From the IMG/VR virus record IMGVR_UViG_3300034095_000254: 64,000 nt of DNA, one strand, 5' to 3'. The position numbers and the translations under genes are program-made. Source of the stretch: a virus. The notes beneath the pieces were generated by a model. That model saw nothing but the letters and a program-made list of their open reading frames with translations. It did not search any database and was not told the origin of the DNA. This document shows, one piece after another, positions 1 to 64,000 of the stretch (position 1 is the stretch's first letter; each line of letters begins with the position of its first letter).

Positions 1-523
1 TGGCTTCAGAGGGACTTAACCAAATATCCTGTGGTGGCAATAGAACCTCACGGATCTTTGCATCAGATAATCCAGAACACTTTTTATAGTGATGGATCAT
101 TTTCTTGGTAGTTAAGTCGAACTCTTTTACCGTTGCGAATAATTCGTGTTCCTTACCAAAAGCACCCCAAGAATACTGGTGTGACAGTATAGATGTGTTT
201 GGTGTAAGAATACGATGCCCTTTGTCACCAGCGATAAAAATCATGAGTCCAGCTGATGCGATCTGTCCTAAGCCAATCGTGCGAATAGGAATTGCTGAAC
301 CCTTCATAGTGTCAATCACTGCAAACGCTGCATTTAAATCACCACCTGGAGAACAGATGATGAGATTCAATAAGTCTGGTCGCTCTTCAGCGAAGTTTGC
401 TTCAAAAATCCATTCAACTAATTGCTTTGCTGACTGTAATGTTACTTCTTCCATCAAAAGGTAAAACGAGTGCGCAGAATCGTCACCACTATCTTTGAGT
501 TGAATGTTTAGTTTGTTCATCAT
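1..523 (-). CDS. clpP: ATP-dependent Clp protease proteolytic subunit (3' end outside window)
   Basis: Not in ORF track; manual translation from ATG 523 gives ...LIICSPGGDLNAAFAVIDTM...GLGQIASAGLMIF...ILSHQ...QDIWLSPSEA with ClpP SPGG motif and Ser/His/Asp triad. Confidence 0.9.
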   Translation of the reverse strand, partial: MMNKLNIQLKDSGDDSAHSFYLLMEEVTLQSAKQLVEWIFEANFAEERPDLLNLIICSPGGDLNAAFAVIDTMKGSAIPIRTIGLGQIASAGLMIFIAGDKGHRILTPNTSILSHQYSWGAFGKEHELFATVKEFDLTTKKMIHHYKKCSGLSDAKIREVLLPPQDIWLSPSEA

Positions 524-1033
524 TTAGATACTATCTCTCTGTTTATAAAAAATGTGTCTGCCGATTACTGCAGTTCGTTCAAGTTTCCATCGTGGATTAA
601 CATAATCCGCATGGTAGAATAATGCACCTCTTGTCATGTCATGCATCTTTTCATAGTTAGCATACACAAGCAGTGCAATGTCTCTTGCTTGTAAATATGC
701 TGAAGTGTTCTGTGTCTTTTTATGCTCACAGAACCAAGTGAACTGACATGTAGATCTTGTCCTTTGTTTCACTACAGAGCAAATATCTTTTGGGAATTGT
801 GGGTCTTGCACCCTATTCAATGTTACCATCGCAACTGCGATCTTTCCATCTCGTGGTTCATAACCTGCTTCATAATAAATGTTTTCTGCCAAGCAATCAA
901 CTTGCGTTTTGGCTTCTGCTGTTAATTGGGTATATGCTACACCAATAATTCTTTCTTGTGAAAAACCTGTACATACTAATAATGTTGCACTTATTAAAAA
1001 TATTGCTGCTAAACTGTATAGTCGTTTATGCAT
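524..1033 (-). CDS. Cell wall hydrolase, SleB/Hydrolase_2 family
   Basis: CLAENIYYEA, VAMVTLNRV, CQFTW, GALFYHADYVNPRW, IGRHIFY motifs; N-terminal signal/TM. Confidence 0.9.
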   Translation of the reverse strand: MHKRLYSLAAIFLISATLLVCTGFSQERIIGVAYTQLTAEAKTQVDCLAENIYYEAGYEPRDGKIAVAMVTLNRVQDPQFPKDICSVVKQRTRSTCQFTWFCEHKKTQNTSAYLQARDIALLVYANYEKMHDMTRGALFYHADYVNPRWKLERTAVIGRHIFYKQRDSI

Positions 1034-1095
1034 AGTTATCTCCTTAAAACAGTTAAGGATTGCAGAGTGTGTGAACCCTGCAATCCAATTCCCTA

Positions 1096-1368
1096 TCAGG
1101 TGGACTTTTTGCTAGTCTTTGTATCTAGTGGGATGTTTGAAACAAAACCATTTAGGGTCTGAGCCTTTGCAATGATTTCAGTCTCGGATGGATAAGCTGG
1201 AAACCCTGGATGAACAGGCATCTCACCACCATTGATTTTAGCAACTTCTACTTTCGTAGACCATTCATTGCTAATTACTTCACGCTTACCGTAGTATTCA
1301 TCGCTAAGCATTTCTTTCGCCATTTTTAAAAGTTCTAGGCGAATCTCGAACGGAGTCATGTTACTCAT
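1096..1368 (-). CDS. Conserved T4-like phage hypothetical protein
   Basis: TPFEIRLELLKMAKEML...YPSETEIIAKAQTLNGFVS; AAGGA RBS before ATG 1368; CTAAATA late box at 1444. Confidence 0.7.
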   Translation of the reverse strand: MSNMTPFEIRLELLKMAKEMLSDEYYGKREVISNEWSTKVEVAKINGGEMPVHPGFPAYPSETEIIAKAQTLNGFVSNIPLDTKTSKKST

Positions 1369-1454
1369 ATTATTTCCTTTGTGTGTTAATGAGTTGTGTG
1401 TAATGAAGGTTTTATTGGGATCCTTCAACCCACTGTGTACAATTATTTAGGATC

Positions 1455-2018
1455 TTACCAAACCCAAGAAACGAAAGTGTATCGTGTACCTTCAAAAATT
1501 TCTGTAACCTTATGTGGATATAAAAAATTTGATGGGAATACCATAATTTGACCAGCTTTGATTTCGATTTCCATATCATCAAACATAATAAATTTACCAC
1601 CAGTGTAGTCATTATTTAAACTACCAAGAGCAGTTAAGGTTGGTATACCTTTCATCTGACCATCAAACATACTATGAATATGATCACAATGAACACTCAT
1701 AATTTGGTCTTTTCTATAACGATTAAATCTTACTCTAGTGTAACCATTCCAACCACGATACCAACCAAAATTTAATTCTGTAAGATACTTAACTAAACTC
1801 TCATGCACATTTTGCATAAGAGTATCTTTTGTTGTTATCTCATCCCAAGAATTATTTAACTCTTTATCTCCATTTTTTGGATTTGATTCCTGTGTTGATG
1901 GATTATGATATGTATGTTGATGCCAATTAACATTTTGCAATTCTTGTATGGAAAGATCACATATTGGTTTAGGGATTGCATCATAAACTTTTATGTAATC
2001 TTCTAATCGCATTTGCAT
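1455..2018 (-). CDS. 2OG-Fe(II) oxygenase (prolyl-4-hydroxylase-like)
   Basis: HCD...LNNDYTGG...FPSNFLYPHKV...GTRY. Confidence 0.9.
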   Translation of the reverse strand: MQMRLEDYIKVYDAIPKPICDLSIQELQNVNWHQHTYHNPSTQESNPKNGDKELNNSWDEITTKDTLMQNVHESLVKYLTELNFGWYRGWNGYTRVRFNRYRKDQIMSVHCDHIHSMFDGQMKGIPTLTALGSLNNDYTGGKFIMFDDMEIEIKAGQIMVFPSNFLYPHKVTEIFEGTRYTFVSWVW

Positions 2019-2020
2019 GA

Positions 2021-2218
2021 TTATTTCTTTGCTTCTTCTTTCTTTTCTACTTTCTTAGGAGTAGGTTTTTCACCCTTTGGTGCTGGAGGACAGTTACCTT
2101 TCTTATCCTTCGTCACGCAATTCACTTCTTCTTTCTTTGGTTCTTCTTTCTTTACATGATCTGCTGAAAATGCTACAGAAGAAAAAGCCAATACTAACAA
2201 TGCAATAAATGATTTCAT
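2021..2218 (-). CDS. Small secreted Lys/Glu-rich protein
   Basis: Signal peptide MKSFIALLVLAFSSVAFS, two Cys. Confidence 0.6.
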   Translation of the reverse strand: MKSFIALLVLAFSSVAFSADHVKKEEPKKEEVNCVTKDKKGNCPPAPKGEKPTPKKVEKKEEAKK

Positions 2219-2233
2219 TTAATTTCCTTTAAA

Positions 2234-2500
2234 TTATTTTTCGAAAACTGCAATGATAAACTCTTCTTTAATCATTGCTCTTTGTACATCACCAATTTTC
2301 ACTGGAGATGCTTTAGCCCAATCTATCAAAACAACATCATCAATTTTAACATCAGTTACATCTGGACCAACTGCAAGAACAGTTGCCTTTGCTGTATTTA
2401 AAGGACTGCGAATACCTTCAATAATAATACCAGATTCAGTTTTATCTTCTTTTTTATTCTCTGCGACCAGTACCTGCGTCTTCAATGGCAATACATTCAT
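2234..2500 (-). CDS. groES: Co-chaperonin GroES (Cpn10)
   Basis: PLKTQVLV, TESGIII, ATVLAVGPDV, EEFIIAV. Confidence 0.85.
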   Translation of the reverse strand: MNVLPLKTQVLVAENKKEDKTESGIIIEGIRSPLNTAKATVLAVGPDVTDVKIDDVVLIDWAKASPVKIGDVQRAMIKEEFIIAVFEK

Positions 2501-2524
2501 TATTAAATCCCTATGTTATAAAAT

Positions 2525-2832
2525 TAGTGGATGGTTATTCTGTTACGAGGAAACCATCCGAAACCCTAAGCAGTGTTTAGGCTGCTAATGCGAACTGTGC
2601 GTCGTTTGCGTTTACGGTTTTTTACTTTTTACGACTCTCTGTGTCGTGCTGTCCACTCATTTACTTATTGCCCTGTCGAAACCTAGTCACCCCCATCAAA
2701 AGTATTTTAGTATGCACTTAATCCAGAGGTGCAACTTTAACGCACATTGGCTGACTAAAATACTTTTGGTGGAGGTGGGGAGAATCGAACTCCCGTCCAG
2801 AACACCTTTCTCTTTGCTTCATACAGCAATAA
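2525..2832 (-). ncRNA. ssrA: Circularly permuted (two-piece) tmRNA
   Basis: Acceptor piece ends GGACGGGAGTTCGATTCTCCCCACCTCCACCA (CCA at 2767); coding piece starts GGGGGTGACTAGGTTTCGAC at 2694; G3:U70 pair; tag ORF ANDAQFALAA* at 2609-2577; outer ends approximate. Confidence 0.92.
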
Positions 2833-2837
2833 CCTAC

Positions 2838-2866
2838 ATTATACATTATATTTAGTTACAAGTCAA
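2838..2866 (-). promoter_or_regulatory. Sigma70-like promoter for tmRNA with embedded late box
   Basis: TTGACT-17-TATAAT; CTAAATA at 2849-2855 inside the spacer. Confidence 0.8.
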
Positions 2867-3579
2867 ATGTTTTTCAAATTCTTATAATCTAATCTTAATT
2901 TCTTAAAGCCACCAATCCAGTTGTCTCGTTTCTCGATAAACCATCTTGGATCATCACTATCAACTGCCATAATAATCACAAGCCTACCAATAGGTATTCC
3001 TGTTCGTTCTTCAAATGCTACTGCATATGCTGCAGTTTGCATGAAGTAGTTATGAATGTCATCTCTGTCTTTTGGTTTGCTGGATGTCTTAAAATCTATG
3101 ACAGACAGTTTACCTTGGAACTCTGCGATACAGTCAACTGTTCCTGCGACTTGTAAATGGTCAGACCATAACGGAGTCTCCAAGCAGTGGATGTTGTCGA
3201 TTTGGTCGAGGAGTGGTCTGATTGAGTTGAACATCTCTGCATCAAACATATCTGGCTCAACATGCTCTCCAAGGAGAAAGTCTTCGCAGTGTTGGTGAAT
3301 TCTTGTGCCTCTTGCACTGGCTCTTCCAGAGATTCGGTTGGCTTCTGCTTCTCCGACTCTTTTTCGCCATTCCATGATTCCCTTCGCTGAGTGCAATCCT
3401 GTAACTGTCGTAACGGAGGGATAGGATTTACCCGATGGGGTTTTGTATAACCTTGTACCATCAGGTTTCGTGTCTCGTTCAAGTTTACCGAAATCATGGC
3501 GAATAAAGTTTCTTACTTTAGACTGAGAAACTGCTTCCACATCCGCAGGTTGATTTGGCATTTGGGTTTGATATAACAA
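2863..3579 (-). CDS. PD-(D/E)XK exonuclease (T4-like phage exonuclease, Cas4/RecB-like)
   Basis: YPSVTTV, RGTRIH, AGTVDCI, IDFKTS, YFMQTAAYA; start uncertain. Confidence 0.85.
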   Translation of the reverse strand: MLYQTQMPNQPADVEAVSQSKVRNFIRHDFGKLERDTKPDGTRLYKTPSGKSYPSVTTVTGLHSAKGIMEWRKRVGEAEANRISGRASARGTRIHQHCEDFLLGEHVEPDMFDAEMFNSIRPLLDQIDNIHCLETPLWSDHLQVAGTVDCIAEFQGKLSVIDFKTSSKPKDRDDIHNYFMQTAAYAVAFEERTGIPIGRLVIIMAVDSDDPRWFIEKRDNWIGGFKKLRLDYKNLKNI

Positions 3580-3829
3580 ATTGAGATCCTTTTAATTTAT
3601 CACTAGTAAAATCTATAGTAGCGTTTTCAAAATACTGCATACTCATTACATCCACTACAAGATTGTCAATAACGAAGTCATCTTCTTCTTTGTTCTCTTC
3701 AATAGTAAATCCATAATTAAAACCAGAGCATCCACCTCCAGAGATAAATGCTCTTACATATTTTCCATTCGGTTCATCCATTAGGATCTCATCGAGTTGT
3801 TTCTTTGCTGTTTCTGTTACGGTAATCAT
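3518..3829 (-). CDS. Fe-S cluster insertion protein, IscA/ErpA (HesB) family
   Basis: GGGCSGFNY and C-terminal CGCGSSF. Confidence 0.92.
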   Translation of the reverse strand: MITVTETAKKQLDEILMDEPNGKYVRAFISGGGCSGFNYGFTIEENKEEDDFVIDNLVVDVMSMQYFENATIDFTSDKLKGSQFVISNPNAKSTCGCGSSFSV

Positions 3830-4209
3830 GAGCATGAACACTTTAGTTGATAGTCGTGGATTGCTGCACGAATTGCATCTTCTGCAAGTATGGAGCAGTG
3901 AATTTTAACTGGTGGTAGAGCAAGTTCTTCTGCAATGGCAGAATTTTTAATCTCCATTGCTTGATCCAAAGTTTTACCTTTGACCCATTCAGTGACAAGT
4001 GAACTAGAAGCAATTGCTGAGCCACATCCGTATGTTTTAAATTTTGCATCGGTGATTATTCCATCTTCAACTTTAATTTGAAGTTTCATCACATCACCGC
4101 ATGCAGGTGCACCAACCATTCCAGTACCGACTGTTAGATCGTTTTTATCTAAAGAACCCACATTTCTTGGATTCTCGTAGTGATCAAGAACTTTGTCGGA
4201 GTAAGCCAT
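3826..4209 (-). CDS. iscU: Fe-S cluster scaffold IscU
   Basis: YSDKVLDHYENPRNVG, GAPACGDVM, GCGSAIASSS, LPPVKIHCS. Confidence 0.96.
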   Translation of the reverse strand: MAYSDKVLDHYENPRNVGSLDKNDLTVGTGMVGAPACGDVMKLQIKVEDGIITDAKFKTYGCGSAIASSSLVTEWVKGKTLDQAMEIKNSAIAEELALPPVKIHCSILAEDAIRAAIHDYQLKCSCS

Positions 4210-4325
4210 TACTTTTTAGCGATCAGTGTTTGAATTTTTTCTTGTATAATCTTAGCCCAGAAAGGTTGTGGAAAATTCCATCCAACAAATGCACCAAGTG
4301 CCACCCAAAATAGAGTATCTAACAT
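4209..4325 (-). CDS. Small membrane protein (38 aa), holin-like candidate
   Basis: Manual ORF MLDTLFWVALGAFVGWNFPQPFWAK...; AGGAG RBS; follows endolysin. Confidence 0.5.
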   Translation of the reverse strand: MLDTLFWVALGAFVGWNFPQPFWAKIIQEKIQTLIAKK

Positions 4326-4340
4326 TTTAATTTCTCCTAG

Positions 4341-4961
4341 TTATGTGAGTAAATGTATTGCTTCATTATAATGTTTAATTCTGTCTTCAAGACCAATATA
4401 ACCACCATTGATTTTCTTGGTCATTAGTTTAATGTCACCAGCGTCTGCTTGAACATTTAACTTGTTTTTATTCCAGAACCAAATTGCTGACATCAATGCG
4501 AAGTCACGATCGCTCGTAACCCAATCTGGATTATCAAATAGATTTTCCCAGTCTTCAAACATGTCTTTCGCAAATGCTCTGTAATTATCTTTTCCAGTCA
4601 ACTGGATTGGTCCACGACCACGATACTTATATCCGTCACCTGATGATTCTGGTCCATTACCCATGCGACCACCATACACTTTATTGGCAATCATCTCTGG
4701 CTTGCGTGCGTAAGGTTGTGCTGATTCAAGTGTAGGGAAATACTTCTTGAAGATACCATTTAATCCCTGTGCGGAATAGTTTAGGTTTTCTTCGAATACT
4801 GTCCAACCACCAGACTCATGACCACATTGAGCAAGGAATGCTGCAATACGATGTGGTGTGTTGATATCATATGTTGGGAATACATTATTCATCGACTCTA
4901 CCCAAGATGCTGGATCTTGCGCACGAGGAAATAAATGTTTAAATTGTTCTGCTGTAATCAT
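4341..4961 (-). CDS. Glycoside hydrolase family 19 endolysin
   Basis: AAFLAQCGHESGG, EENLNYS, YRGRGPIQLTGKDNY, KINGGYIGLEDR. Confidence 0.92.
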   Translation of the reverse strand: MITAEQFKHLFPRAQDPASWVESMNNVFPTYDINTPHRIAAFLAQCGHESGGWTVFEENLNYSAQGLNGIFKKYFPTLESAQPYARKPEMIANKVYGGRMGNGPESSGDGYKYRGRGPIQLTGKDNYRAFAKDMFEDWENLFDNPDWVTSDRDFALMSAIWFWNKNKLNVQADAGDIKLMTKKINGGYIGLEDRIKHYNEAIHLLT

Positions 4962-5725
4962 TTGTTCTCCATATCTTCTATCTTTAATTTGGCAAGAATA
5001 TAATCCTTAACCAAAGATGATCGAACGATATCGTCAGGAGTGAATTCAATCTTAGTGAAAGCACCCATATGCATAGCAATATCAAAGAATTTCAGAATGC
5101 CAGACATATCGTTTCTTTTCTTATTTAGATCAGTCTGACGGTAATCTCCGCACCAGATGATCTTTGACATATGACCAACACGAGTCATAACTGTGTCAAT
5201 TTCTTCGAATGTTAAATTCTGCATTTCATCAACGAGGATGATTGCATTATCAAAAGACATACCACGAATAAACGAAGTAGAGATAAACTCAATGTGGTGC
5301 TGTTCTGCTAATCTATCCCATGCGTCTTTGCGACCAAACAAAGTCTCGCAGATTTGACGATATGGTTGCTGATAGATTTCCATCTTCTCATTTACATCTC
5401 CTGGAAGATGACCAATTTCACGAGATTGAACTGCAGAGCGAACTACAATAATCTTGCTGAATGGATTATTTTTATCAAGCACTTCTTCAATTGCTTTATA
5501 GAGAGCAATGAATGTCTTACCTGTTCCAGCGACACCATGAAGTGCCACAAAATAATCACCACGCTTGTATGCGTCAAAGAATTTCTTCTGATTGTCTGTT
5601 AGTGGCTGGAATGTCTTTAAGTTATCTAGTCTAATTCTTAATTGATTACTGGCAATGGGTTTCGTGTCACGCTCTTCATTATGATTAATGTCTATTACTT
5701 TTTTAGCAGCTGATGTGCGAGCCAT
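4958..5725 (-). CDS. phoH: PhoH-family ATPase
   Basis: GVAGTGKT, RG.SFDN, DEMQN, GDYRQTDL. Confidence 0.93.
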   Translation of the reverse strand: MARTSAAKKVIDINHNEERDTKPIASNQLRIRLDNLKTFQPLTDNQKKFFDAYKRGDYFVALHGVAGTGKTFIALYKAIEEVLDKNNPFSKIIVVRSAVQSREIGHLPGDVNEKMEIYQQPYRQICETLFGRKDAWDRLAEQHHIEFISTSFIRGMSFDNAIILVDEMQNLTFEEIDTVMTRVGHMSKIIWCGDYRQTDLNKKRNDMSGILKFFDIAMHMGAFTKIEFTPDDIVRSSLVKDYILAKLKIEDMENK

Positions 5726-5735
5726 TGATGATTCC

Positions 5736-5978
5736 TTAAATTTGGGATGATGTTTTATCTAATTGACTTCCTGGAGTTAGAGAATGAATTCTTTGTAGTA
5801 CCTCCTTAAAACCTGTATCTTTTTTAAGAGTGATATGATCCCCAGCAAATGCAGGTGCACTTGTGATAATAGATTCTAATTGGGGATTGTCTAGTAGATA
5901 TTGCTCTCGAGCAGCAATGCGCATGATCTCATCGTGTATTTCGCCTGTTTCTCTATTTCTAAAACTATATGTTGGCAT
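5736..5978 (-). CDS. FmdB-like small regulatory protein (T4-like conserved, Cys-less)
   Basis: MPTYSF start, GFKEVLQRI...PGS end. Confidence 0.55.
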   Translation of the reverse strand: MPTYSFRNRETGEIHDEIMRIAAREQYLLDNPQLESIITSAPAFAGDHITLKKDTGFKEVLQRIHSLTPGSQLDKTSSQI

Positions 5979-5995
5979 AATTTCTCCTCACAACT

Positions 5996-6643
5996 CTATT
6001 TAGTGGCAGATTTCTTTCTATTACAGTAAATATTGCCTGCAACGGAGATTCTGTATTCGTCAGATGTAAAAAATGGATAAACACAGTGCATTAACTTGGA
6101 TGGGAACAACATTAATGTGTTTTCGTAACTTTCGTCAACTGGAACATAGTGATTACTGATGCCACCAAGAATTCCAGTGTAAGAAAACTGGAAATGACCT
6201 GGAACATTGTTATTTGAGTTGATTCCTGGAGATGCAGCCAACTCATCTCTCATTTTAAATGGAACTTTCGTGTAAATAACAAAAGACATGAACCCATCAT
6301 GGTTATGTAGTGGATTAAATTCATTCTTTGCTTGAAAATTGACCCAGAGAGAGTTTAAACTGAAATCTACTTCTTCTCTTGTAAGAAATGAGTCTTTAAG
6401 GAAGTTAAAAAACTCAACATAATCTTCAACATGTGGTAAAATCAGCTTTTCTGCGTGTGCCATTGATTTTGGCAGTGCAAATTCTCTTTTTAGATTGCCA
6501 CTGAGACGAGTATTCCACTGTTGTGGTTGATGCATGTCAAAATCTGCTTGAATTTCATCAATCTCATCACGAATTGGTTGTAATTCTTTGTTCGTAAAGA
6601 CATGCTCGATAAATCCGTAGTTATTAAATGTATTTAAACTCAT
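5996..6643 (-). CDS. Putative 2OG-Fe(II) oxygenase
   Basis: WVNFQ..NEFNPLHNH, FPSKLMHCVYPF, RISVAGN. Confidence 0.85.
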   Translation of the reverse strand: MSLNTFNNYGFIEHVFTNKELQPIRDEIDEIQADFDMHQPQQWNTRLSGNLKREFALPKSMAHAEKLILPHVEDYVEFFNFLKDSFLTREEVDFSLNSLWVNFQAKNEFNPLHNHDGFMSFVIYTKVPFKMRDELAASPGINSNNNVPGHFQFSYTGILGGISNHYVPVDESYENTLMLFPSKLMHCVYPFFTSDEYRISVAGNIYCNRKKSATK

Positions 6644-7254
6644 TATGCTGGAACCATCCTAAATTTTATTCTATCGTTTTGTTTTTGATACACTGCTTTG
6701 TGGTTTCTATCTTTCCACTCACAAACATACCACTCTGGAATTGGTCTATTCGTCCAAACAGCAAATGGTTGCTTATCATTAATGTAATAATTGTGATATG
6801 CTTGAATAGAATTCGTTGGAACTTTATAATCTTCAGGCATACACTGTGGCATTGGAGTCATATCTCCATTTTTTATATTAGTTGGTAAAATATCAAGGAA
6901 AGGAATTAATCTTTCCGCAACATGATGCTTACCATAACGAAAAGTATATTCTTGCATGAGATCTCGCCAGAGAGAATATAACCACATGTAGTTGGCAGAT
7001 GTCTCACGACACCAGATACCAGATGGATGTTTCATGTGTGATGCAAGATACAAATTATCTTCACGATCATCATCTAATTTCCATCTCATGGCTTTGCGAC
7101 CTGAAATAGACTTACCTTCATACTCATAGCCATCGAGTAAACGATGAGCAGTGGAAAGAAGTTGTGCATATTCTAGAATCATCTTAACGACATGTTTGTC
7201 AAGATGTTGCCTTGCACATTCTGTAGTATTTTCGTGAAGATAAAAGATATTCAT
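6643..7254 (-). CDS. Pyrimidine-dimer DNA glycosylase-like protein (DenV-related)
   Basis: MNIFYL, DKHVVKMILEYAQLLSTAH, HPSGIW, EYTFRYGKHH. Confidence 0.75.
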   Translation of the reverse strand: MNIFYLHENTTECARQHLDKHVVKMILEYAQLLSTAHRLLDGYEYEGKSISGRKAMRWKLDDDREDNLYLASHMKHPSGIWCRETSANYMWLYSLWRDLMQEYTFRYGKHHVAERLIPFLDILPTNIKNGDMTPMPQCMPEDYKVPTNSIQAYHNYYINDKQPFAVWTNRPIPEWYVCEWKDRNHKAVYQKQNDRIKFRMVPA

Positions 7255-7997
7255 ATTTTATATTGTCTAACTCTTTCAAGAGCAGGAATGGATACAGAAT
7301 CAACACTATCTACAAAATATACTAATGTGAGTCGAGAACCTGTTCCAGTTTGGAAATTATTTGCAGCATGCCATTCATTAGCGTCAAAAGAAATTAATCT
7401 ATTATAAATGTTTTTAACATGAACAGTTTCATCAAACTGAGAATTAAATTCATTTAATCTTTTGCTATAATATTCTAAATCAATTTGTTTATCATTATAT
7501 AAATCTTCTTTGGCATCTTGTTTATTAGACGAATATGTTTTCTTGTCGTTTTTATAAAAGTCAATTCTTTCAGATTGTTCATCTAGTAGTAGTGCAGTTT
7601 CAATTTCTGCTGTTTTTGGTTTAAACAAAGATGTTCCAGTATCAGGATCTGCATCGGGTGTTAGATAAAGAATTCCAGCTAAAAGTTTATTATGGTCTGT
7701 GTGAATCCATCCACGATTAAAAGTGTGTTGTTTATCGTCATCAAATGGTTCTATTAACTGAAAATGCGCAGTTAGTTTCCATTCAACTCTATTTAAAAAA
7801 TCATAGTGTAAAGAGAAAAACTTTTTACACAAATATTCAAATAACTCTGGATCACATTGATTCAATGACAATGTTCTTTTTCCTGGCCATGTGCCATCGG
7901 TTGGATGAAAGTCTAACTTTAGTGCTCTATTACGAACATAATCTGGACTTTCCAGAAAATTATCAACTACTATCGTTGGGAATAATTTAACTATCAT
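7251..7997 (-). CDS. Putative 2OG-Fe(II) oxygenase (DUF6445-like)
   Basis: VVDNF..PD.VR, WPGKRT, GWIHTD, NIYNRL, WHAA, RLTLVYF. Confidence 0.75.
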   Translation of the reverse strand: MIVKLFPTIVVDNFLESPDYVRNRALKLDFHPTDGTWPGKRTLSLNQCDPELFEYLCKKFFSLHYDFLNRVEWKLTAHFQLIEPFDDDKQHTFNRGWIHTDHNKLLAGILYLTPDADPDTGTSLFKPKTAEIETALLLDEQSERIDFYKNDKKTYSSNKQDAKEDLYNDKQIDLEYYSKRLNEFNSQFDETVHVKNIYNRLISFDANEWHAANNFQTGTGSRLTLVYFVDSVDSVSIPALERVRQYKI

Positions 7998-8305
7998 ATA
8001 ATCATCCTTATCAATCCAAAGGTGTCTATAGCAGTGAGCAAGATGTAGTTAGCCAACATGCCAAATGATTTCCGAGTATAACTAGCCCAAGCATAAAGAG
8101 CACAGCCACTAATCCAGACAGGATATAGTAGAAGTAGAGGAGGATTGGGAACTGTGACTGCCATCGTAATACTACAACCAATAGAAATAGCCCAAGCGAG
8201 CAACTCAATAGCAAACCTAAAGGGATTAGAATTCCAGTCATCTTTTATCCATTGTAATGTTGGTCCAAAAATGTCAAGCATAAGAACCCATAGAATCCCA
8301 TCCAA
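7994..8305 (-). CDS. Small membrane protein
   Basis: Three hydrophobic segments; start uncertain. Confidence 0.6.
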   Translation of the reverse strand: MDGILWVLMLDIFGPTLQWIKDDWNSNPFRFAIELLAWAISIGCSITMAVTVPNPPLLLLYPVWISGCALYAWASYTRKSFGMLANYILLTAIDTFGLIRMII

Positions 8306-8798
8306 ATTTTAATGCGTGCAATCCATTGATACCACGAATGGTATCATGAATTTGTTGGATAGACTCAGTAGATTTTGTGTGAAGGATACCATGTCCACCT
8401 TTAACATTGAATGGGTTGATGCATCCTGGAGAATCATCAACTAAAATTGCTCTATCATGAGCAAATTTTGATTTTTCTTCTTTGGAACGAACAAAATTGG
8501 CTTTGTATGGAATGTTCCACTTGTCTAACCACTTTTGTTTTTGTGATTTTGCTGCATTTCCTTGCTGAACATCAAAAGTACCCATTGAAGTCAGAATTTC
8601 AATGTTGATTTTATCAAGTTTACTGACATAAGTCAACAATTCTTGCGTATCTGGCATAAATTCCAGATCTTCGAAGATGTGATAGTCCATAACAGCTGCA
8701 CGGAATCGTTTTCCGTCAGTTGCATGTGTGCGTAAAGAGCGATATGCCTTGTCAAAATTGCAAAGCACACCATCCATATCTAAGTATAATGTAATCAT
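8274..8798 (-). CDS. HAD-family 5'(3')-deoxyribonucleotidase
   Basis: LDMDGVL motif I, ILVDD motif; ATG 6 nt after TATAAT (leaderless). Confidence 0.85.
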   Translation of the reverse strand: MITLYLDMDGVLCNFDKAYRSLRTHATDGKRFRAAVMDYHIFEDLEFMPDTQELLTYVSKLDKINIEILTSMGTFDVQQGNAAKSQKQKWLDKWNIPYKANFVRSKEEKSKFAHDRAILVDDSPGCINPFNVKGGHGILHTKSTESIQQIHDTIRGINGLHALKFGWDSMGSYA

Positions 8799-8804
8799 AA
8801 TGTA

Positions 8805-8833
8805 ATTATACCTCAAAACTCAATTTAAGGCAA
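8805..8833 (-). promoter_or_regulatory. Sigma70-like promoter, leaderless transcript
   Basis: TTGCCT-17-TATAAT-6-ATG. Confidence 0.75.
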
Positions 8834-9190
8834 CTTCTTTTTTGTAAATTTGGATAAATCAGGCTCTTTCCAACCTTCAGGCTTCAAAATCTTGCCATCT
8901 TCTCGTCTTGTAACCTTGCGAGTAACTGGATCAACCTTCGCCATGTTGCTTCGAAGCACTTCATCCCATGCACCTTGCACATCATAACCCTTCATGTGAC
9001 AAAACCCAAGCGTAACCCAGATTAAATCCATGCATCCATCAAGCATTTCGGTCTCATCACGATTCCAATGAGCATCAATGAACTCTTTGAACTCTTCTTC
9101 CATGAGAGATTTGTATAATGCAGCATTTTCAGGTGATGGTTTCTGATCACATGCTTGTTGAAACATTAAAACATCAAGTGGCATTCCCAT
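8825..9190 (-). CDS. MazG-like/PRA-PH nucleoside triphosphate pyrophosphohydrolase
   Basis: EEFKE, DGCMDLIWV, EVLRSNMAK, DGKILKPEGW. Confidence 0.85.
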   Translation of the reverse strand: MGMPLDVLMFQQACDQKPSPENAALYKSLMEEEFKEFIDAHWNRDETEMLDGCMDLIWVTLGFCHMKGYDVQGAWDEVLRSNMAKVDPVTRKVTRREDGKILKPEGWKEPDLSKFTKKKLP

Positions 9191-9483
9191 TATTTGTTCC
9201 TTTCGGTGTCGAAGTAGTGGTGTGATTTACCAATGGGTAAATCTTGTGCTTCATATAACTCTGGATAATCTTCCATAGTAGAACCACCACCATGGTCAGA
9301 ATATTCTTCAACAACATAATCTAATGTCCCTGGAGGTGGCATGTAACCACAACCACGAATAAACAAGTCAGCGTGTTCCAGAATATCGTTCATACTATCA
9401 ACTTGAAACTCATATGTTACTTTAGTACCATCTGGTTTTCCGTAAAGATTCGTGTGTTCTCCAATAAAGGTAAATTTTGGCAT
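9190..9483 (-). CDS. Hypothetical protein
   Basis: ORF in co-directional block. Confidence 0.6.
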   Translation of the reverse strand: MPKFTFIGEHTNLYGKPDGTKVTYEFQVDSMNDILEHADLFIRGCGYMPPPGTLDYVVEEYSDHGGGSTMEDYPELYEAQDLPIGKSHHYFDTERNK

Positions 9484-9597
9484 TAGTCTTGCTCCTGTAT
9501 TGACCATTTTAATTGTTTAATTTCTTCTTTTAAATTTGAGTTTTCATACTCAAGATCGTTGACTCTTTGAATTAAGGTAAGAATTGCTTCTTCCTTA

Positions 9598-9798
9598 TCA
9601 TTCAGTGGGATTAGTTGATGGTTCATTTTCTTTTTTCTTTATTGACCAAGTGCCATTTTTATTATCTATCCACTCGAGTGTATCGCCAATCTTCCAACCA
9701 GCACTCTCCATGATTTCATCTGTAAGAGGAAGAACTAAATCTCCACTCCCATCATCTGCTGTTTCAACTGTAATTGTCCAGTGTGTGGGTTTACTCAT
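9598..9798 (-). CDS. AbrB/MazE-like DNA-binding protein
   Basis: GDLVLPL...GWKIGDTLEW. Confidence 0.65.
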   Translation of the reverse strand: MSKPTHWTITVETADDGSGDLVLPLTDEIMESAGWKIGDTLEWIDNKNGTWSIKKKENEPSTNPTE

Positions 9799-10126
9799 AG
9801 TTAATCTCCAACCAGTTAGTTTCTTCTGGTAATACTTCAATTGTAATATTATTGGCAAGTGCTTTGGTTACCATATTCTCAAGAACACCATAACCATAAC
9901 TGCTTGCACCATAAGATGCTTTATGACAAGCATAGGTAGAGCCACTGCTTCCGTCAAACATGAAGCAATGACTCTCTTCATATGCTCTTGTAATGCCACT
10001 ATTGAGTTTCCAAGAATCTGAACCAAGATAACCACCATACCAACAAGCAAACACTTTATGGACTGGTGGAGTATCTGGTCCAGTGATCTTAACAATCAAC
10101 CATTTGTCTGGATTGTAATCACTCAT
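9791..10126 (-). CDS. Conserved phage hypothetical protein
   Basis: YNPDKW, WYGGYLGSDSWKLNSGI, GSSGSTY. Confidence 0.7.
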   Translation of the reverse strand: MSDYNPDKWLIVKITGPDTPPVHKVFACWYGGYLGSDSWKLNSGITRAYEESHCFMFDGSSGSTYACHKASYGASSYGYGVLENMVTKALANNITIEVLPEETNWLEINYE

Positions 10127-10127
10127 A

Positions 10128-11036
10128 CTAAACCTCTACGAATTTAAGTTCGAAACGATCTGCTCGATCTTCGTAGTTGATGTAGCCACGAGGATTACAA
10201 ACAACACGACAACTAACAAGCATGTAGTCGAAGTCTTCATGAGTGTGACCATGAGTCCAGAGTTTAATTCCTGGACGATCCATAATGAATTGATCCAAAC
10301 GAGAATTGTATGCACCATTCATCAGTTGATCATGCTTGTAACGAGGATGCTCGGAATTCTTGCTTGGAGCATGATGTCCAACAACAACAGTCGTCATCCA
10401 TGGAGGAGTAGCTTCATAGGTATCCTCGATAAACTTTAACATTGCTTTGTGGTCTTCCACTGCATCCTGCGGAGACAAATATGCTTCACGAGTCTTGAAG
10501 ACGGCATGATACATACCAGCACCATTTTCATGTTTCTTATGTTCACCATTCTCATCAAGAGTTGGTTCCTCTGTTCTGAAGTTTACAGTCCGTAGACTAT
10601 TCTTGCAGATCTGAAAGTCATTCATCCGACGAGAAACATGATTCATGGTCATCTCATCTTCACCATTCATATCAGTCCAAAGAGTGCCACCGATAAAACG
10701 ATGATCACCATGATCCCAAACTTCCTTGTCAAGAACATGAATGTTCTCTAGGTGCTTTAGTGCATCTTTCAGATAGCCGATAGAAGTAGCATAGTCACCA
10801 TGGTAATGCTCGTGATTACCCATAACATAAACCACATGAGGAAAGTTACGAGAGCAAGCAGTAAAAAACTCAAGATACCTATCAGTTTTAGCAGAAGATA
10901 AAATACTGTCGGTAACACGAAGGTCAACAGCAGTACAAATATCACCAGATAAAATAAGGACTTCAGCATTCTGTGTGTTCTGTAGATCCAGTTGTCCGAA
11001 TTCTAGATGGACATCTGAGCATATTGCGATTTTCAT
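10128..11036 (-). CDS. Calcineurin-like metallophosphoesterase
   Basis: SDVHLE, GD, GNHE, GHHAP, HGHTH, NPRGY. Confidence 0.92.
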   Translation of the reverse strand: MKIAICSDVHLEFGQLDLQNTQNAEVLILSGDICTAVDLRVTDSILSSAKTDRYLEFFTACSRNFPHVVYVMGNHEHYHGDYATSIGYLKDALKHLENIHVLDKEVWDHGDHRFIGGTLWTDMNGEDEMTMNHVSRRMNDFQICKNSLRTVNFRTEEPTLDENGEHKKHENGAGMYHAVFKTREAYLSPQDAVEDHKAMLKFIEDTYEATPPWMTTVVVGHHAPSKNSEHPRYKHDQLMNGAYNSRLDQFIMDRPGIKLWTHGHTHEDFDYMLVSCRVVCNPRGYINYEDRADRFELKFVEV

Positions 11037-11254
11037 TAGTGTACCTTTTCATTTTTCTGCATCGGAGGATCTCGACTAATACTACTGAGTAGTTTTAAAA
11101 AGTCTTCAGTGGATCCTGCTTCTTTGTTTAGAACCATTGCTCGAGCCATCAAAATTGCAGCAAGAGATAATGGAGTTATTTCGTATCTTGATAAGAGTGT
11201 TGTTATGTAGCTGTCAACACCTCGTGATATTTCAATTAGGTTTTCATCTGTCAT
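11036..11254 (-). CDS. Hypothetical protein
   Basis: ORF abutting neighbours. Confidence 0.55.
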   Translation of the reverse strand: MTDENLIEISRGVDSYITTLLSRYEITPLSLAAILMARAMVLNKEAGSTEDFLKLLSSISRDPPMQKNEKVH

Positions 11255-11262
11255 TTATTTTC

Positions 11263-11853
11263 TCACTTAAATGGTGTTCCGTTAATCCAGCCCACCAATG
11301 AGTGGCGAGTTCCTTTGGTAACTTCTGTTACTCTGTGTAATGTATAACTTGGAAATACCAGCAATGTACCTTGTGTTCTAGATAACTTTGTTGGGAATTC
11401 ACTATCAATAATTTCAAAGTCTCCACCTTCATAAGAAGATGGATCGCTTAACTGAACAACAATGGATAACTTACGAATCACTCCACCGCTAATCTGATCA
11501 ATGTGTGCATTGTATTTTCCACTTGGTGCTTTGTATTCTGTGAACTGTAAAGATTCTCCAAAAGCAAACAAATCAAATTTAAAGAATTCGGCATTTACAT
11601 TATTAACATAGTCAGTTAGTTTCTGGTATACCCATCTCATTGAGTCATTTGGTTTCATAAAGAAAATATTTGAATTTCTATATTCTTTATCCAAAGTATT
11701 TACAGTTCCACTGAAAAATTCATCCCTATGTTTTTCTGTAATGTTCTTTATGATGTAATCACACTCGGATACACTAAATGCATTTTCAATAAAGGCATAT
11801 CTGTTTACATGGTCTGTTTGTAATGCCCAAGATGAACTAAATTCTTCGTTCAT
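11263..11853 (-). CDS. 2OG-Fe(II) oxygenase (PKHD type)
   Basis: HID, RKLSIVVQLSDP..YEGG, FPSYTLHRVT.VTKGTR.SLVGW. Confidence 0.92.
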   Translation of the reverse strand: MNEEFSSSWALQTDHVNRYAFIENAFSVSECDYIIKNITEKHRDEFFSGTVNTLDKEYRNSNIFFMKPNDSMRWVYQKLTDYVNNVNAEFFKFDLFAFGESLQFTEYKAPSGKYNAHIDQISGGVIRKLSIVVQLSDPSSYEGGDFEIIDSEFPTKLSRTQGTLLVFPSYTLHRVTEVTKGTRHSLVGWINGTPFK

Positions 11854-12086
11854 TGGTTTTCCTTTTTATAGGGATTGTCTGGATTCCTTGCTTGAAACTT
11901 TGGAATCTCAGTCATACAGTACTGCTCACCTCGTAGACCAATATAGAACTTACAGGGATTACCGATAAGATTATTGGAAGCACTATTATCAATGTAGACA
12001 TTCTCAACCTTCGTGAAGTGTCCACACCCTGTTATGCTTAGTCCCACTATTATGGGGATCCAAAATTTAGCCACCGTAATATCCAA
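11850..12086 (-). CDS. Putative lipoprotein
   Basis: Lipobox-like ITGC after hydrophobic stretch. Confidence 0.45.
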   Translation of the reverse strand: MDITVAKFWIPIIVGLSITGCGHFTKVENVYIDNSASNNLIGNPCKFYIGLRGEQYCMTEIPKFQARNPDNPYKKENQ

Positions 12087-12318
12087 TCAATAAATTCATT
12101 GCACGGATTAGTGTTCCGTTATTCACGACATCATCAGGATGCATCCAATAACCATCTGGATTCAACTCATCCTTGGGATTCTCATTCCACTGGTCCAACT
12201 CGCTCTGGAGATAATCTCTAGAGTCAATTAAAGATGCCAGTGTAATGCCATGCCCAACTTCATAGGGAATAGTCAATCCACCAGTAGGATACAAATGTTC
12301 ATTTTCAGTTTTTATCAT
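12067..12318 (-). CDS. Hypothetical protein (leaderless start)
   Basis: ATG 12318 lies 6 nt after TATAAT. Confidence 0.65.
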   Translation of the reverse strand: MIKTENEHLYPTGGLTIPYEVGHGITLASLIDSRDYLQSELDQWNENPKDELNPDGYWMHPDDVVNNGTLIRAMNLLIGYYGG

Positions 12319-12324
12319 AATACT

Positions 12325-12353
12325 ATTATACTCCAATCAATCTTGCAAGACAA
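12325..12353 (-). promoter_or_regulatory. Sigma70-like promoter, leaderless transcript
   Basis: TTGTCT-17-TATAAT-6-ATG. Confidence 0.75.
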
Positions 12354-12421
12354 GCATTAATATGCAAGATGTATAAACACTAAAACAATCAATAACACTA
12401 TTACAATTGCATCTGCAGTTC

Positions 12422-12763
12422 TCATCGACTTACCCTCAGTTCTGCTTCTGGATTCGTTAGACAAGCATTATAGTATTGTTTCACAAATTCCACGAGACCA
12501 TCATATTCACCCCATCCGTTCTCTGGATTATATCTCTTATATTCCTCGGGAGAGCAAATTAACTTAACCATCCCTTCATGCAGTAACGAAGCAATATCGC
12601 TGGCAGTGTAATAACCATGCTCGTCTGGTCGCCATAGAACCTCATAGAGAGTCTTACCATTCTCTAGTTTAACTGCTCCAGCCATCTTCCCAAGATTGTG
12701 AGTGATATTCATAGAGAAGATACTCGTGGGTTGTATAACCATTAAATCAACATCAAGACTCAT
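12422..12763 (-). CDS. Conserved phage hypothetical protein
   Basis: MSLDV, NITHNLGKMA, NPENGWGEY. Confidence 0.7.
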   Translation of the reverse strand: MSLDVDLMVIQPTSIFSMNITHNLGKMAGAVKLENGKTLYEVLWRPDEHGYYTASDIASLLHEGMVKLICSPEEYKRYNPENGWGEYDGLVEFVKQYYNACLTNPEAELRVSR

Positions 12764-12881
12764 TTTTAATATCTTTCTTCTGTGCCTGTCGTTCAGACTT
12801 CCAAAACACTCTCTTCCAATCTCTTAGATGTTTCCACCATTGGGGAGGAGATGTAAGATTACCCTTCTTTACATTGGCCAT
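12753..12881 (-). CDS. Small basic Trp-rich peptide (42 aa)
   Basis: Manual ORF MANVKKGNLTSPPQWWKHLRDWKRVFWKSERQ...; GGAG RBS. Confidence 0.55.
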   Translation of the reverse strand: MANVKKGNLTSPPQWWKHLRDWKRVFWKSERQAQKKDIKNES

Positions 12882-12924
12882 ACTAACTCCATGATAATAA
12901 TTATTGCCATTGCAATTAGACTAG

Positions 12925-13113
12925 TCATTCTTCTTCCTGTAGGTCAGAGTACAACCATTCCAAATACATGAGTGCTTTCTCTAGATAGTGTCGCTGGTCT
13001 TCGGATCCATTCGTTTCAATGGCTTCCTTAATGTCGTATAGACAGTTCTCGCAGTGACCAACAGTTGTAGCCATTTCGTTTGATTTAATCATTTTGTGAA
13101 TTGTTTCATCCAT
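12925..13113 (-). CDS. Hypothetical protein
   Basis: ORF track. Confidence 0.45.
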   Translation of the reverse strand: MDETIHKMIKSNEMATTVGHCENCLYDIKEAIETNGSEDQRHYLEKALMYLEWLYSDLQEEE

Positions 13114-13367
13114 GCTGTTAGTATATCTCTGGCTTCTACCTTAGAGAGATCAAATCGATCCTGCAGATAAGCACCAGCCCCATACATGTTAGTCACACCT
13201 GATTCTCTAAGTGCGTCTAGATACTGATAATATTCGTTCATAGATTTTCCTTTGCTACCACTAGCCATAACAATCAATTCTTGTCCAATACACATGCCGT
13301 TCATATGCAACCTTTCATAGTGAAATTTTTCTCGGGAATTTTTTTGCAGCAATCTGATTTCCAACAC
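13089..13367 (-). CDS. Hypothetical protein (real start probably at MNEYYQYL)
   Basis: LDALRESGVTNMYGAGAYL motif typical of phage small proteins. Confidence 0.55.
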   Translation of the reverse strand: MLEIRLLQKNSREKFHYERLHMNGMCIGQELIVMASGSKGKSMNEYYQYLDALRESGVTNMYGAGAYLQDRFDLSKVEARDILTAWMKQFTK

Positions 13368-13382
13368 TGCAACCCTATAGAG

Positions 13383-13411
13383 ATTATACCCTAATATCGA
13401 ATTAAAGACAA
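13383..13411 (-). promoter_or_regulatory. Sigma70-like promoter
   Basis: TTGTCT-17-TATAAT. Confidence 0.7.
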
Positions 13412-13502
13412 GGATGTAATTATGATGTGCCTAAACCCTCCGCATAGCCCATCGGGTAGGAGTCCCTGTGTTATATTTTATGTCCCCTAATCCCTCTACA
13501 GA

Positions 13503-13652
13503 TTACAACTGTTTCATCTTCTCAGATCCAAAGTACATCAGTGCCAGTCCTACTGCTGCTATACCCATTAGTGCCAACAGTGAATTCTCTGGCTCTTCCA
13601 TACCACCAACTGCACCCATTACTATTACTAGTCCCACGATAAATCTAATCAT
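13503..13652 (-). CDS. Small two-TM membrane protein (49 aa)
   Basis: Manual ORF MIRFIVGLVIVMGAVGGMEE...; AAGGA RBS. Confidence 0.55.
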   Translation of the reverse strand: MIRFIVGLVIVMGAVGGMEEPENSLLALMGIAAVGLALMYFGSEKMKQL

Positions 13653-13952
13653 TTTCAAGTCCTTTAAATTATTTGCAAGAAATTAACAGAGTTTTGAATT
13701 GAAGTTGCTCGCTGCCGTCTGGATGGCGAATGACTACACATCGTTCGGCACCAGCAGCACCATTGCGAAGGATTTTAACACGATTACCAGTTATTTTGTC
13801 AATAGCGAACATTTTATATCCCTTTATTGTTGTAAGCTGCAATCATTGTTGTCAACGATTCTTTTACTATTACTACTAACTCTGCCAGTAGATGCCCCAC
13901 CTCAGTAGGGAATGCTACTACTATTACTGCCACGAGTATCCACTTTAACATA

Positions 13953-14843
13953 TTAAGCAGTCAACATGTAAGTAGCAAGGTCTTTCCACTCTTTGTTGCT
14001 GGCACGAATCTTTGCAACAGCAATAAGGGTACGGAGGGAGATCTCGGAACACTCGTTCTTGATGGTACGAATCAGACCAAGAGCATCACTCTTAATAGTA
14101 GCATCGTACTCTGGGAGGAACTCATCACTCTTTGCAATAAACTCCATGCGGTCGATCTTCTGGTCTAGAGACATGCTTAGATCGATCATCATAGAGCGAC
14201 TACGGATGGCTTGGTCGATCTTGTCCTGTACCATGTTAGAGATGAAAATCACACGACCAGTAAAGTCGAAACTGCGTGGAAGGTCATCATCCTTCATGTC
14301 AGCATTCCAGCTAATGATTCTTTTACCGTAAGAGTCCAAAGCACCTTTAAGCAAGTTTAATGCAACAGGGTCACGAAGAACAGCATCACAGTCATCAAAC
14401 ACGATGATGGATTTGTTGTTTTCGAAGAGAGTACGATACAAACCCTTGGCAGTAGAGTAACCCTTAACCATGGTGAAACACTTGCGTGTATTAATCACCG
14501 AACCAACTTGGAATTCAGCCAAATCAGAAATGTCTTTGTAGCCATGCGCTTCCAGCGTCTTAGTGACTGTATAAGTCTTGCCCAAACCACCTTCACCAGT
14601 AATAACAGCACTAGGCTGAACACCAGTAGCAACCATCGTGACCAATTTCTCAACGAAACCGAAACGAGTGTTAATGTCATATTTGGATTGTTTTTCAGCA
14701 ACAGCAGCGATATGGACTTCCATGTCACCCACCATTGCTTGCACCTTGCGCTCCACATATTTCTTAGAGTAAGATTTGATAGTCTTAGAACCCACTTTAG
14801 CGATGTAGTTGGTTCCGTCGAAGGTGATATTTGCTGTAGTCAT
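13953..14843 (-). CDS. P-loop/AAA-type ATPase
   Basis: Walker A GEGGLGKT, Walker B IIVFDDCD, IFISN, AIRSR. Confidence 0.85.
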   Translation of the reverse strand: MTTANITFDGTNYIAKVGSKTIKSYSKKYVERKVQAMVGDMEVHIAAVAEKQSKYDINTRFGFVEKLVTMVATGVQPSAVITGEGGLGKTYTVTKTLEAHGYKDISDLAEFQVGSVINTRKCFTMVKGYSTAKGLYRTLFENNKSIIVFDDCDAVLRDPVALNLLKGALDSYGKRIISWNADMKDDDLPRSFDFTGRVIFISNMVQDKIDQAIRSRSMMIDLSMSLDQKIDRMEFIAKSDEFLPEYDATIKSDALGLIRTIKNECSEISLRTLIAVAKIRASNKEWKDLATYMLTA

Positions 14844-14874
14844 AATTAAGTCCTTTTCTCGATTCAATAAGAGA

Positions 14875-14903
14875 ATTATCCCCTAAATCGGAATTAACGA
14901 CAA
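14875..14903 (-). promoter_or_regulatory. Sigma70-like promoter
   Basis: TTGTCG-17-GATAAT, upstream AACCC/GGGTT palindrome. Confidence 0.6.
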
Positions 14904-15036
14904 CAACTTTATGGAATACCCTTACAGACTAAAGGGTTATTACCCAGACTCGTCGTCTCTCGAATAACCCTTAGTTAGTGTTTACTTACTTGTCTCTCTG
15001 TCTCTATCTCTACTCTCGATCAACCCTAACACCGTA

Positions 15037-15065
15037 AGTATACCGCATCGTCAAGTATAAATCAA
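15037..15065 (-). promoter_or_regulatory. Sigma70-like promoter
   Basis: TTGATT-17-TATACT. Confidence 0.55.
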
Positions 15066-15086
15066 ATCTAAATTGCAAGTTGCAAA

Positions 15087-15380
15087 CTAGACTTCTTCCC
15101 ACAGGTCGCCATCCTGAACAAACCGACCAGTACCCATATTATCCCTAATAGGTGCGACAGGGTCAGGTGTCTTATTAGCACCGAGACTAGTGAAGGAATG
15201 GACTTGTGCTTCTGCTTTCTCATCACCACTAGTGAGCCATGCCGACTTAGCATCACCGATTTTCTTCTTGGTTTCTGGAGTATGTTTCTTCTGGTTGCCA
15301 CACGAGCGACTACAGAACTCACCACGCTTGTTGTGCACAGCGTTACACTTAGGACATGTTTTTGATTTGTATCCCATCAC
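15087..15380 (-). CDS. Zn-finger/NUMOD3-like small protein
   Basis: CPKC...CSRSC followed by HTPETKKKI. Confidence 0.6.
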   Translation of the reverse strand: MMGYKSKTCPKCNAVHNKRGEFCSRSCGNQKKHTPETKKKIGDAKSAWLTSGDEKAEAQVHSFTSLGANKTPDPVAPIRDNMGTGRFVQDGDLWEEV

Positions 15381-15550
15381 TCGCCTTTGTATTCACTGAA
15401 ACTGTGTATTTCTGGAATATCTGTCCACCATGCATCATTCACTCACTGGCATCTTACTCATTAGTGTAGCCAGCATCTCCATGGCTTTCTCTAACTGGTC
15501 ATCCGAGTGTTTCAGTCTCTCTTCTAGAAACTTAATGTATTCTTCTTGGT

Positions 15551-15775
15551 TCATACAATATCCTTAGTTGGCTTCCATTCATCCCATGGGCATCTCTCTG
15601 TATACTCATAGTTTCGTTTCTTATCGAATTCCTCTGCTTCTTCCAGTGTAGCGAGTTCATAGCCCTTTTCATCCCAATACTCACACTCACATACATAACG
15701 ACCTGCATTATGAGAGGCATTTCTTAGAAAGCCATGTGGAGCCATTGGATGAGGATTACATTCTTTCTCTACCAT
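15551..15775 (-). CDS. Hypothetical protein
   Basis: HPMAPHGFLRNASH..GRYVCEC motif. Confidence 0.55.
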   Translation of the reverse strand: MVEKECNPHPMAPHGFLRNASHNAGRYVCECEYWDEKGYELATLEEAEEFDKKRNYEYTERCPWDEWKPTKDIV

Positions 15776-15781
15776 GACGAC

Positions 15782-15997
15782 TCATCCACGATTACCAGTA
15801 ATTAGATCTTGGTCACTAGGAACAAAGTCACAGTGCCCACCAAGTTTATTGATGAAGTCATCGTGTAATTCCTCTGGAAGCCAAAAACGAGTACGATTTA
15901 GATGTGGCTCAAAGGTTAGATTATTCTCTTTGATATAGTTGATCACAGAGCCAAAGTGAGGTGATTTAGTGAGTATTGCGTAGTGATGGGTTACCAT
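15782..15997 (-). CDS. Hypothetical protein
   Basis: ORF track; EPHLNRTRFW. Confidence 0.55.
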   Translation of the reverse strand: MVTHHYAILTKSPHFGSVINYIKENNLTFEPHLNRTRFWLPEELHDDFINKLGGHCDFVPSDQDLITGNRG

Positions 15998-16194
15998 GAT
16001 GATTCGTCCACGATTTGTTTGATTATGATTACTGGATCTTCGTTGATCACAGTGCGGATTGATGCTGAGACTAAAATTCCGATTCCCGAGGAAGAATCAC
16101 AAGAGACAGTAATATAGTCGGAGTCGGGATATTTGTTTGCGAACTCAAGAATTGCGTTGAGGTCGTCTTTATGGAGGATTACTTCTTGTGTCAT
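15991..16194 (-). CDS. Hypothetical protein
   Basis: ORF track; DSSSGIG. Confidence 0.55.
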   Translation of the reverse strand: MTQEVILHKDDLNAILEFANKYPDSDYITVSCDSSSGIGILVSASIRTVINEDPVIIIKQIVDESSW

Positions 16195-16596
16195 TGTAGT
16201 TCGTTTATCATTGCTCGTTGATTGGCGATTACTGTCTCTAGTTCAGTGACTCGTTTAGTTAGTCGAGCGATTTCTGTCTCATAGGTTGCTAGTTTCTCTC
16301 CCATTGCTAGGATTGCTTTTGTTTCTTTGGCTTCATTTGTTTCCATATTTCCATTCCTTTGCTGTGGTTTCATCGTCAAAATAAGGTGATACAACTCGAC
16401 CATCGATAGTCCAGAAGTATGTATAGGTATTCATTCCTGCATCTCTGTAGCGAATGAGTTTAGGTTCACTTGGAGTCTTTGTCATCTTTCTCACCTGCAG
16501 CCATGGGAATATCGATCAATACGAACTTGAAGAATTGAACAATTATACTAATCGGAAGCACTATGAATATAGTAAATATCCCCGATAACCACTGCA

Positions 16597-16785
16597 TTAT
16601 AGCACTGCCAGTTTTCTCTTGCATTCTTCTATCTCATCCTTTAGTTTCAGCTTCTTTTTCTTTAGATTATGACACTCGATTGATTCATCATAGAGACAGT
16701 CGAGTTCCCAGATTTCCTTATCCAATATATCGTGTTTCTCTTGGAGATGTTTGATATGGTTTTCTAGTTTCTCTTTTGTAATCAT
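16597..16785 (-). CDS. DUF465/YdcH-like coiled-coil protein
   Basis: LQEKHDILDKEI...LKKKKLKLKDEI. Confidence 0.7.
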   Translation of the reverse strand: MITKEKLENHIKHLQEKHDILDKEIWELDCLYDESIECHNLKKKKLKLKDEIEECKRKLAVL

Positions 16786-16991
16786 CGTAGTAGCCAGTTT
16801 CCGTTAAGATTGTCACAGTACTCCGCATATTCCCTTTGGAGCATCTCATCGAATTCTTTCTTATAGTCTACATTATGCAGACGATCGAATGCCTTTAGTT
16901 TTTCTCCCTGATATTGTGGAGCAATATTACCCTTCCATTCCTCGAATGATAGTGGTTTCTTTGGCTCCATCTGATAGTCTTTAATGTTCAT
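16782..16991 (-). CDS. Hypothetical protein
   Basis: ATGA-coupled ORF. Confidence 0.55.
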   Translation of the reverse strand: MNIKDYQMEPKKPLSFEEWKGNIAPQYQGEKLKAFDRLHNVDYKKEFDEMLQREYAEYCDNLNGNWLLR

Positions 16992-17389
16992 CGTGCTCTC
17001 TCCCCTAGTTCTTTATATCCTGCCCATGATGGGTGGATATTATCTTTCTGCATACGATCTGTTCTTAGGATAATATCATTATGCTCATTCGCCACATGCC
17101 AGACTGCTGACTGTGCCTTTGGAAACTTATCGCTTGGCATGATCCAATAGACTCGTTGTGCACTGGTTAGTTTACGAATAGTTCGTAGTTCTTCCTCAGT
17201 GTCCTTGACGAACGCATCGTTTGAACCAAGAGAGATGATGACATGATCCGCAATGAGTGGTGTATTCTGAATGTTTTTGTTTATCCACTGGTGCGAGTTA
17301 ATTCCACCCTTAACGAAGGCAACGCATTCTTTTCTTACATTGGCGATTCCCACTCCAATTGAATCACCTGCTATGATACATTCAAACAT
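16988..17389 (-). CDS. SGNH/GDSL hydrolase-like protein
   Basis: GDSI, LGSND, DNIHP. Confidence 0.8.
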   Translation of the reverse strand: MFECIIAGDSIGVGIANVRKECVAFVKGGINSHQWINKNIQNTPLIADHVIISLGSNDAFVKDTEEELRTIRKLTSAQRVYWIMPSDKFPKAQSAVWHVANEHNDIILRTDRMQKDNIHPSWAGYKELGERAR

Positions 17390-17431
17390 ATTATCCTTAA
17401 TGTGAAAAATCCCACATAAGTGGGATTGAGT

Positions 17432-17635
17432 TTATCTACCTCGACCAGCAGACTTTTTCATGGGCTTCTGTGCCAGATTAGTCACTGCCTTATTGACTGC
17501 CTTACCAGCTTCTCTACGACCAAATCCTTGGCTTTGCAGAGTATGCTTGGCTTTCTTCTTGGCTCGTTTAAGTAGTTTCTTTTGTTCCCACTGCTCTTTA
17601 AAGGTTAGTGGTACTGGTGTAATTTGTTCTGTCAT
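17432..17635 (-). CDS. Small basic protein
   Basis: Lys/Arg-rich, GGAG RBS. Confidence 0.55.
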   Translation of the reverse strand: MTEQITPVPLTFKEQWEQKKLLKRAKKKAKHTLQSQGFGRREAGKAVNKAVTNLAQKPMKKSAGRGR

Positions 17636-17651
17636 AATATCTCCATATTGT

Positions 17652-17727
17652 TGGAGCGGGATATCAGGTTCGAACTGACGACCTTAACTTTGGCAAAGTT
17701 ACGCTCTACCAACTGAGCTAATCCCGC
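17652..17727 (-). tRNA. tRNA-Gly(GCC)
   Basis: Cloverleaf, loop TTGCCAA, encoded CCA. Confidence 0.93.
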
Positions 17728-17740
17728 ACTCTTACTACTT

Positions 17741-17769
17741 ATTATACAATAATAAACCCTGCATGTCAA
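17741..17769 (-). promoter_or_regulatory. Sigma70-like promoter for tRNA-Gly
   Basis: TTGACA-17-TATAAT. Confidence 0.85.
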
Positions 17770-17770
17770 A

Positions 17771-18247
17771 TTATGCTGCACGCATGTAAGACTTGTATCT
17801 GTCTGCAGCGTAGGATGCTGCAAATGCGTTTGGCTTTACGAATGGAACTACATTGCACATACCTTTAATGTAACCAACTGCTTCGTTGATTACGCAAGAT
17901 GAACCATGCATTTCGTCTGGGTTAATATCCAGATGCACTTGGACTTCTCTGTCCTCTAACACATCATGCAGTTTTAGGTATAGGTCTGCAATCTTATAAA
18001 CCTCATTCATCAATCGCATTCTTGGCTTATCTTTCTTCTGGTCGTAGCATCTCTCACGAGAGACTTCACCGAAGATTTTACAACCATTATTACCATTGAT
18101 ATGAACAACAATCACTAAGATGTAATCAGCGTAGAATTCATTTCCGATATTAAATCGTTCAGAGTCACCACCGATATAAATCTTTGATTCAGGACTCTGT
18201 GCCATGATAAAGTCTTTCACTTCATCAATGTCAATATCTTTACGCAT
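17771..18247 (-). CDS. RNase H-like YkuK (DUF458) family protein
   Basis: IYIGGDS, RLMNEV, VHLDIN, KPNAFAASYAAD. Confidence 0.8.
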   Translation of the reverse strand: MRKDIDIDEVKDFIMAQSPESKIYIGGDSERFNIGNEFYADYILVIVVHINGNNGCKIFGEVSRERCYDQKKDKPRMRLMNEVYKIADLYLKLHDVLEDREVQVHLDINPDEMHGSSCVINEAVGYIKGMCNVVPFVKPNAFAASYAADRYKSYMRAA

Positions 18248-18266
18248 TATACACCTCTATCTTAAA

Positions 18267-18340
18267 TGGAGCGGAGTGAGAGAATCGAACTCTCAACGGA
18301 AGATTGGAAATCTACAGTTTTACCATTAAACTAACCCCGC
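18267..18340 (-). tRNA. tRNA-Gly(TCC)
   Basis: Loop TTTCCAA, CCA. Confidence 0.92.
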
Positions 18341-18343
18341 ACT

Positions 18344-18417
18344 TGGCGTCCCGATAGGGACTCGAACCCCAACCAATGGTTTTGGAGACCATTATGCTGC
18401 CATTACACCATCGAGAC
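18344..18417 (-). tRNA. tRNA-Trp(CCA)
   Basis: Loop CTCCAAA, CCA. Confidence 0.92.
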
Positions 18418-18418
18418 A

Positions 18419-18625
18419 TTATCTTTCTATACCCAACGCTTTATCAATAGCGTCACACATTTCCTTTGGTGCTGCTCTACACGAACACCAACTGAATTTT
18501 CTACCACATACATCACAGAATGTTCGCTTCTCTCCAAAGATTGTATCAAACTTATCATCGAATTCATTCTTTGGTATAGCGAATGGTCTAGGACTACTAC
18601 CTTTACCACCATCACTCATTGCCAT
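18419..18625 (-). CDS. Hypothetical protein
   Basis: MSDGGKGSSPRP...FDTIFG motif plus CxxC; AGGAG RBS. Confidence 0.65.
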   Translation of the reverse strand: MAMSDGGKGSSPRPFAIPKNEFDDKFDTIFGEKRTFCDVCGRKFSWCSCRAAPKEMCDAIDKALGIER

Positions 18626-18640
18626 TACTAACTCCTAATT

Positions 18641-18714
18641 TGGTGCTCCGTGAGAGAATCGAACTCCCAATTGATGATTACTAATCAACTGTTATACCAT
18701 TTAACTAACAGAGC
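18641..18714 (-). tRNA. tRNA-Thr(AGT), A34 anticodon
   Basis: Loop TTAGTAA, G1-C72/C2-G71, CCA. Confidence 0.88.
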
Positions 18715-18716
18715 AT

Positions 18717-18791
18717 TGGTGGAGGATGGGAGGATCGAACTCCCACTTCATGCTTGCAAAGCACATGTGCTCCCATTATCACTAATCCCCC
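18717..18791 (-). tRNA. tRNA-Ala(TGC)
   Basis: Loop TTTGCAA, G3:U70, CCA. Confidence 0.92.
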
Positions 18792-18796
18792 AATAC

Positions 18797-18872
18797 TGGC
18801 TCCACAGGGTGGGCTCGAACCACCGACCAAATGATTAACAGTCATCTACTCTACCGACTGAGCTACTGCGGA
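18797..18872 (-). tRNA. tRNA-Asn(GTT)
   Basis: Loop CTGTTAA, CCA. Confidence 0.93.
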
Positions 18873-18878
18873 ATAATC

Positions 18879-19115
18879 TTAATACAATCTATCAGGCATT
18901 GACTGCTGTGCTAGTTTCTTCTTCCAGCGTTTCTTTGCAGCACTCTTTGCCATTTTTCTTTTCGTGGTTGGTTTAATGTATGCTTGTCTTTCTCTGATAT
19001 CCATTAACAATCCACTTTCTTCTATGTTCTTTTTGAATTGTCTGAATGCTTTCTCAAACTTACCTTCTTCAACCACAACAACACTACCAAATTCTTTAAC
19101 TTTCTTACCTTTCAT
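18879..19115 (-). CDS. rpsU: Ribosomal protein bS21
   Basis: FEKAFRQFKK..EESGLL.DIRERQAYIKPTTKRK.AKSAAKKR. Confidence 0.9.
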   Translation of the reverse strand: MKGKKVKEFGSVVVVEEGKFEKAFRQFKKNIEESGLLMDIRERQAYIKPTTKRKMAKSAAKKRWKKKLAQQSMPDRLY

Positions 19116-19148
19116 GTTTCTCAACAGTTGTCTCCTAGTTATTTTATC

Positions 19149-19222
19149 TGGTGCCCCATGACAGAATCGAACTGCCATTACCTGATTACAAAACAGGTGT
19201 TCTACCATTTAACTAATAGGGC
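19149..19222 (-). tRNA. tRNA-Thr(TGT)
   Basis: Loop TTTGTAA, CCA. Confidence 0.92.
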
Positions 19223-19862
19223 ATAACTCATTTACAAAATCTAATAACAATGTATGATGTCTTCCATCATTCCAATGTTTGTTTATGTATTGCCATGGTT
19301 TCTCATACCAATACAAAGGTGCTTCTGGATGGCAACCTATCAATCCTATTCTTCCTTGTATGATTGCCATTGGATCACCATTGGCATATCGTGCGATTGT
19401 TTTGAATTTATCTTCTTCACCAATTAGTGCACAACCATCATAAAAGTACATTTGTTCTTTTGTGTCATTCCATTCTATCTCAGTCACTGTTCCATAACTT
19501 CTACGAACAGTGGCATTTGGTCTCTTTATGTACTGAACTGGACTGACATCAGTAAGTATATCGAAATACCTGCTTCCAGCCCAATAAGCACCCATGCAGA
19601 TGCCAAGATAGTGACCACCACCATCCAAGAATCTGGCGATTCGATTCGCTCTTGTTCTAGTGAAGAAATTAGGATAACTGTCGCTATCACCAATACCACC
19701 AGGAAAAGCAATAATGTCAATATTGTCAAAGAAATTATCATCATCTAATTCCTTCTCAGTAAAAATTCTTATCTGATACTCTGACGATAACGAATGTACC
19801 ATCGCAAATGCACAGTCTTCTGAGCACTCAGGATGATGCAAGTATAATGCCATTCGTTTCAT
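19209..19862 (-). CDS. BPL_N / class I glutamine amidotransferase-like protein
   Basis: FPGG, GGHYLGICMGAY, GCHPE; stop lies inside tRNA-Thr(TGT). Confidence 0.8.
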   Translation of the reverse strand: MKRMALYLHHPECSEDCAFAMVHSLSSEYQIRIFTEKELDDDNFFDNIDIIAFPGGIGDSDSYPNFFTRTRANRIARFLDGGGHYLGICMGAYWAGSRYFDILTDVSPVQYIKRPNATVRRSYGTVTEIEWNDTKEQMYFYDGCALIGEEDKFKTIARYANGDPMAIIQGRIGLIGCHPEAPLYWYEKPWQYINKHWNDGRHHTLLLDFVNELCPIS

Positions 19863-19878
19863 ACATTTCTACTTATCT

Positions 19879-19952
19879 TGGTCTCGAGTGGAAGAATCGA
19901 ACTTCCGACACATGCTCCCAAAGCACGAATTTTACCATTAAACTAACCCGAG
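19879..19952 (-). tRNA. tRNA-Pro(TGG)
   Basis: Loop TTTGGGA, C1-G72, CCA. Confidence 0.9.
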
Positions 19953-19959
19953 AAAACTT

Positions 19960-20034
19960 TGGTGGTGATGAGTGGAATCGAGCCACTAACCTACTCCGTA
20001 TGAAGGAGTTGCACTACCGTTGTGCTACATCACC
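19960..20034 (-). tRNA. tRNA-Met(CAT), probably elongator
   Basis: Loop TTCATAC, paired 1-72, CCA. Confidence 0.8.
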
Positions 20035-20036
20035 AT

Positions 20037-20120
20037 TGGTGCGCAAGGAGAGACTCGAACTCTCAATCCTTTCGGCACGAGTTTCTAAGACTCGCATGTA
20101 TACCATTCCACCACTTGCGC
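20037..20120 (-). tRNA. tRNA-Leu(TAG)
   Basis: Loop CTTAGAA, long variable arm, CCA. Confidence 0.92.
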
Positions 20121-20123
20121 ATT

Positions 20124-20200
20124 TGGTTGCAGTGGTTGGATTCGAACCAACGATTTCATGGCTTATGAGACCAGACGGATGACCACTTCCATACACTGCG
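20124..20200 (-). tRNA. tRNA-fMet(CAT)-like initiator
   Basis: C1xA72 mismatch, loop CTCATAA; anticodon stem lacks full 3 G-C pairs. Confidence 0.8.
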
Positions 20201-20208
20201 ATAATAAA

Positions 20209-20282
20209 TTTGTGGCAGGTGAGGTATCTAGTCAGGATGCACCCCAACTTGCCCATTCTCCTTTTGCTTTCCTTACCACAAA
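20209..20282 (-). ncRNA. Unidentified stem-closed small RNA between tRNA-Asp and tRNA-fMet
   Basis: Ends pair (TTTGTGGTAAGG / CCTGCCACAAA); no cloverleaf. Confidence 0.45.
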
Positions 20283-20285
20283 ACT

Positions 20286-20360
20286 TGGCGACTCGTGGGA
20301 GAATCGAACTCCCATAAGCGGATAGACAATCCGCTGTAATGACCATTATACTAACGAGCC
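20286..20360 (-). tRNA. tRNA-Asp(GTC)
   Basis: Loop TTGTCTA, G73, CCA. Confidence 0.92.
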
Positions 20361-20367
20361 TAAAAAC

Positions 20368-20460
20368 TGGTGGAGCAACTTGGAGTCGAACCAAGATTGT
20401 TTACCCAGAGGGATCAGATTTACAGTCTGAGGATGCACACGCCATAGCATCAATTGCTCC
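20368..20460 (-). tRNA. tRNA-Tyr(GTA) with extended D-arm
   Basis: Loop CTGTAAA, variable arm, CCA; 93 nt. Confidence 0.88.
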
Positions 20461-20465
20461 AATGA

Positions 20466-20612
20466 TATTAGTTTAGTGTTATCGTGCCAATTTGTCAACA
20501 ATGTAGCTAGCACTGACAAGCGAATAACAGTTATATCAGACAGTGTCGGTCGCACCCTTACTGTCGAGTAGTGATTGATCAGACCACATACCTTGATAAC
20601 ACTAAACTAATA
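20466..20612 (-). ncRNA. Unidentified RNA closed by perfect 18-bp inverted repeat
   Basis: TATTAGTTTAGTGTTATC (20466-20483) / GATAACACTAAACTAATA (20595-20612). Confidence 0.55.
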
Positions 20613-20616
20613 CCAC

Positions 20617-20843
20617 ATTTAATTACACTGGGTGTTTGACAGAATAAACAGTTTTGAACCTGCCCTACCATGCCGTCCATGGACTTGTCTGTCGCACACA
20701 TTACATTCCAAGTTGTTCCAGCGTGACTACTGATCGAAGCCTATGCTGATTTCCATCTTTCGTGTAACTCAGAAGTGCCAGTCCGTCAACTGGTTACTCA
20801 CTATCTGAATTACCTACTGGCTTGGTAACCAATGTAATTAAAT
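20617..20843 (-). ncRNA. Unidentified RNA closed by ~15-bp inverted repeat
   Basis: ATTTAATTACACTGG / CCAATGTAATTAAAT termini. Confidence 0.55.
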
Positions 20844-20844
20844 C

Positions 20845-20919
20845 TGGTACACTGTAGGAGAATCGAACTCCTCTTATGCGGATGAAAACCGCATGTCCTA
20901 ACCGATAGACGAACAGTGC
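20845..20919 (-). tRNA. tRNA-Glu(TTC)
   Basis: Loop TTTTCAT, CCA. Confidence 0.92.
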
Positions 20920-21053
20920 ATAGTGGTAGTTTTTATCAAGAACTACCAAACTTGCTTGCATGGGAGATTGTAGGCGAGTTGCAACAATCAAGCCATCCCT
21001 GCCACACACTGCGTATTTACCGCAGATTTAGAGTGGACTTTTGAAGAACAACT

Positions 21054-21082
21054 ATTATACATCAAAACTTCTTACAAGTCAA
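21054..21082 (-). promoter_or_regulatory. Internal sigma70-like promoter in tRNA array
   Basis: TTGACT-17-TATAAT. Confidence 0.8.
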
Positions 21083-21090
21083 CAACTATC

Positions 21091-21164
21091 TGGAGTAGGT
21101 GGTGAGAATCGAACTCACTTCCATGGGGTTGCAATCCAGTGCCTGTCCAACTGGCTCCACCTAC
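21091..21164 (-). tRNA. tRNA-Cys(GCA)
   Basis: Loop TTGCAAC, U73, CCA. Confidence 0.87.
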
Positions 21165-21173
21165 ATTTATCTC

Positions 21174-21248
21174 TGGCACGGCATGGAGGAATCGAACCAC
21201 CATTCTGGCTTTAGAAGAACCATGTCCTATCCGTTGAACGAATGCCGT
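21174..21248 (-). tRNA. tRNA-Arg(TCT)
   Basis: Loop CTTCTAA, A20, CCA. Confidence 0.92.
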
Positions 21249-21250
21249 AT

Positions 21251-21334
21251 TGGTACGAGTGGAGGGACTTGAACCCTCAATCAATTAAGCGTCAGATTTT
21301 AAGTCTGATGTGTATACCATTCCACCACACTCGC
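21251..21334 (-). tRNA. tRNA-Leu(TAA)
   Basis: Loop CTTAAAA, variable arm, CCA. Confidence 0.92.
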
Positions 21335-21343
21335 AATAACTCT

Positions 21344-21372
21344 ATTATACATCAAACAATCTTGCAAGTCAA
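21344..21372 (-). promoter_or_regulatory. Internal sigma70-like promoter in tRNA array
   Basis: TTGACT-17-TATAAT. Confidence 0.8.
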
Positions 21373-21447
21373 TGGTGGGCTGACTGTGAATTGAACACAG
21401 ACTCAATGAATTATGAGTTCACTGCTTTACCATTAAGCTACCAGCCC
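21373..21447 (-). tRNA. tRNA(CAT), probably Ile2 (lysidine)
   Basis: Loop CTCATAA, GGGC acceptor; third CAT tRNA in array. Confidence 0.75.
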
Positions 21448-21452
21448 ATGTT

Positions 21453-21539
21453 TGGCGGAAGATACAGGAATCGAACCTGTCAGCCCATTTCTGAACGGAA
21501 GTTTAGCAAACTTCTGTCGCACCTTGCAACGCATCTTCC
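21453..21539 (-). tRNA. tRNA-Ser(GCT)
   Basis: Loop TTGCTAA, long variable arm, G73. Confidence 0.9.
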
Positions 21540-21676
21540 AATTCTTTAATCCTATTTGCTGCTTCTTCTAGCAAATCCGATATTCTATCAGGCTTACCTT
21601 CTTGAACAGATTTTCTACTTTGTATTTGTCTACGAATTTCAGCACGCTTTTGTAAACGATAAACTAAATCATCCAT
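21503..21676 (-). CDS. Hypothetical protein overlapping tRNA-Ser(GCT)
   Basis: AAGGAG RBS, MDDLVYRLQKRAEIRRQI...DLLEEAANRI; stop in the tRNA anticodon loop. Confidence 0.7.
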   Translation of the reverse strand: MDDLVYRLQKRAEIRRQIQSRKSVQEGKPDRISDLLEEAANRIKELEDALQGATEVC

Positions 21677-21694
21677 AACATTCTCCTTATATTT

Positions 21695-21769
21695 TGGTGC
21701 GCCATGATGGAATCGAACCACCATCCTGAGTTTCGAAGACTCTAATTCTATCCGTTGAACTAATGACGC
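21695..21769 (-). tRNA. tRNA-Arg(TCG)
   Basis: Loop CTTCGAA, A20, CCA. Confidence 0.9.
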
Positions 21770-21775
21770 AAAACT

Positions 21776-21850
21776 TGGTACCTCGTGACAGATTCGAACT
21801 GCCGACCTTCTCCGTGTAAAGGAGACATTCTACCACTGAAATAACGAGGC
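21776..21850 (-). tRNA. tRNA-Val(TAC)
   Basis: Loop TTTACAC, CCA. Confidence 0.92.
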
Positions 21851-21858
21851 ACATAATA

Positions 21859-21950
21859 TGGCGGAAGACAGAGGAGTCGAACCCCATCCGATTTCTCAGA
21901 ACCCAGTTTTCAAGGCTGGTCGCAGGACCAACCCCGCTGCATTATCTTCC
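21859..21950 (-). tRNA. tRNA-Ser(TGA)
   Basis: Loop CTTGAAA, variable arm, G73; atypical D-arm. Confidence 0.87.
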
Positions 21951-21957
21951 ATAACTT

Positions 21958-22032
21958 TGGTTGCCAATAGTGGTAACGATCCACTCACCTATCGCTTATC
22001 AAGCGATTGCTCTACCTCTGAGCTAATTGGCA
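21958..22032 (-). tRNA. tRNA-Ile(GAT)
   Basis: Loop TTGATAA; atypical T-loop ATCGTTA. Confidence 0.87.
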
Positions 22033-22039
22033 ATAATCT

Positions 22040-22115
22040 TGGTGCTGCCTAGTAGAATCGAACTACTTTCCGAGGATCTTCAATCCCCTGCTATGACCAC
22101 ATCAGCTAAAGCAGC
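22040..22115 (-). tRNA. tRNA-Phe(GAA)
   Basis: Loop TTGAAGA, CCA. Confidence 0.9.
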
Positions 22116-22125
22116 AAGTATTCTT

Positions 22126-22200
22126 TGGGGTGTCGTATGAGAATTGAACTCATGATGACGGAATCACAATCCGTAGTTTTACCACTAAACTAACAACACC
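22126..22200 (-). tRNA. tRNA-His(GTG)
   Basis: Loop TTGTGAT, G-1:C73. Confidence 0.92.
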
Positions 22201-22205
22201 ATAAT

Positions 22206-22279
22206 TGGTAGGAGCACAGAGAATTGAACTCTGGTTAATAGGTTAAAAGCCTACTACTTTACCACTAAGTTATACTCCC
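22206..22279 (-). tRNA. tRNA-Lys(TTT)
   Basis: Loop CTTTTAA, CCA. Confidence 0.92.
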
Positions 22280-22345
22280 AAACAGATGCGCACTACATGG
22301 ACATGAGCCCACTAGTCACCTTTTGAGTTAGAGTGCGCATTTGTT
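22280..22345 (-). ncRNA. Stem-closed spacer RNA between tRNA-Gln and tRNA-Lys
   Basis: AAACAGATGCGCACT / AGTGCGCATTTGTTT inverted repeat fills the whole spacer. Confidence 0.5.
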
Positions 22346-22419
22346 TGGCAGGGGATACAAGAATCGAACTTGTAATCTCGGAATCAAAATCCGATGTTAT
22401 ACCACTTAACTAATCCCCA
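22346..22419 (-). tRNA. tRNA-Gln(TTG)
   Basis: Loop TTTTGAT, G73, CCA; first tRNA of the array. Confidence 0.92.
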
Positions 22420-22467
22420 ACAGAATCCCGAATTGTAAAAGAACAATATTACTAGCACGATGGCTAT

Positions 22468-22506
22468 AAAACAAAAAACCCTCTGGACTTTCATCTCAGA
22501 GGGTTT
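22468..22506 (-). terminator. Intrinsic terminator (attenuator) upstream of tRNA array
   Basis: AAACCCTCTG-11nt-CAGAGGGTTT followed by TTTGTTTT. Confidence 0.85.
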
Positions 22507-22548
22507 GGGTAAGTAGACTGGTGTCAGTTACTTCTTATCCAAACCCTC
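22499..22548 (-). promoter_or_regulatory. Antiterminator hairpin, mutually exclusive with terminator
   Basis: GAGGGTTTGGATAAG (22548-22534) pairs 14/15 with CTTACCCAAACCCTC (22513-22499), which includes the terminator 5' arm. Confidence 0.8.
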
Positions 22549-22653
22549 GGCATCCTCAATCGCATTATATCCAAATGATGTGCGTGAGCATGTCCAGCCA
22601 CTTAATAGCGGGAGATGTCTTTGCATTTGTTTGGATATCATTTTCGATTTCAT
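22528..22653 (-). CDS. Putative attenuator leader peptide (41 aa, leaderless)
   Basis: MKSKMISKQMQRHLPLLSGWTCSRTSFGYNAIEDAEGLDKK*; 19 amino acids, 31 distinct codons; ATG 6 nt after TATAAT; last codons cover antiterminator 5' arm. Confidence 0.75.
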   Translation of the reverse strand: MKSKMISKQMQRHLPLLSGWTCSRTSFGYNAIEDAEGLDKK

Positions 22654-22659
22654 GATTGA

Positions 22660-22688
22660 ATTATACTACACCTTTGATTATTTGTCAA
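22660..22688 (-). promoter_or_regulatory. Consensus sigma70 promoter of leader/tRNA operon
   Basis: TTGACA-17-TATAAT-6-ATG. Confidence 0.88.
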
Positions 22689-22756
22689 GCACTATCTGAA
22701 ATAACCTTACATCTTGTAGGGTTTTCTTTCAGACAGTAATCTATTTAGTCACTATT

Positions 22757-23206
22757 TTAGTTCACTATTGAATTAAAGTCAACTTTTTCAACATTTATTT
22801 TACATTTTTGCAAGAAAGATACACCATCCTCGTCTCTGTAAGAGTGACGATAGTAAACTTTATCTATACCTGCACCATGAATTAACTTAGCACAATGAAT
22901 GCAAGGAGCATGAGTGCAGAATAAACTGGAGCCATTGCCTGATTCACCATCACGAGCCAATTTGATAATTGCGTTTGCCTCTGCATGTATAACCTCATCT
23001 TTTGTTACTGTTGTAATTGTGTCATCTGAATGTTGCACGATGTTCTCACATTCGTTTGTCCATCCAGCTGGCATACCATTGTATCCGATTGAAATGATAC
23101 GATTGTCTTTTACGACAACCGCACCAACCTGCAATCGCTTTGCACTGGACAACTGGGCGAATCTCTCCGCAGTGTCCATGAATGCATCAATCCATTTTTG
23201 TTTCAT
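22757..23206 (-). CDS. dCMP deaminase
   Basis: GYNG, HAEANA, PCIHC. Confidence 0.92.
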   Translation of the reverse strand: MKQKWIDAFMDTAERFAQLSSAKRLQVGAVVVKDNRIISIGYNGMPAGWTNECENIVQHSDDTITTVTKDEVIHAEANAIIKLARDGESGNGSSLFCTHAPCIHCAKLIHGAGIDKVYYRHSYRDEDGVSFLQKCKINVEKVDFNSIVN

Positions 23207-23856
23207 CGTACTACTGCTTGTCCTACGACTGCTCCAGGTTTCTGTAATGCTTCATCACGCTTGCGTTTATATTCTTCATTGTCCACTTGCATCAACTGCA
23301 TTGTATTTGGCGCAACTGCAGATACCTTTGGTTCATCTTCCAACTCTTTGAACTTGTCTTCACGATTCTTGTTAGCGTTAGCTGGTTGTGTCAATCGTTT
23401 AGCATCTTCTGTTGCAATCTTAAACTGCACATATGCACGATACACATCACCCTCTTTGAACACAGCGATGTTCTCTCGTTTGAACATGCCAAGTGCTTGC
23501 TTCACACGAACCTTTGATACACGATCGATCTCTCGTTCAACAGCAGAACCAGATCCAGCAGTTTCAATTGTGGACTCACGAGTAACAGAATCAACATCGG
23601 TCTTTAGTCGTGCTGCAAGTTGAATCTTGGCATTGAGTGTTGCCTTGTCAATTGCAAACTGCATATCTTTCGATACATCAGTCGCAGTGACCACGATAAA
23701 CTTCGTGTCATCTGGATCTTTTGCAAGATACCATTGAGGAATGTTATCGAGTTTGTTGGCTGGAATCTCAACTGTTTTGTTGGGGTCTGCCTTAAAGGTT
23801 GAACATCCTGATAAGGCTATCACAGATGCCATTGTACAAATCATAATATATTTCAT
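23203..23856 (-). CDS. Lipoprotein, LPP20-like
   Basis: Lipobox LSGC; IPQWY; AIDKATLNAKIQLA. Confidence 0.7.
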   Translation of the reverse strand: MKYIMICTMASVIALSGCSTFKADPNKTVEIPANKLDNIPQWYLAKDPDDTKFIVVTATDVSKDMQFAIDKATLNAKIQLAARLKTDVDSVTRESTIETAGSGSAVEREIDRVSKVRVKQALGMFKRENIAVFKEGDVYRAYVQFKIATEDAKRLTQPANANKNREDKFKELEDEPKVSAVAPNTMQLMQVDNEEYKRKRDEALQKPGAVVGQAVVR

Positions 23857-23857
23857 T

Positions 23858-24577
23858 TCAAATTCTCCGTTTAATCACAAAATTGTGGTACACTACTCGC
23901 CTAGCATTGATAGGCAATGACGAAATCTGTCGATAAATCTCATCTCTCGTCATACTGCTTCTAAAAGTAATCTTAACTTTGGAAAATATTGCCATCAGTG
24001 TATCTTTGCTTTGTGGATCATTAGACATAATGTCTGCGTTCCACCAGATACCATTTGGTAATACTAACTTCCCATCAATAAGATTGCTCTTAATTCCATC
24101 ATAAGGATACATTTGATGCATCTTGTCTCCGTAAACACTGAACAAGTATACATACAATGGCTCTTTAGTAATAACATCAAACTTGTATCGTTCTCCATTG
24201 ACTGCAATGTTACTGGCATTCTCAATGTCTCCTGCCAGTTGTCTGCTTGGTTCAATCTCAACCTTAACTTCAACAACACATGTATCTACAAATTTACTTT
24301 TCTTCGGTTTAATCTTTTCTGTTATAACTCTCTTCAGAGTACCAGCAGATTCAACCTCAGTCTTCTTAATATATTCGCAGTCAACACCTTCTGCATTTCT
24401 TTCTCTGCAAATCTGTTGCTTCTTTACTTCAAACTCTTTCTCAGCGTATCGTTCGATCGCATCACTGACTGCAAATGCTTTTGCTAACTCACAGTCAGGT
24501 GCTTCACCAGTTCCAAACGAAACATCTGCGTAGGCATTGGCACAAAGCACCAACCATAATATAGCAAACTTCTTCAC
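23858..24577 (-). CDS. Secreted protein (DUF4384-like C-terminus)
   Basis: Signal peptide AYA; YVYLF...MYP. Confidence 0.55.
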   Translation of the reverse strand: MKKFAILWLVLCANAYADVSFGTGEAPDCELAKAFAVSDAIERYAEKEFEVKKQQICRERNAEGVDCEYIKKTEVESAGTLKRVITEKIKPKKSKFVDTCVVEVKVEIEPSRQLAGDIENASNIAVNGERYKFDVITKEPLYVYLFSVYGDKMHQMYPYDGIKSNLIDGKLVLPNGIWWNADIMSNDPQSKDTLMAIFSKVKITFRSSMTRDEIYRQISSLPINARRVVYHNFVIKRRI

Positions 24578-24578
24578 A

Positions 24579-25292
24579 TTATGCCTTTGAATCCTCGATG
24601 ATTTTATCTAATGCTGCAGCTGCATCCCAGTGCTCTTCAATGAGACCTCGCCACTTAACCACTTCAACTTCGTCACCATCCCAACGACTCCAAGTCGTAC
24701 CATCCCAATTACAATACTGTGGATGTTCGTACTGCGTAGTTGTTACTTCATAGCGACCAACTTTGTCTGGATTAGTTGCAACACCATACCAGTCTGTTCG
24801 TTCCAAGGCATTGAGTTCTTGTTCGAACTCTTCCTCTTCGTATCGTTCTAACTCTTCAATAGCATTGGTAAAGTCAAGAATGTCCTCAGGTAATTCTTCA
24901 ATCGAAGCACGATCTGTCCAATCCATTTCAAAGTCTTCGTTAAAGCCATCTTCGAAACGACCTGCAAATCCCATTCCAGGTTCATGATACAATGCACGAA
25001 CAGACCAACCTTCTGTCTCTAAGTGTTCATACAAAGCAATTGGAGGAGACCAAGCAGAATCAAAGTGCATGAGGATGGTGTTATCACCATCTCGTTCCCA
25101 ATCCATCATGGAAACATCCCACTTACAACCCCAATTCTCACAAGACCAACCATAGTCCCACTCACCAGTAGGACTTGGTCGCAAATAGTTAAATGGTTGA
25201 GCATCTTCCTTTAAAAGTTCTTGCTCAAGACCATCAATCACTTCTTTACTATCGTGGTGCAATGTTGCACTGTTATAACACCAATTCGGCAT
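24579..25292 (-). CDS. DUF1281/Api92-like ferredoxin-fold protein
   Basis: MPNWC.N, ENWGCKWD, FDSAWSPP, EPGMGFAG. Confidence 0.8.
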   Translation of the reverse strand: MPNWCYNSATLHHDSKEVIDGLEQELLKEDAQPFNYLRPSPTGEWDYGWSCENWGCKWDVSMMDWERDGDNTILMHFDSAWSPPIALYEHLETEGWSVRALYHEPGMGFAGRFEDGFNEDFEMDWTDRASIEELPEDILDFTNAIEELERYEEEEFEQELNALERTDWYGVATNPDKVGRYEVTTTQYEHPQYCNWDGTTWSRWDGDEVEVVKWRGLIEEHWDAAAALDKIIEDSKA

Positions 25293-25327
25293 AATTCACT
25301 CCATTCATAATGTGTTCAGTTAATATA

Positions 25328-25356
25328 ATTATACTACAAACAGTCTTGCATGTCAA
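25328..25356 (-). promoter_or_regulatory. Sigma70-like promoter
   Basis: TTGACA-17-TATAAT. Confidence 0.85.
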
Positions 25357-25359
25357 GCG

Positions 25360-25791
25360 TTATTTTGTTGCAGTCTTTTCTTTCCATTGAGCAATTGCAG
25401 GAATGATACCTGCATCTGATACAAGTTTCCATGTAATCTTTGGATACAGTTTCTGCAACTTCTGATCTTTAACTGCAATAAGAATTGCAGCTTCAGTAGG
25501 ATGGATACCTTCCAACAGACCAATAAACAATCCTTCTCGTTTAACTGGCTTCAAATCCTGACGGATAAACACATACATTTTCTTTGCTTCAAGAAATAAG
25601 TTTGTGTCGCACATTCCAACTGGTTGATCAGCAGGTTTAAATGGTGGCTCACCTTCAGGTAATAGCATCTTGTGCGATGGCAAGAAGTTGTGAGCAAACA
25701 ATACCTTTAGCAGAAATTCATTCTTGTGCTTCTCAAGTGTCTTTGGATCGTCATTGATCTCTTTAAGCATTTCGGTCACATATTGTTTCAT
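25360..25791 (-). CDS. Conserved T4-like protein (DUF6433-like)
   Basis: LPEGEPPF, KREGLFIGLLEGIHPTEA..LIAVKD. Confidence 0.75.
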   Translation of the reverse strand: MKQYVTEMLKEINDDPKTLEKHKNEFLLKVLFAHNFLPSHKMLLPEGEPPFKPADQPVGMCDTNLFLEAKKMYVFIRQDLKPVKREGLFIGLLEGIHPTEAAILIAVKDQKLQKLYPKITWKLVSDAGIIPAIAQWKEKTATK

Positions 25792-26684
25792 TAAAAATCC
25801 TCTAGTTCGTCTAATAGTAAACGGCAACGATGCTCAATCAAATAATTCATGATAGTCATCTTATCACCACTCGGTTGTGTATTTATGTATGCTTTAATAA
25901 TGTCTTCAGAAACATCAGGCGGAATGTGATCAAAGTCAACCAGTACACTATTGCGTTGCCAATTGCGTCGTTCTTCATCAGTTTTACACGCAATGAATCC
26001 ATTGTCAAAGAACTCTTGCAGTCGTTTGGCACTCATTGGCTTTTGTCGTTCACCCTTCATGAATACATCGTCTTTACTCAGGATGTTTGGAACTCCGTCA
26101 CCTGTATCACCCTTAACGATATGCTCAATCTTATGCTCAATGATTTCTTTCTGAGTTGCAGTAATGTATTTCTTCTGCATCGGAGACCACTGCTTCACAT
26201 TGTTGAACAACTGCAACTGCTTGAAGTCTTTATCAGAGGACAGAATCAATACCTTCTGTGGCTCTTCAACCAATCCTTGTACTACTAGGAGATTCTCTTG
26301 CATATACTTTACCAGTACTGCAATGATGTCGTCTGCTTCTGCACGATCCACATGCAATACACGATAAGGAAAGTGTGTTGCAAGGTCAGTACGCATCTCT
26401 GATAGTGTATCAAAGATCAACTTCCAATCCAGATCTGATTTATCTCGATTGCTCTTACGCATACCTTTATAGAACTCAAAGTATTCCTTGCGCCAGTACT
26501 TACGACCATCGCAACAGATGACTAACTCTCCGTAATCTTTACCATACTTCTTCTTGTATGACTTGAGAGTGGACAGAGTCACATGACGAATAAGATTCTT
26601 CACCTCTGCTTCACTACCCTTCAACTCACGCTGGAAGGTTAGGATGGCTGCAAGTGCCACCTGACTATAATCAACTAATATCAT
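25791..26684 (-). CDS. rnh: T4-type RNase H (5' nuclease)
   Basis: ILVDYSQ, YWRK..F..YKG.R, EADDIIA, SSDKDFKQLQ, GDTGDGVPN. Confidence 0.93.
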   Translation of the reverse strand: MILVDYSQVALAAILTFQRELKGSEAEVKNLIRHVTLSTLKSYKKKYGKDYGELVICCDGRKYWRKEYFEFYKGMRKSNRDKSDLDWKLIFDTLSEMRTDLATHFPYRVLHVDRAEADDIIAVLVKYMQENLLVVQGLVEEPQKVLILSSDKDFKQLQLFNNVKQWSPMQKKYITATQKEIIEHKIEHIVKGDTGDGVPNILSKDDVFMKGERQKPMSAKRLQEFFDNGFIACKTDEERRNWQRNSVLVDFDHIPPDVSEDIIKAYINTQPSGDKMTIMNYLIEHRCRLLLDELEDF

Positions 26685-26685
26685 A

Positions 26686-27798
26686 TTAAAATGCTCCCAG
26701 CAAAATACATTCTTCATTGACACGACCATTCGGTACAGTTACCGTAGTGGTTAATGGTTTCATTGCACCATTCAATGGTCGCTTACCCAGTACTAATCCC
26801 TTAAAGAATACATCTGGCTTGCGTAACATCTGTGTTTTGGATTCTTTAACATCGAATCCGATAATTGTAGTACCCTTAACTGTGAGCACATCATTGATTG
26901 CTTTGTAAACAGTTACCTTACGATATTTCGTGTTGTATACCCATACTTCAGACGATCCAACAATCGTCTCTGGTTTGATTGACTTAAGATTCAAGTCAGT
27001 AAATTCTTTCATGTACTTCATCTTGGCAACCACTTTACTTGGTGGTTGTGCTTTACGCTTTCGTGGGGCACGATTCGCTTTGGCAGTCTGTACTTGCTGA
27101 CTGCAATCAGTAATAATACCTTCCAAGAACTCAGCAAACTTCTTTAGCTCTCGTTTTGTAAAATGCGAGTATCCTTCGGTAAGTTGGTCATCGTCACCTT
27201 GGATGGCTTCACGAATCTCTTCCAACTGTCCAACATAGAACTCTCCAATTCGCTTTGCAATTGGTGCTGCCACTTCGTTTGATAGTAGATAATTCTTTGT
27301 CGAGAAGTTAGAACTCTTCGTTTGGGTAAACTCATCTATTGCTCCATCTATTTCTGCAGCAAGGTCATGTGCTTTCTCTTCCATTCGCTGTTGAATGGAA
27401 ATGACATTGGTAGGTAGTTTTTCGACTTCAATCTGTTCAACAATTTTCTTTGCATCCTCTAACAACACTTTCAATGTGTTAGTGTAGAATGGACTGACAT
27501 TACTCAGTTGCTTCAAGTCAGTCTGCTCATTTGACATGAGACGACATAGTGAACCAAATGTGGTAAATTTGTAGTCGGGGAGTTTCTTGAGTTGTTTAGC
27601 AATCTTGGGTTCTTTCTTTAGAAAGAAATCAATCGCAAACATCTTCTGTTCTTTTGCACCAGTGTTGACAGAGTAGTATGTCAACGCTCGACTCAGACTG
27701 GTCGTAAAGTCCAGTTGGTCGAGTGATGGTTCGAACTTCTTTTGTGACAACAGAATTGCATTATTCTTTGCACGACGCTTTGCAGTATTCACAGCCAT
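26686..27798 (-). CDS. Conserved T4-like hypothetical protein
   Basis: VWVYNTKYRK, VKGTTIIGFD, LRKP, NGRVNEECILL. Confidence 0.75.
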   Translation of the reverse strand: MAVNTAKRRAKNNAILLSQKKFEPSLDQLDFTTSLSRALTYYSVNTGAKEQKMFAIDFFLKKEPKIAKQLKKLPDYKFTTFGSLCRLMSNEQTDLKQLSNVSPFYTNTLKVLLEDAKKIVEQIEVEKLPTNVISIQQRMEEKAHDLAAEIDGAIDEFTQTKSSNFSTKNYLLSNEVAAPIAKRIGEFYVGQLEEIREAIQGDDDQLTEGYSHFTKRELKKFAEFLEGIITDCSQQVQTAKANRAPRKRKAQPPSKVVAKMKYMKEFTDLNLKSIKPETIVGSSEVWVYNTKYRKVTVYKAINDVLTVKGTTIIGFDVKESKTQMLRKPDVFFKGLVLGKRPLNGAMKPLTTTVTVPNGRVNEECILLGAF

Positions 27799-27827
27799 AG
27801 GTTTGTAACCTCCATAATATAATATCT

Positions 27828-27856
27828 ATTATACTACAAATTCTAATAAAAGTCAA
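27828..27856 (-). promoter_or_regulatory. Sigma70-like promoter
   Basis: TTGACT-17-TATAAT. Confidence 0.8.
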
Positions 27857-28427
27857 CAGAAAAATTGAAGTTTGCAACAATTCTTTTCTTGGAGAGAGAA
27901 GGATATCCAGCTGAATGCATTCTATCTCCAGAGAAAAACACCATTCTACCTTTTTTAGGTGTAACTGTTTTACAAATACTTAATGGATGCTGTAAATCTT
28001 TTGAATATTTCTCATTGTATAAAATAGTATCACCATCAGAATCATTGATATAGTATAATCCTGTCATGCTTACATTATTAGGTAATTCATCATTGTCTAA
28101 TAAATCTACATGAGGTATTTCAAATTTACCAGTTGTATAACTTCTTGTTTTAATATTTAATTTGATTCTCAATATTTCTTGAATTTGAAATGGAAATTTG
28201 GAAACTAAAGGTATAAACATATCATGCACAGATGAACTATTCACAATATGTGTAAATTGTGGGTTATCTTCATAAACTAATTCTTTGTCAGAATGTTTAT
28301 CTTTATCATTTCCATATTTTGACGATTCTTTGTAATACCATGGGAAATTATCAGAACAACAATAATTTAATATCTTGTCCTGATAATATACTGGTATAAA
28401 ATCATCTATAACTACAATGTCATTCAC
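27843..28427 (-). CDS. 2OG-Fe(II) oxygenase
   Basis: PHVD, YYINDSDGDT, PKKGR, MHSA, RIVANFN. Confidence 0.85.
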   Translation of the reverse strand: MNDIVVIDDFIPVYYQDKILNYCCSDNFPWYYKESSKYGNDKDKHSDKELVYEDNPQFTHIVNSSSVHDMFIPLVSKFPFQIQEILRIKLNIKTRSYTTGKFEIPHVDLLDNDELPNNVSMTGLYYINDSDGDTILYNEKYSKDLQHPLSICKTVTPKKGRMVFFSGDRMHSAGYPSLSKKRIVANFNFSVDFY

Positions 28428-28678
28428 TTGGATGTAATCTTTTCGTATAGTTCCACGAAGTCCTCGTGGTCTGCAACTTCCTGTGCAAGATTCTGTTTAT
28501 GATATGTCTTTGCAATCTTGGAAATAACTTTCTTCGGGATCTGCAATGTATCAGACTGGTCTTTAACGATCTCACGAATGAGATCTCGTTCTGCCTCAGT
28601 ACGAATCATTGAGTTGCTAATCTCTTGAATAGCATCTTGCAAAGTTTTCTTCTGTTCAGGTGTTAATGCGTAGTTCAT
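28424..28678 (-). CDS. Double-stranded DNA-binding protein, T4 DsbA-like
   Basis: EISNSMIRTEAERDLI...AKTYHKQN. Confidence 0.8.
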   Translation of the reverse strand: MNYALTPEQKKTLQDAIQEISNSMIRTEAERDLIREIVKDQSDTLQIPKKVISKIAKTYHKQNLAQEVADHEDFVELYEKITSK

Positions 28679-28866
28679 TTCTTTCTCCCAAATGATACTC
28701 CATTAGTTCCACCAACTACACCACCAAGAATGACTGTAGCCATCCATGTTTCAAGTGTGACTGGAATTGCCAATGCAGGGAATAATGTATTTAAAGACCA
28801 AATTGTTGCTATTGGAAATATAACTAGCAACACCAATATTACTATTAATACGAATAAAATTTTCAT
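28675..28866 (-). CDS. Small membrane protein
   Basis: IWSLNTLFP.LAIP.T..TW. Confidence 0.6.
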   Translation of the reverse strand: MKILFVLIVILVLLVIFPIATIWSLNTLFPALAIPVTLETWMATVILGGVVGGTNGVSFGRKK

Positions 28867-29159
28867 AGATCAAAACTCACTTTAGTTACGGAGTCCCATC
28901 GAAAGGATCTCCATTCTTGCTTTTCTGTATCAAATACTCGGACTGCGGAACCAGAATCCTTGGTACTTGACCCTTCGTTTTTTGGATGCTTGTCTGCTGG
29001 AATTCGTCCTTCACAGAGAGTACATCGCATATCTCTAGCTGTACCATCTTTTTTGGTAAAAGTAACACACAAATCTTTGATGTTGTTGTCATGTAGAATT
29101 CCTAGAGTCCATGTTTTAAATTCCTCGAATTCTTTATCCGTTTTGAACACTGTTTGCAT
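28863..29159 (-). CDS. SH3/WYL_2-fold protein
   Basis: VTFTKKDGT.R.MRCTL...VFD.EKQEWRSFR. Confidence 0.8.
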   Translation of the reverse strand: MQTVFKTDKEFEEFKTWTLGILHDNNIKDLCVTFTKKDGTARDMRCTLCEGRIPADKHPKNEGSSTKDSGSAVRVFDTEKQEWRSFRWDSVTKVSFDL

Positions 29160-29376
29160 TATCAATTTCCTTTTTCAAATCTTCAATCATTGGACCAAAA
29201 AATGATAAGAATTCTTTGGTATCATAAAATGTAGTATGCCCATGGTCTGTTAAAATCTTTCCATCTTCTTTATATGAAGTTTGCTTGATTGAAAACTCCA
29301 CTAAATCCCATGGATGTGACTTAACAGTAATTACCCTGCGCAAACCTTCCCGAACTAATTCATACTCATAGTTCAT
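29134..29376 (-). CDS. Hypothetical protein
   Basis: ORF from MNYEYEL. Confidence 0.55.
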   Translation of the reverse strand: MNYEYELVREGLRRVITVKSHPWDLVEFSIKQTSYKEDGKILTDHGHTTFYDTKEFLSFFGPMIEDLKKEIDNANSVQNG

Positions 29377-29488
29377 CTGTTGCCTTTCTGTGCTTAGGTT
29401 GACGAATGTACTGAACCTTACTCTCAACTACTCGCATGCGGTATTTGGGAGTGCGTAAATCCTTTGCTATTGGATCTCTAGGTTTCAT
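29366..29488 (-). CDS. Small basic peptide, ArfA-like (40 aa, leaderless)
   Basis: Manual ORF MKPRDPIAKDLRTPKYRMRVVESKVQYIRQPKHRKATDEL*; ATG 6 nt after TATAAT. Confidence 0.65.
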   Translation of the reverse strand: MKPRDPIAKDLRTPKYRMRVVESKVQYIRQPKHRKATDEL

Positions 29489-29494
29489 TTGTCT

Positions 29495-29523
29495 ATTATA
29501 CACGATCTTTCCTTACAAGGCAA
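29495..29523 (-). promoter_or_regulatory. Sigma70-like promoter, leaderless transcript
   Basis: TTGCCT-17-TATAAT-6-ATG. Confidence 0.75.
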
Positions 29524-29734
29524 ATTTCTTTAATGCTTCTTTTGCATCATTGCAATTACCCATTACATTATCCATCTCTGCGAGAATAATCATTTGTTGC
29601 AATGTATCTGCAAGTTGCTGGTCTTCCTCATCTAATAGATCATACCATTCTTCGTATTCTTCCAATGAATCCAAAGACCACATATGGTCTAGCATCTCCA
29701 CTTGATACTCAGTTAGGTGTTCTATTTGAATCAT
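29513..29734 (-). CDS. Acidic hypothetical protein
   Basis: ORF track. Confidence 0.6.
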   Translation of the reverse strand: MIQIEHLTEYQVEMLDHMWSLDSLEEYEEWYDLLDEEDQQLADTLQQMIILAEMDNVMGNCNDAKEALKKFAL

Positions 29735-30030
29735 ACCATTTCCTTAATGTTCGACCACTTGGCTAACTTTGCTCGCTTGGCTTGTGCTGCCTTTGCAACC
29801 ACTGAAGCATCAATAATTTCTTCTTCAGTTAGCATCTCAATCATGCAAAGCAAGTCACCAATTTCTTCTTCGAGTCGTTCACGATTGGTTGCACCATTGT
29901 GCTCACCATCAACTCCGAATCGGAACACCTTACTTATCGCTTGCGCAACTTCAGCACATTCCTCTTGACAGATAAGCATTATTTCTTCCTGTCGTGCCGT
30001 CTTCATTCTATTCACTACAAATTTATTCAT
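29731..30030 (-). CDS. MazG-like pyrophosphatase
   Basis: QEECAEV.QAISK..RFG, LEEEIGDL. Confidence 0.8.
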   Translation of the reverse strand: MNKFVVNRMKTARQEEIMLICQEECAEVAQAISKVFRFGVDGEHNGATNRERLEEEIGDLLCMIEMLTEEEIIDASVVAKAAQAKRAKLAKWSNIKEMV

Positions 30031-30031
30031 T

Positions 30032-30259
30032 TTAATCCCAGTTCTTTTTATCACCATACTGCTCATTGTAATCGTAGCCAGCATGGTATGCTTCAAATTC
30101 TACTTGAGTATCTGCTTCGACTCTTAGACCAGAACCACCACCGACTCCACCACGATGTGGGTCACGAGGACGACCATAGTAGGAATCAGCTGAACCACGA
30201 TCAAAGAATGAACCATGTTCAGTTTCGTAAGACTTGCCGTTGTAATCACCTCTTCGCAT
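30032..30259 (-). CDS. Conserved phage hypothetical protein
   Basis: HGSFFDRGSADSYYGR..DPH; AY.AGY. Confidence 0.7.
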   Translation of the reverse strand: MRRGDYNGKSYETEHGSFFDRGSADSYYGRPRDPHRGGVGGGSGLRVEADTQVEFEAYHAGYDYNEQYGDKKNWD

Positions 30260-30441
30260 TATTCATCTCCATAAGACATCATAACATTTTGCTTCTCAAG
30301 TTCCAACAACTCACGATCATACATTGCATTTTGTGCCCATTCCAATGGAACACCAAGTGTAACAGAGATGAATTTAGCAGACATACCCTGCTCAACCAAC
30401 TCATCAATTTGTAATGCTATTTCGCCCATTTTGCTCATAAT

Positions 30442-30657
30442 TTATACCTTTGAAATTTGTACATCATAAGAAACACGATTCATCTTGTGGTCATAAACAT
30501 GCATCGTTGACGCAATACCAATTGCGTTATGCATATCTTCAAACAACTGACGAACCACTGTATTCACACCAACAAAATCACCGACTCCACGCTTAATCGC
30601 TGCACCAGTCGTATAAAAAGATACACCATTCACAATCACACGATATTTCATAATCAA
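30442..30657 (-). CDS. Hypothetical protein
   Basis: ORF track. Confidence 0.55.
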   Translation of the reverse strand: MIMKYRVIVNGVSFYTTGAAIKRGVGDFVGVNTVVRQLFEDMHNAIGIASTMHVYDHKMNRVSYDVQISKV

Positions 30658-30660
30658 TCC

Positions 30661-30933
30661 TTATTTAAAAACTATCAAAGCCAACAAGATGCTGTTGAAG
30701 AAGAAACCAACTGCATTTGATACGATATACAGCGTATCTTTTTGCACGATTGCTCTAAACAAGAACAACATCAAACCAGACCAAACAAGGATCACCATGC
30801 TTACTGGTGGAACCGTATTTGAATAACCTAAAATCACTCCAAGAGTCGTTGGGAGAGTAGCACCATGAATCAGTACCATTCCTAACCAACCACTAAGAGC
30901 ACCTAACTTTTTAATTGTATTTTCATTTTTCAT
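30661..30933 (-). CDS. Three-TM membrane protein (PQ-loop-like), leaderless
   Basis: Hydrophobic; ATG 6 nt after TATAAT. Confidence 0.6.
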   Translation of the reverse strand: MKNENTIKKLGALSGWLGMVLIHGATLPTTLGVILGYSNTVPPVSMVILVWSGLMLFLFRAIVQKDTLYIVSNAVGFFFNSILLALIVFK

Positions 30934-30939
30934 ACAACT

Positions 30940-30968
30940 ATTATACACCATTTTGCAATTAAAGACAA
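30940..30968 (-). promoter_or_regulatory. Sigma70-like promoter, leaderless transcript
   Basis: TTGTCT-17-TATAAT-6-ATG. Confidence 0.75.
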
Positions 30969-30979
30969 GCACTTTCTGT

Positions 30980-31009
30980 AAATAAAAAACCCCTGCATCT
31001 ACAGGGGTT
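30980..31009 (-). terminator. Intrinsic terminator
   Basis: AACCCCTG-TAGATG-CAGGGGTT then TTTTATTT. Confidence 0.75.
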
Positions 31010-31042
31010 CTGGGAGAGGTAATAACCCTACAGGTCGTGGGG

Positions 31043-31468
31043 TTATCCCTTCAACTCACCTCGTTCGATGAGAATCTTCTTATTAGCCTGATGTTCTGCT
31101 TGTGTCAAGTCTTTGTTCTCGCCTTTGTATGGCACTGCGTAGTTGTTTTGGATTAACCAGTCATTGACACGAGTACCATCTTCAAGAACAAAGACACCAA
31201 GGATTCTACCAAACTTATCATCGTTGCTGTCAGGTTTTTGCGTTTCAATAATCTGCCATGATCCAATAGGCAATTTCTCTGCTAATTTCTTTTTAGAGAG
31301 TAGACCACGAACCTTTTCTTCTGCAATAGTAGTTCTTGATTCTGGAGTATCAACTCCAGCCATACGCACTCTTTGATTGGCAAGAATGATTTTGAAACCT
31401 AAGTCTAAATCGATGTCAACTGTATCACCATCAAGAACTTTAATAATCTTACATTTATATTGATACAT
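31043..31468 (-). CDS. Thermonuclease (SNase-like)
   Basis: DGDTVD, R.AGVDTPE, DKFGRILG. Confidence 0.9.
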   Translation of the reverse strand: MYQYKCKIIKVLDGDTVDIDLDLGFKIILANQRVRMAGVDTPESRTTIAEEKVRGLLSKKKLAEKLPIGSWQIIETQKPDSNDDKFGRILGVFVLEDGTRVNDWLIQNNYAVPYKGENKDLTQAEHQANKKILIERGELKG

Positions 31469-31734
31469 TATGCATCCTTTACATTAGCAATCTTTTCTTG
31501 ACCACGAGACCAAGCAGCAATACCGAGAATAGCACCCATAGCCATATGAAATAAACCAGCACCCTCAAGTGTTAGTGGTTTCCACTGAGTGATTGACTGT
31601 CCAGCACTATTTTGTAACAGACTCCACATGATTGGAAATATAATAAAATCTGTTATACATATAACCATGTATGTCCAACCCATGGCTGGACGCCATTTTC
31701 TATTCATCCAATCTTCGTTAGGAGAATTAGTCAT
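31468..31734 (-). CDS. Holin-like membrane protein (GTA 3TM holin-like)
   Basis: WRPAMGW, MGAILGIAAWSRGQEK. Confidence 0.65.
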   Translation of the reverse strand: MTNSPNEDWMNRKWRPAMGWTYMVICITDFIIFPIMWSLLQNSAGQSITQWKPLTLEGAGLFHMAMGAILGIAAWSRGQEKIANVKDA

Positions 31735-32200
31735 TTCTACTGTTCCTGAATGTTGGATCACCAGACTCAAACACTGGCATTGTAGTTGCATTTGCTAGTG
31801 GCGATACTGATGGAGCCATACCCATACCCATGCCCATCGCTGGTCTTGGCATTCCACCCATAGTTGTTGTAGTTGTTTGGCTAAAAGATTGAGCAGGTGG
31901 AGTTGGTGGTTTGTCCCAACCTTTGTTTGCTGCAGCAAGTGCTGCTTTTTGTGCATCTTTATCTCCACCTGCCAACATAATACCAGATAGAGTACCAGTC
32001 AAGAATGTAGCAATAGGGATGATCAACTCAAAGAACTTCTGGTCAATAGGACTGATAGCGTTCAATGGCTGAGTAACAAAGATGATAGAGTAGAGAACTA
32101 CGAAAACAATTCCAACAAGGGTAAATGATAGACAGATACCGATGAAGAATTTTAAACGAGCCATTAACTGCTCTTCTGAATACATAACTGGTTCACTCAT
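31727..32200 (-). CDS. Membrane protein with Met/Pro-rich tail
   Basis: Two TM helices; IATFLTGTLSGIML. Confidence 0.65.
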   Translation of the reverse strand: MSEPVMYSEEQLMARLKFFIGICLSFTLVGIVFVVLYSIIFVTQPLNAISPIDQKFFELIIPIATFLTGTLSGIMLAGGDKDAQKAALAAANKGWDKPPTPPAQSFSQTTTTTMGGMPRPAMGMGMGMAPSVSPLANATTMPVFESGDPTFRNSRND

Positions 32201-32475
32201 TTGCATGCTCCTGCTGGTAGTGGTGTTGACATTGATGGTGGAGTTGACTTACCTTCTCCATCCTTTGGTGGTCCAAGACGAGGATCTCTTTGACCTTTAA
32301 ATATATGCTCTGGACAAGTTCTTGTGACATCGCATAGTGGCATTTTACAGATATCCTTATCCCAGTTCGCTGGATTTTGGCATGGATAACGGAAACTTTC
32401 TTTACTAACTATTGAGAAACCAATAGGTATCACCAAAAGAATAGCCAGTCCCCACATTAAATGTTTATCGTTCAT
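32197..32475 (-). CDS. Cys-rich exported protein
   Basis: TM then FRYPCQNPANW..C..P.C....CPE. Confidence 0.65.
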   Translation of the reverse strand: MNDKHLMWGLAILLVIPIGFSIVSKESFRYPCQNPANWDKDICKMPLCDVTRTCPEHIFKGQRDPRLGPPKDGEGKSTPPSMSTPLPAGACK

Positions 32476-32504
32476 TTTAATCCTTTTTGTAACTATTATT
32501 TAGT

Positions 32505-34532
32505 TTACTTGCTTGTTGCATGATAAACTCCATCCCAATCGGATGGTTTACCTTTGTTTAATCGTTCCAACATCAATTCATAATAATGCTTCAGTTCACT
32601 ATCTTCTGTAATAAGAGTTTTACAATGTTTTTTAGCATTTTCCCAATCACCTTTATAGTAATCCGAAAGAAATTCCTCATGCATTTGATTTGATTTTGCT
32701 ATTGCGTAAATGTGCAGACCAATTGTCTTACCCTTTACTGCGATACAATCAAGTTGTGTCACATCATAAACATGTTTCACTCGTTCTGCTGTATCTGGAC
32801 CAATAACCAGTAGAACTCCATAACCTTTTGTTTGTCCTTCAAGTCGTGCTGCAGTTGACACTGAATCACCCAGCACATCATAACCATAACGATCGTTGGC
32901 ACCAATGTTACCAATCAGAGTTGGACCAGTGTTTACACCAGCACCCATACCAACAGGTGGACGACCTTCCGCTTGAAGAACCTTATTGAACTCTTCAATT
33001 GCTTGAATCATTTCAAGAGCAGTTCGTACTGCAGTAACTGGATGGTCTTCGTCATCAACTGGTGCATTGTGCACATGTAGTGAGGCATCACCAATAAACT
33101 TAATAATACAACCACCATTCTTTAGCACTGGCTTAGACAATGCATCCATGTAGCGATTCATAACAGCAGTCAATCCTTGTACATCAGCACCGAAGGATTC
33201 ACCCAGTGTAGTGAAACCACGCAAGTCTGTCATAACGATAGACAGATCTCGTTTTTCACCCTTTAGTCGTTCTGCTGCACCTTCTGGATCTTCTGCCAAT
33301 TGGTTGACAATAATTGGAGATACATATCCGCCAAACTGTTTCTTGATTTGCAGTTTCGCACGCAACTCGACAAGGAATTTGACAATGTATCCATGGAAGC
33401 TGCAGAGGATAATGGTAAGAATCGGGAACACAGCATCAAGTAGATAGCCGTATCCAGTAAATAATTGGAAGCCACCAAAATAGGCGAGTGCTGATAGAGC
33501 GATCGCAAAGATGTATCCATGTGTGAACCTTGTGAGATAGATTGAAAGAATAACTGTCACTATCATAAATACCAACTCAGCCAGCAATGACCATTCTGGT
33601 CTGCTGATTACGGAACCACTTGTTACTGTATCTAAAACTGCTGCTTGAATATAATGTGGATAGCTGGATCCACTGGCAGTGGCGACAGGGTTTGTAAGAC
33701 CTTTAGCTGTAAGCCCGACAATAACGATTCTACCGCCAAAGTCTTTTGGTAAGTTGCTTGCTGAGTATACAGCAGGTTGTTTGTTGGAGTCAATCCAAAT
33801 TCTACCGATCTCGTCTGTAGTAATTTTTCCGAATTTAGGGATGCGAACAGCTTCGATTCCTCCATCGGTGACTTTGACTTGGAAACTTGGGTCTCCTGAG
33901 ATAACACGCAGCGTTTCCAAACTAATGCTAGGGAACAATTGTCCACCTGCATTGACGACCATTGGTACTCTTCTGGTGACGCCATCGATTTCGGGGAGAG
34001 TATTAACAACACCAATGCCAGCAGCAGAGTCATTAAAAAGTTTGATGTTGGGTTCAATAGCATTGTATCTAATTCCTGTAGTTTCAGCAGAGCCACCAAT
34101 TACAGAAACACCTGGAGTAAATGGTGGATACTTATTTTTAATATTGTCATTAGTAGCAGTCTGTGGTAAAATCACAGGTGCTTGTTTCATTAATTTTTCT
34201 AACTGAGCATCTTGACCAAAACGATCAGACTCAGGCATATAGATGTTAAGGACAACCAACCCAGCACCATGAGAATACAAATCAGCAACCAGTTGGGCAT
34301 ACTGCCCACGAGGGAATGGGAACTGTCCTTTTTGTCGAATATAGGCATCGTCTATGTTTACAACTGCCACTTGTTCAGAGGTAGTTGCACCTTTACTTGT
34401 TATTAGTTGATCAAAATAACGAAGACGAACTGACTCGACAAAAGATGGATCTGCCATTCTAATAATGACCAAAAGCACTAGGGTTACTAGTGCCATCCAT
34501 GGTGATAGTAATTTTTTCATTAGTCTGTTCAT
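32505..34532 (-). CDS. CHASE2-domain class III adenylate cyclase
   Basis: N-terminal TM, CHASE2 (GQFPFPR, EIDGVTRR), 3 TMs, cyclase motifs TDLRGFT, KFIGDA, YDVLGD.V.TAARLE. Confidence 0.92.
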   Translation of the reverse strand: MNRLMKKLLSPWMALVTLVLLVIIRMADPSFVESVRLRYFDQLITSKGATTSEQVAVVNIDDAYIRQKGQFPFPRGQYAQLVADLYSHGAGLVVLNIYMPESDRFGQDAQLEKLMKQAPVILPQTATNDNIKNKYPPFTPGVSVIGGSAETTGIRYNAIEPNIKLFNDSAAGIGVVNTLPEIDGVTRRVPMVVNAGGQLFPSISLETLRVISGDPSFQVKVTDGGIEAVRIPKFGKITTDEIGRIWIDSNKQPAVYSASNLPKDFGGRIVIVGLTAKGLTNPVATASGSSYPHYIQAAVLDTVTSGSVISRPEWSLLAELVFMIVTVILSIYLTRFTHGYIFAIALSALAYFGGFQLFTGYGYLLDAVFPILTIILCSFHGYIVKFLVELRAKLQIKKQFGGYVSPIIVNQLAEDPEGAAERLKGEKRDLSIVMTDLRGFTTLGESFGADVQGLTAVMNRYMDALSKPVLKNGGCIIKFIGDASLHVHNAPVDDEDHPVTAVRTALEMIQAIEEFNKVLQAEGRPPVGMGAGVNTGPTLIGNIGANDRYGYDVLGDSVSTAARLEGQTKGYGVLLVIGPDTAERVKHVYDVTQLDCIAVKGKTIGLHIYAIAKSNQMHEEFLSDYYKGDWENAKKHCKTLITEDSELKHYYELMLERLNKGKPSDWDGVYHATSK

Positions 34533-34543
34533 TTTCTTACTAT

Positions 34544-35239
34544 TTAGTTTCTAATGTATGACCACGCTCCACAACCTGCAGAACATTGTATATTCATAGA
34601 ACCTTGATTGGCTTGAGTGGGGTTTGTTTGTTGCACAGTTACTGCTGCACCAGTGGCTCCATTTAAATTAACTTGGAACGATTTATCTGCGCCAGCACCA
34701 CCAGCCTGTGTTGCATTGATAGTATTACCACTGTTTATTGTACCAGTACCAGTGACAATATTAAACTCATGATTACCTGCTCCATTTTGATCAATGTTTA
34801 TATTATTACCAGAACCACTTAAATTCTGAATACTGGAATTATGAGTACCAGCACCTTGTTGTAAAATATTAACTCCATTGTTTATTCCTGATCGAATTTC
34901 TACTGTGGCAGTTTTTACACCAGTATCTCTTTGAACTATACTTATGTTTGTATTGTCAACTGCAGATGATGCTCCAAGATTTATAGATGCATTATGTGCA
35001 GCATTGTATTGTTCAATATTGATTACATTATTAGAACCAACTTGAGTAATGTTTACCAATGAATCAGCAGCAATTGCTTTCTTAGGAACTAAAAATGCCA
35101 GCATTAAAAATAACAAAAATGGTATGGTAACCATTAAAATTCCAAGAAAGAAATTTCGTTTGTTTTCTCGATCTTTGGCTAATCTTCTATTTCGTTCAGA
35201 CTGACCATAGTTTTCATTTACTTGATGATTATTATACAT
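34544..35239 (-). CDS. Curlin-repeat-like protein
   Basis: Q-x-G-x-x-N repeats (ITQVGSNN, ILQQGAGTH, IDQNGAGNH) after TM/signal. Confidence 0.7.
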   Translation of the reverse strand: MYNNHQVNENYGQSERNRRLAKDRENKRNFFLGILMVTIPFLLFLMLAFLVPKKAIAADSLVNITQVGSNNVINIEQYNAAHNASINLGASSAVDNTNISIVQRDTGVKTATVEIRSGINNGVNILQQGAGTHNSSIQNLSGSGNNINIDQNGAGNHEFNIVTGTGTINSGNTINATQAGGAGADKSFQVNLNGATGAAVTVQQTNPTQANQGSMNIQCSAGCGAWSYIRN

Positions 35240-36342
35240 TAGTTCTGCCTTAAAATAATTACAGTAGAACCACCACTGTTAACTCTGTTCGTAATTTCAA
35301 CTGAACCTTGTAGTTGTTTTATTGTACTGTTCTGGTTCTTAGGAACAGTTACACTTTGTGTGTTGGAACCATCATTTCTAAAAAGAGTTACAGATACATC
35401 GTCAACCTCAGCAATAACTCCGCTGGTGGCAACATAATCTGGAAGCAATCCTGATTTACTATTGTTAAGTAAATCTAATTGTGCAGCCATTTGCGCATTA
35501 ATAATATCCAACACATTTGCTAAAAAGTTTTGATCAAGTAAATTTCTTGATAGTTTATCTTGAAAAACTTCTTTCTGTTGTGCATCTAAAGCATTGGCTA
35601 GTGAGTTCTCTCTTAAAAAGTCAATACTCAATGCTCCAGTTTGAGAAACTCTAGTTCTGTCTTCTTCTTTTTTAATTTCTTTTGGTGGTGAAACAATAAG
35701 CATATTGTTCAGCATATCAAAATTCAATAAATTGAGTACCACTGGTTTCATTGGAGCAAGTGAACGATCGTATACTTTAGTCGCTTCGAATGGTCTAGTT
35801 AGGGTAACTACACCACCATCAGTAATAACATCGATAATTCCAGTGTAACAATCTTTTAATACATCAACTGGTATTTTATTTCCTGGACATGTTGGAAGAA
35901 GAATAATCGTTGAAGCACCAACCTCATCTACAGTGGCAGTGAAGTCAGTACCACGAACTGCAACAGTGGCAGTTGGTGTATTGATGTTTACATTTTGATT
36001 GTTGTTGTGGGCGATTTGCCCAGATGCGTAACGAACAGTACCCAGAGCAACTTTCATTGCTAGTTTACCTGTCTTTGCTTTTGGATCATAGACAAAATCG
36101 TCAATGACCAGTCTAGAGTTTTCATTTATTTCTACTTTAGTATCATCTGCAAATGTAATACCAACTTTACCACGAGTTGTTTTAATTGCATCATTCATCT
36201 CAACACCAGTTCCCTTCGCACCAGAAATAGTTTCTTTATTTCTCTGGATTGAAGGGACTGCGTTTACCTGCTCAGTAATCTTACCCACTGCTGAAAATCC
36301 AATGGTAGGTAAAAGCACAAAACATAATATAAGGTATTTCAT
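35239..36342 (-). CDS. FecR-domain protein
   Basis: Signal peptide; ITFADDT.V.INENSRL.ID, INTPTATVAVRGTDF. Confidence 0.85.
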   Translation of the reverse strand: MKYLILCFVLLPTIGFSAVGKITEQVNAVPSIQRNKETISGAKGTGVEMNDAIKTTRGKVGITFADDTKVEINENSRLVIDDFVYDPKAKTGKLAMKVALGTVRYASGQIAHNNNQNVNINTPTATVAVRGTDFTATVDEVGASTIILLPTCPGNKIPVDVLKDCYTGIIDVITDGGVVTLTRPFEATKVYDRSLAPMKPVVLNLLNFDMLNNMLIVSPPKEIKKEEDRTRVSQTGALSIDFLRENSLANALDAQQKEVFQDKLSRNLLDQNFLANVLDIINAQMAAQLDLLNNSKSGLLPDYVATSGVIAEVDDVSVTLFRNDGSNTQSVTVPKNQNSTIKQLQGSVEITNRVNSGGSTVIILRQN

Positions 36343-36343
36343 T

Positions 36344-37150
36344 TTACTTGTTCTGTATAACTGTTACATTATTACCTGAACCTACACCAGCGTAGTTGAA
36401 TATATTATTACCACCAGATAGATTACTCTGTGTTAGCGCAGTGTTGTTTCCAGATCCAGTAATATTAATGACTGCTTGGTTATCACCAGTTTGATTAATC
36501 GTTGTTGTATTAGTTGCACCAAGTGTAGTTAAACTAACATCGTTCTTACCTTGACTTTGATTAATCGCAGTTGTATTACCGCCACCACCAGTTTGATTAA
36601 CACTAACTGTAGATGTAGTATCGCTGCTCTGATTAACAGATAAACTATTATTGTTACCACCGCTTTGTATTGCAGTGATGCTATTATTTGGACCAGTACC
36701 AGTTTGATCAATATTCAACAGAGAGAAATTTCCTAGTTGTTGAACATCAATTATTGGACTATCATTTGCCAGTCCAGGATTCATGCTTTTAATTGTTGCA
36801 TCTGCATTATTACCTGTTACGCTATAACGAATGTTAGGTGTCCCTGTTCCACCTGTTGTAGTATCAATACCAAATCTCAACATGTTACTACTACCAATCT
36901 GATCAACAACTACGGTATTGTTATTACCCCAAATTTTTGCTGGGGTTATACTACTAGTGCCAACTCCAGGTAAACCTCTTACCGTATTTCCAGCACCATC
37001 TTGGGTTATTGTAATCGTGCTGTTATCACCAGCCTGATCGACATATATGCTGTTATCCGCAGCATATCCCGACATTGACATCGCAGCCAATGTTAGAATT
37101 GCAGTAAGTTTTCTCGGAATACTGCCGTTTCCTTTGATTCTTCTTGACAT
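36344..37150 (-). CDS. Curlin-repeat (CsgA/B-like) protein
   Basis: Signal peptide; about 10 repeats of I-x-Q-x-G-x-x-N (YVDQAGDN, ITQDGAGN, INQTGDN). Confidence 0.8.
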   Translation of the reverse strand: MSRRIKGNGSIPRKLTAILTLAAMSMSGYAADNSIYVDQAGDNSTITITQDGAGNTVRGLPGVGTSSITPAKIWGNNNTVVVDQIGSSNMLRFGIDTTTGGTGTPNIRYSVTGNNADATIKSMNPGLANDSPIIDVQQLGNFSLLNIDQTGTGPNNSITAIQSGGNNNSLSVNQSSDTTSTVSVNQTGGGGNTTAINQSQGKNDVSLTTLGATNTTTINQTGDNQAVINITGSGNNTALTQSNLSGGNNIFNYAGVGSGNNVTVIQNK

Positions 37151-37174
37151 CTTTTTATGAATTAGGTTAAAACC

Positions 37175-38335
37175 CTAATTCTTCTCCTTTAGGTTTTCTC
37201 TTTTGGTATATCCTTTTCTCCCGTTTTTATCTTTAACTTCTACCCACTCACTACTACTGTCAACTGGGCTACTAATTACGACTTCTGTATCTTTACCAAA
37301 GAACCACATTCTCAGTGGTCCATCTGGTGACAATTTAACATAAACATCTTTTATCAAAATCATAACTGAAGGTTTCACCTCTGGCTTCTTTTCTTCAACC
37401 TTTGGTTCTTCTTTCTTTTCAGGTATAATAACTACCTCTGGTTTCTTTTCTTCAACTTTCTTTTCAGGTATAATAACTACCTCTGGTTTCTTTTCTTCAA
37501 CTTTCTTTTCAGGTATGATGACTTCAGGTATAACAATAGGAGCAGTGACTACTGGTTTCTTGTAATCCCACACACCTCTTCTTTCACCTTCTTTTATTAA
37601 CTCAACAACTGCTGCTTCAATAGTTGCCTTCACTGCCAATGTTCCTGGCTCATTAATAGTCAAACCTGCCTCAGCTTCGAATCCCTGAGTGCCATTATTT
37701 AAAAACTTTAATACAGCCACAGAATCGGCTGTTGAATATACAACTTTAGTCACAGTGACTGCTACCAATACTTTACCTGTATTGACAGATACTGCTCTTA
37801 AAGATACTGTTACCGTATCCTTTGAATATTGTGTTTGAGTTCCGATACCAAGAAACCTATGTGCAGCACCACCTGATTCAGAACCAGAATCATAACCAAT
37901 AATACCACCTTCCATAATCAATCCAGCAAATTGAAGTGGCATTAGTGGTTTTGCTTCTTTACCTTCATATGCTTCACGCATCTGACGAATGATAGTTCTT
38001 TCCTTTGTCAGATTATCCACATTCACTCGTTCAACTACATCGAACCATTGTGCTCTTCCAACATCTTGTAAAGCACGAATTAAAAACACTTCACCACCTT
38101 GCGTAACTGCTGATGAAAACGAAGCTATTCCTGGAGTTGGTTTCTTTTGTCCAGTTTTATCAGTAAAACTATAAACAGCAACTGTTACTTTTTTACCATC
38201 TGGTGATGGAATAGCATCAAACTCTTTCTCGAGTTTGTTGGGTGCTACCTCTGGTTTGTATTCAAGTCCAGCTTTCTGTATTACTGCGCACCCCGAAAGC
38301 AATAGGATTAGAACGGATAAAACTACATTTCTCAT
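37175..38335 (-). CDS. csgG: Curli secretion channel CsgG with C-terminal repeat linker and SH3-like domain
   Basis: Lipobox LSGC; VAVYSFTDKTGQ.KP, FSSAVTQG, WFDVVER, LTKER.IIR, EGGIIGYD, D.VTVSLRAVSV.TG. Confidence 0.9.
   Translation of the reverse strand: MRNVVLSVLILLLSGCAVIQKAGLEYKPEVAPNKLEKEFDAIPSPDGKKVTVAVYSFTDKTGQKKPTPGIASFSSAVTQGGEVFLIRALQDVGRAQWFDVVERVNVDNLTKERTIIRQMREAYEGKEAKPLMPLQFAGLIMEGGIIGYDSGSESGGAAHRFLGIGTQTQYSKDTVTVSLRAVSVNTGKVLVAVTVTKVVYSTADSVAVLKFLNNGTQGFEAEAGLTINEPGTLAVKATIEAAVVELIKEGERRGVWDYKKPVVTAPIVIPEVIIPEKKVEEKKPEVVIIPEKKVEEKKPEVVIIPEKKEEPKVEEKKPEVKPSVMILIKDVYVKLSPDGPLRMWFFGKDTEVVISSPVDSSSEWVEVKDKNGRKGYTKRENLKEKN
37411..37516. repeat. 45-bp tandem repeat (about 2.3 copies) encoding VEEKKPEVVIIPEKK
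   Basis: Units 37411-37455 and 37456-37500 identical, partial third. Confidence 0.9.
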
Positions 38336-38790
38336 TGAAATACAAACTGTCCTAGTGGTACAGTTACTGTAGTTTGATTTCCAACTGTATCAGTTACAGT
38401 GAGATATACATTCGAACTATCCTTAGTCCAAAAGATTGTATTACCTTCAAAGTTTAATGATCCGCTATTTGAACCTCCGTTGGCAAACATTGCGGTTGCC
38501 AAGTTTTGGGAGATCTGTGCGTAGATACGAGATTCTAAGTTGTTCATAAACTTAGCAATATTCGTATTTGCAGTTTCAGATTTTGCTTTATCTAATGCTG
38601 CTTGAATGTCTTTTGCTACTTGTTGTCTGCGAGTGAACTCTTGGTTCTCTATTGTGAGAACATGCGATGAGTATCCATTGCCATTAAAGGATGGAGATTT
38701 GAATGCAAAGTCTGGTAATGGTGTTGCATAACTATTCGTTATTACTAGACTCGCTATTACTACTAGGTTTTTTAAGTGATGCTTTAACAT
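38332..38790 (-). CDS. csgF: Curli assembly protein CsgF
   Basis: Signal peptide; FKSPSFNGNG..SHVL.IENQE; adjacent to csgG. Confidence 0.82.
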   Translation of the reverse strand: MLKHHLKNLVVIASLVITNSYATPLPDFAFKSPSFNGNGYSSHVLTIENQEFTRRQQVAKDIQAALDKAKSETANTNIAKFMNNLESRIYAQISQNLATAMFANGGSNSGSLNFEGNTIFWTKDSSNVYLTVTDTVGNQTTVTVPLGQFVFQ

Positions 38791-39049
38791 CTGTTTTTCC
38801 GCCATCTTCTGTGGTTTTACCTTGTTCTCGCAAAGACAAAATAACATTCACTTTCTGATTCAAACGGATAAGATCGTTATCCAACATCCTAATGCGATCG
38901 ATTAGATCAATCAGAACTTTACTAGCCTCACCTGTAACTGGTTTAATTTCTTCTGTTACCCACTTCCAAACATAATATACAAAATACCCCAACCCACCTG
39001 CTGCTACTATTGGGAATCCATACTTATTGACTAACTCAACAACATCCAT
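38732..39049 (-). CDS. Small membrane protein (paralog of 39242-39517)
   Basis: YGFPIVAAGGLGYFVY; LIDRIRMLDNDLIRL. Confidence 0.7.
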   Translation of the reverse strand: MDVVELVNKYGFPIVAAGGLGYFVYYVWKWVTEEIKPVTGEASKVLIDLIDRIRMLDNDLIRLNQKVNVILSLREQGKTTEDGGKTDVKASLKKPSSNSESSNNE

Positions 39050-39051
39050 GA

Positions 39052-39240
39052 TTACTCTGGCTTTCTATGTAGAATGACTCTGCCATCATCAGCAACTTTC
39101 ACCATCCATAAATCCCCATCTTTCCATTTTTCTGGTAGTCTTCCACCAACAGCTGGAAGTTCATACCCCTCTAATCTCATATCAGCATCAAGTATAATAG
39201 TATTGTTTTCTAAGTCAAAATTATAACCACAATATAACAT
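39052..39240 (-). CDS. Hypothetical protein
   Basis: ORF from MLYCGY. Confidence 0.55.
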   Translation of the reverse strand: MLYCGYNFDLENNTIILDADMRLEGYELPAVGGRLPEKWKDGDLWMVKVADDGRVILHRKPE

Positions 39241-39241
39241 G

Positions 39242-39517
39242 TTAATCTCTCCGTGCGTCACTTTGCTCTGCTCGAGCAATCCTGTCTAAATCTGGGGGAA
39301 TACCCAGTGCATGAGATACTTTCGTATCGATTCGAATAACATCATGATTCATTGCTGCAACTCTTTTATCAAGAGCCATGATGATACCTTTAATAGAGTT
39401 CACAGAACCTGTAACTCCAGCTAAAATGAATTTAAGTGTTAGGAATACGAAGTAACCTGCAGCTAGTGCAGCTGCAATTGGGAAACCAAGTTCCGCAACG
39501 ATTTTGAAGAATTCCAT
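39242..39517 (-). CDS. Small membrane protein
   Basis: LGFPIAAALAAGYFVF; LDKRVAAMNHDVIRID. Confidence 0.7.
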   Translation of the reverse strand: MEFFKIVAELGFPIAAALAAGYFVFLTLKFILAGVTGSVNSIKGIIMALDKRVAAMNHDVIRIDTKVSHALGIPPDLDRIARAEQSDARRD

Positions 39518-39558
39518 GTTAAATCCATATTGTTATAGTTTTTGAGGACTTTATAACT

Positions 39559-40749
39559 CTATTTAGGATTTATGTCATTCTTTATTTGTAACTCGTCAAC
39601 TTCTTTTTCGATAGTTTTTACACTAGGGGATGAAAACACACTCTGGACTTTATTTAAGAACGATTGTGCTTTCGGTGGTTTTTGTCCTGTTTCTTCTAGA
39701 TGACGACCAAGCTGTTTACGATTGTATAACTCTGGTTCCCAATCTTTAGTTGGTTCATCTACTTGTATTTCTGGAAGTTCAGATTCTAATAACTCATTTA
39801 CTTCTTTTTTGATTTCTTCTGGAACAATAGTTGTTTCGAGTTCTTCAGCTACTGGTTTAACTTCTTCTTTTTTGAGATGATGTGCCATGTAATCAAACAC
39901 ATAATTGTTCGTTAGTATTTCAGTCTCAACTTCTTTAGTTTTTTCTGGGAAGTCTTCAACAGGTGGTTTCTCAAAGAAATCATTCCACTTTCTAGTACCA
40001 GTATGTTTAAGATTCCAGTTTGCTGCAATTAACAAAAGAACTGCCAATGGATCAAATACAATAACGATGAGTATGGTGACGATGCGAACTGCTTTCTCAA
40101 GCATAGTAACATCATTCGCACTTTCGTCACCATATATCAATGCAGCAATATACTTAATTGGTCCTACTTCTGCTTCGACTTTACGGACTTCGCTGGCGAT
40201 TGGGGCACGCTCTTCGTTGTACTTGGCGATCTTGGTTTGCGCACTACCGATTTCGTTGAGGATTCTAACTCTGTCTTTTTGCTGGCTTCTACGGACGGTA
40301 ATGGCTCGCTCTGTTCCTTTTGCGTCATCGGTTCTTGCGATGGTTTGATCAACTTGAGCATCGAGTTGAGTAAGTTCTTTACGATTTGCATTGATATTTT
40401 CCTTTTCTGTTTTAATTTTCTCATCAATCAATGCTAATTTAGACTGAACATCTCCAGTAGGAATTGCTTGGTCTAAATGTGCCTTTGATAAGAATCCGAA
40501 AATGCCCATAGATGTTAATAACATTAACACTATTAAAGCACCCACAAAGTATGACTTCATCAATGCTGGAATTTCTTTCCAGTTTCGATAAAGCCATGAT
40601 GCAACTACGAGTTTCGATGCTTCAAGCAACGAACCCATAAGAGCAATCGGTACTACAGCTGCAGCAAAGATTGCGATGAGACCCATCACTGCGTAATATG
40701 CAGCAAGAGCCGACAACGATAGTGCAACTGTAAAAAGTAAATATGTCAT
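39559..40749 (-). CDS. Membrane coiled-coil protein
   Basis: Three N-terminal TMs, coiled coil, EAEVGPIKYIA, IVFDPLAV TM, acidic tail. Confidence 0.7.
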   Translation of the reverse strand: MTYLLFTVALSLSALAAYYAVMGLIAIFAAAVVPIALMGSLLEASKLVVASWLYRNWKEIPALMKSYFVGALIVLMLLTSMGIFGFLSKAHLDQAIPTGDVQSKLALIDEKIKTEKENINANRKELTQLDAQVDQTIARTDDAKGTERAITVRRSQQKDRVRILNEIGSAQTKIAKYNEERAPIASEVRKVEAEVGPIKYIAALIYGDESANDVTMLEKAVRIVTILIVIVFDPLAVLLLIAANWNLKHTGTRKWNDFFEKPPVEDFPEKTKEVETEILTNNYVFDYMAHHLKKEEVKPVAEELETTIVPEEIKKEVNELLESELPEIQVDEPTKDWEPELYNRKQLGRHLEETGQKPPKAQSFLNKVQSVFSSPSVKTIEKEVDELQIKNDINPK

Positions 40750-41171
40750 AGTTTGTTTTTAATATGAGAGCCATGGACTCGGACAGAAATCTGTCCATTG
40801 TAGTAGTCATCTGTCTCCAACACCTTTCGTGCAAACTGTTCTCGTGCTTCTATGTAAGAACATTCAGCTTTGGATTTACAAAAGAAAAGAATCTCACGAA
40901 CAAAGTTATCTTTGCCGAGAGACTCTACATCTTTATTTAGTTCTATACTTGAACCATAGTACTCCATCCAATCAGAGTCTATTTTACTACGAATCTTTTT
41001 TCGTTTCTTTGTTCCGTTTTTCTGCTTCACCATCTTGTATGTAGTTTTGGAAAACTTGGATAGTTTCTTACCCACATACATACGACTACTGGACTTGTTC
41101 GTAATTAAATAAACAAATCCAACGCAGTCTTCAGGTAGTTCTTCAATAAGTTCGTTATTATAAAGCCACAT
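40746..41171 (-). CDS. GIY-YIG family endonuclease
   Basis: GFVYLITN...MYVGKK, YYGSS, REIL, YYNG. Confidence 0.82.
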   Translation of the reverse strand: MWLYNNELIEELPEDCVGFVYLITNKSSSRMYVGKKLSKFSKTTYKMVKQKNGTKKRKKIRSKIDSDWMEYYGSSIELNKDVESLGKDNFVREILFFCKSKAECSYIEAREQFARKVLETDDYYNGQISVRVHGSHIKNKL

Positions 41172-41199
41172 TAGAATAATCAGTAGTGTAAACTACTAT

Positions 41200-41346
41200 T
41201 TATTCTTCCTCTTCGTAATCGTCTTCTTCGTAAATATCAGCAGAGCACACAGGGCAGTAAACGATATCTTCTATTCGTTCTTCTGACTTGAGGATAATCT
41301 TACCTCTCGCCTGACATTCATTACATTCAAAAATCTTAGTTGTCAT
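41200..41346 (-). CDS. Small zinc-ribbon protein with acidic tail (48 aa)
   Basis: Manual ORF MTTKIFECNEC...CPVCSADIYEEDDYEEEE. Confidence 0.65.
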   Translation of the reverse strand: MTTKIFECNECQARGKIILKSEERIEDIVYCPVCSADIYEEDDYEEEE

Positions 41347-42046
41347 TTTTGACCCTTGCTAATTTTAAATTCTCTAATATCTTAAACCACATCCAACCAA
41401 TGTCGAACTCAAACCATCGTCTGCTTAATTTAGGGTTTGCTGGTTCAGCGTGATGATTGTTATGCAGTTCTTCACCACCAATTATGATTCCAAGCATTGA
41501 TATGTTCTTTGAACGATCTTTGGTATCAGTGTTACGATAACCAAACCAATGCCCAACACCATTAACTATACCTGCTGCCCAGAAAGGAATCCAAATCATT
41601 TGAATACCCCATAGAAGCAGACCAATCCAACCAAACAAAATAATATTGATGGCTAACATAATCATGATACCTGCTCTGCTATGTTTAGAGTAGATGTTAT
41701 TTTCCATCCAATCATCTGGAGTTCCAACTCCGTATTGATCAACCATTGCTTTATTTTTACTGGCTTCATGATAAAGTAAAGCACCACCAAACACCACTCT
41801 CCAAATACCATAGACATGAGGTGAATGCGGATCACCTTCTTTATCAGAGTTCTGATGATGCTTACGATGTATGGCTACCCACTGTTTAGTTACCATACCA
41901 GTAGTTAGCCACAACCAGAAACGCATGAAGTGCGCAACAGCTGGATGGAAAGTTATTCCTCTGTGTGTCTGTCCTCTATGAAGATATAGAGTGACACACA
42001 CAATTGTAATGTGTGTCATGAGCAACAGATAGATTAATTCTATCAC
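41336..42046 (-). CDS. Membrane fatty acid (delta-9-type) desaturase
   Basis: His boxes HRGQTH, HRKHH, HNNHH. Confidence 0.92.
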   Translation of the reverse strand: MIELIYLLLMTHITIVCVTLYLHRGQTHRGITFHPAVAHFMRFWLWLTTGMVTKQWVAIHRKHHQNSDKEGDPHSPHVYGIWRVVFGGALLYHEASKNKAMVDQYGVGTPDDWMENNIYSKHSRAGIMIMLAINIILFGWIGLLLWGIQMIWIPFWAAGIVNGVGHWFGYRNTDTKDRSKNISMLGIIIGGEELHNNHHAEPANPKLSRRWFEFDIGWMWFKILENLKLARVKNDN

Positions 42047-43035
42047 GCTGCTTTACCCCATACATCACCCCATGTGCCAGACAAAGCACCTTTAGCATAA
42101 TCAGTCACACGATTCTCAAAGAAGTTTCCGTGTACTGGTGCATTGATCATTTCTTCAACCCATGGTAGTGGATTCTTTTTAACTTTAAAGATACCCTTCA
42201 TGCCAAGAGAAATTAGACGACGATCTGCAATGTAACGAATATATTGTTTAACATCCGATGCAGACAGTTCACGCATATCACCAGCATGGTAGCAGAGATC
42301 AATAAACTTATCTTCTAACTCTACCATTCTCTCAGCGATTGTATATATCTTGCTCTTTAGTTCATCATTCCAGATCTCAGGATTCTCTTTGATATACTCA
42401 CGGAACAACTTAATCATCGACTCAGCGTGGATTGTTTCATCGGCAATAGACCAAGTAACAATTTGACCCATACCTTTCATAAGACCATGACGAGGAAAAT
42501 TAAGAAGCATAATAAAAGAACTGAATAACTGCATACCCTCAGTAAAAGCAGAGAATACAGCGATATGCTCAGCAGTGCTAGCAATTGTCCCATTTCTACT
42601 AGAAATGTCGAGAACATAATCATGTTTATCTTTCATCTCCTGATATTCTAGAAACTGATTGTATGTGGTCTCAGGCAAACCCAATGTTTCAATCAAGTGT
42701 GAATACGCAGCAATGTGTAATGCTTCTCTTGCTGCAAAACCCATCAACATCATTCTTATTTCAGGTTGTGGGAAATAAGGCAAATAATTATTAACATAAC
42801 CACCAGCAACATCAATGTCTCCTTGAGTGAAGAATCGGAAGATGTTTGTGAGGAATTGTTTTTCTTCATTTGTTAGTTTCTTTTTCCAATCTTTAACATC
42901 TTCTGCCATTGGAACTTCTGAATGTAACCAATGTGCTTGTTCATGTTTCAACCAAGCATCATATGCCCATGGATAGTTGAATGGCTTGAAGTATGTTCTT
43001 TGATCTGTTAGTCTTGATTTTGTTTTAGTTATCAT
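42043..43035 (-). CDS. nrdB: Ribonucleotide reductase class Ia beta subunit
   Basis: FFTQGD, EALHIAAY, EGMQLFSSF, DETIH, NFFENRVTDY. Confidence 0.95.
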   Translation of the reverse strand: MITKTKSRLTDQRTYFKPFNYPWAYDAWLKHEQAHWLHSEVPMAEDVKDWKKKLTNEEKQFLTNIFRFFTQGDIDVAGGYVNNYLPYFPQPEIRMMLMGFAAREALHIAAYSHLIETLGLPETTYNQFLEYQEMKDKHDYVLDISSRNGTIASTAEHIAVFSAFTEGMQLFSSFIMLLNFPRHGLMKGMGQIVTWSIADETIHAESMIKLFREYIKENPEIWNDELKSKIYTIAERMVELEDKFIDLCYHAGDMRELSASDVKQYIRYIADRRLISLGMKGIFKVKKNPLPWVEEMINAPVHGNFFENRVTDYAKGALSGTWGDVWGKAA

Positions 43036-43036
43036 T

Positions 43037-44833
43037 TTATCCTTCGCAAGCCATGCATGCGCCATCCTCGGTAGTTAATGCAGTTAAGTCAATTTCTTTG
43101 ATAATGTCTCGTTCAATTCGCTTTGATACCTTGTCTGCTTTGGCGATCTTATCACTACGGCAGTAGTACATAGTCTTCAATCCAGACTTCCATGCTTGAA
43201 AATGCACGGCATGAATATACTTGATGTGACTATCTGGTCTAAAGAATACATTTAACGATTGTGCTTGATCGATATGTTGTTGCCTGTCGGAAGCGTGTTG
43301 AATGACCCAACGCTGGTCGATTTCCATAGAAGTCTTGAAAACATCTTTCTCCCATTCTCCCAGCCAATCCAAGTGCTGAACACTACCATCATTCGCAATA
43401 ATCGAACTCCATATTTCTTGGACATCTGCCTTGGGATTTGAAATAACATAATCAGTAACGACCTTATCAAGATACTTATTTTTATTTAAGTGAGAACCCG
43501 ATAAAGTGTCTTGACGATAAGCGTTAGCCCTATAAGGTTCAATACTAGGAGAGGTATTGCCCATAAGAATGGAAGAACTAGCATTGGGAGCAATTGCCAT
43601 GAGATGGCTGAACCGATTGCCAGTGCCTTGAGCATCAGGAGCCTCACCTCTCTCCATTCCAAGTTCTTTGTTAGCGACATCTAGTTTCTCTCTTATATTT
43701 TTAAAGATACTTTTGTTTTTACCAACTGCCAGTGATGATTCCCACGGAAGATTATTCTTCTGTAGATATGCATGCCAACCTAACGCACCAACACCGATAC
43801 TTCTTTCACGAGTTGCTGAGTACTTTGCACGCTTAATTGTGGAAGGAGCATGATCAATAAAATACTGAAGAACATTGTCAAGCATTTCCGCAACATCACG
43901 AAGGAACTGTGGTTCGTCTTTCCAGTCATCATAATACTCCAAATTCAAAGATGATAAACAACATACTGCTGTTCGTTTCTCATTTGTTGGCAGAATAATC
44001 TCTGAGCATAGATTTGATTGGTGAATCTCTAAACCAAGATCCTTTAACCATTGTGGCATTTTACGATTTGATTCATCAATAAAATGTAGGTATGGTTCAC
44101 CTGTCATCATACGCATCTCGAGGATTCGTTGCCATAATTCTTTGGCTGATACAGTCTCACGAATTTCATTGGAAGCAGGATCGACTAATTTCCAAGAGTC
44201 ATCAAACTCTGGATCAATCATACACTGTTCAATGATTTCCATAAACGCATCTGGAATGTTAATCCCGTGATGCATGTTCAGAGTGCGCATATTCTGGTCG
44301 CCTGTCGGCTTGCGCATCTCTAAGAAATTAATAATATCTGGATGGCTGATATCGAGATAAGCAGCATAACTGCCACGACGAGTGCGACCTTGCCGATATG
44401 CCAGACTTGACGCATCGTACATTTTGAGGTGAGGCATAACACCAGTAGATTTGTCATCTGCCGAACGAATACCAAAACCAATCCCAACACCGCCACCAAG
44501 CATAGAAAGCCAATTAGTTTCACTAAGATTATCAACTAAACCCTCCGCAGTATCTTCAATATAGTTAAGGAAACATGATATAGGAAGACCACGCTTACTA
44601 CGACCAAAAGATAAAATGGGAGTAGAATAAGAGAGCCAATGCTTACTGCTGTACTCATATAACCTTTGCGCATGTTCTGGATTACTCCCAAATTTATTTG
44701 AAACAAAAGCAAATCTTTCTTGAGGACTTACCTCATCATCTTTCATATAAGATTCTTTTAATCGAATCATTCCTAACTCATCAAACAGATTATCACGAGT
44801 GTAATCTACCGTTATGCCATGCACAAGTTCCAT
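43037..44833 (-). CDS. nrdA: Ribonucleotide reductase class Ia alpha subunit
   Basis: ISCF, SNLCSEI, VCCL, AIAPNASSS, KTMYY, C-terminal CMAC. Confidence 0.95.
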   Translation of the reverse strand: MELVHGITVDYTRDNLFDELGMIRLKESYMKDDEVSPQERFAFVSNKFGSNPEHAQRLYEYSSKHWLSYSTPILSFGRSKRGLPISCFLNYIEDTAEGLVDNLSETNWLSMLGGGVGIGFGIRSADDKSTGVMPHLKMYDASSLAYRQGRTRRGSYAAYLDISHPDIINFLEMRKPTGDQNMRTLNMHHGINIPDAFMEIIEQCMIDPEFDDSWKLVDPASNEIRETVSAKELWQRILEMRMMTGEPYLHFIDESNRKMPQWLKDLGLEIHQSNLCSEIILPTNEKRTAVCCLSSLNLEYYDDWKDEPQFLRDVAEMLDNVLQYFIDHAPSTIKRAKYSATRERSIGVGALGWHAYLQKNNLPWESSLAVGKNKSIFKNIREKLDVANKELGMERGEAPDAQGTGNRFSHLMAIAPNASSSILMGNTSPSIEPYRANAYRQDTLSGSHLNKNKYLDKVVTDYVISNPKADVQEIWSSIIANDGSVQHLDWLGEWEKDVFKTSMEIDQRWVIQHASDRQQHIDQAQSLNVFFRPDSHIKYIHAVHFQAWKSGLKTMYYCRSDKIAKADKVSKRIERDIIKEIDLTALTTEDGACMACEG

Positions 44834-44851
44834 ATATAGCCCCAAAATTTA

Positions 44852-45520
44852 TTATAGTTTTACTAATTCGTTCGCCAGAGGAAATACCTCAGCAATTACC
44901 TTTGCGCATTGTCGTGCGACTTCTTGGTGTTCCTTCTGTGTACCATTTGCCGATCGTAATTCAATGAAGTGGATCCATGATCGTATAGTGCCATTCATGT
45001 ATAAACGAGAAACAGTTAGTCCTTCTGGCAGTACTGCTCTTGCTTGTTCTTTGGCAATCCCATTTTCGATTGCCCATGCATATGCTTCTTCGGCTTCTCT
45101 AATTACTCGCTTCTGTCTTTCTTCCCACCATGTTGCCAATGCTAGATTTGTATTCTCAACGCTATTTTGACGATTCTTCGTATCTTGAAGTCGGGCTTCT
45201 CTAAGAACGAAAGATAAGTCTTTTGTTGGATCAGCATATCGCTGGCTAAATTCTTGGAACGAAAAAGAACGATGTCGCAAGATTTGTCTTGCTATGTCAC
45301 GAGTAGTTTCAATTTCTAAACAAGCACTGACCATTTCTAGTGGAGACCAATGCTGATGTTTAATTAAATACTTAATTAACTTCTCTGATGTATCTGTGTT
45401 GAACTGGTTGCTGGGATTACTAACTCTTGCGCAAAAGGCAACTAACTCTTGCACATCTACTAAACCTTCTTCAAACATTTCATCTGAAGGTTTACTATAA
45501 CTTACCATTCTGACATTCAT
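44852..45520 (-). CDS. thyX: Flavin-dependent thymidylate synthase
   Basis: HWSPLE, RQILRHRSFSFQEFSQRY. Confidence 0.95.
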   Translation of the reverse strand: MNVRMVSYSKPSDEMFEEGLVDVQELVAFCARVSNPSNQFNTDTSEKLIKYLIKHQHWSPLEMVSACLEIETTRDIARQILRHRSFSFQEFSQRYADPTKDLSFVLREARLQDTKNRQNSVENTNLALATWWEERQKRVIREAEEAYAWAIENGIAKEQARAVLPEGLTVSRLYMNGTIRSWIHFIELRSANGTQKEHQEVARQCAKVIAEVFPLANELVKL

Positions 45521-46548
45521 AGTTTTTTCCATGTACTAAATTTCAATTTTGCTTCCATACCAGAGTAGGTGTTTGTATTTATGACTTCTGTAATCTCATC
45601 GGCAGTCATTTCGCCATGTAAAATCATTTCATTCACATCTTTCTGTTCTATGTGTTCTGGAAACATACAGACAGAATAACCTAAATTGATATACTTCTCT
45701 AACTGTTTGACAATGTCTTTATTTCGTGGTTCATTGTCCATTACAATCGTTGCATTAGCAAGAATACTCCTAATAGTAGGGGTATCAAAACTTGCTCCTG
45801 AAACAGCCACTGCATTCGGTAAAAATAGCGAGTCAATTGGTCCTTCAACAACAATAATTCGTTTAGCATAATCAATCCTTTCAAGTCCATAAATTTTTTC
45901 CTGAGTTTCATCCACCTTGATGGTATAATACTTAGGCTCTTCATTTCCATACGCTCTAGCCTGATAAGCAAAACACTTACCAGCATTAGTAAAGAATGGA
46001 ATAATCATCCTTGGGTGTTCGTCTTGTATTGGCTCTTGGAATTTAGCGATCACTGAGTTAGTGTATGCTTTAAACTTTGGAGCAAAGTACAAGAGACTCC
46101 ATCTGTCCTTTGGAATCTTTCTTTTAACTACATACTGAACAGCAGGATGTGTCAGTGGTAGTTTATCTAGTCTTGTGAGAGACGAAAGAATATCATCTTC
46201 CAGAAGATCTTCTGGTATTGTCTCAATAACTACTTGTGTTTCAGAGATATCTTTGTGGTCATTGTATCGTGTTGCACCAGACTTATATCGTTCAAGCACA
46301 TACTCATCATACAACTTCGTATCAACATACTTAATTAGATTGCCGATGTTCGTACCGTAACCACAGTTGTGACACTTTACAAATAGATCTGCCTTTGCAC
46401 GATAGATGTAACCTCGTGCCTTCAATTTATTAGATGTGCTATCCCCACAGACTGGACATGAATAGTTCCAGAGATAGTCTTTCTTTTGTTTGAAGTTTCG
46501 CAAGCGACCGCCCAGAATTTGGGCATACTTTGCATCAATGTATAACAT
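45517..46548 (-). CDS. DNA primase (T4 gp61-like)
   Basis: CPVCGDS...CHNC, VEGPIDSLF, DNEPRN, KDVNEM. Confidence 0.95.
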   Translation of the reverse strand: MLYIDAKYAQILGGRLRNFKQKKDYLWNYSCPVCGDSTSNKLKARGYIYRAKADLFVKCHNCGYGTNIGNLIKYVDTKLYDEYVLERYKSGATRYNDHKDISETQVVIETIPEDLLEDDILSSLTRLDKLPLTHPAVQYVVKRKIPKDRWSLLYFAPKFKAYTNSVIAKFQEPIQDEHPRMIIPFFTNAGKCFAYQARAYGNEEPKYYTIKVDETQEKIYGLERIDYAKRIIVVEGPIDSLFLPNAVAVSGASFDTPTIRSILANATIVMDNEPRNKDIVKQLEKYINLGYSVCMFPEHIEQKDVNEMILHGEMTADEITEVINTNTYSGMEAKLKFSTWKKL

Positions 46549-46573
46549 TACAAATCTCCACTAGTAGAGTATA

Positions 46574-46602
46574 ATTATACCCCAAACATTCTTGCAAAGC
46601 AA
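46574..46602 (-). promoter_or_regulatory. Sigma70-like promoter for primase operon
   Basis: TTGCTT-17-TATAAT. Confidence 0.7.
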
Positions 46603-46612
46603 GTTTTATAAA

Positions 46613-46642
46613 AGATAAAACCACCCGAAGGTGGTTTTATCT
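46613..46642. terminator. Intrinsic (possibly bidirectional) terminator
   Basis: AGATAAAACCACC-CGAA-GGTGGTTTTATCT (TTCG loop on minus strand). Confidence 0.85.
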
Positions 46643-46663
46643 GCAACATTATATACTAAAATA

Positions 46664-47773
46664 TTAAGAAACAAAACTAGGTGTGGAATCAATCACTGCA
46701 CTGGTGATTGCACTACTAATTTTATCAGTATATCCAGGTAAAAAGTAAAGATTAGCATAGTATAAAGCTGTACCAGCTACACCAGAAATTGCTCTATTTG
46801 AAGCATCTCCTGCAGGCACTCTAAACGAAACTGTACCTACAACTGCTGTAGCAGTTGCTGCTCTTAGAATAATTCCATGTGAAGTTGCAGAAGTAGTAGT
46901 AATCATTGATGTTGCCATAGTTAGTACACCACCAGCATACACATCTATTGCGTATGAACCACCACACTCAATTTCACTGTTTCTTATGTTACAAGTACCA
47001 CCATCAACACCAATTGCTGCTACTCCTGAACCAGAAGTTTCTAGTGAATCAATATTGGCAGTTCCTGCTGCAATGTTAAGACAATGATAATGCCCAGAAC
47101 CATTATGACTTAGTTTAGTATCATTGCAATGTAAGGAAGATCCTGTGCCTGTATTTGTCATGTTAATACCATGGACATTACCATTGGCAGTAATCCAAAC
47201 ATCTTTTAGGTATAATCTTTGTGGATAAGAACCAGGAAATGTTAATACAGAAGTGCCAGAAGAACCAATTAGTTCAATCCCTTGTATAGCAAAGTGGTTT
47301 TCTGAGATACTAACATTTGGACCAGTGAATGTTAGATTACCATAAAATATTATAGGAGCATGAGTTCCAGAACTGTTATCACCAACTAGAAAAATATGTC
47401 CTTTACTAAATGTCACTGCTTCTGCAGAAGCAGAAGTATTTCCACTGACTAATACTATGTAAATTGGATTAGAAGAACTTGCCACTAAAGCAGCAGCAGT
47501 GTATGCAGCCTGCAATGTCTTAAATGGAAACTCTCTTGATCCAGTAGCAGTGTAGGTATCTACTCGCTTATAATCAACATACATGTGACTTGTCACAATA
47601 TCAGATGACTCGTACTCTGCTAATGAAACAAATATACCACCTGCAGTCACACCATCTGAAACTCTAAGAGCACCAGTGGATGGATCATAGAAAATTTCGC
47701 CTTGAGTACCGATATAAGCAGTAGCAGATCTGCCACCCATCTTATCAGCAAATAGTTTGAATGTTGCTGCCAT
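46664..47773 (-). CDS. Virion fibre/beta-helix-like protein
   Basis: GEIFYD...LRVSDGVTAGG fibre motif, GSREFPFKTL, Gly/Ser/Thr-rich. Confidence 0.6.
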   Translation of the reverse strand: MAATFKLFADKMGGRSATAYIGTQGEIFYDPSTGALRVSDGVTAGGIFVSLAEYESSDIVTSHMYVDYKRVDTYTATGSREFPFKTLQAAYTAAALVASSSNPIYIVLVSGNTSASAEAVTFSKGHIFLVGDNSSGTHAPIIFYGNLTFTGPNVSISENHFAIQGIELIGSSGTSVLTFPGSYPQRLYLKDVWITANGNVHGINMTNTGTGSSLHCNDTKLSHNGSGHYHCLNIAAGTANIDSLETSGSGVAAIGVDGGTCNIRNSEIECGGSYAIDVYAGGVLTMATSMITTTSATSHGIILRAATATAVVGTVSFRVPAGDASNRAISGVAGTALYYANLYFLPGYTDKISSAITSAVIDSTPSFVS

Positions 47774-47788
47774 TTATTTTCTCTTTTC

Positions 47789-48145
47789 TTATTTTAAATA
47801 CTTTATAATTTCGGCTAAATTTCCAATAATAAAACCTATTACACCAGAACCACCGATTACATACCATTTCCACTGCTCGAGAGCGGATACTCTGGTATTC
47901 ATCTTTTCCAAATCTTGCACAACATCTTTCTTAATTTCAGCATGTTGATCTTGCGAGATTTGAGCATTTGCTTGCATCTTATGCTCGATGCGTGTTTGCA
48001 TGTCGTCGATCTTATCCACGATTTCTCTATTAGAAGTTGTGATACGAGAGTGAATCTCTTTTATGTCAGATTTCAATTCTTTAACATCTTCTTTGATGCC
48101 GTCTACTTGTGCTTCCAATTTGGCGAGTCTCTCTGGGGATTCCAT
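47789..48145 (-). CDS. Coiled-coil protein with C-terminal TM
   Basis: ERLAKLE...RVSALEQWKW + TM. Confidence 0.6.
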   Translation of the reverse strand: MESPERLAKLEAQVDGIKEDVKELKSDIKEIHSRITTSNREIVDKIDDMQTRIEHKMQANAQISQDQHAEIKKDVVQDLEKMNTRVSALEQWKWYVIGGSGVIGFIIGNLAEIIKYLK

Positions 48146-48412
48146 TTATTTTACGCTCTCAAAAATGTTTTTCTGCGTGTTGTACCACTCAACCCAAGTG
48201 TCAACTTTAATTTTGCATTCATGATATTGCCCGTAGTTGTCCACAACGACTTTCAAAACTTCACTTAACTTTTCAGTAGGATCTGTAGTCTTTAAGTCAG
48301 GACATGCTTCCATAAGTTGTTTTGGGACTTCTGGAAAGTTTCTCTTAACAGGTGTCGTAATCAGACATCCCGATAACAACACAACAATAGGTAAAACTAA
48401 AAGAAGTTTCAT
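48146..48412 (-). CDS. Outer spanin (Rz1-like lipoprotein)
   Basis: Lipobox LSGC; P..LM.ACP, NY.QYHEC. Confidence 0.75.
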   Translation of the reverse strand: MKLLLVLPIVVLLSGCLITTPVKRNFPEVPKQLMEACPDLKTTDPTEKLSEVLKVVVDNYGQYHECKIKVDTWVEWYNTQKNIFESVK

Positions 48413-48861
48413 TTCTTACCTACTGCAGCTTGATTTAAAATATCAACTGTATCAGCAGTTATCTTACACTGCGAATCAATCTTCACTTCAACTGTCTTAA
48501 TCTTTTCTTGTACGACTATTTGTGTTTCTTTAACAACTTTGACTCTGTCTTTATAGACAGTGACAATCTTCTCATTTACTTCTTTAGACTTCTGTTCAGA
48601 TATTGCAATCTTGGCTTCTAACTCTGCAACTCTTTCTCTCCATGCCATCTCAACAGAGTATCCACCTTTGAAGTAAACACCTGCCACTAAAAGCACAATG
48701 CTTATCACTTGTATTAGTAAATGATAAGGTGCAATGGTTGGAATCCAACGAACTACAAAACCAAAGAAAAACGATGCAACGAATCCAATAATGCCAGTGA
48801 TTAAGATAATGTTAATTATCCACACTAAGAAGGCATCAGGGAAAAACGCTAACATCCACAT
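48409..48861 (-). CDS. Inner spanin (Rz-like)
   Basis: TMs then coiled coil and C-terminal Cys; overlaps Rz1-like gene. Confidence 0.7.
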   Translation of the reverse strand: MWMLAFFPDAFLVWIINIILITGIIGFVASFFFGFVVRWIPTIAPYHLLIQVISIVLLVAGVYFKGGYSVEMAWRERVAELEAKIAISEQKSKEVNEKIVTVYKDRVKVVKETQIVVQEKIKTVEVKIDSQCKITADTVDILNQAAVGKK

Positions 48862-48863
48862 TA

Positions 48864-49400
48864 TTAAACCTCCACTGGTTTCGGACGACGAATCATTCCT
48901 GCGATAGTGGATGCTTGACCAGCTTTGTATTTCTTAATTTCTTTTGGACCAATCTTTGGTTCATTGGTAGATACTGCTGCACCAGTGACATTGGCAATAC
49001 CGTCTTCTTCAAGAAACTTCTTAACGATAATCTCTTCTTCAACAAGAGACACTCTATTATCCAACATCTTCATGATATTGTCAAACTTTTCTTGTAGCAT
49101 TGCAGTTGAACGATTACCTGACTCATATTGTTCTTTAACTAACCAGAGTGCAGCAACTAGAGATTTCATTTTACTCTCAGCACCTGGAAGTCTATTGATA
49201 ATTTTCTTTACATTGAACACTAAACGATTCAAGTAAGTGTATGCATCTCTTTCTTGAGATGATTGCAGAGTAGTTGCTTTGCGAATGTTCTTACCCTTAG
49301 CATCAATGATACCCAGTTTGAATGCTTCTGTGTCCTCAAAGTTAGTGACTAACATTTTGAGAACTCGATATGCAATTAAATTGTCTACTATGCGAGCCAT
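48864..49400 (-). CDS. Conserved T4-like hypothetical protein
   Basis: AYRVLKMLV, AFKLGIID..G, RLVFNVKK. Confidence 0.7.
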   Translation of the reverse strand: MARIVDNLIAYRVLKMLVTNFEDTEAFKLGIIDAKGKNIRKATTLQSSQERDAYTYLNRLVFNVKKIINRLPGAESKMKSLVAALWLVKEQYESGNRSTAMLQEKFDNIMKMLDNRVSLVEEEIIVKKFLEEDGIANVTGAAVSTNEPKIGPKEIKKYKAGQASTIAGMIRRPKPVEV

Positions 49401-49780
49401 TAAATTTTCCTAAGTGTTGATATAATCGTTTCATCCAAGACTATATCAGACAAAATAATACCGTATTCTGGTAACTCTGCTGGCATTCTATCGAGGTATA
49501 CTAGAAATGTAACTAATACATCCCAACAAGATTTGTCAATTTTATGAAACAGCATTCTTGTTGCTGAATCACCGAAGATGTTATAAAGAACAATAATGTG
49601 ATTGAGGATTAATCGCTCTCGCAGTTCATCATAATTTTTATATCTGGAAAGTAACTTCTTAAGATATAAGAACTTCTTTATGTCTTCTTCAAATTCTTGT
49701 AGGCTATGGCACTGCGGATTATCGTAGTGATGCATTGCGTATACAAGAAAGTTACCTTCATTTAGTTTTTCACTAACCAT
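49400..49780 (-). CDS. Conserved T4-like hypothetical protein
   Basis: YDNPQC, LRERLILNHIIVLYNIFG. Confidence 0.75.
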   Translation of the reverse strand: MVSEKLNEGNFLVYAMHHYDNPQCHSLQEFEEDIKKFLYLKKLLSRYKNYDELRERLILNHIIVLYNIFGDSATRMLFHKIDKSCWDVLVTFLVYLDRMPAELPEYGIILSDIVLDETIISTLRKI

Positions 49781-49790
49781 ATTATCTTCA

Positions 49791-49820
49791 AAAAAGAAAG
49801 GGAGAACAACTCTCCCTTTT
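49791..49820 (-). terminator. Intrinsic terminator
   Basis: AAAGGGAGAG-TTGT-TCTCCCTTT followed by T-rich tract. Confidence 0.75.
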
Positions 49821-49834
49821 ACATTATGTATTTA

Positions 49835-51112
49835 TTAGCTATCTCTGAAGGCTACATCGTCAGATTGGTCACCAGTCATTGAACCCATGGCAACTAATGT
49901 TTCATACTGAACACGACCAGCACGACCACCAGTACCAACAGTACGACGAACCCAACCAGCATGTTGCGAACCACCAACAGCACCATCACCTAGTGCAGCA
50001 GTAGCAGTTGCTTGGTCAGCAGTTGCTTGAAGTTCAAAGTACTGAGCACTATTACCAGTGCCAGAAATTAGAACGAGTGTAAATGGAGCATATGTCAAAC
50101 CAGTTGGTGTACCAGCTGTAGTAACAATAGCAACATCAGCTTCAGTGGTTAGTGTAAAACCAGTGACAGATGGTGATGTACCAGTAACAGCAGAAACAGT
50201 ATAGATAGTTCCTGTTGCATAACTAGTAATAGTGCCAGTTCCACCTAGTGTACCAGTAATTCTAATACGATCACCAACTGCTAGGGTAGTTGCAGTACAA
50301 GTAAACTGACCACCAGTACCAGAAATAGCAACACCAGCAAGAGCAGTACGACCTGCAGCTGCATCTGCAGTAGTTGCTAGACGGAAAGTGCCTGCAGCTA
50401 AACCAAGAGCAGATACGAAATACTCAGTATCATTTGATAAACCAGTGATAGCAGTAGAACCAGCATGGAAATACTTAACTGAGTCAGCAGCAACTAAGCC
50501 GTGAGTAGCATAAGCGATTTGCTCAGTAGCAATTGTAACACTACCTGTAGGAATAACACGACGAGGTTTAGCAATAGTAACAGTTGGTGCTGAAGTATAA
50601 GCAGTACCAGTATTAGTTACAGCGATTGACGAAACTGCGCCACCAGAGATAGATGCAGTGGCTGCAGCAGAAGAACCACCACCGCCAGAGAATGTAACTG
50701 CTGGAACTTCTAGGTAACGAGTTTTACCAGAAGCAACTGATACAGCGGAAACATTGTCTCCACCAGATACAGCTTCAGTAGCGTCAACACCGAATACTAA
50801 ACCAGATCTGCCCATTGAAAATGTGTCGGCAGAGCCGTGTGCCACATATACAGGTTTCTCAGATAGAGTATAAGAAGTGCCACCAGTTACAGTAGTAACT
50901 AAACCTTTACCATTGTTTGTACCATTGATAACTTTAGCCACAGTGTTAGATGTGATTGTAACGATTTGATAATCTACACCACCAGCGATGATATAGTTAC
51001 CTACTTTTGATTCAGTTGTAAACAGCGTAGATGTACCAGTCACTACACCAGTATCGGCGATAGCGATTGTTCCAGTTGCTGATTTAGAGTCTTTGTTGCC
51101 CCATAGTGCCAT
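49835..51112 (-). CDS. Virion structural protein
   Basis: MALWG start, HAGWV...GRAGRVQYETLVAM end, Thr/Gly/Ala-rich. Confidence 0.7.
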   Translation of the reverse strand: MALWGNKDSKSATGTIAIADTGVVTGTSTLFTTESKVGNYIIAGGVDYQIVTITSNTVAKVINGTNNGKGLVTTVTGGTSYTLSEKPVYVAHGSADTFSMGRSGLVFGVDATEAVSGGDNVSAVSVASGKTRYLEVPAVTFSGGGGSSAAATASISGGAVSSIAVTNTGTAYTSAPTVTIAKPRRVIPTGSVTIATEQIAYATHGLVAADSVKYFHAGSTAITGLSNDTEYFVSALGLAAGTFRLATTADAAAGRTALAGVAISGTGGQFTCTATTLAVGDRIRITGTLGGTGTITSYATGTIYTVSAVTGTSPSVTGFTLTTEADVAIVTTAGTPTGLTYAPFTLVLISGTGNSAQYFELQATADQATATAALGDGAVGGSQHAGWVRRTVGTGGRAGRVQYETLVAMGSMTGDQSDDVAFRDS

Positions 51113-51141
51113 TTTGTGTCTCCTTAGATTTGGACTTTAAT

Positions 51142-53025
51142 TTATTTATTCATTAGTTTTGAAGTGCCTGTAATCTTACGAGCACCAGATTTTGCCCCAG
51201 CTGGGCGACCACGACCACGCTTTTCAGCTGCTGGCTTTATTGGTTTTTTGTCATCATAATCATCTGCGCCTTCTGGATCAGTGTAACTTGCTCCATAAGA
51301 ACGACCTTTAATTTGAGTAACTCCGCCTGGACCTGGAGTGTACTCTAACATAAACTCTTTATACGAAACTTTGTTAGAGATTAAATTACCTTCGTCATCG
51401 AAAGATTCTTTAACTGGTTTCTTTACCTTCTTAACTGCTTCCCATTTTTCTTCATGGGCAGCATCTCCAGCTGCATTTACTTTAACTTCTACTGACTTTG
51501 CCTCATTCATTTCAGAGTGCATGTAGTCAGCTGCAGTTTGGATATAGTCAGTGGCAAGAGTAATCTTAGATTGAACCCATTCTGGCATGTCAGTGTCTGG
51601 CTTTAGAATTTCTTTGATCATTTCAGCACATCTTGTTAGAGTTGCCAATTGATTCAAAGCCATGTCACCTTCGTAACCATACTCTTGTTCGTCTTTTTCT
51701 TCTTTAATCTTATTGGTTGGCATACCATTGATTGGTTTGCGTGAATCTTTCAACGCTTTATTCTCTGGTGTACCCTTGATATATTTTCTATCTGGAACTG
51801 GAGCAACAGGTGCTTGTTCATTGGCTTTTGCCATTTTCTGCATTGCTTGTCCAGCAAGGTTTGCTGCTTTACCAGAACCTTGTTTATTCTCAGTAGATTT
51901 CTTCCAGTCACCTTCGTATTTGAAAGAGATTAGTTTACCTGATTTATCTTTTGTAGTTGTCATCTTGTCTTCACTGCGCAGAGCACGACCGATTGCTACA
52001 TTATGATCTCTAGCAGTTTTATGTTTTGGATCAGCATCTGGAACTGGGTTGTTAAGTTTATAACGAGCACCACGAGAAGCATCCATAGTTTTACGCATCA
52101 TAGCATTTTGTTTGTTGCGCTCTTCCAAAGATTCAAATTCTTCGTTGGCAGTTTTAGCTGCATCTTTAAAGTCGCTTGCGCTTGGAGCACCTTCGCTTCC
52201 AGGTTTGCGCATTCTTTCACCAGAGCCAGCTTCAATACGCTTTTTCTTAGCATGAATATTCGCATAGAGTCCTGGTTTTGCTTCTTCAATCTGCTCAACT
52301 TCTTCTGTTGTTTCATAAACACGAGAAACTTCTTTATGATTAACTGTCTTAGCAGTATATGTGCCCTTTTCATCTTTGGCTCGAATTGTACCAGTAGAAG
52401 GGATTTTGTCTGCTTCTTTTTTAAATTTTTCAGTAGCCTTTAACGCTCCAGAAGAAAATGCACCTTCATCGATCTCAACTTCTTCACCCATGTTTAGAGT
52501 TCTTCTTTTGTTAGCAATTAAAGCACCTTTGGCTTTACCAGATTTCATAAGGTTACTTAACTTTTGACGAGCAACTGATTTATTGCTAATATCGTCAAGT
52601 GTATTAAGTTTAGTCTTCATGCGATGAATTTCATCTAGCTCTTCTGTTTCTTCGCTAAAATGACTATAAGGAACTGTAGTCTTGGTAGATGTCTTGTTAG
52701 AAGTAAAGTGAACATCTTGAACATCACGATGAACATTTACTTTAGCACCAGTCTCATCTTTAAAAGAAGTTTTTTCACCATGTTTTAAATTTCTAATTGC
52801 TTCTTGATGTTCTGGATGTAAAGGATATGAATGACTGGCTCCGTGATGAACAGTCATCACCTTACCCCCTTCATACTTCTGTGTCTTCACAGTTGCTTCT
52901 TCTAACTGTTCAGTTTCTTCTTTACGCAAAAGTTTAAAGTCATGAGAATCGATTTGACCATTCTTATTCTTATCGATGTTATGCTGTTTACCCTTCAACG
53001 CTTCCATAAATGATTTGAATTCCAT
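51142..53025 (-). CDS. Putative internal-head polyprotein
   Basis: MEFKSFME N-terminus; modules separated by EExExLEE/IDE linkers. Confidence 0.6.
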   Translation of the reverse strand: MEFKSFMEALKGKQHNIDKNKNGQIDSHDFKLLRKEETEQLEEATVKTQKYEGGKVMTVHHGASHSYPLHPEHQEAIRNLKHGEKTSFKDETGAKVNVHRDVQDVHFTSNKTSTKTTVPYSHFSEETEELDEIHRMKTKLNTLDDISNKSVARQKLSNLMKSGKAKGALIANKRRTLNMGEEVEIDEGAFSSGALKATEKFKKEADKIPSTGTIRAKDEKGTYTAKTVNHKEVSRVYETTEEVEQIEEAKPGLYANIHAKKKRIEAGSGERMRKPGSEGAPSASDFKDAAKTANEEFESLEERNKQNAMMRKTMDASRGARYKLNNPVPDADPKHKTARDHNVAIGRALRSEDKMTTTKDKSGKLISFKYEGDWKKSTENKQGSGKAANLAGQAMQKMAKANEQAPVAPVPDRKYIKGTPENKALKDSRKPINGMPTNKIKEEKDEQEYGYEGDMALNQLATLTRCAEMIKEILKPDTDMPEWVQSKITLATDYIQTAADYMHSEMNEAKSVEVKVNAAGDAAHEEKWEAVKKVKKPVKESFDDEGNLISNKVSYKEFMLEYTPGPGGVTQIKGRSYGASYTDPEGADDYDDKKPIKPAAEKRGRGRPAGAKSGARKITGTSKLMNK

Positions 53026-53027
53026 TC

Positions 53028-53474
53028 TTATTCCCCAGTAGTTTTTAGGATGGATCTTAGCATCCAGCCGTGTTTCTTATGCGCATCTAATCTAGAAGCC
53101 ACAAAATCAGCAAAACCTTGCTCTTTTGCAACAGTCAGTAGATCGAATAACTTATTTAGGCGAACAATGCTTTCGTTGTTCGCTGCAAGTAAATCAGCCA
53201 GCATTGTCTCTGGAGTGTGTCCAACATTCCCTGCATCTATAGACTTATGAACATAAATCTCGTCTAGGTTTCTTGGAGCATACTCGTTCATTGCACGGAT
53301 CTCTTCTGCAAATGGATCGACTGCACCATAGAGTTCTTCGTATAGATTACCGAAGAATTCGTGTAGTTGAGGGAAGTCTTTACCTTCCACATTCCAGTGA
53401 TAAGAGTGTGCCTTGAAATACATCAAAAATGTATTGCTTAGACAGACTCTTGCTTCTAATAATGTTTCGTTCAT
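53028..53474 (-). CDS. dps: Dps ferritin-like protein
   Basis: HSYHWNVEG..F..LHEFF..LYE, D..AE.IR, HKKHGWML. Confidence 0.92.
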   Translation of the reverse strand: MNETLLEARVCLSNTFLMYFKAHSYHWNVEGKDFPQLHEFFGNLYEELYGAVDPFAEEIRAMNEYAPRNLDEIYVHKSIDAGNVGHTPETMLADLLAANNESIVRLNKLFDLLTVAKEQGFADFVASRLDAHKKHGWMLRSILKTTGE

Positions 53475-53475
53475 C

Positions 53476-53856
53476 TTAACAGTTCCACTTTCTAAGTGCG
53501 AGTGCTTTACGACTTGGCTCGCCATTTGGTTTCTTCATTGAACCTTCCATGCCACCCATTCGTGCACAGAAAGATTTTCTACGATTTGCTGCTTTGCTTC
53601 CAGCTTTTAATTCAGATGGAGGAGTGGTAACTGGTGCTTGTAAATTAGCACCTTTAGCATTATATGCGTCACGACCTTTTTGAGTCAGACCACCAGTAGA
53701 ACTCTTGTGTCCTTTGGCATCAACTGCTGCTTCTTGAACAGTTTCTTCTTTAACACAAGATCCAGGTGCACATGGTTTAGTTCCTGGAACTCGCTTGTGA
53801 CCTTTCCAGCAATCACAGGACTCATTTAAATATTCTGCAAATGATTTAAAAGACAC
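53476..53856 (-). CDS. DUF6321-like basic protein, putative internal head protein
   Basis: FKSFAEYLNE; GGLTQKGR, RRKSFCARM, ALRKWNC. Confidence 0.7.
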   Translation of the reverse strand: MSFKSFAEYLNESCDCWKGHKRVPGTKPCAPGSCVKEETVQEAAVDAKGHKSSTGGLTQKGRDAYNAKGANLQAPVTTPPSELKAGSKAANRRKSFCARMGGMEGSMKKPNGEPSRKALALRKWNC

Positions 53857-56077
53857 TTGGCATTGCTCCTTTAGTTACTTTACCATGAGACATTCTAGAC
53901 TTTTCTACTTTACGAACTCTAGAAACTAATTTCTGAGCAACACGAGAGATAATATCTTTTCTCTTTGACATCATTTTTTCAATTCGTTCTTTTTCACCAA
54001 TAGAAACTTTAGCAGGATCACGACCACGAAGCATTCTCTTCTTCATTAGTTTAATCGCCAATCTTCTTGCTCGTTTATTAATAGTTGCTGGGTTTGAGAA
54101 TCTCTTTAATGCAATCTTAGTTGAACGACCACGCTTTGCAGAAGTCTTACGGAGACGAATCTTACCTTTCATTCTTTCTGTGCGAGAAAGAACTTCCATT
54201 AGATCATACTTGGCTTCTTCTTGTAGTGGTGGGATTTCTTCACCATCGTCATCATACACTAAAACGATTTCATCTTCTTCATAGAGATCTTCAATGTCTT
54301 GATCAGTAACAGAGTCTACCATTTCTTCAATTTCTGCATCAGTAAAATCTTCTTTGAAGAATGGGTCTTTTGACATTGTTGAGTCAGTACCAACTCCAGG
54401 TCTTTGTTCGCCACAAGCACACTCGTGTTTACCACATTTTGGACAAACTGCTTTCTCACCAGAAAATGCCTTACGAGCAGTTTCAATATTCTTTAGTTTA
54501 GTGGCAATAATTTTATGTCCACGGGATTCTTCTAAATCAGCTTCTTCATGTAGATCTGCACCAACAGTTTTATGTGGTGATCTTTTAACATGATCTACAA
54601 AGTTCTTAGCATCACTATGTGATTTGAATTTGAAGAAAGCACCCTTATCTGAGTGACCATCGAATTCACCACCATGTGTTTTAGCACCAGACATTACATG
54701 TTCGACATCTTTGTCATGAGGTTCTTCACCATACTTGCTACCATCATCAACATGGACGATATGTTCTTCGTCTAGTTCTTCTTTCATTTGACCATGTTTC
54801 TTTAGATCATTATCGAATTGTTTGTTGGTTGCTTTGTTGATACCTTTAAATCGTTTGTCACCTTTGGCATAGTCACCAGAGGCATCAGCTGCTTTAGCAG
54901 ATGCAGCTGCACCTGTTTTATATCTTGCTAGTAGATCAGTTGATAGTTCATTAATGTTTTCTTTTTCTTGTGTATGCTTAGCATCAAGAGTTTCTTTTTC
55001 TTTAGCGTGTTTGAGAGCCAACTGCGCTTTCATTCTCTCTTTAGCAACTTGATCTACATCTTCTGTTTGATATTTAACTTTCATATGTCGAAGATGGTGA
55101 GCACTTCCAGGAACTAATGTATGACCAACTTCACTTGGATTATATGTGTTTAACTCTTCAGTATCGTCTTCATCAGTAAGATGCGACTCTTTCATGTTGT
55201 AATTATAGAATGTCAAGAAACCTTTAGTCTTACCAGCTGGCTTAGTGATGTCTTGTTTAGCACCAGTATCTGATGTAGATGGCTCTAGTTTATCTGTGCC
55301 GTTTGGTTGTATGACTGCTTCTTTCATTTCTTTTTCTTCCGTAGGTTTAACATCTTGAATCCATTTGGAAACGAGATTGCCTGACTGTTCTTTTAATAGT
55401 AAATGATTTGAACCACGCTTAACGATTGTAAACAAATCACCATTTGATTCTACAATGTCACCTTCATTAAAAATCTCTCCACGAAAATATTCTTCACGGA
55501 GTTTATTTTTAACTAAAATTAAGTTTTCTTTGACTGGTTCTAAACCTAAGCCAATGCGGACATCGTTCATTAGACGACGACCATCAAGTTCACGAATGTT
55601 GCTTGGTAGCTTCTTTTTAAATTCTTCGTACAATCCTTTAATCGCCAACTGCTTCATTTTAGCAAAGTTGACATCAGGATTCTTTTCCGTGATTGGAATA
55701 ATTTGGATGGAGGTATTTTCTTTAACAAGTTTCTTTAGTTTATCGACTTGTTCGCTTCCAGTAACTATTACAATCTTCTTGTATTTCTTACCCAAATCTT
55801 CTAGAAGGTTATTGATCTTAGACTCGTTCACAGATTGGAACTTAGTCTTAGGGAACATTAACTTGAGGTATTGTTCCTTCTTCTCTTCTTGAATTAGGCT
55901 ATCTTTAGTGGATGCGTAGATGACATGGTCAGTATTCTTTTGCTCTGACAGTCTATTGACAGTCTTAACCATTAATTCATGTGCTGTAGTTGGAGGATCG
56001 AAATCTCCGAAGGCACAAACTAAGGTTGTTGACGGTAGTTCTTTGATTAGTTGTCTATAATCTTTCATACGATCCAT
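53846..56077 (-). CDS. Cytidylyltransferase-like domain fused to putative polyprotein
   Basis: FGDFDPPTTAH (degenerate HIGH), REEY..GEIF..GD.V, many xxE linkers. Confidence 0.7.
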   Translation of the reverse strand: MDRMKDYRQLIKELPSTTLVCAFGDFDPPTTAHELMVKTVNRLSEQKNTDHVIYASTKDSLIQEEKKEQYLKLMFPKTKFQSVNESKINNLLEDLGKKYKKIVIVTGSEQVDKLKKLVKENTSIQIIPITEKNPDVNFAKMKQLAIKGLYEEFKKKLPSNIRELDGRRLMNDVRIGLGLEPVKENLILVKNKLREEYFRGEIFNEGDIVESNGDLFTIVKRGSNHLLLKEQSGNLVSKWIQDVKPTEEKEMKEAVIQPNGTDKLEPSTSDTGAKQDITKPAGKTKGFLTFYNYNMKESHLTDEDDTEELNTYNPSEVGHTLVPGSAHHLRHMKVKYQTEDVDQVAKERMKAQLALKHAKEKETLDAKHTQEKENINELSTDLLARYKTGAAASAKAADASGDYAKGDKRFKGINKATNKQFDNDLKKHGQMKEELDEEHIVHVDDGSKYGEEPHDKDVEHVMSGAKTHGGEFDGHSDKGAFFKFKSHSDAKNFVDHVKRSPHKTVGADLHEEADLEESRGHKIIATKLKNIETARKAFSGEKAVCPKCGKHECACGEQRPGVGTDSTMSKDPFFKEDFTDAEIEEMVDSVTDQDIEDLYEEDEIVLVYDDDGEEIPPLQEEAKYDLMEVLSRTERMKGKIRLRKTSAKRGRSTKIALKRFSNPATINKRARRLAIKLMKKRMLRGRDPAKVSIGEKERIEKMMSKRKDIISRVAQKLVSRVRKVEKSRMSHGKVTKGAMPSVF

Positions 56078-56114
56078 CTATAAAGTAGTACATATTATTT
56101 AGGAGTTTATATCC

Positions 56115-56351
56115 TTACATTACAGCTAGCATGCCCTGTGCTGCAGCAACGATCCAACGACAGGCGATTTCGTCTGAGGCTAGTTCTTGTTGTGCACGGA
56201 TGTCAGCTATCTCTTGTAGAAGGAATGCATACTCTTCAGAAGTTAATTGTCCTGCTGCATAGTTCTCGTGGATTACTAGGAGTTCGTTTGCCAATGATGC
56301 TGCTGGACCACCTAGTCCAACCTGTTCTCTTAATTCGTTTAAGATACTCAT
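56115..56351 (-). CDS. Hypothetical protein
   Basis: ORF from MSILNE. Confidence 0.55.
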   Translation of the reverse strand: MSILNELREQVGLGGPAASLANELLVIHENYAAGQLTSEEYAFLLQEIADIRAQQELASDEIACRWIVAAAQGMLAVM

Positions 56352-56352
56352 T

Positions 56353-56700
56353 TTATCTACCCTTCCAAGCATCGATGGTTACATCGACTCGTGTTTTATT
56401 AAGTTTAACAATACTCTCGCAGAATAAAGCACTCTTGCTTTCTTTGGCTTTCTTTAATGCTTCTTCCATCTTGCCGAATGCATCCGATTGAGGATCACCT
56501 CGTTCGAAAGAGTAAACTTTGAGAGTTTCTACTTTGTCCAAAACTGGTTGCCAATTGGACTTATCTTCACAGCTAATCTTACTTAGTCCTACTTTAATCT
56601 CGATTGCTTGACCAAACATAACTGGGTCATGTGGCTTGGGAAAGATTACTGCACAGCCAGAAAGAACTACTAATGATAGTGCTAGGATTAATCTTTTCAT
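56353..56700 (-). CDS. Lipoprotein
   Basis: Lipobox LSGC. Confidence 0.65.
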   Translation of the reverse strand: MKRLILALSLVVLSGCAVIFPKPHDPVMFGQAIEIKVGLSKISCEDKSNWQPVLDKVETLKVYSFERGDPQSDAFGKMEEALKKAKESKSALFCESIVKLNKTRVDVTIDAWKGR

Positions 56701-58505
56701 TTCATCGCTTTCCTTAGGTCGTTGTAAAGAGCATCTTTATGTTCTGGTTTCATCTGACTTGATAGATGAGAATGGAATTCTTCTTTCTTACCTGCTGATG
56801 CTAACCCTCTTAACTTAGTTCCAGAGACACCCTCAACACCTTTAGCATTTTCGTCTCGTTTACCAGCGTTCTCAAATGTAATGTCCTTAAAGTTATACTC
56901 TCCATGAGCACCTTTAACTCCATTATATTTCTTGAGTAGATCAGCCATTGGTTTACGATCTTCACCACCAGCAAAGTGTAGATGAGTCACACCTTGTTTA
57001 TGTAAGTCTGCTGCTTGTTGAAGGATAGTTGGACTTTGTTTATCAGCAACTTTGATATTAGTTCCAGGGAATGCATTTTGCGCATGCATTAATTTTTGCT
57101 CAGGAGAAAGAGGATTCTTTGCTTTCTTCTTTTCAGCTGCAGTTGTATCTTGAGAACCAGATAGAACTAGAGTATGTCCACCACCGAATTTCTTGGCAGT
57201 GTTCTGCATATGTTGAACAAGTTTCTCATGACCAGCAGTTGGTGGGTTCATACGACCAAATGCGATTGTATGATGATTATCAGAAGCATTAGTATTACCT
57301 TCTTGTGCTCCACGAGACTTCAACAGATTCTGACGAGCAAACTCTGCACGATTGACCAACTTGGTTGGCTCTGTTACACCATTGTGAGTATGATTGTAAA
57401 CAAAACCTTCTGGTTTGGAAGCAACCCCACCGATAGAATGCTCATATCCACCTTCGTTTGATTCAAGACTATTGACCAATTCATTCTTGGCATTGGCAAG
57501 ATGACCATGCATCTTTAGTAGATTGTCGTAGTGTTCTTTGTTCTTGTCAATGTGTGCCAATTGAGCACCAGCATTATCCATAATCTCTTGCTTCTTGGCA
57601 GGAGTTTTAATCTTTTCGAACTTTTTCTTCAACTGAGAAGAAACATGGTCTTTAAAACCATCGCTGGAAGGAGTTTCCCCTGTACGAACTGTTTGATTGA
57701 TGTAGGTTGCTAGATGTCCTGCTTCACCACTATGCTCTGCGTGAATTGCTTTATACATCTTGGCACCATGAGTCTCATGAATAGTCTTGGCTTTGGATAA
57801 TTCTCCAAGCACTTTCTGTTGAGACTGTTCAGAGTACTTTGCACCTGCAGCATCGTAGCTGGCAGTGTGGTGATAGATGTCTGAGTGAGAGCCGAAGTCA
57901 CCTTCAGAAACATTACCAGTTGCACGCATGTTGCTTAGGTTAGTTCCTTCGTATTTGGTATGAGTAACTAAACCAAATTTAGATTTGTTAATTGATGCAG
58001 CTTTATCACCCTTTGCACCATAAGTGATAGTGTTCGGTGTGAAAGAAGTTTTGTCTCCTTCTTTCTTAAGATCAGGTTTAGTGAACATCACATCACCTTG
58101 GAATACACCTTTCTTTGGTGCAATCTTTGGTGCATGTTCTAATGCTGCTTTAAGTTTTTCTACAAGACCTGGAGCATGTCCATGATTCTTCTCAACATCT
58201 TCAGGTGTATAATTTAGTTTTGGATTTTTATTGAAGGCAGACTTTGATGCAACAAAGAATTTACCATTCTCTGGGTGGTGTCCATAAACCAAAGATGGCG
58301 AACCATCGTACTTCATCGTCAGTTTGTTGGAGTTCATACCTTGTTTGGTATGGAAGTGTGCACCATGTAGAGCATTATACGCATGATTGAATCCGTCTGC
58401 TCCATGGAACAGTGGACGATCCTCAGCGTGAGTAATGTGTTTGAGTTTTGCACCTTCTTCGGTCGGTGCACCTTCAGTCAAAAAGTCTTTAAATCCTAGC
58501 ATCAT
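56697..58505 (-). CDS. DUF6267-like domain + cytidylyltransferase-like domain protein
   Basis: H.THAED, KYDGSPS, FQGD.MF, PEGFV, KLVNR..F; C-terminal FGRMNPPTAGH and SGTKLR. Confidence 0.75.
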   Translation of the reverse strand: MMLGFKDFLTEGAPTEEGAKLKHITHAEDRPLFHGADGFNHAYNALHGAHFHTKQGMNSNKLTMKYDGSPSLVYGHHPENGKFFVASKSAFNKNPKLNYTPEDVEKNHGHAPGLVEKLKAALEHAPKIAPKKGVFQGDVMFTKPDLKKEGDKTSFTPNTITYGAKGDKAASINKSKFGLVTHTKYEGTNLSNMRATGNVSEGDFGSHSDIYHHTASYDAAGAKYSEQSQQKVLGELSKAKTIHETHGAKMYKAIHAEHSGEAGHLATYINQTVRTGETPSSDGFKDHVSSQLKKKFEKIKTPAKKQEIMDNAGAQLAHIDKNKEHYDNLLKMHGHLANAKNELVNSLESNEGGYEHSIGGVASKPEGFVYNHTHNGVTEPTKLVNRAEFARQNLLKSRGAQEGNTNASDNHHTIAFGRMNPPTAGHEKLVQHMQNTAKKFGGGHTLVLSGSQDTTAAEKKKAKNPLSPEQKLMHAQNAFPGTNIKVADKQSPTILQQAADLHKQGVTHLHFAGGEDRKPMADLLKKYNGVKGAHGEYNFKDITFENAGKRDENAKGVEGVSGTKLRGLASAGKKEEFHSHLSSQMKPEHKDALYNDLRKAMK

Positions 58506-58511
58506 ATTACT

Positions 58512-58540
58512 ATTATACCCTAAGTTGCAATTATTGTCAA
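58512..58540 (-). promoter_or_regulatory. Consensus sigma70 promoter, leaderless transcript
   Basis: TTGACA-17-TATAAT-6-ATG. Confidence 0.8.
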
Positions 58541-58566
58541 GCGATAACCCTACGGAATTGAGGGGA

Positions 58567-59805
58567 TTATTGCAGCTTGAAAGTGCCTACTGCGCTCTTG
58601 TGAGCACCAGAGGATGATTTAATCGTATAGCGAGCAGCAACTACTGGCTTGTTAGTCTTAGCATGGATACCCTTAATGGTAACTGATGTTCCTTTTCCTG
58701 GAACTACATGTAAAGAGTCTGGCTTAAATTGCGATAGATGTTCATCGGCTAAACTGTGCATTGGTTTGATCACAGATTCTGCTTCTCCGTTATCTTTAAC
58801 TTTACTGTGCACAACTGTATGAGGAATATGAGTATTTGGTGATACATTCTGACGAATGATATTTGCTAGATCTTCTGACTTGTGTTGCGCCATACCTGTA
58901 GCAAACGATTGAGTCATTTGAGTTCTTGCGGCAAGATTAGATGCACGAGCAGTTGATGCTCTTTGACTTGCTTGTTGACGGAATGCTTCTTGTTTCTTTT
59001 CTGGTAGTGCGTCGTGTGCTTGGATAAATTTGTCCAAGTGTTCATGCATGATTTTCTTTTTACCAGAAAGTTTCTTACCTGCTTGCATTGCAGCAAGACC
59101 TTCAGCATGTTTCTGACGAATGTCGTTGATGGGCATTTCGTCAATCTTAGTTTGAATGTTTCTTTGATCTGCTGAGCCAGTGTATCCCATTTTCTCCATG
59201 GCATCAGTATGATGTTGCATTGGAGCACCAAGAGATCCAGATGATAGTTTAGCAGTTTTCTCTAATGCATCAAGTCCTGGATTACGATAGTTCGGTTCTT
59301 GTGAACCATACTTAGCAGAGATGCCATGATGTCCGACTGGCTTACCTTCTTTATCGTGTAGTGTAACAATCAAGTCAGCATTAGAGTTTACATCTTTAAC
59401 ACCAGTAGTCTTTTCGTGGTCACCAGCAACATTCGCTTTGTCAGCATTGGATGTCCAGTGAACATTACCGATGTGCGCATGGTCACCAATATGTCCTTGG
59501 TCTTGCATGCTTTGTTTAAATGCTGCTGCAGATTGTTTTGCATGACGATCAATTTCGTCATATGCTGCAGCTGGAATCTTTTCTCTTAGTTTATCGTGTA
59601 CTTGTTCTGGAGTACCAGCATGGTCTGGGTTGTCAGAGAAAGAACGATGATGCTCTGGAAGTTTAGTTTCAGGATGTAGATGTTTTGCTAAAAGTATCTC
59701 ATGGAGTTTACCTTTATCATCTGAATCAACTGATGAAGATTCTGCTTCTAACAGCAAGTCTTCATTTAGTGCTTCTTCTTTAAGAAATAATTTGAAATTT
59801 AACAT
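58567..59805 (-). CDS. Putative packaged PD-(D/E)XK-like nuclease
   Basis: MLNFKLFLKEE leader; GKLHE, NADLIV, GISAKY. Confidence 0.5.
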   Translation of the reverse strand: MLNFKLFLKEEALNEDLLLEAESSSVDSDDKGKLHEILLAKHLHPETKLPEHHRSFSDNPDHAGTPEQVHDKLREKIPAAAYDEIDRHAKQSAAAFKQSMQDQGHIGDHAHIGNVHWTSNADKANVAGDHEKTTGVKDVNSNADLIVTLHDKEGKPVGHHGISAKYGSQEPNYRNPGLDALEKTAKLSSGSLGAPMQHHTDAMEKMGYTGSADQRNIQTKIDEMPINDIRQKHAEGLAAMQAGKKLSGKKKIMHEHLDKFIQAHDALPEKKQEAFRQQASQRASTARASNLAARTQMTQSFATGMAQHKSEDLANIIRQNVSPNTHIPHTVVHSKVKDNGEAESVIKPMHSLADEHLSQFKPDSLHVVPGKGTSVTIKGIHAKTNKPVVAARYTIKSSSGAHKSAVGTFKLQ

Positions 59806-59809
59806 ATGT

Positions 59810-60721
59810 TTACCATGGATCCCCAGAGAGTTTTAAAGATGATGCCATCTTTTCTGACTCGAATTTAAAACGAATCTTCATAATCTTTTTTTCACCAGCT
59901 TTTACGCCAATTGATTCGTTGCCTACTTTTTCTAAAGTGATGGGATACTTTGATAACGCATCTAATTTCTCGTTTTTCACTGGATCCATCACTGTTGCTT
60001 TATAGGGAGGTTTACTTCCCTGTCCTGTAACTTTAATATATGGAGGATACTGCACCTCAGCATCCATCCAATCAGAGAGAAGATATTTTAACAACTCTTG
60101 TTGTTTAAATTTTAACAGTCTCTCTAATAATTTATCTCTCATACCTGACATCATTTTAACACCAATCTCCTCAGTCTCTTTTTTGACTTCTGGATGTGTT
60201 CTAATAAAAACTTTTCTCTCTGTCGCAGGGTTGGGTAACTTAAATCTAGTTATAGTATCTTGCAATAATAATTTGTATTCATTGGCAAGAGACATAGTAA
60301 GATTAGTATCAATAGTTCCAACACCTGGATTCTTAAATCCAATATCACCTGATCCTTGAGTTGCTTTAGCAGACAATCCTAAAAACCCATCTGCTGGACC
60401 ATCATTAAATTTAACCAATATATCAGTTGGATTCTTTTTCTGGTCTACGAATCTACCAACTGCTGATGTCATAGAGTTAGGTCTAGCAGTCCACCAAACT
60501 TTATTAACGAATCCTTTGTATTTATTGTCTTTAGCCCAATCAATAAAATACTCTGCCATTGCTCTGGCTTTACCTTCAGCATCTGCTACTTCTTCTGGCT
60601 TGGCTTGCTTTACACGCTGATCGTATTGTAATTTAGCAGACGAGTCAAACCATTTATCACCTGCTAAAACATAGCCTGTATAAATTTCGTTAATGTCTGA
60701 TAATACGGTGTTTGCAGTCAC
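59810..60721 (-). CDS. Putative restriction-endonuclease-like protein
   Basis: DINE, NPTDILV, GLSAKAT; late box upstream. Confidence 0.5.
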   Translation of the reverse strand: MTANTVLSDINEIYTGYVLAGDKWFDSSAKLQYDQRVKQAKPEEVADAEGKARAMAEYFIDWAKDNKYKGFVNKVWWTARPNSMTSAVGRFVDQKKNPTDILVKFNDGPADGFLGLSAKATQGSGDIGFKNPGVGTIDTNLTMSLANEYKLLLQDTITRFKLPNPATERKVFIRTHPEVKKETEEIGVKMMSGMRDKLLERLLKFKQQELLKYLLSDWMDAEVQYPPYIKVTGQGSKPPYKATVMDPVKNEKLDALSKYPITLEKVGNESIGVKAGEKKIMKIRFKFESEKMASSLKLSGDPW

Positions 60722-60750
60722 GAAAGTTCCTAAAAAGATCCCAGTAAGGA

Positions 60751-61479
60751 TTATTTAGGACGACGAGATGCTCTGATAGTTCTCTGGTATTTACGATCCC
60801 ACTTGGCAATCTGCTGCATTAGTTTAGGAATTGCAGCGTTATTACGATAGTCGTAATTGAATGCTTTGAGGATGTAATTGAGAGTGGAAGAATCTTTAGA
60901 GTTCTTGGCTCTATTGATTAGTTCTTCTGTGGAGATGGATGGTTTGTAGATTTTGAAATCAAGTAACACACAGTGGGCATATGCCTGAATTTCATCGAAC
61001 TCAGAGAGATATCTTCTCTCAATGTTCTTCTTTTCATGTTTTACTTTCTTGTAAGGAACGACATAGTTAGACCATTCATCCCCTCTTCTATCGAACTGCA
61101 TGAAGTGTATTAACTCATGCATTTGAGTCTGCATTATACGATATTTAAACTTGTTCCATGTATCGTATGTGAATGGAAACCTATCGAACTCAGTTGTGTA
61201 TATTTGGATACAGCACTGTCTTTCATCTGGTCCATACTCACCACCAACGGCAACATAGTTGTCGTACATTTTGGCTTTGGATTTTTGTGGGAGAAACTCG
61301 ACTTTGGTTTTCCACTTTCTGAAGTAGTTTGAAAGACCCTTACTATCGTTGCAATAGTTGTCTAGGTCTTTCCATACTTTCGAAGGTATAAAGGTTGCTC
61401 TAAATGGACGCTCGTGGAAGTTGAGCAGATCCATCCAATCGTAATTAGCGTTTTCCAGGAATTCAAAATTGCATGGCAT
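60751..61479 (-). CDS. HExxH metallopeptidase-like protein
   Basis: HELIHFMQ...YL..FDEIQAYA. Confidence 0.6.
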   Translation of the reverse strand: MPCNFEFLENANYDWMDLLNFHERPFRATFIPSKVWKDLDNYCNDSKGLSNYFRKWKTKVEFLPQKSKAKMYDNYVAVGGEYGPDERQCCIQIYTTEFDRFPFTYDTWNKFKYRIMQTQMHELIHFMQFDRRGDEWSNYVVPYKKVKHEKKNIERRYLSEFDEIQAYAHCVLLDFKIYKPSISTEELINRAKNSKDSSTLNYILKAFNYDYRNNAAIPKLMQQIAKWDRKYQRTIRASRRPK

Positions 61480-61500
61480 TTTACATCCCAGAAAGGCATT

Positions 61501-62109
61501 TTACATCTTGAGATTACCTTCCAAGAATGCGAGTACCTTTCCCTGCTCCTCTAAGTTAGTATTGCTAAACTCGGTAATATAAGGCATCAGATCAAAGTTT
61601 GATAGTAGATTACTATATTTAGTTTCTCTGCCTCTTAGGAATTGTTCAGACTGGTCGGAACCCCTATCCTTGTATCTCTGTTCTAGGATCTCCTTCGGTG
61701 CTTTCAAATAGACCACCTGTAATTCGGTATTTGGAAGTCCCATGGCGAACTCTAAGAAAGACTGATTAAAGATTCGATCTCCTTCGAACAGGATGTTACA
61801 GTTGTGAGTCTGAATCCACTTTTGTAACTCAGGCTGAACCGCCATACTAAGACGATCTGTTCCAGCGAAGGTTTCACCCTCTTGATACTTACCAAGAATA
61901 TAGAGATCCAACTCTTCATTATATAATGCCGATACCAGTTTGGCTGGCTCTGTTTCGATACATTGTTTACCTTCAATAAACTTACGGAATAGAGTGGTCT
62001 TACCAGTTCCAGGTTGACCACCAACAGCAATCAATTTACGAGTCTTCATAGGGTTTGTCACCTTTACAATATTAATAGTGTCACCGACACCGATTCTGTC
62101 ATTAAACAT
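61501..62109 (-). CDS. P-loop nucleotide kinase of DNA base-modification clusters
   Basis: GGQPGTGKTT, GKY...FAGTDRLS, LFEGDR, R...RGS. Confidence 0.75.
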   Translation of the reverse strand: MFNDRIGVGDTINIVKVTNPMKTRKLIAVGGQPGTGKTTLFRKFIEGKQCIETEPAKLVSALYNEELDLYILGKYQEGETFAGTDRLSMAVQPELQKWIQTHNCNILFEGDRIFNQSFLEFAMGLPNTELQVVYLKAPKEILEQRYKDRGSDQSEQFLRGRETKYSNLLSNFDLMPYITEFSNTNLEEQGKVLAFLEGNLKM

Positions 62110-62482
62110 TTCTTGCTTCTTTAATTAAGTTCTTTAATTCATCTTCAGTAAACACCCATACTCTTCCGAGAAAGTGATGAGTGTCACTATCCACATTATG
62201 CTTCTTAGTGAATGTTGTTTTCTTAATTATATCCCGTGCAAGATTCTTAGACAAGTTTTCTTTAATCTCATCTGCATAGGTTGGAACAGTTTCTTTTAGT
62301 TTCAATAACTCGAACTCCGCAACCTTATGTTCAACTGTAATCTTATTGAATGAATAAGTGTCAAGAAAATCTTCCATATCGAATCCACCGAATGATAGAG
62401 CACTAGAAGATACTGTGCCACCACCAGTAATTGTTATGGTATCACTAACACTACTCACACTACCACCAATTATAGTACTCAT
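62102..62482 (-). CDS. Hypothetical protein
   Basis: ORF track. Confidence 0.55.
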   Translation of the reverse strand: MSTIIGGSVSSVSDTITITGGGTVSSSALSFGGFDMEDFLDTYSFNKITVEHKVAEFELLKLKETVPTYADEIKENLSKNLARDIIKKTTFTKKHNVDSDTHHFLGRVWVFTEDELKNLIKEARNV

Positions 62483-63501
62483 GTAAACATCTCCAATCCA
62501 TTTAATATAGGTTCTTCATCTTCAAACATCCAATCCATATTCTGCATTTTGCCAGTGTTAAGGAAGGATGTAAATTTCTCTTTATCAATACCATTTCTAT
62601 GGTCTAATCTCAAGTCAATGGTTTCTTCTCTTGACTGCCATAGAACATTCCAGTCAATACCATACCAACCATCTTTCTCACACTGCATAATCTCTTCTGC
62701 TTGTCGGTCGAGATAGTAACCAAGATACCTTCCATGGCTCTTTCTGAATATCTTCTTGAAAGAACAAAGACAGGTTTCCATGGTAAAGTAATCTATTTGG
62801 GAGTCCAGTTCTGGAAATCTTTCTTTCGTTTCAATGAGAATCTCTCTCGCTTGTGCTTCCAAATTAGCATAATCGACTCCAGTGAGTTTTCTATCCATAT
62901 CGTTATCCCTCCCAATGGCGAGAAGTAATCCATTACGATGAGAGCGAGAGCCATCATAATCATCCAGCATGAGGCTAGTAGGAGTGATACGCACACCAGC
63001 AGTATGCTTAAGATGCTGAAGATAAAACCAAGTGGAATAACGACCAAACTTATGCAGCCCAGACTTAATGCCTGTCCAGAGATTATTAAAGTTCTCTTCC
63101 TCAGATTGTCCATAGTATTCTTCCAGTTTTTCTCGTTGTGTCTTATCGCCAATGAATTGCTGATAAGAAGCAAACATCGCAGGGAGATGCCCCTTGTTCC
63201 ACTTTGTATCAGTCTGATATCTTAATCGTTTATAGTTGGCAGTGTTCCATTGAGTAATACGATCAACTGTTGCCAACTCAAAGTCAGGAAACTCATTCAT
63301 GAGAATCCATGCAGTTGGAAGATAGTATGTGTTACCATACAACCAACACAACCACAACTTCTGTTCATCGTTGTGTTCGTATCTTTTGTTCAGATAGTTT
63401 GTTGCCCATACTGCTGGATCGCAGTCGTCATACTTTAATGACCATGCATACCAACGAATGAACGCTTCCCTACGATTTTGTTCTAATCTATAATCAAGCA
63501 T
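62479..63501 (-). CDS. aGPT-pyrophosphorylase clade 2 / amino acid:DNA transferase-like protein
   Basis: DCDP, W.CWLYGNTY, RYQTDTKW, FGRYSTWFYLQ, GSRSHRNGL, METCLCSFKK, RYLGYY. Confidence 0.75.
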   Translation of the reverse strand: MLDYRLEQNRREAFIRWYAWSLKYDDCDPAVWATNYLNKRYEHNDEQKLWLCWLYGNTYYLPTAWILMNEFPDFELATVDRITQWNTANYKRLRYQTDTKWNKGHLPAMFASYQQFIGDKTQREKLEEYYGQSEEENFNNLWTGIKSGLHKFGRYSTWFYLQHLKHTAGVRITPTSLMLDDYDGSRSHRNGLLLAIGRDNDMDRKLTGVDYANLEAQAREILIETKERFPELDSQIDYFTMETCLCSFKKIFRKSHGRYLGYYLDRQAEEIMQCEKDGWYGIDWNVLWQSREETIDLRLDHRNGIDKEKFTSFLNTGKMQNMDWMFEDEEPILNGLEMFT

Positions 63502-64000
63502 ACCATCTCTTAAATGAGAACTCTGGAACATCCCAGCATAACTGATTTTCCCATCTTTCGTTTTTATAAAAGAACTCGTCTTTTATATCTTTTAAATTTA
63601 TAATGGCATATGTGCCAGTGAACAATCCAATTAGAAAACAATAAGAAGCACCATCATGTTTTAATGCGTGTTCAACTTTATGTTTTTTAATAGTTGCCAC
63701 ACCATCACCTGTTCCACATTGAACATCAATACGAACATCGGCAGTTCTATCAATCAAATCTGCGTCACCTGTTCGCTTAAATGTATCAATGCTTGTTAGG
63801 TCATCTCCACCATTTCTTTCGAGTTTACCCAGTATCAATTTATCAATAATAAATGGAGTAAATATCTTTTCAGATAGGTAACCAAGCATCCAGTTATAGT
63901 AAACATCTTCCATGGCACGACCATTGTTTCTCATACGAGGAAGAATATTGTGGTTCTTAATCTTCATAAAAGTATCAATGATGTCTTGGTCTATGTTACC
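63494..64000 (-). CDS. PD-(D/E)XK-like nuclease (5' end outside window)
   Basis: Frame open to window end; NGGDD...TGDADL...IDVQCG...IKKHK. Confidence 0.5.
   Translation of the reverse strand, partial: GNIDQDIIDTFMKIKNHNILPRMRNNGRAMEDVYYNWMLGYLSEKIFTPFIIDKLILGKLERNGGDDLTSIDTFKRTGDADLIDRTADVRIDVQCGTGDGVATIKKHKVEHALKHDGASYCFLIGLFTGTYAIINLKDIKDEFFYKNERWENQLCWDVPEFSFKRWYA

Follow-up and report, generated by a model that had tools for sequence, protein, structure and literature searches.

We identified, in a 64,000-nt stretch of DNA from an uncultured large phage (IMG/VR record IMGVR_UViG_3300034095_000254; hereafter, the window), what appears to be a ribosome-mediated transcription attenuator placed before the phage tRNA array. 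Its leader ORF is a near-complete "pangram" of the genetic code, and we propose that the element senses the whole decoding pool. We put the probability of this reading at roughly 0.7. The anatomy of the element, its conservation, the constraint on its composition and its linkage to tRNA arrays can all be observed directly in the window and its relatives (see Table 1 for coordinates). An earlier note on the window had suggested a ribosome-coupled attenuator responsive to the whole tRNA pool, and the structures, relatives and composition presented here speak in favor of that suggestion.

Table 1. Predicted features of the leader locus and of the tRNA genes behind it, in window coordinates
Feature	Position	Strand	Details
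dCMP deaminase gene, upstream neighbor	23206-22757	-	PHROG 174
Upstream hairpin	22703-22723	-	AACCCTAC-AAGAT-GTAAGGTT, 14 nt upstream of the -35 hexamer; same scan as promoter
Sigma-70-type promoter	22660-22688	-	TTGACA 22688-22683, 17-nt spacer, TATAAT 22665-22660; promoter scan 12/12
Leader ORF, leaderless, 41 codons	22528-22653	-	ATG at 22653, stop TAA 22530-22528
Small conserved hairpin within the ORF	22598-22611	-	CCGCU-AUUA-AGUGG, codons Pro-Leu-Leu-Ser-Gly; RNAalifold consensus
Antiterminator hairpin	22499-22548	-	5' arm 22548-22534 (last codons), 3' arm 22513-22499; stop codon in upper stem and loop
Intrinsic terminator	22468-22506	-	AAACCCTCTG, 11-nt loop, CAGAGGGTTT, then U-run TTTTTTGTTTT
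Spacer from terminator to tRNA-Gln, 48 nt	22420-22467	-	No sigma-70-like promoter in the promoter scan
tRNA-Gln, first of 27 tRNAs	22419-22346	-	
First tRNA block	21373-22419	-	Gln, Lys, His, Phe, Ile, Ser(UGA), Val, Arg(UCG), Ser(GCU), Met
tRNA-Ser(UGA), 27th tRNA	21863-21950	-	Type II, long variable arm, encoded CCA; missed by ARAGORN; sub-threshold Rfam tRNA-Sec-like match

The promoter (TTGACA-17-TATAAT), the ATG and the 41-codon ORF had been described in the earlier note, and on recheck both their coordinates and the peptide were exact. The A of the ATG is the seventh base after the -10 hexamer on the minus strand, so the leader mRNA should begin at or next to its AUG, without a Shine-Dalgarno sequence. 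In relatives, the upstream hairpin adjoins the leader promoter whichever gene precedes it, and it recurs before a second promoter where one is present. Stem-loops of this type (CCCTAC-N5-GTAGGG) lie approximately 11-14 nt upstream of the -35 hexamer and are found before the inserted promoters of loci L043, L044, L058 and L059 as well. Together, hairpin and promoter can be likened to the stem-loop-plus-early-promoter cassettes of T4-type phages. The hairpin probably insulates the leader promoter from upstream transcription; alternatively, it could be an operator. The small hairpin within the ORF carries compensatory changes in the RNAalifold alignment, where one pair is AU in 26 sequences, GU in 11 and GC in 3, and another is CG in 32 and UA in 3. 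This hairpin is a candidate RNA polymerase pause site and may synchronize ribosome and polymerase.

We collected relatives of the locus from IMG/VR, 80 loci through the deaminase protein and 60 more through an exact terminator pattern, and added a few metagenome contigs through a looser pattern. The looser pattern mostly matched unrelated terminators in the metagenomes, with at least five new family members among the matches listed. A profile search with the leader peptide located the ORF in approximately 100 related phage contigs or loci. Among these, 62 coding sequences are unique, as are 60 complete peptides, which are 32-46 aa long. Wherever downstream sequence is present, the next feature after the leader is the first tRNA of a large array. 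This first tRNA is a tRNA-Gln in all but one locus, at a distance of 69-326 nt from the leader. The distance from the leader to the upstream dCMP deaminase gene ranges from 30 to 2172 nt, and the intervening genes come and go. Because adjacency to the tRNAs is constant and the distance to the deaminase is variable, we conclude that the element is linked to the tRNA array it precedes, and not to the gene upstream of it.

A search of isolated phage genomes gave a match for tRNA-Gln alone, indicating that the phage has no close cultured relatives. A large neighboring protein gave only weak matches, to Melnitz-like and cyanophage myoviruses. Just two called homologues of the leader peptide were present in a large protein database, because ORFs this small are seldom annotated. 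We found no comparable ORF-plus-terminator in relatives that lack the leader and whose arrays start with tRNA-Met or tRNA-Thr. Six leader-less relatives (L066, L067, L069, L072, L079 and L080) carry a conserved ORF of 56-57 residues (MNWLKYSGCNITLKLNPFHWR...) and no terminator switch; this ORF occupies approximately positions 420-593 of the 600 nt preceding the first tRNA-Met, and ends 5-7 nt before that tRNA.

The 3' half of the element contains two competing helices. The earlier note had paired the last codons of the leader with a downstream segment overlapping an intrinsic terminator, and we verified the coordinates of both the pairing and the overlap. The segment AAACCCTC is common to the 3' arm of the antiterminator and the 5' arm of the terminator; across relatives the overlap spans 8-11 bases, and the segment shared by both helices reads AAA(A)CCCTC. 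In the minimum-energy structure that RNAfold predicted for the window, the 22548/22499 hairpin is present and the terminator is not (z = -3.3 and -4.4). Since this hairpin takes the 5' arm of the terminator, the two structures are mutually exclusive. Such a pair of alternatives had been predicted, and folding recovered it both in the window and in relatives.

Both helices are maintained across the family. In relatives, the terminator consists of a 10-11-bp stem plus UUUUUUGUUUU, and the end of its U-run lies 59-68 nt past the leader stop codon in all elements. Its alignment cells are 96.1% paired, 25 cells have changed on both sides across 4 pairs, and it is the terminator that RNAalifold returns as the consensus structure. 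The antiterminator has 93.5% paired cells over 50 sequences, versus 62-73% when the register is slid by one, and its variants include matched TTTGG/CCAAA and TTTTGG/CCAAAA forms. ORF, antiterminator and terminator are kept together in the relatives, as expected if they form one device: a terminator without the other two occurs in none of the 62 unique elements.

The energetics of the two helices bear on how the switch would be thrown. Taken alone, the antiterminator has a median dG of -23.3 kcal/mol and the terminator one of -17.8 kcal/mol. The antiterminator is the more stable helix in 61 of the 61 relatives measured and is also transcribed first, and the full minimum-energy fold switches between both states among homologues. 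The terminator thus always loses unless the competing arm is masked, an arrangement that is sensible only if something masks that arm; the ribosome is the one conserved candidate. In all 62 elements, the 5' arm of the antiterminator (arm 1) is made of the last 5-8 codons of the ORF, and the stop codon is located 15-24 nt inside the helix. Of the 62 leaders, 60 have used each of their amino-acid kinds at least once by the start of arm 1. Arm 1 is closely preceded by the only Asp codon, at a distance of one codon, and by Glu, at a distance of about four. If a ribosome reaches the full 10 nt beyond its A site, a stall at Asp or Glu would open the base of the antiterminator and might go unsensed. 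The spacing of frameshift signals suggests a single-stranded requirement of 4-6 nt, with which stalls at Asp and Glu would still be sensed. We also considered a T-box riboswitch and rejected it: a search of the leader (22460-22690) with Rfam models at E up to 1 returned no match, and no specifier loop or T-box was recognized.

For a ribosome to act on arm 1, the leader ORF has to be translated. All 62 unique elements keep the frame open, despite approximately 30% divergence at each codon position. A promoter scoring at least 9 ends shortly before the ATG in 54 of the 62, by 6 nt (39 elements), 7 nt (10) or 10 nt (5). Most of the remaining elements have no such promoter and show a hairpin followed by AAGGAA at Shine-Dalgarno distance. 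The existence of two start solutions, one leaderless and one with AAGGAA, in combination with a frame that is always open, favors a translated ORF over a non-coding RNA. We infer that the leader ORF is translated and that its translation is coupled to transcription.

We next turn to what the ORF encodes. The peptide in the window contains 19 kinds of amino acid, the missing one being Val. To count codons by the tRNAs that read them, we defined 25 decoding classes matching the 27 tRNAs of the window array. The leader ORF samples 24 of these 25 classes, with Val again the missing class. Among 100,000 random 41-codon windows drawn from the long ORFs of the phage itself, the mean was 17.6 classes and none reached 24. 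The window contains 193 ATG ORFs of 30-50 codons, and 24 classes are reached by just two of them, the leader and an ORF that runs antisense to tRNA genes. The presence of 19 amino-acid kinds in one peptide is less unusual (P of about 0.056 from random windows of the phage's own ORFs). The weight of the composition evidence accordingly comes from the relatives, and not from the kind count of the window peptide.

All 60 unique peptides contain 19 or 20 kinds of amino acid, and 38 of them contain all 20, some within 37-38 residues. Random windows of the phage's own ORFs have a mean of approximately 16 kinds, and the probability of all 20 is 0.002-0.015 depending on length. We controlled for relatedness by permutation, shuffling residues within alignment columns, which keeps site preferences and breaks complementarity within each sequence. 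Under this permutation the mean number of kinds was 18.29 +/- 0.10, compared with 19.63 observed, and full 20-kind sets numbered 7.6 (maximum 16), compared with 38 observed; for both statistics, 0 of 2000 permutations reached the observed value. The outcome was the same with representatives only (0 of 5000 permutations each for 22, 16 or 8 sequences below 70%, 60% or 50% identity). Its visible cause is that single-copy residues relocate between columns. Cys, which makes up 0.9% of the phage proteome, is present in exactly one copy in 57 of 60 peptides and is distributed over 10 alignment columns. Tyr and His are each present exactly once in 59 of 60 peptides, over 7 and 4 columns, respectively. 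Trp occurs exactly once in 60 of 60, always in the same column. The five additional metagenome peptides have 19, 19, 20, 20 and 19 kinds.

Completeness extends to amino acids whose codons are split between boxes. Across the 62 unique coding sequences, Leu is represented by CTN in 62 and by TTR in 62, Ser by TCN in 62 and AGY in 59, Arg by CGN in 60 and AGR in 54, Ile by ATY in 61 and ATA in 56, and Gly by GGY in 62 and GGR in 53. For Arg and Ile, there is usually exactly one codon from each box. Decoding-class coverage is 24 or 25 in 47 of 62 leaders, with all 25 in 11. Of the 60 peptides, 18 lack Val, that of the window among them, although the array has a tRNA-Val. No internal Met codon is present in 21 of 62 leaders, Cys is absent from 2 of 60 peptides and from 3 of the 5 new metagenome peptides, and elsewhere AGR, ATA or GGR is sometimes missing.

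This conserved composition is carried by a weakly constrained sequence. Measured over the same pairs of genomes, the leader has a pN/pS of 0.78 and the deaminase one of 0.27. Relative to the deaminase, the leader is faster in non-synonymous change (0.26 vs 0.135) and slower in synonymous change (pS 0.335 vs 0.50). AlphaFold predicted no fold for the leader peptide (pLDDT 59.5, pTM 0.12, no secondary structure), and searches of Pfam and PHROGs returned no family match. Residues L14, P15 and W20 are invariant and a GFGK tail is common. The invariant residues suggest a constraint beyond composition, which could lie in the RNA structure or in the nascent chain. Overall, the pattern is the one expected of a codon-read leader with an RNA-structure overlay, and not that of a folded micro-protein. 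It had been predicted that codon diversity would be conserved over sequence; 19-20 kinds throughout, rare residues that relocate and a pN/pS of 0.78 agree well with that prediction.

Behind the terminator, the array encodes a tRNA for each of the 25 decoding classes. The next consensus promoter in the window is only at 21372, so the ten tRNAs from Gln to Met would depend on read-through of the terminator. Among 57 relatives scanned for sigma-70-type promoters, 38 have none past the terminator and ahead of the first tRNA, and there the gap from U-run to tRNA is 28-49 nt. The other 19 do have a sigma-70-like promoter in front of tRNA-Gln and behind the terminator, frequently preceded by a stem-loop of its own. 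The scan covered promoters of the sigma-70 type only. A weak promoter over the U-run (TTGTTT, 17 nt, TAATAT) was below the scan threshold; we discarded it, as the closest relatives do not preserve its -10 hexamer. The earlier note had cautioned that internal promoters at 21372, 21082 and 17769 bypass the element for distal tRNAs, and these promoters are present. Given a second promoter in a third of relatives and internal promoters here, the element would modulate the array and is neither a strict gate nor its sole control.

Three further features of this phage deserve mention. A motif, GTTCTTTWAMAATTYGSGAYTC, is located directly upstream of tRNA-Gln (22420-22445, minus strand) and is conserved in all relatives, even past an inserted second promoter; it may serve the first tRNA as a processing or 5'-leader signal. 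A 73-codon ORF (21503-21724, minus strand) fills the gap between tRNA-Arg(UCG) and tRNA-Ser(GCU), overlapping the ends of both tRNAs. The same phage also has a permuted (two-piece) tmRNA gene (2486-2859, minus strand) with the tag ANDAQFALAA, and thus possesses both a ribosome-rescue RNA and a putative stall sensor.

We infer the direction of the switch, and its physiological signal, from the arrangement of these parts. Transcription would start on the ATG or a few bases from it, and a ribosome would load once the 5' end emerges. If the approximately 40 codons are decoded without delay, the ribosome would arrive at the stop codon inside the antiterminator hairpin and cover its 5' arm. AAACCCTC would then be free, the terminator would form, and transcription would halt 48 nt short of tRNA-Gln. 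If an aminoacyl-tRNA is scarce at any codon, the ribosome would linger, the antiterminator, being made first and more stable, would form, and polymerase would enter the tRNA genes. Nearly all amino acids are represented by one codon or a small number of codons, as are both halves of the split Leu, Ser, Arg, Ile and Gly boxes, so the leader would report on the whole decoding pool. The signal could be (i) a lost tRNA, (ii) an uncharged tRNA, or (iii) a ribosome slowed by codons that the host seldom uses. One possible use, which we consider speculative, is counter-defense: an anticodon nuclease or tRNA-depleting immunity (of the PrrC, RloC, PARIS, Schlafen or retron type) might remove one tRNA, ribosomes would stall on the leader, and a complete replacement set of tRNAs would be induced.

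We weighed the attenuator against other explanations of the same locus. Promoter, ORF and terminator form a self-contained unit, as would be expected of an ordinary small gene whose 41-residue product works in trans, with a host tRNA enzyme or nuclease as one conceivable target. The promoter and terminator would then be the gene's own, the hairpin would merely stabilize the 3' end of the mRNA, and the tRNAs would come from leak-through transcription or have promoters elsewhere. Trans-acting leader peptides do exist, peTrpL being one (PMC7298713), and both the invariant L14, P15 and W20 with the common GFGK tail and the separate tRNA promoter after the element in 19 of 57 relatives fit this explanation. 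However, the peptide evolves unlike the neighboring enzyme (0.78 vs 0.27 in pN/pS) and has neither a confident AlphaFold fold nor a Pfam or PHROG match, and on these grounds we rejected a folded trans-acting micro-protein. The wandering of one-copy Cys, Tyr and His over 4-10 columns fits a constraint on composition, not a fold or a binding site. A small gene also leaves unexplained a terminator that always loses to the hairpin upstream of it unless the coding arm is masked, and the tRNAs of 38 of 57 relatives show no other promoter of the sigma-70 type. We therefore regard a small gene as unlikely.

It is also conceivable that the attenuator hardware is as we describe and that it senses general translation capacity (ribosome availability, host shut-off or ribosome-targeting toxins), not particular aminoacyl-tRNAs. 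Any failure to reach arm 1 has the same structural outcome, and the untranslated default is read-through, both of which suit such a sensor. It would need no codon content, yet completeness in amino acids and in split boxes is actively maintained, and the genes under control are tRNAs; we find this version quite improbable. Lastly, the transcript could be a non-coding small RNA of approximately 186 nt, with a frame that is open only incidentally to the structured RNA. We initially considered this explanation for the strong fold (z = -4.4) and the conserved 3' half; the slower change at synonymous sites than in the neighboring gene (pS 0.335 vs 0.50) is in line with it, and attenuator RNAs can work as sRNAs (PMC6614838). 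Against it stand a frame kept open in every element at approximately 30% divergence at all codon positions, an ATG fixed at the transcript start or behind a Shine-Dalgarno sequence, composition statistics that are sensible solely for a translated frame, and the lack of an Rfam match. The frame, the start signals and the composition constraint led us to abandon the sRNA, which we now consider very improbable.

We return to the whole-pool attenuator and compare it with known systems. Its hardware is that of classical leader-peptide attenuation, as in trp, his, leu and pheA and in the multivalent ilvGMEDA and thr leaders. Like trpL, hisL, leuL and pheL of E. coli and Salmonella, it combines a short translated leader ORF with an intrinsic terminator and an overlapping antiterminator, and the position of the ribosome would choose the structure, a stall giving read-through and smooth translation giving termination. 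Those leaders repeat the codons of one amino acid, whereas the phage leader has about one codon for each of 24-25 decoding classes; they precede bacterial biosynthetic enzymes, whereas the phage leader precedes phage tRNA genes. The phage element also consists of just two competing helices and has no 1:2 anti-antiterminator, so its untranslated default would be read-through, and its mRNA, unlike theirs, is predicted to be leaderless. Mixed codons allow a single leader to respond to several amino acids in ilvGMEDA (Ile, Leu and Val) and thrL (Thr and Ile). These sample two or three related amino acids in runs, in contrast to the phage family, which samples all twenty, mostly with single codons and with split isoacceptor boxes apart.

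Control of decoding genes by the state of the tRNA pool, through a terminator and antiterminator, is also found in the pheST attenuator and in the T-box leaders of aminoacyl-tRNA synthetase genes. In contrast to the phage leader, pheST responds to Phe alone, T-box RNAs lack an ORF and recognize uncharged tRNA by direct binding, and neither regulates tRNA genes. The predicted start resembles that of the lambda cI mRNA from P_RM, which is leaderless, with the A of the AUG as its first base and without a Shine-Dalgarno sequence. We know of no attenuation role for leaderless mRNAs such as that of cI. Full-text literature searching turned up no account of tRNA genes under attenuation, or of a leader covering all amino acids. 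The phage element is set apart by the proposed sensing of the whole code and regulation of tRNA genes, the phage as owner, the two-helix design with read-through as default, and the leaderless start.

The purpose of phage tRNAs, and how they are controlled, is a long-standing open question. Proposed reasons for carrying them include codon compensation, sustaining translation during host decay, and escape from tRNA-cleaving defenses (PMC10264068, PMC11464382). If our reading is true, the phage gauges decoding speed over the whole code and supplies tRNAs on demand, and if the counter-defense idea also holds, phage tRNAs would be inducible and not constitutive. Classical attenuation, which senses one amino acid and controls biosynthetic genes, would be extended to the entire tRNA pool and to tRNA genes. 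The element would amount to a compact, portable, sigma-70-driven sensor of translation elongation. For this uncultured large phage, the sequence suggests that the 27-tRNA array is probably expressed only when some codon is decoded slowly.
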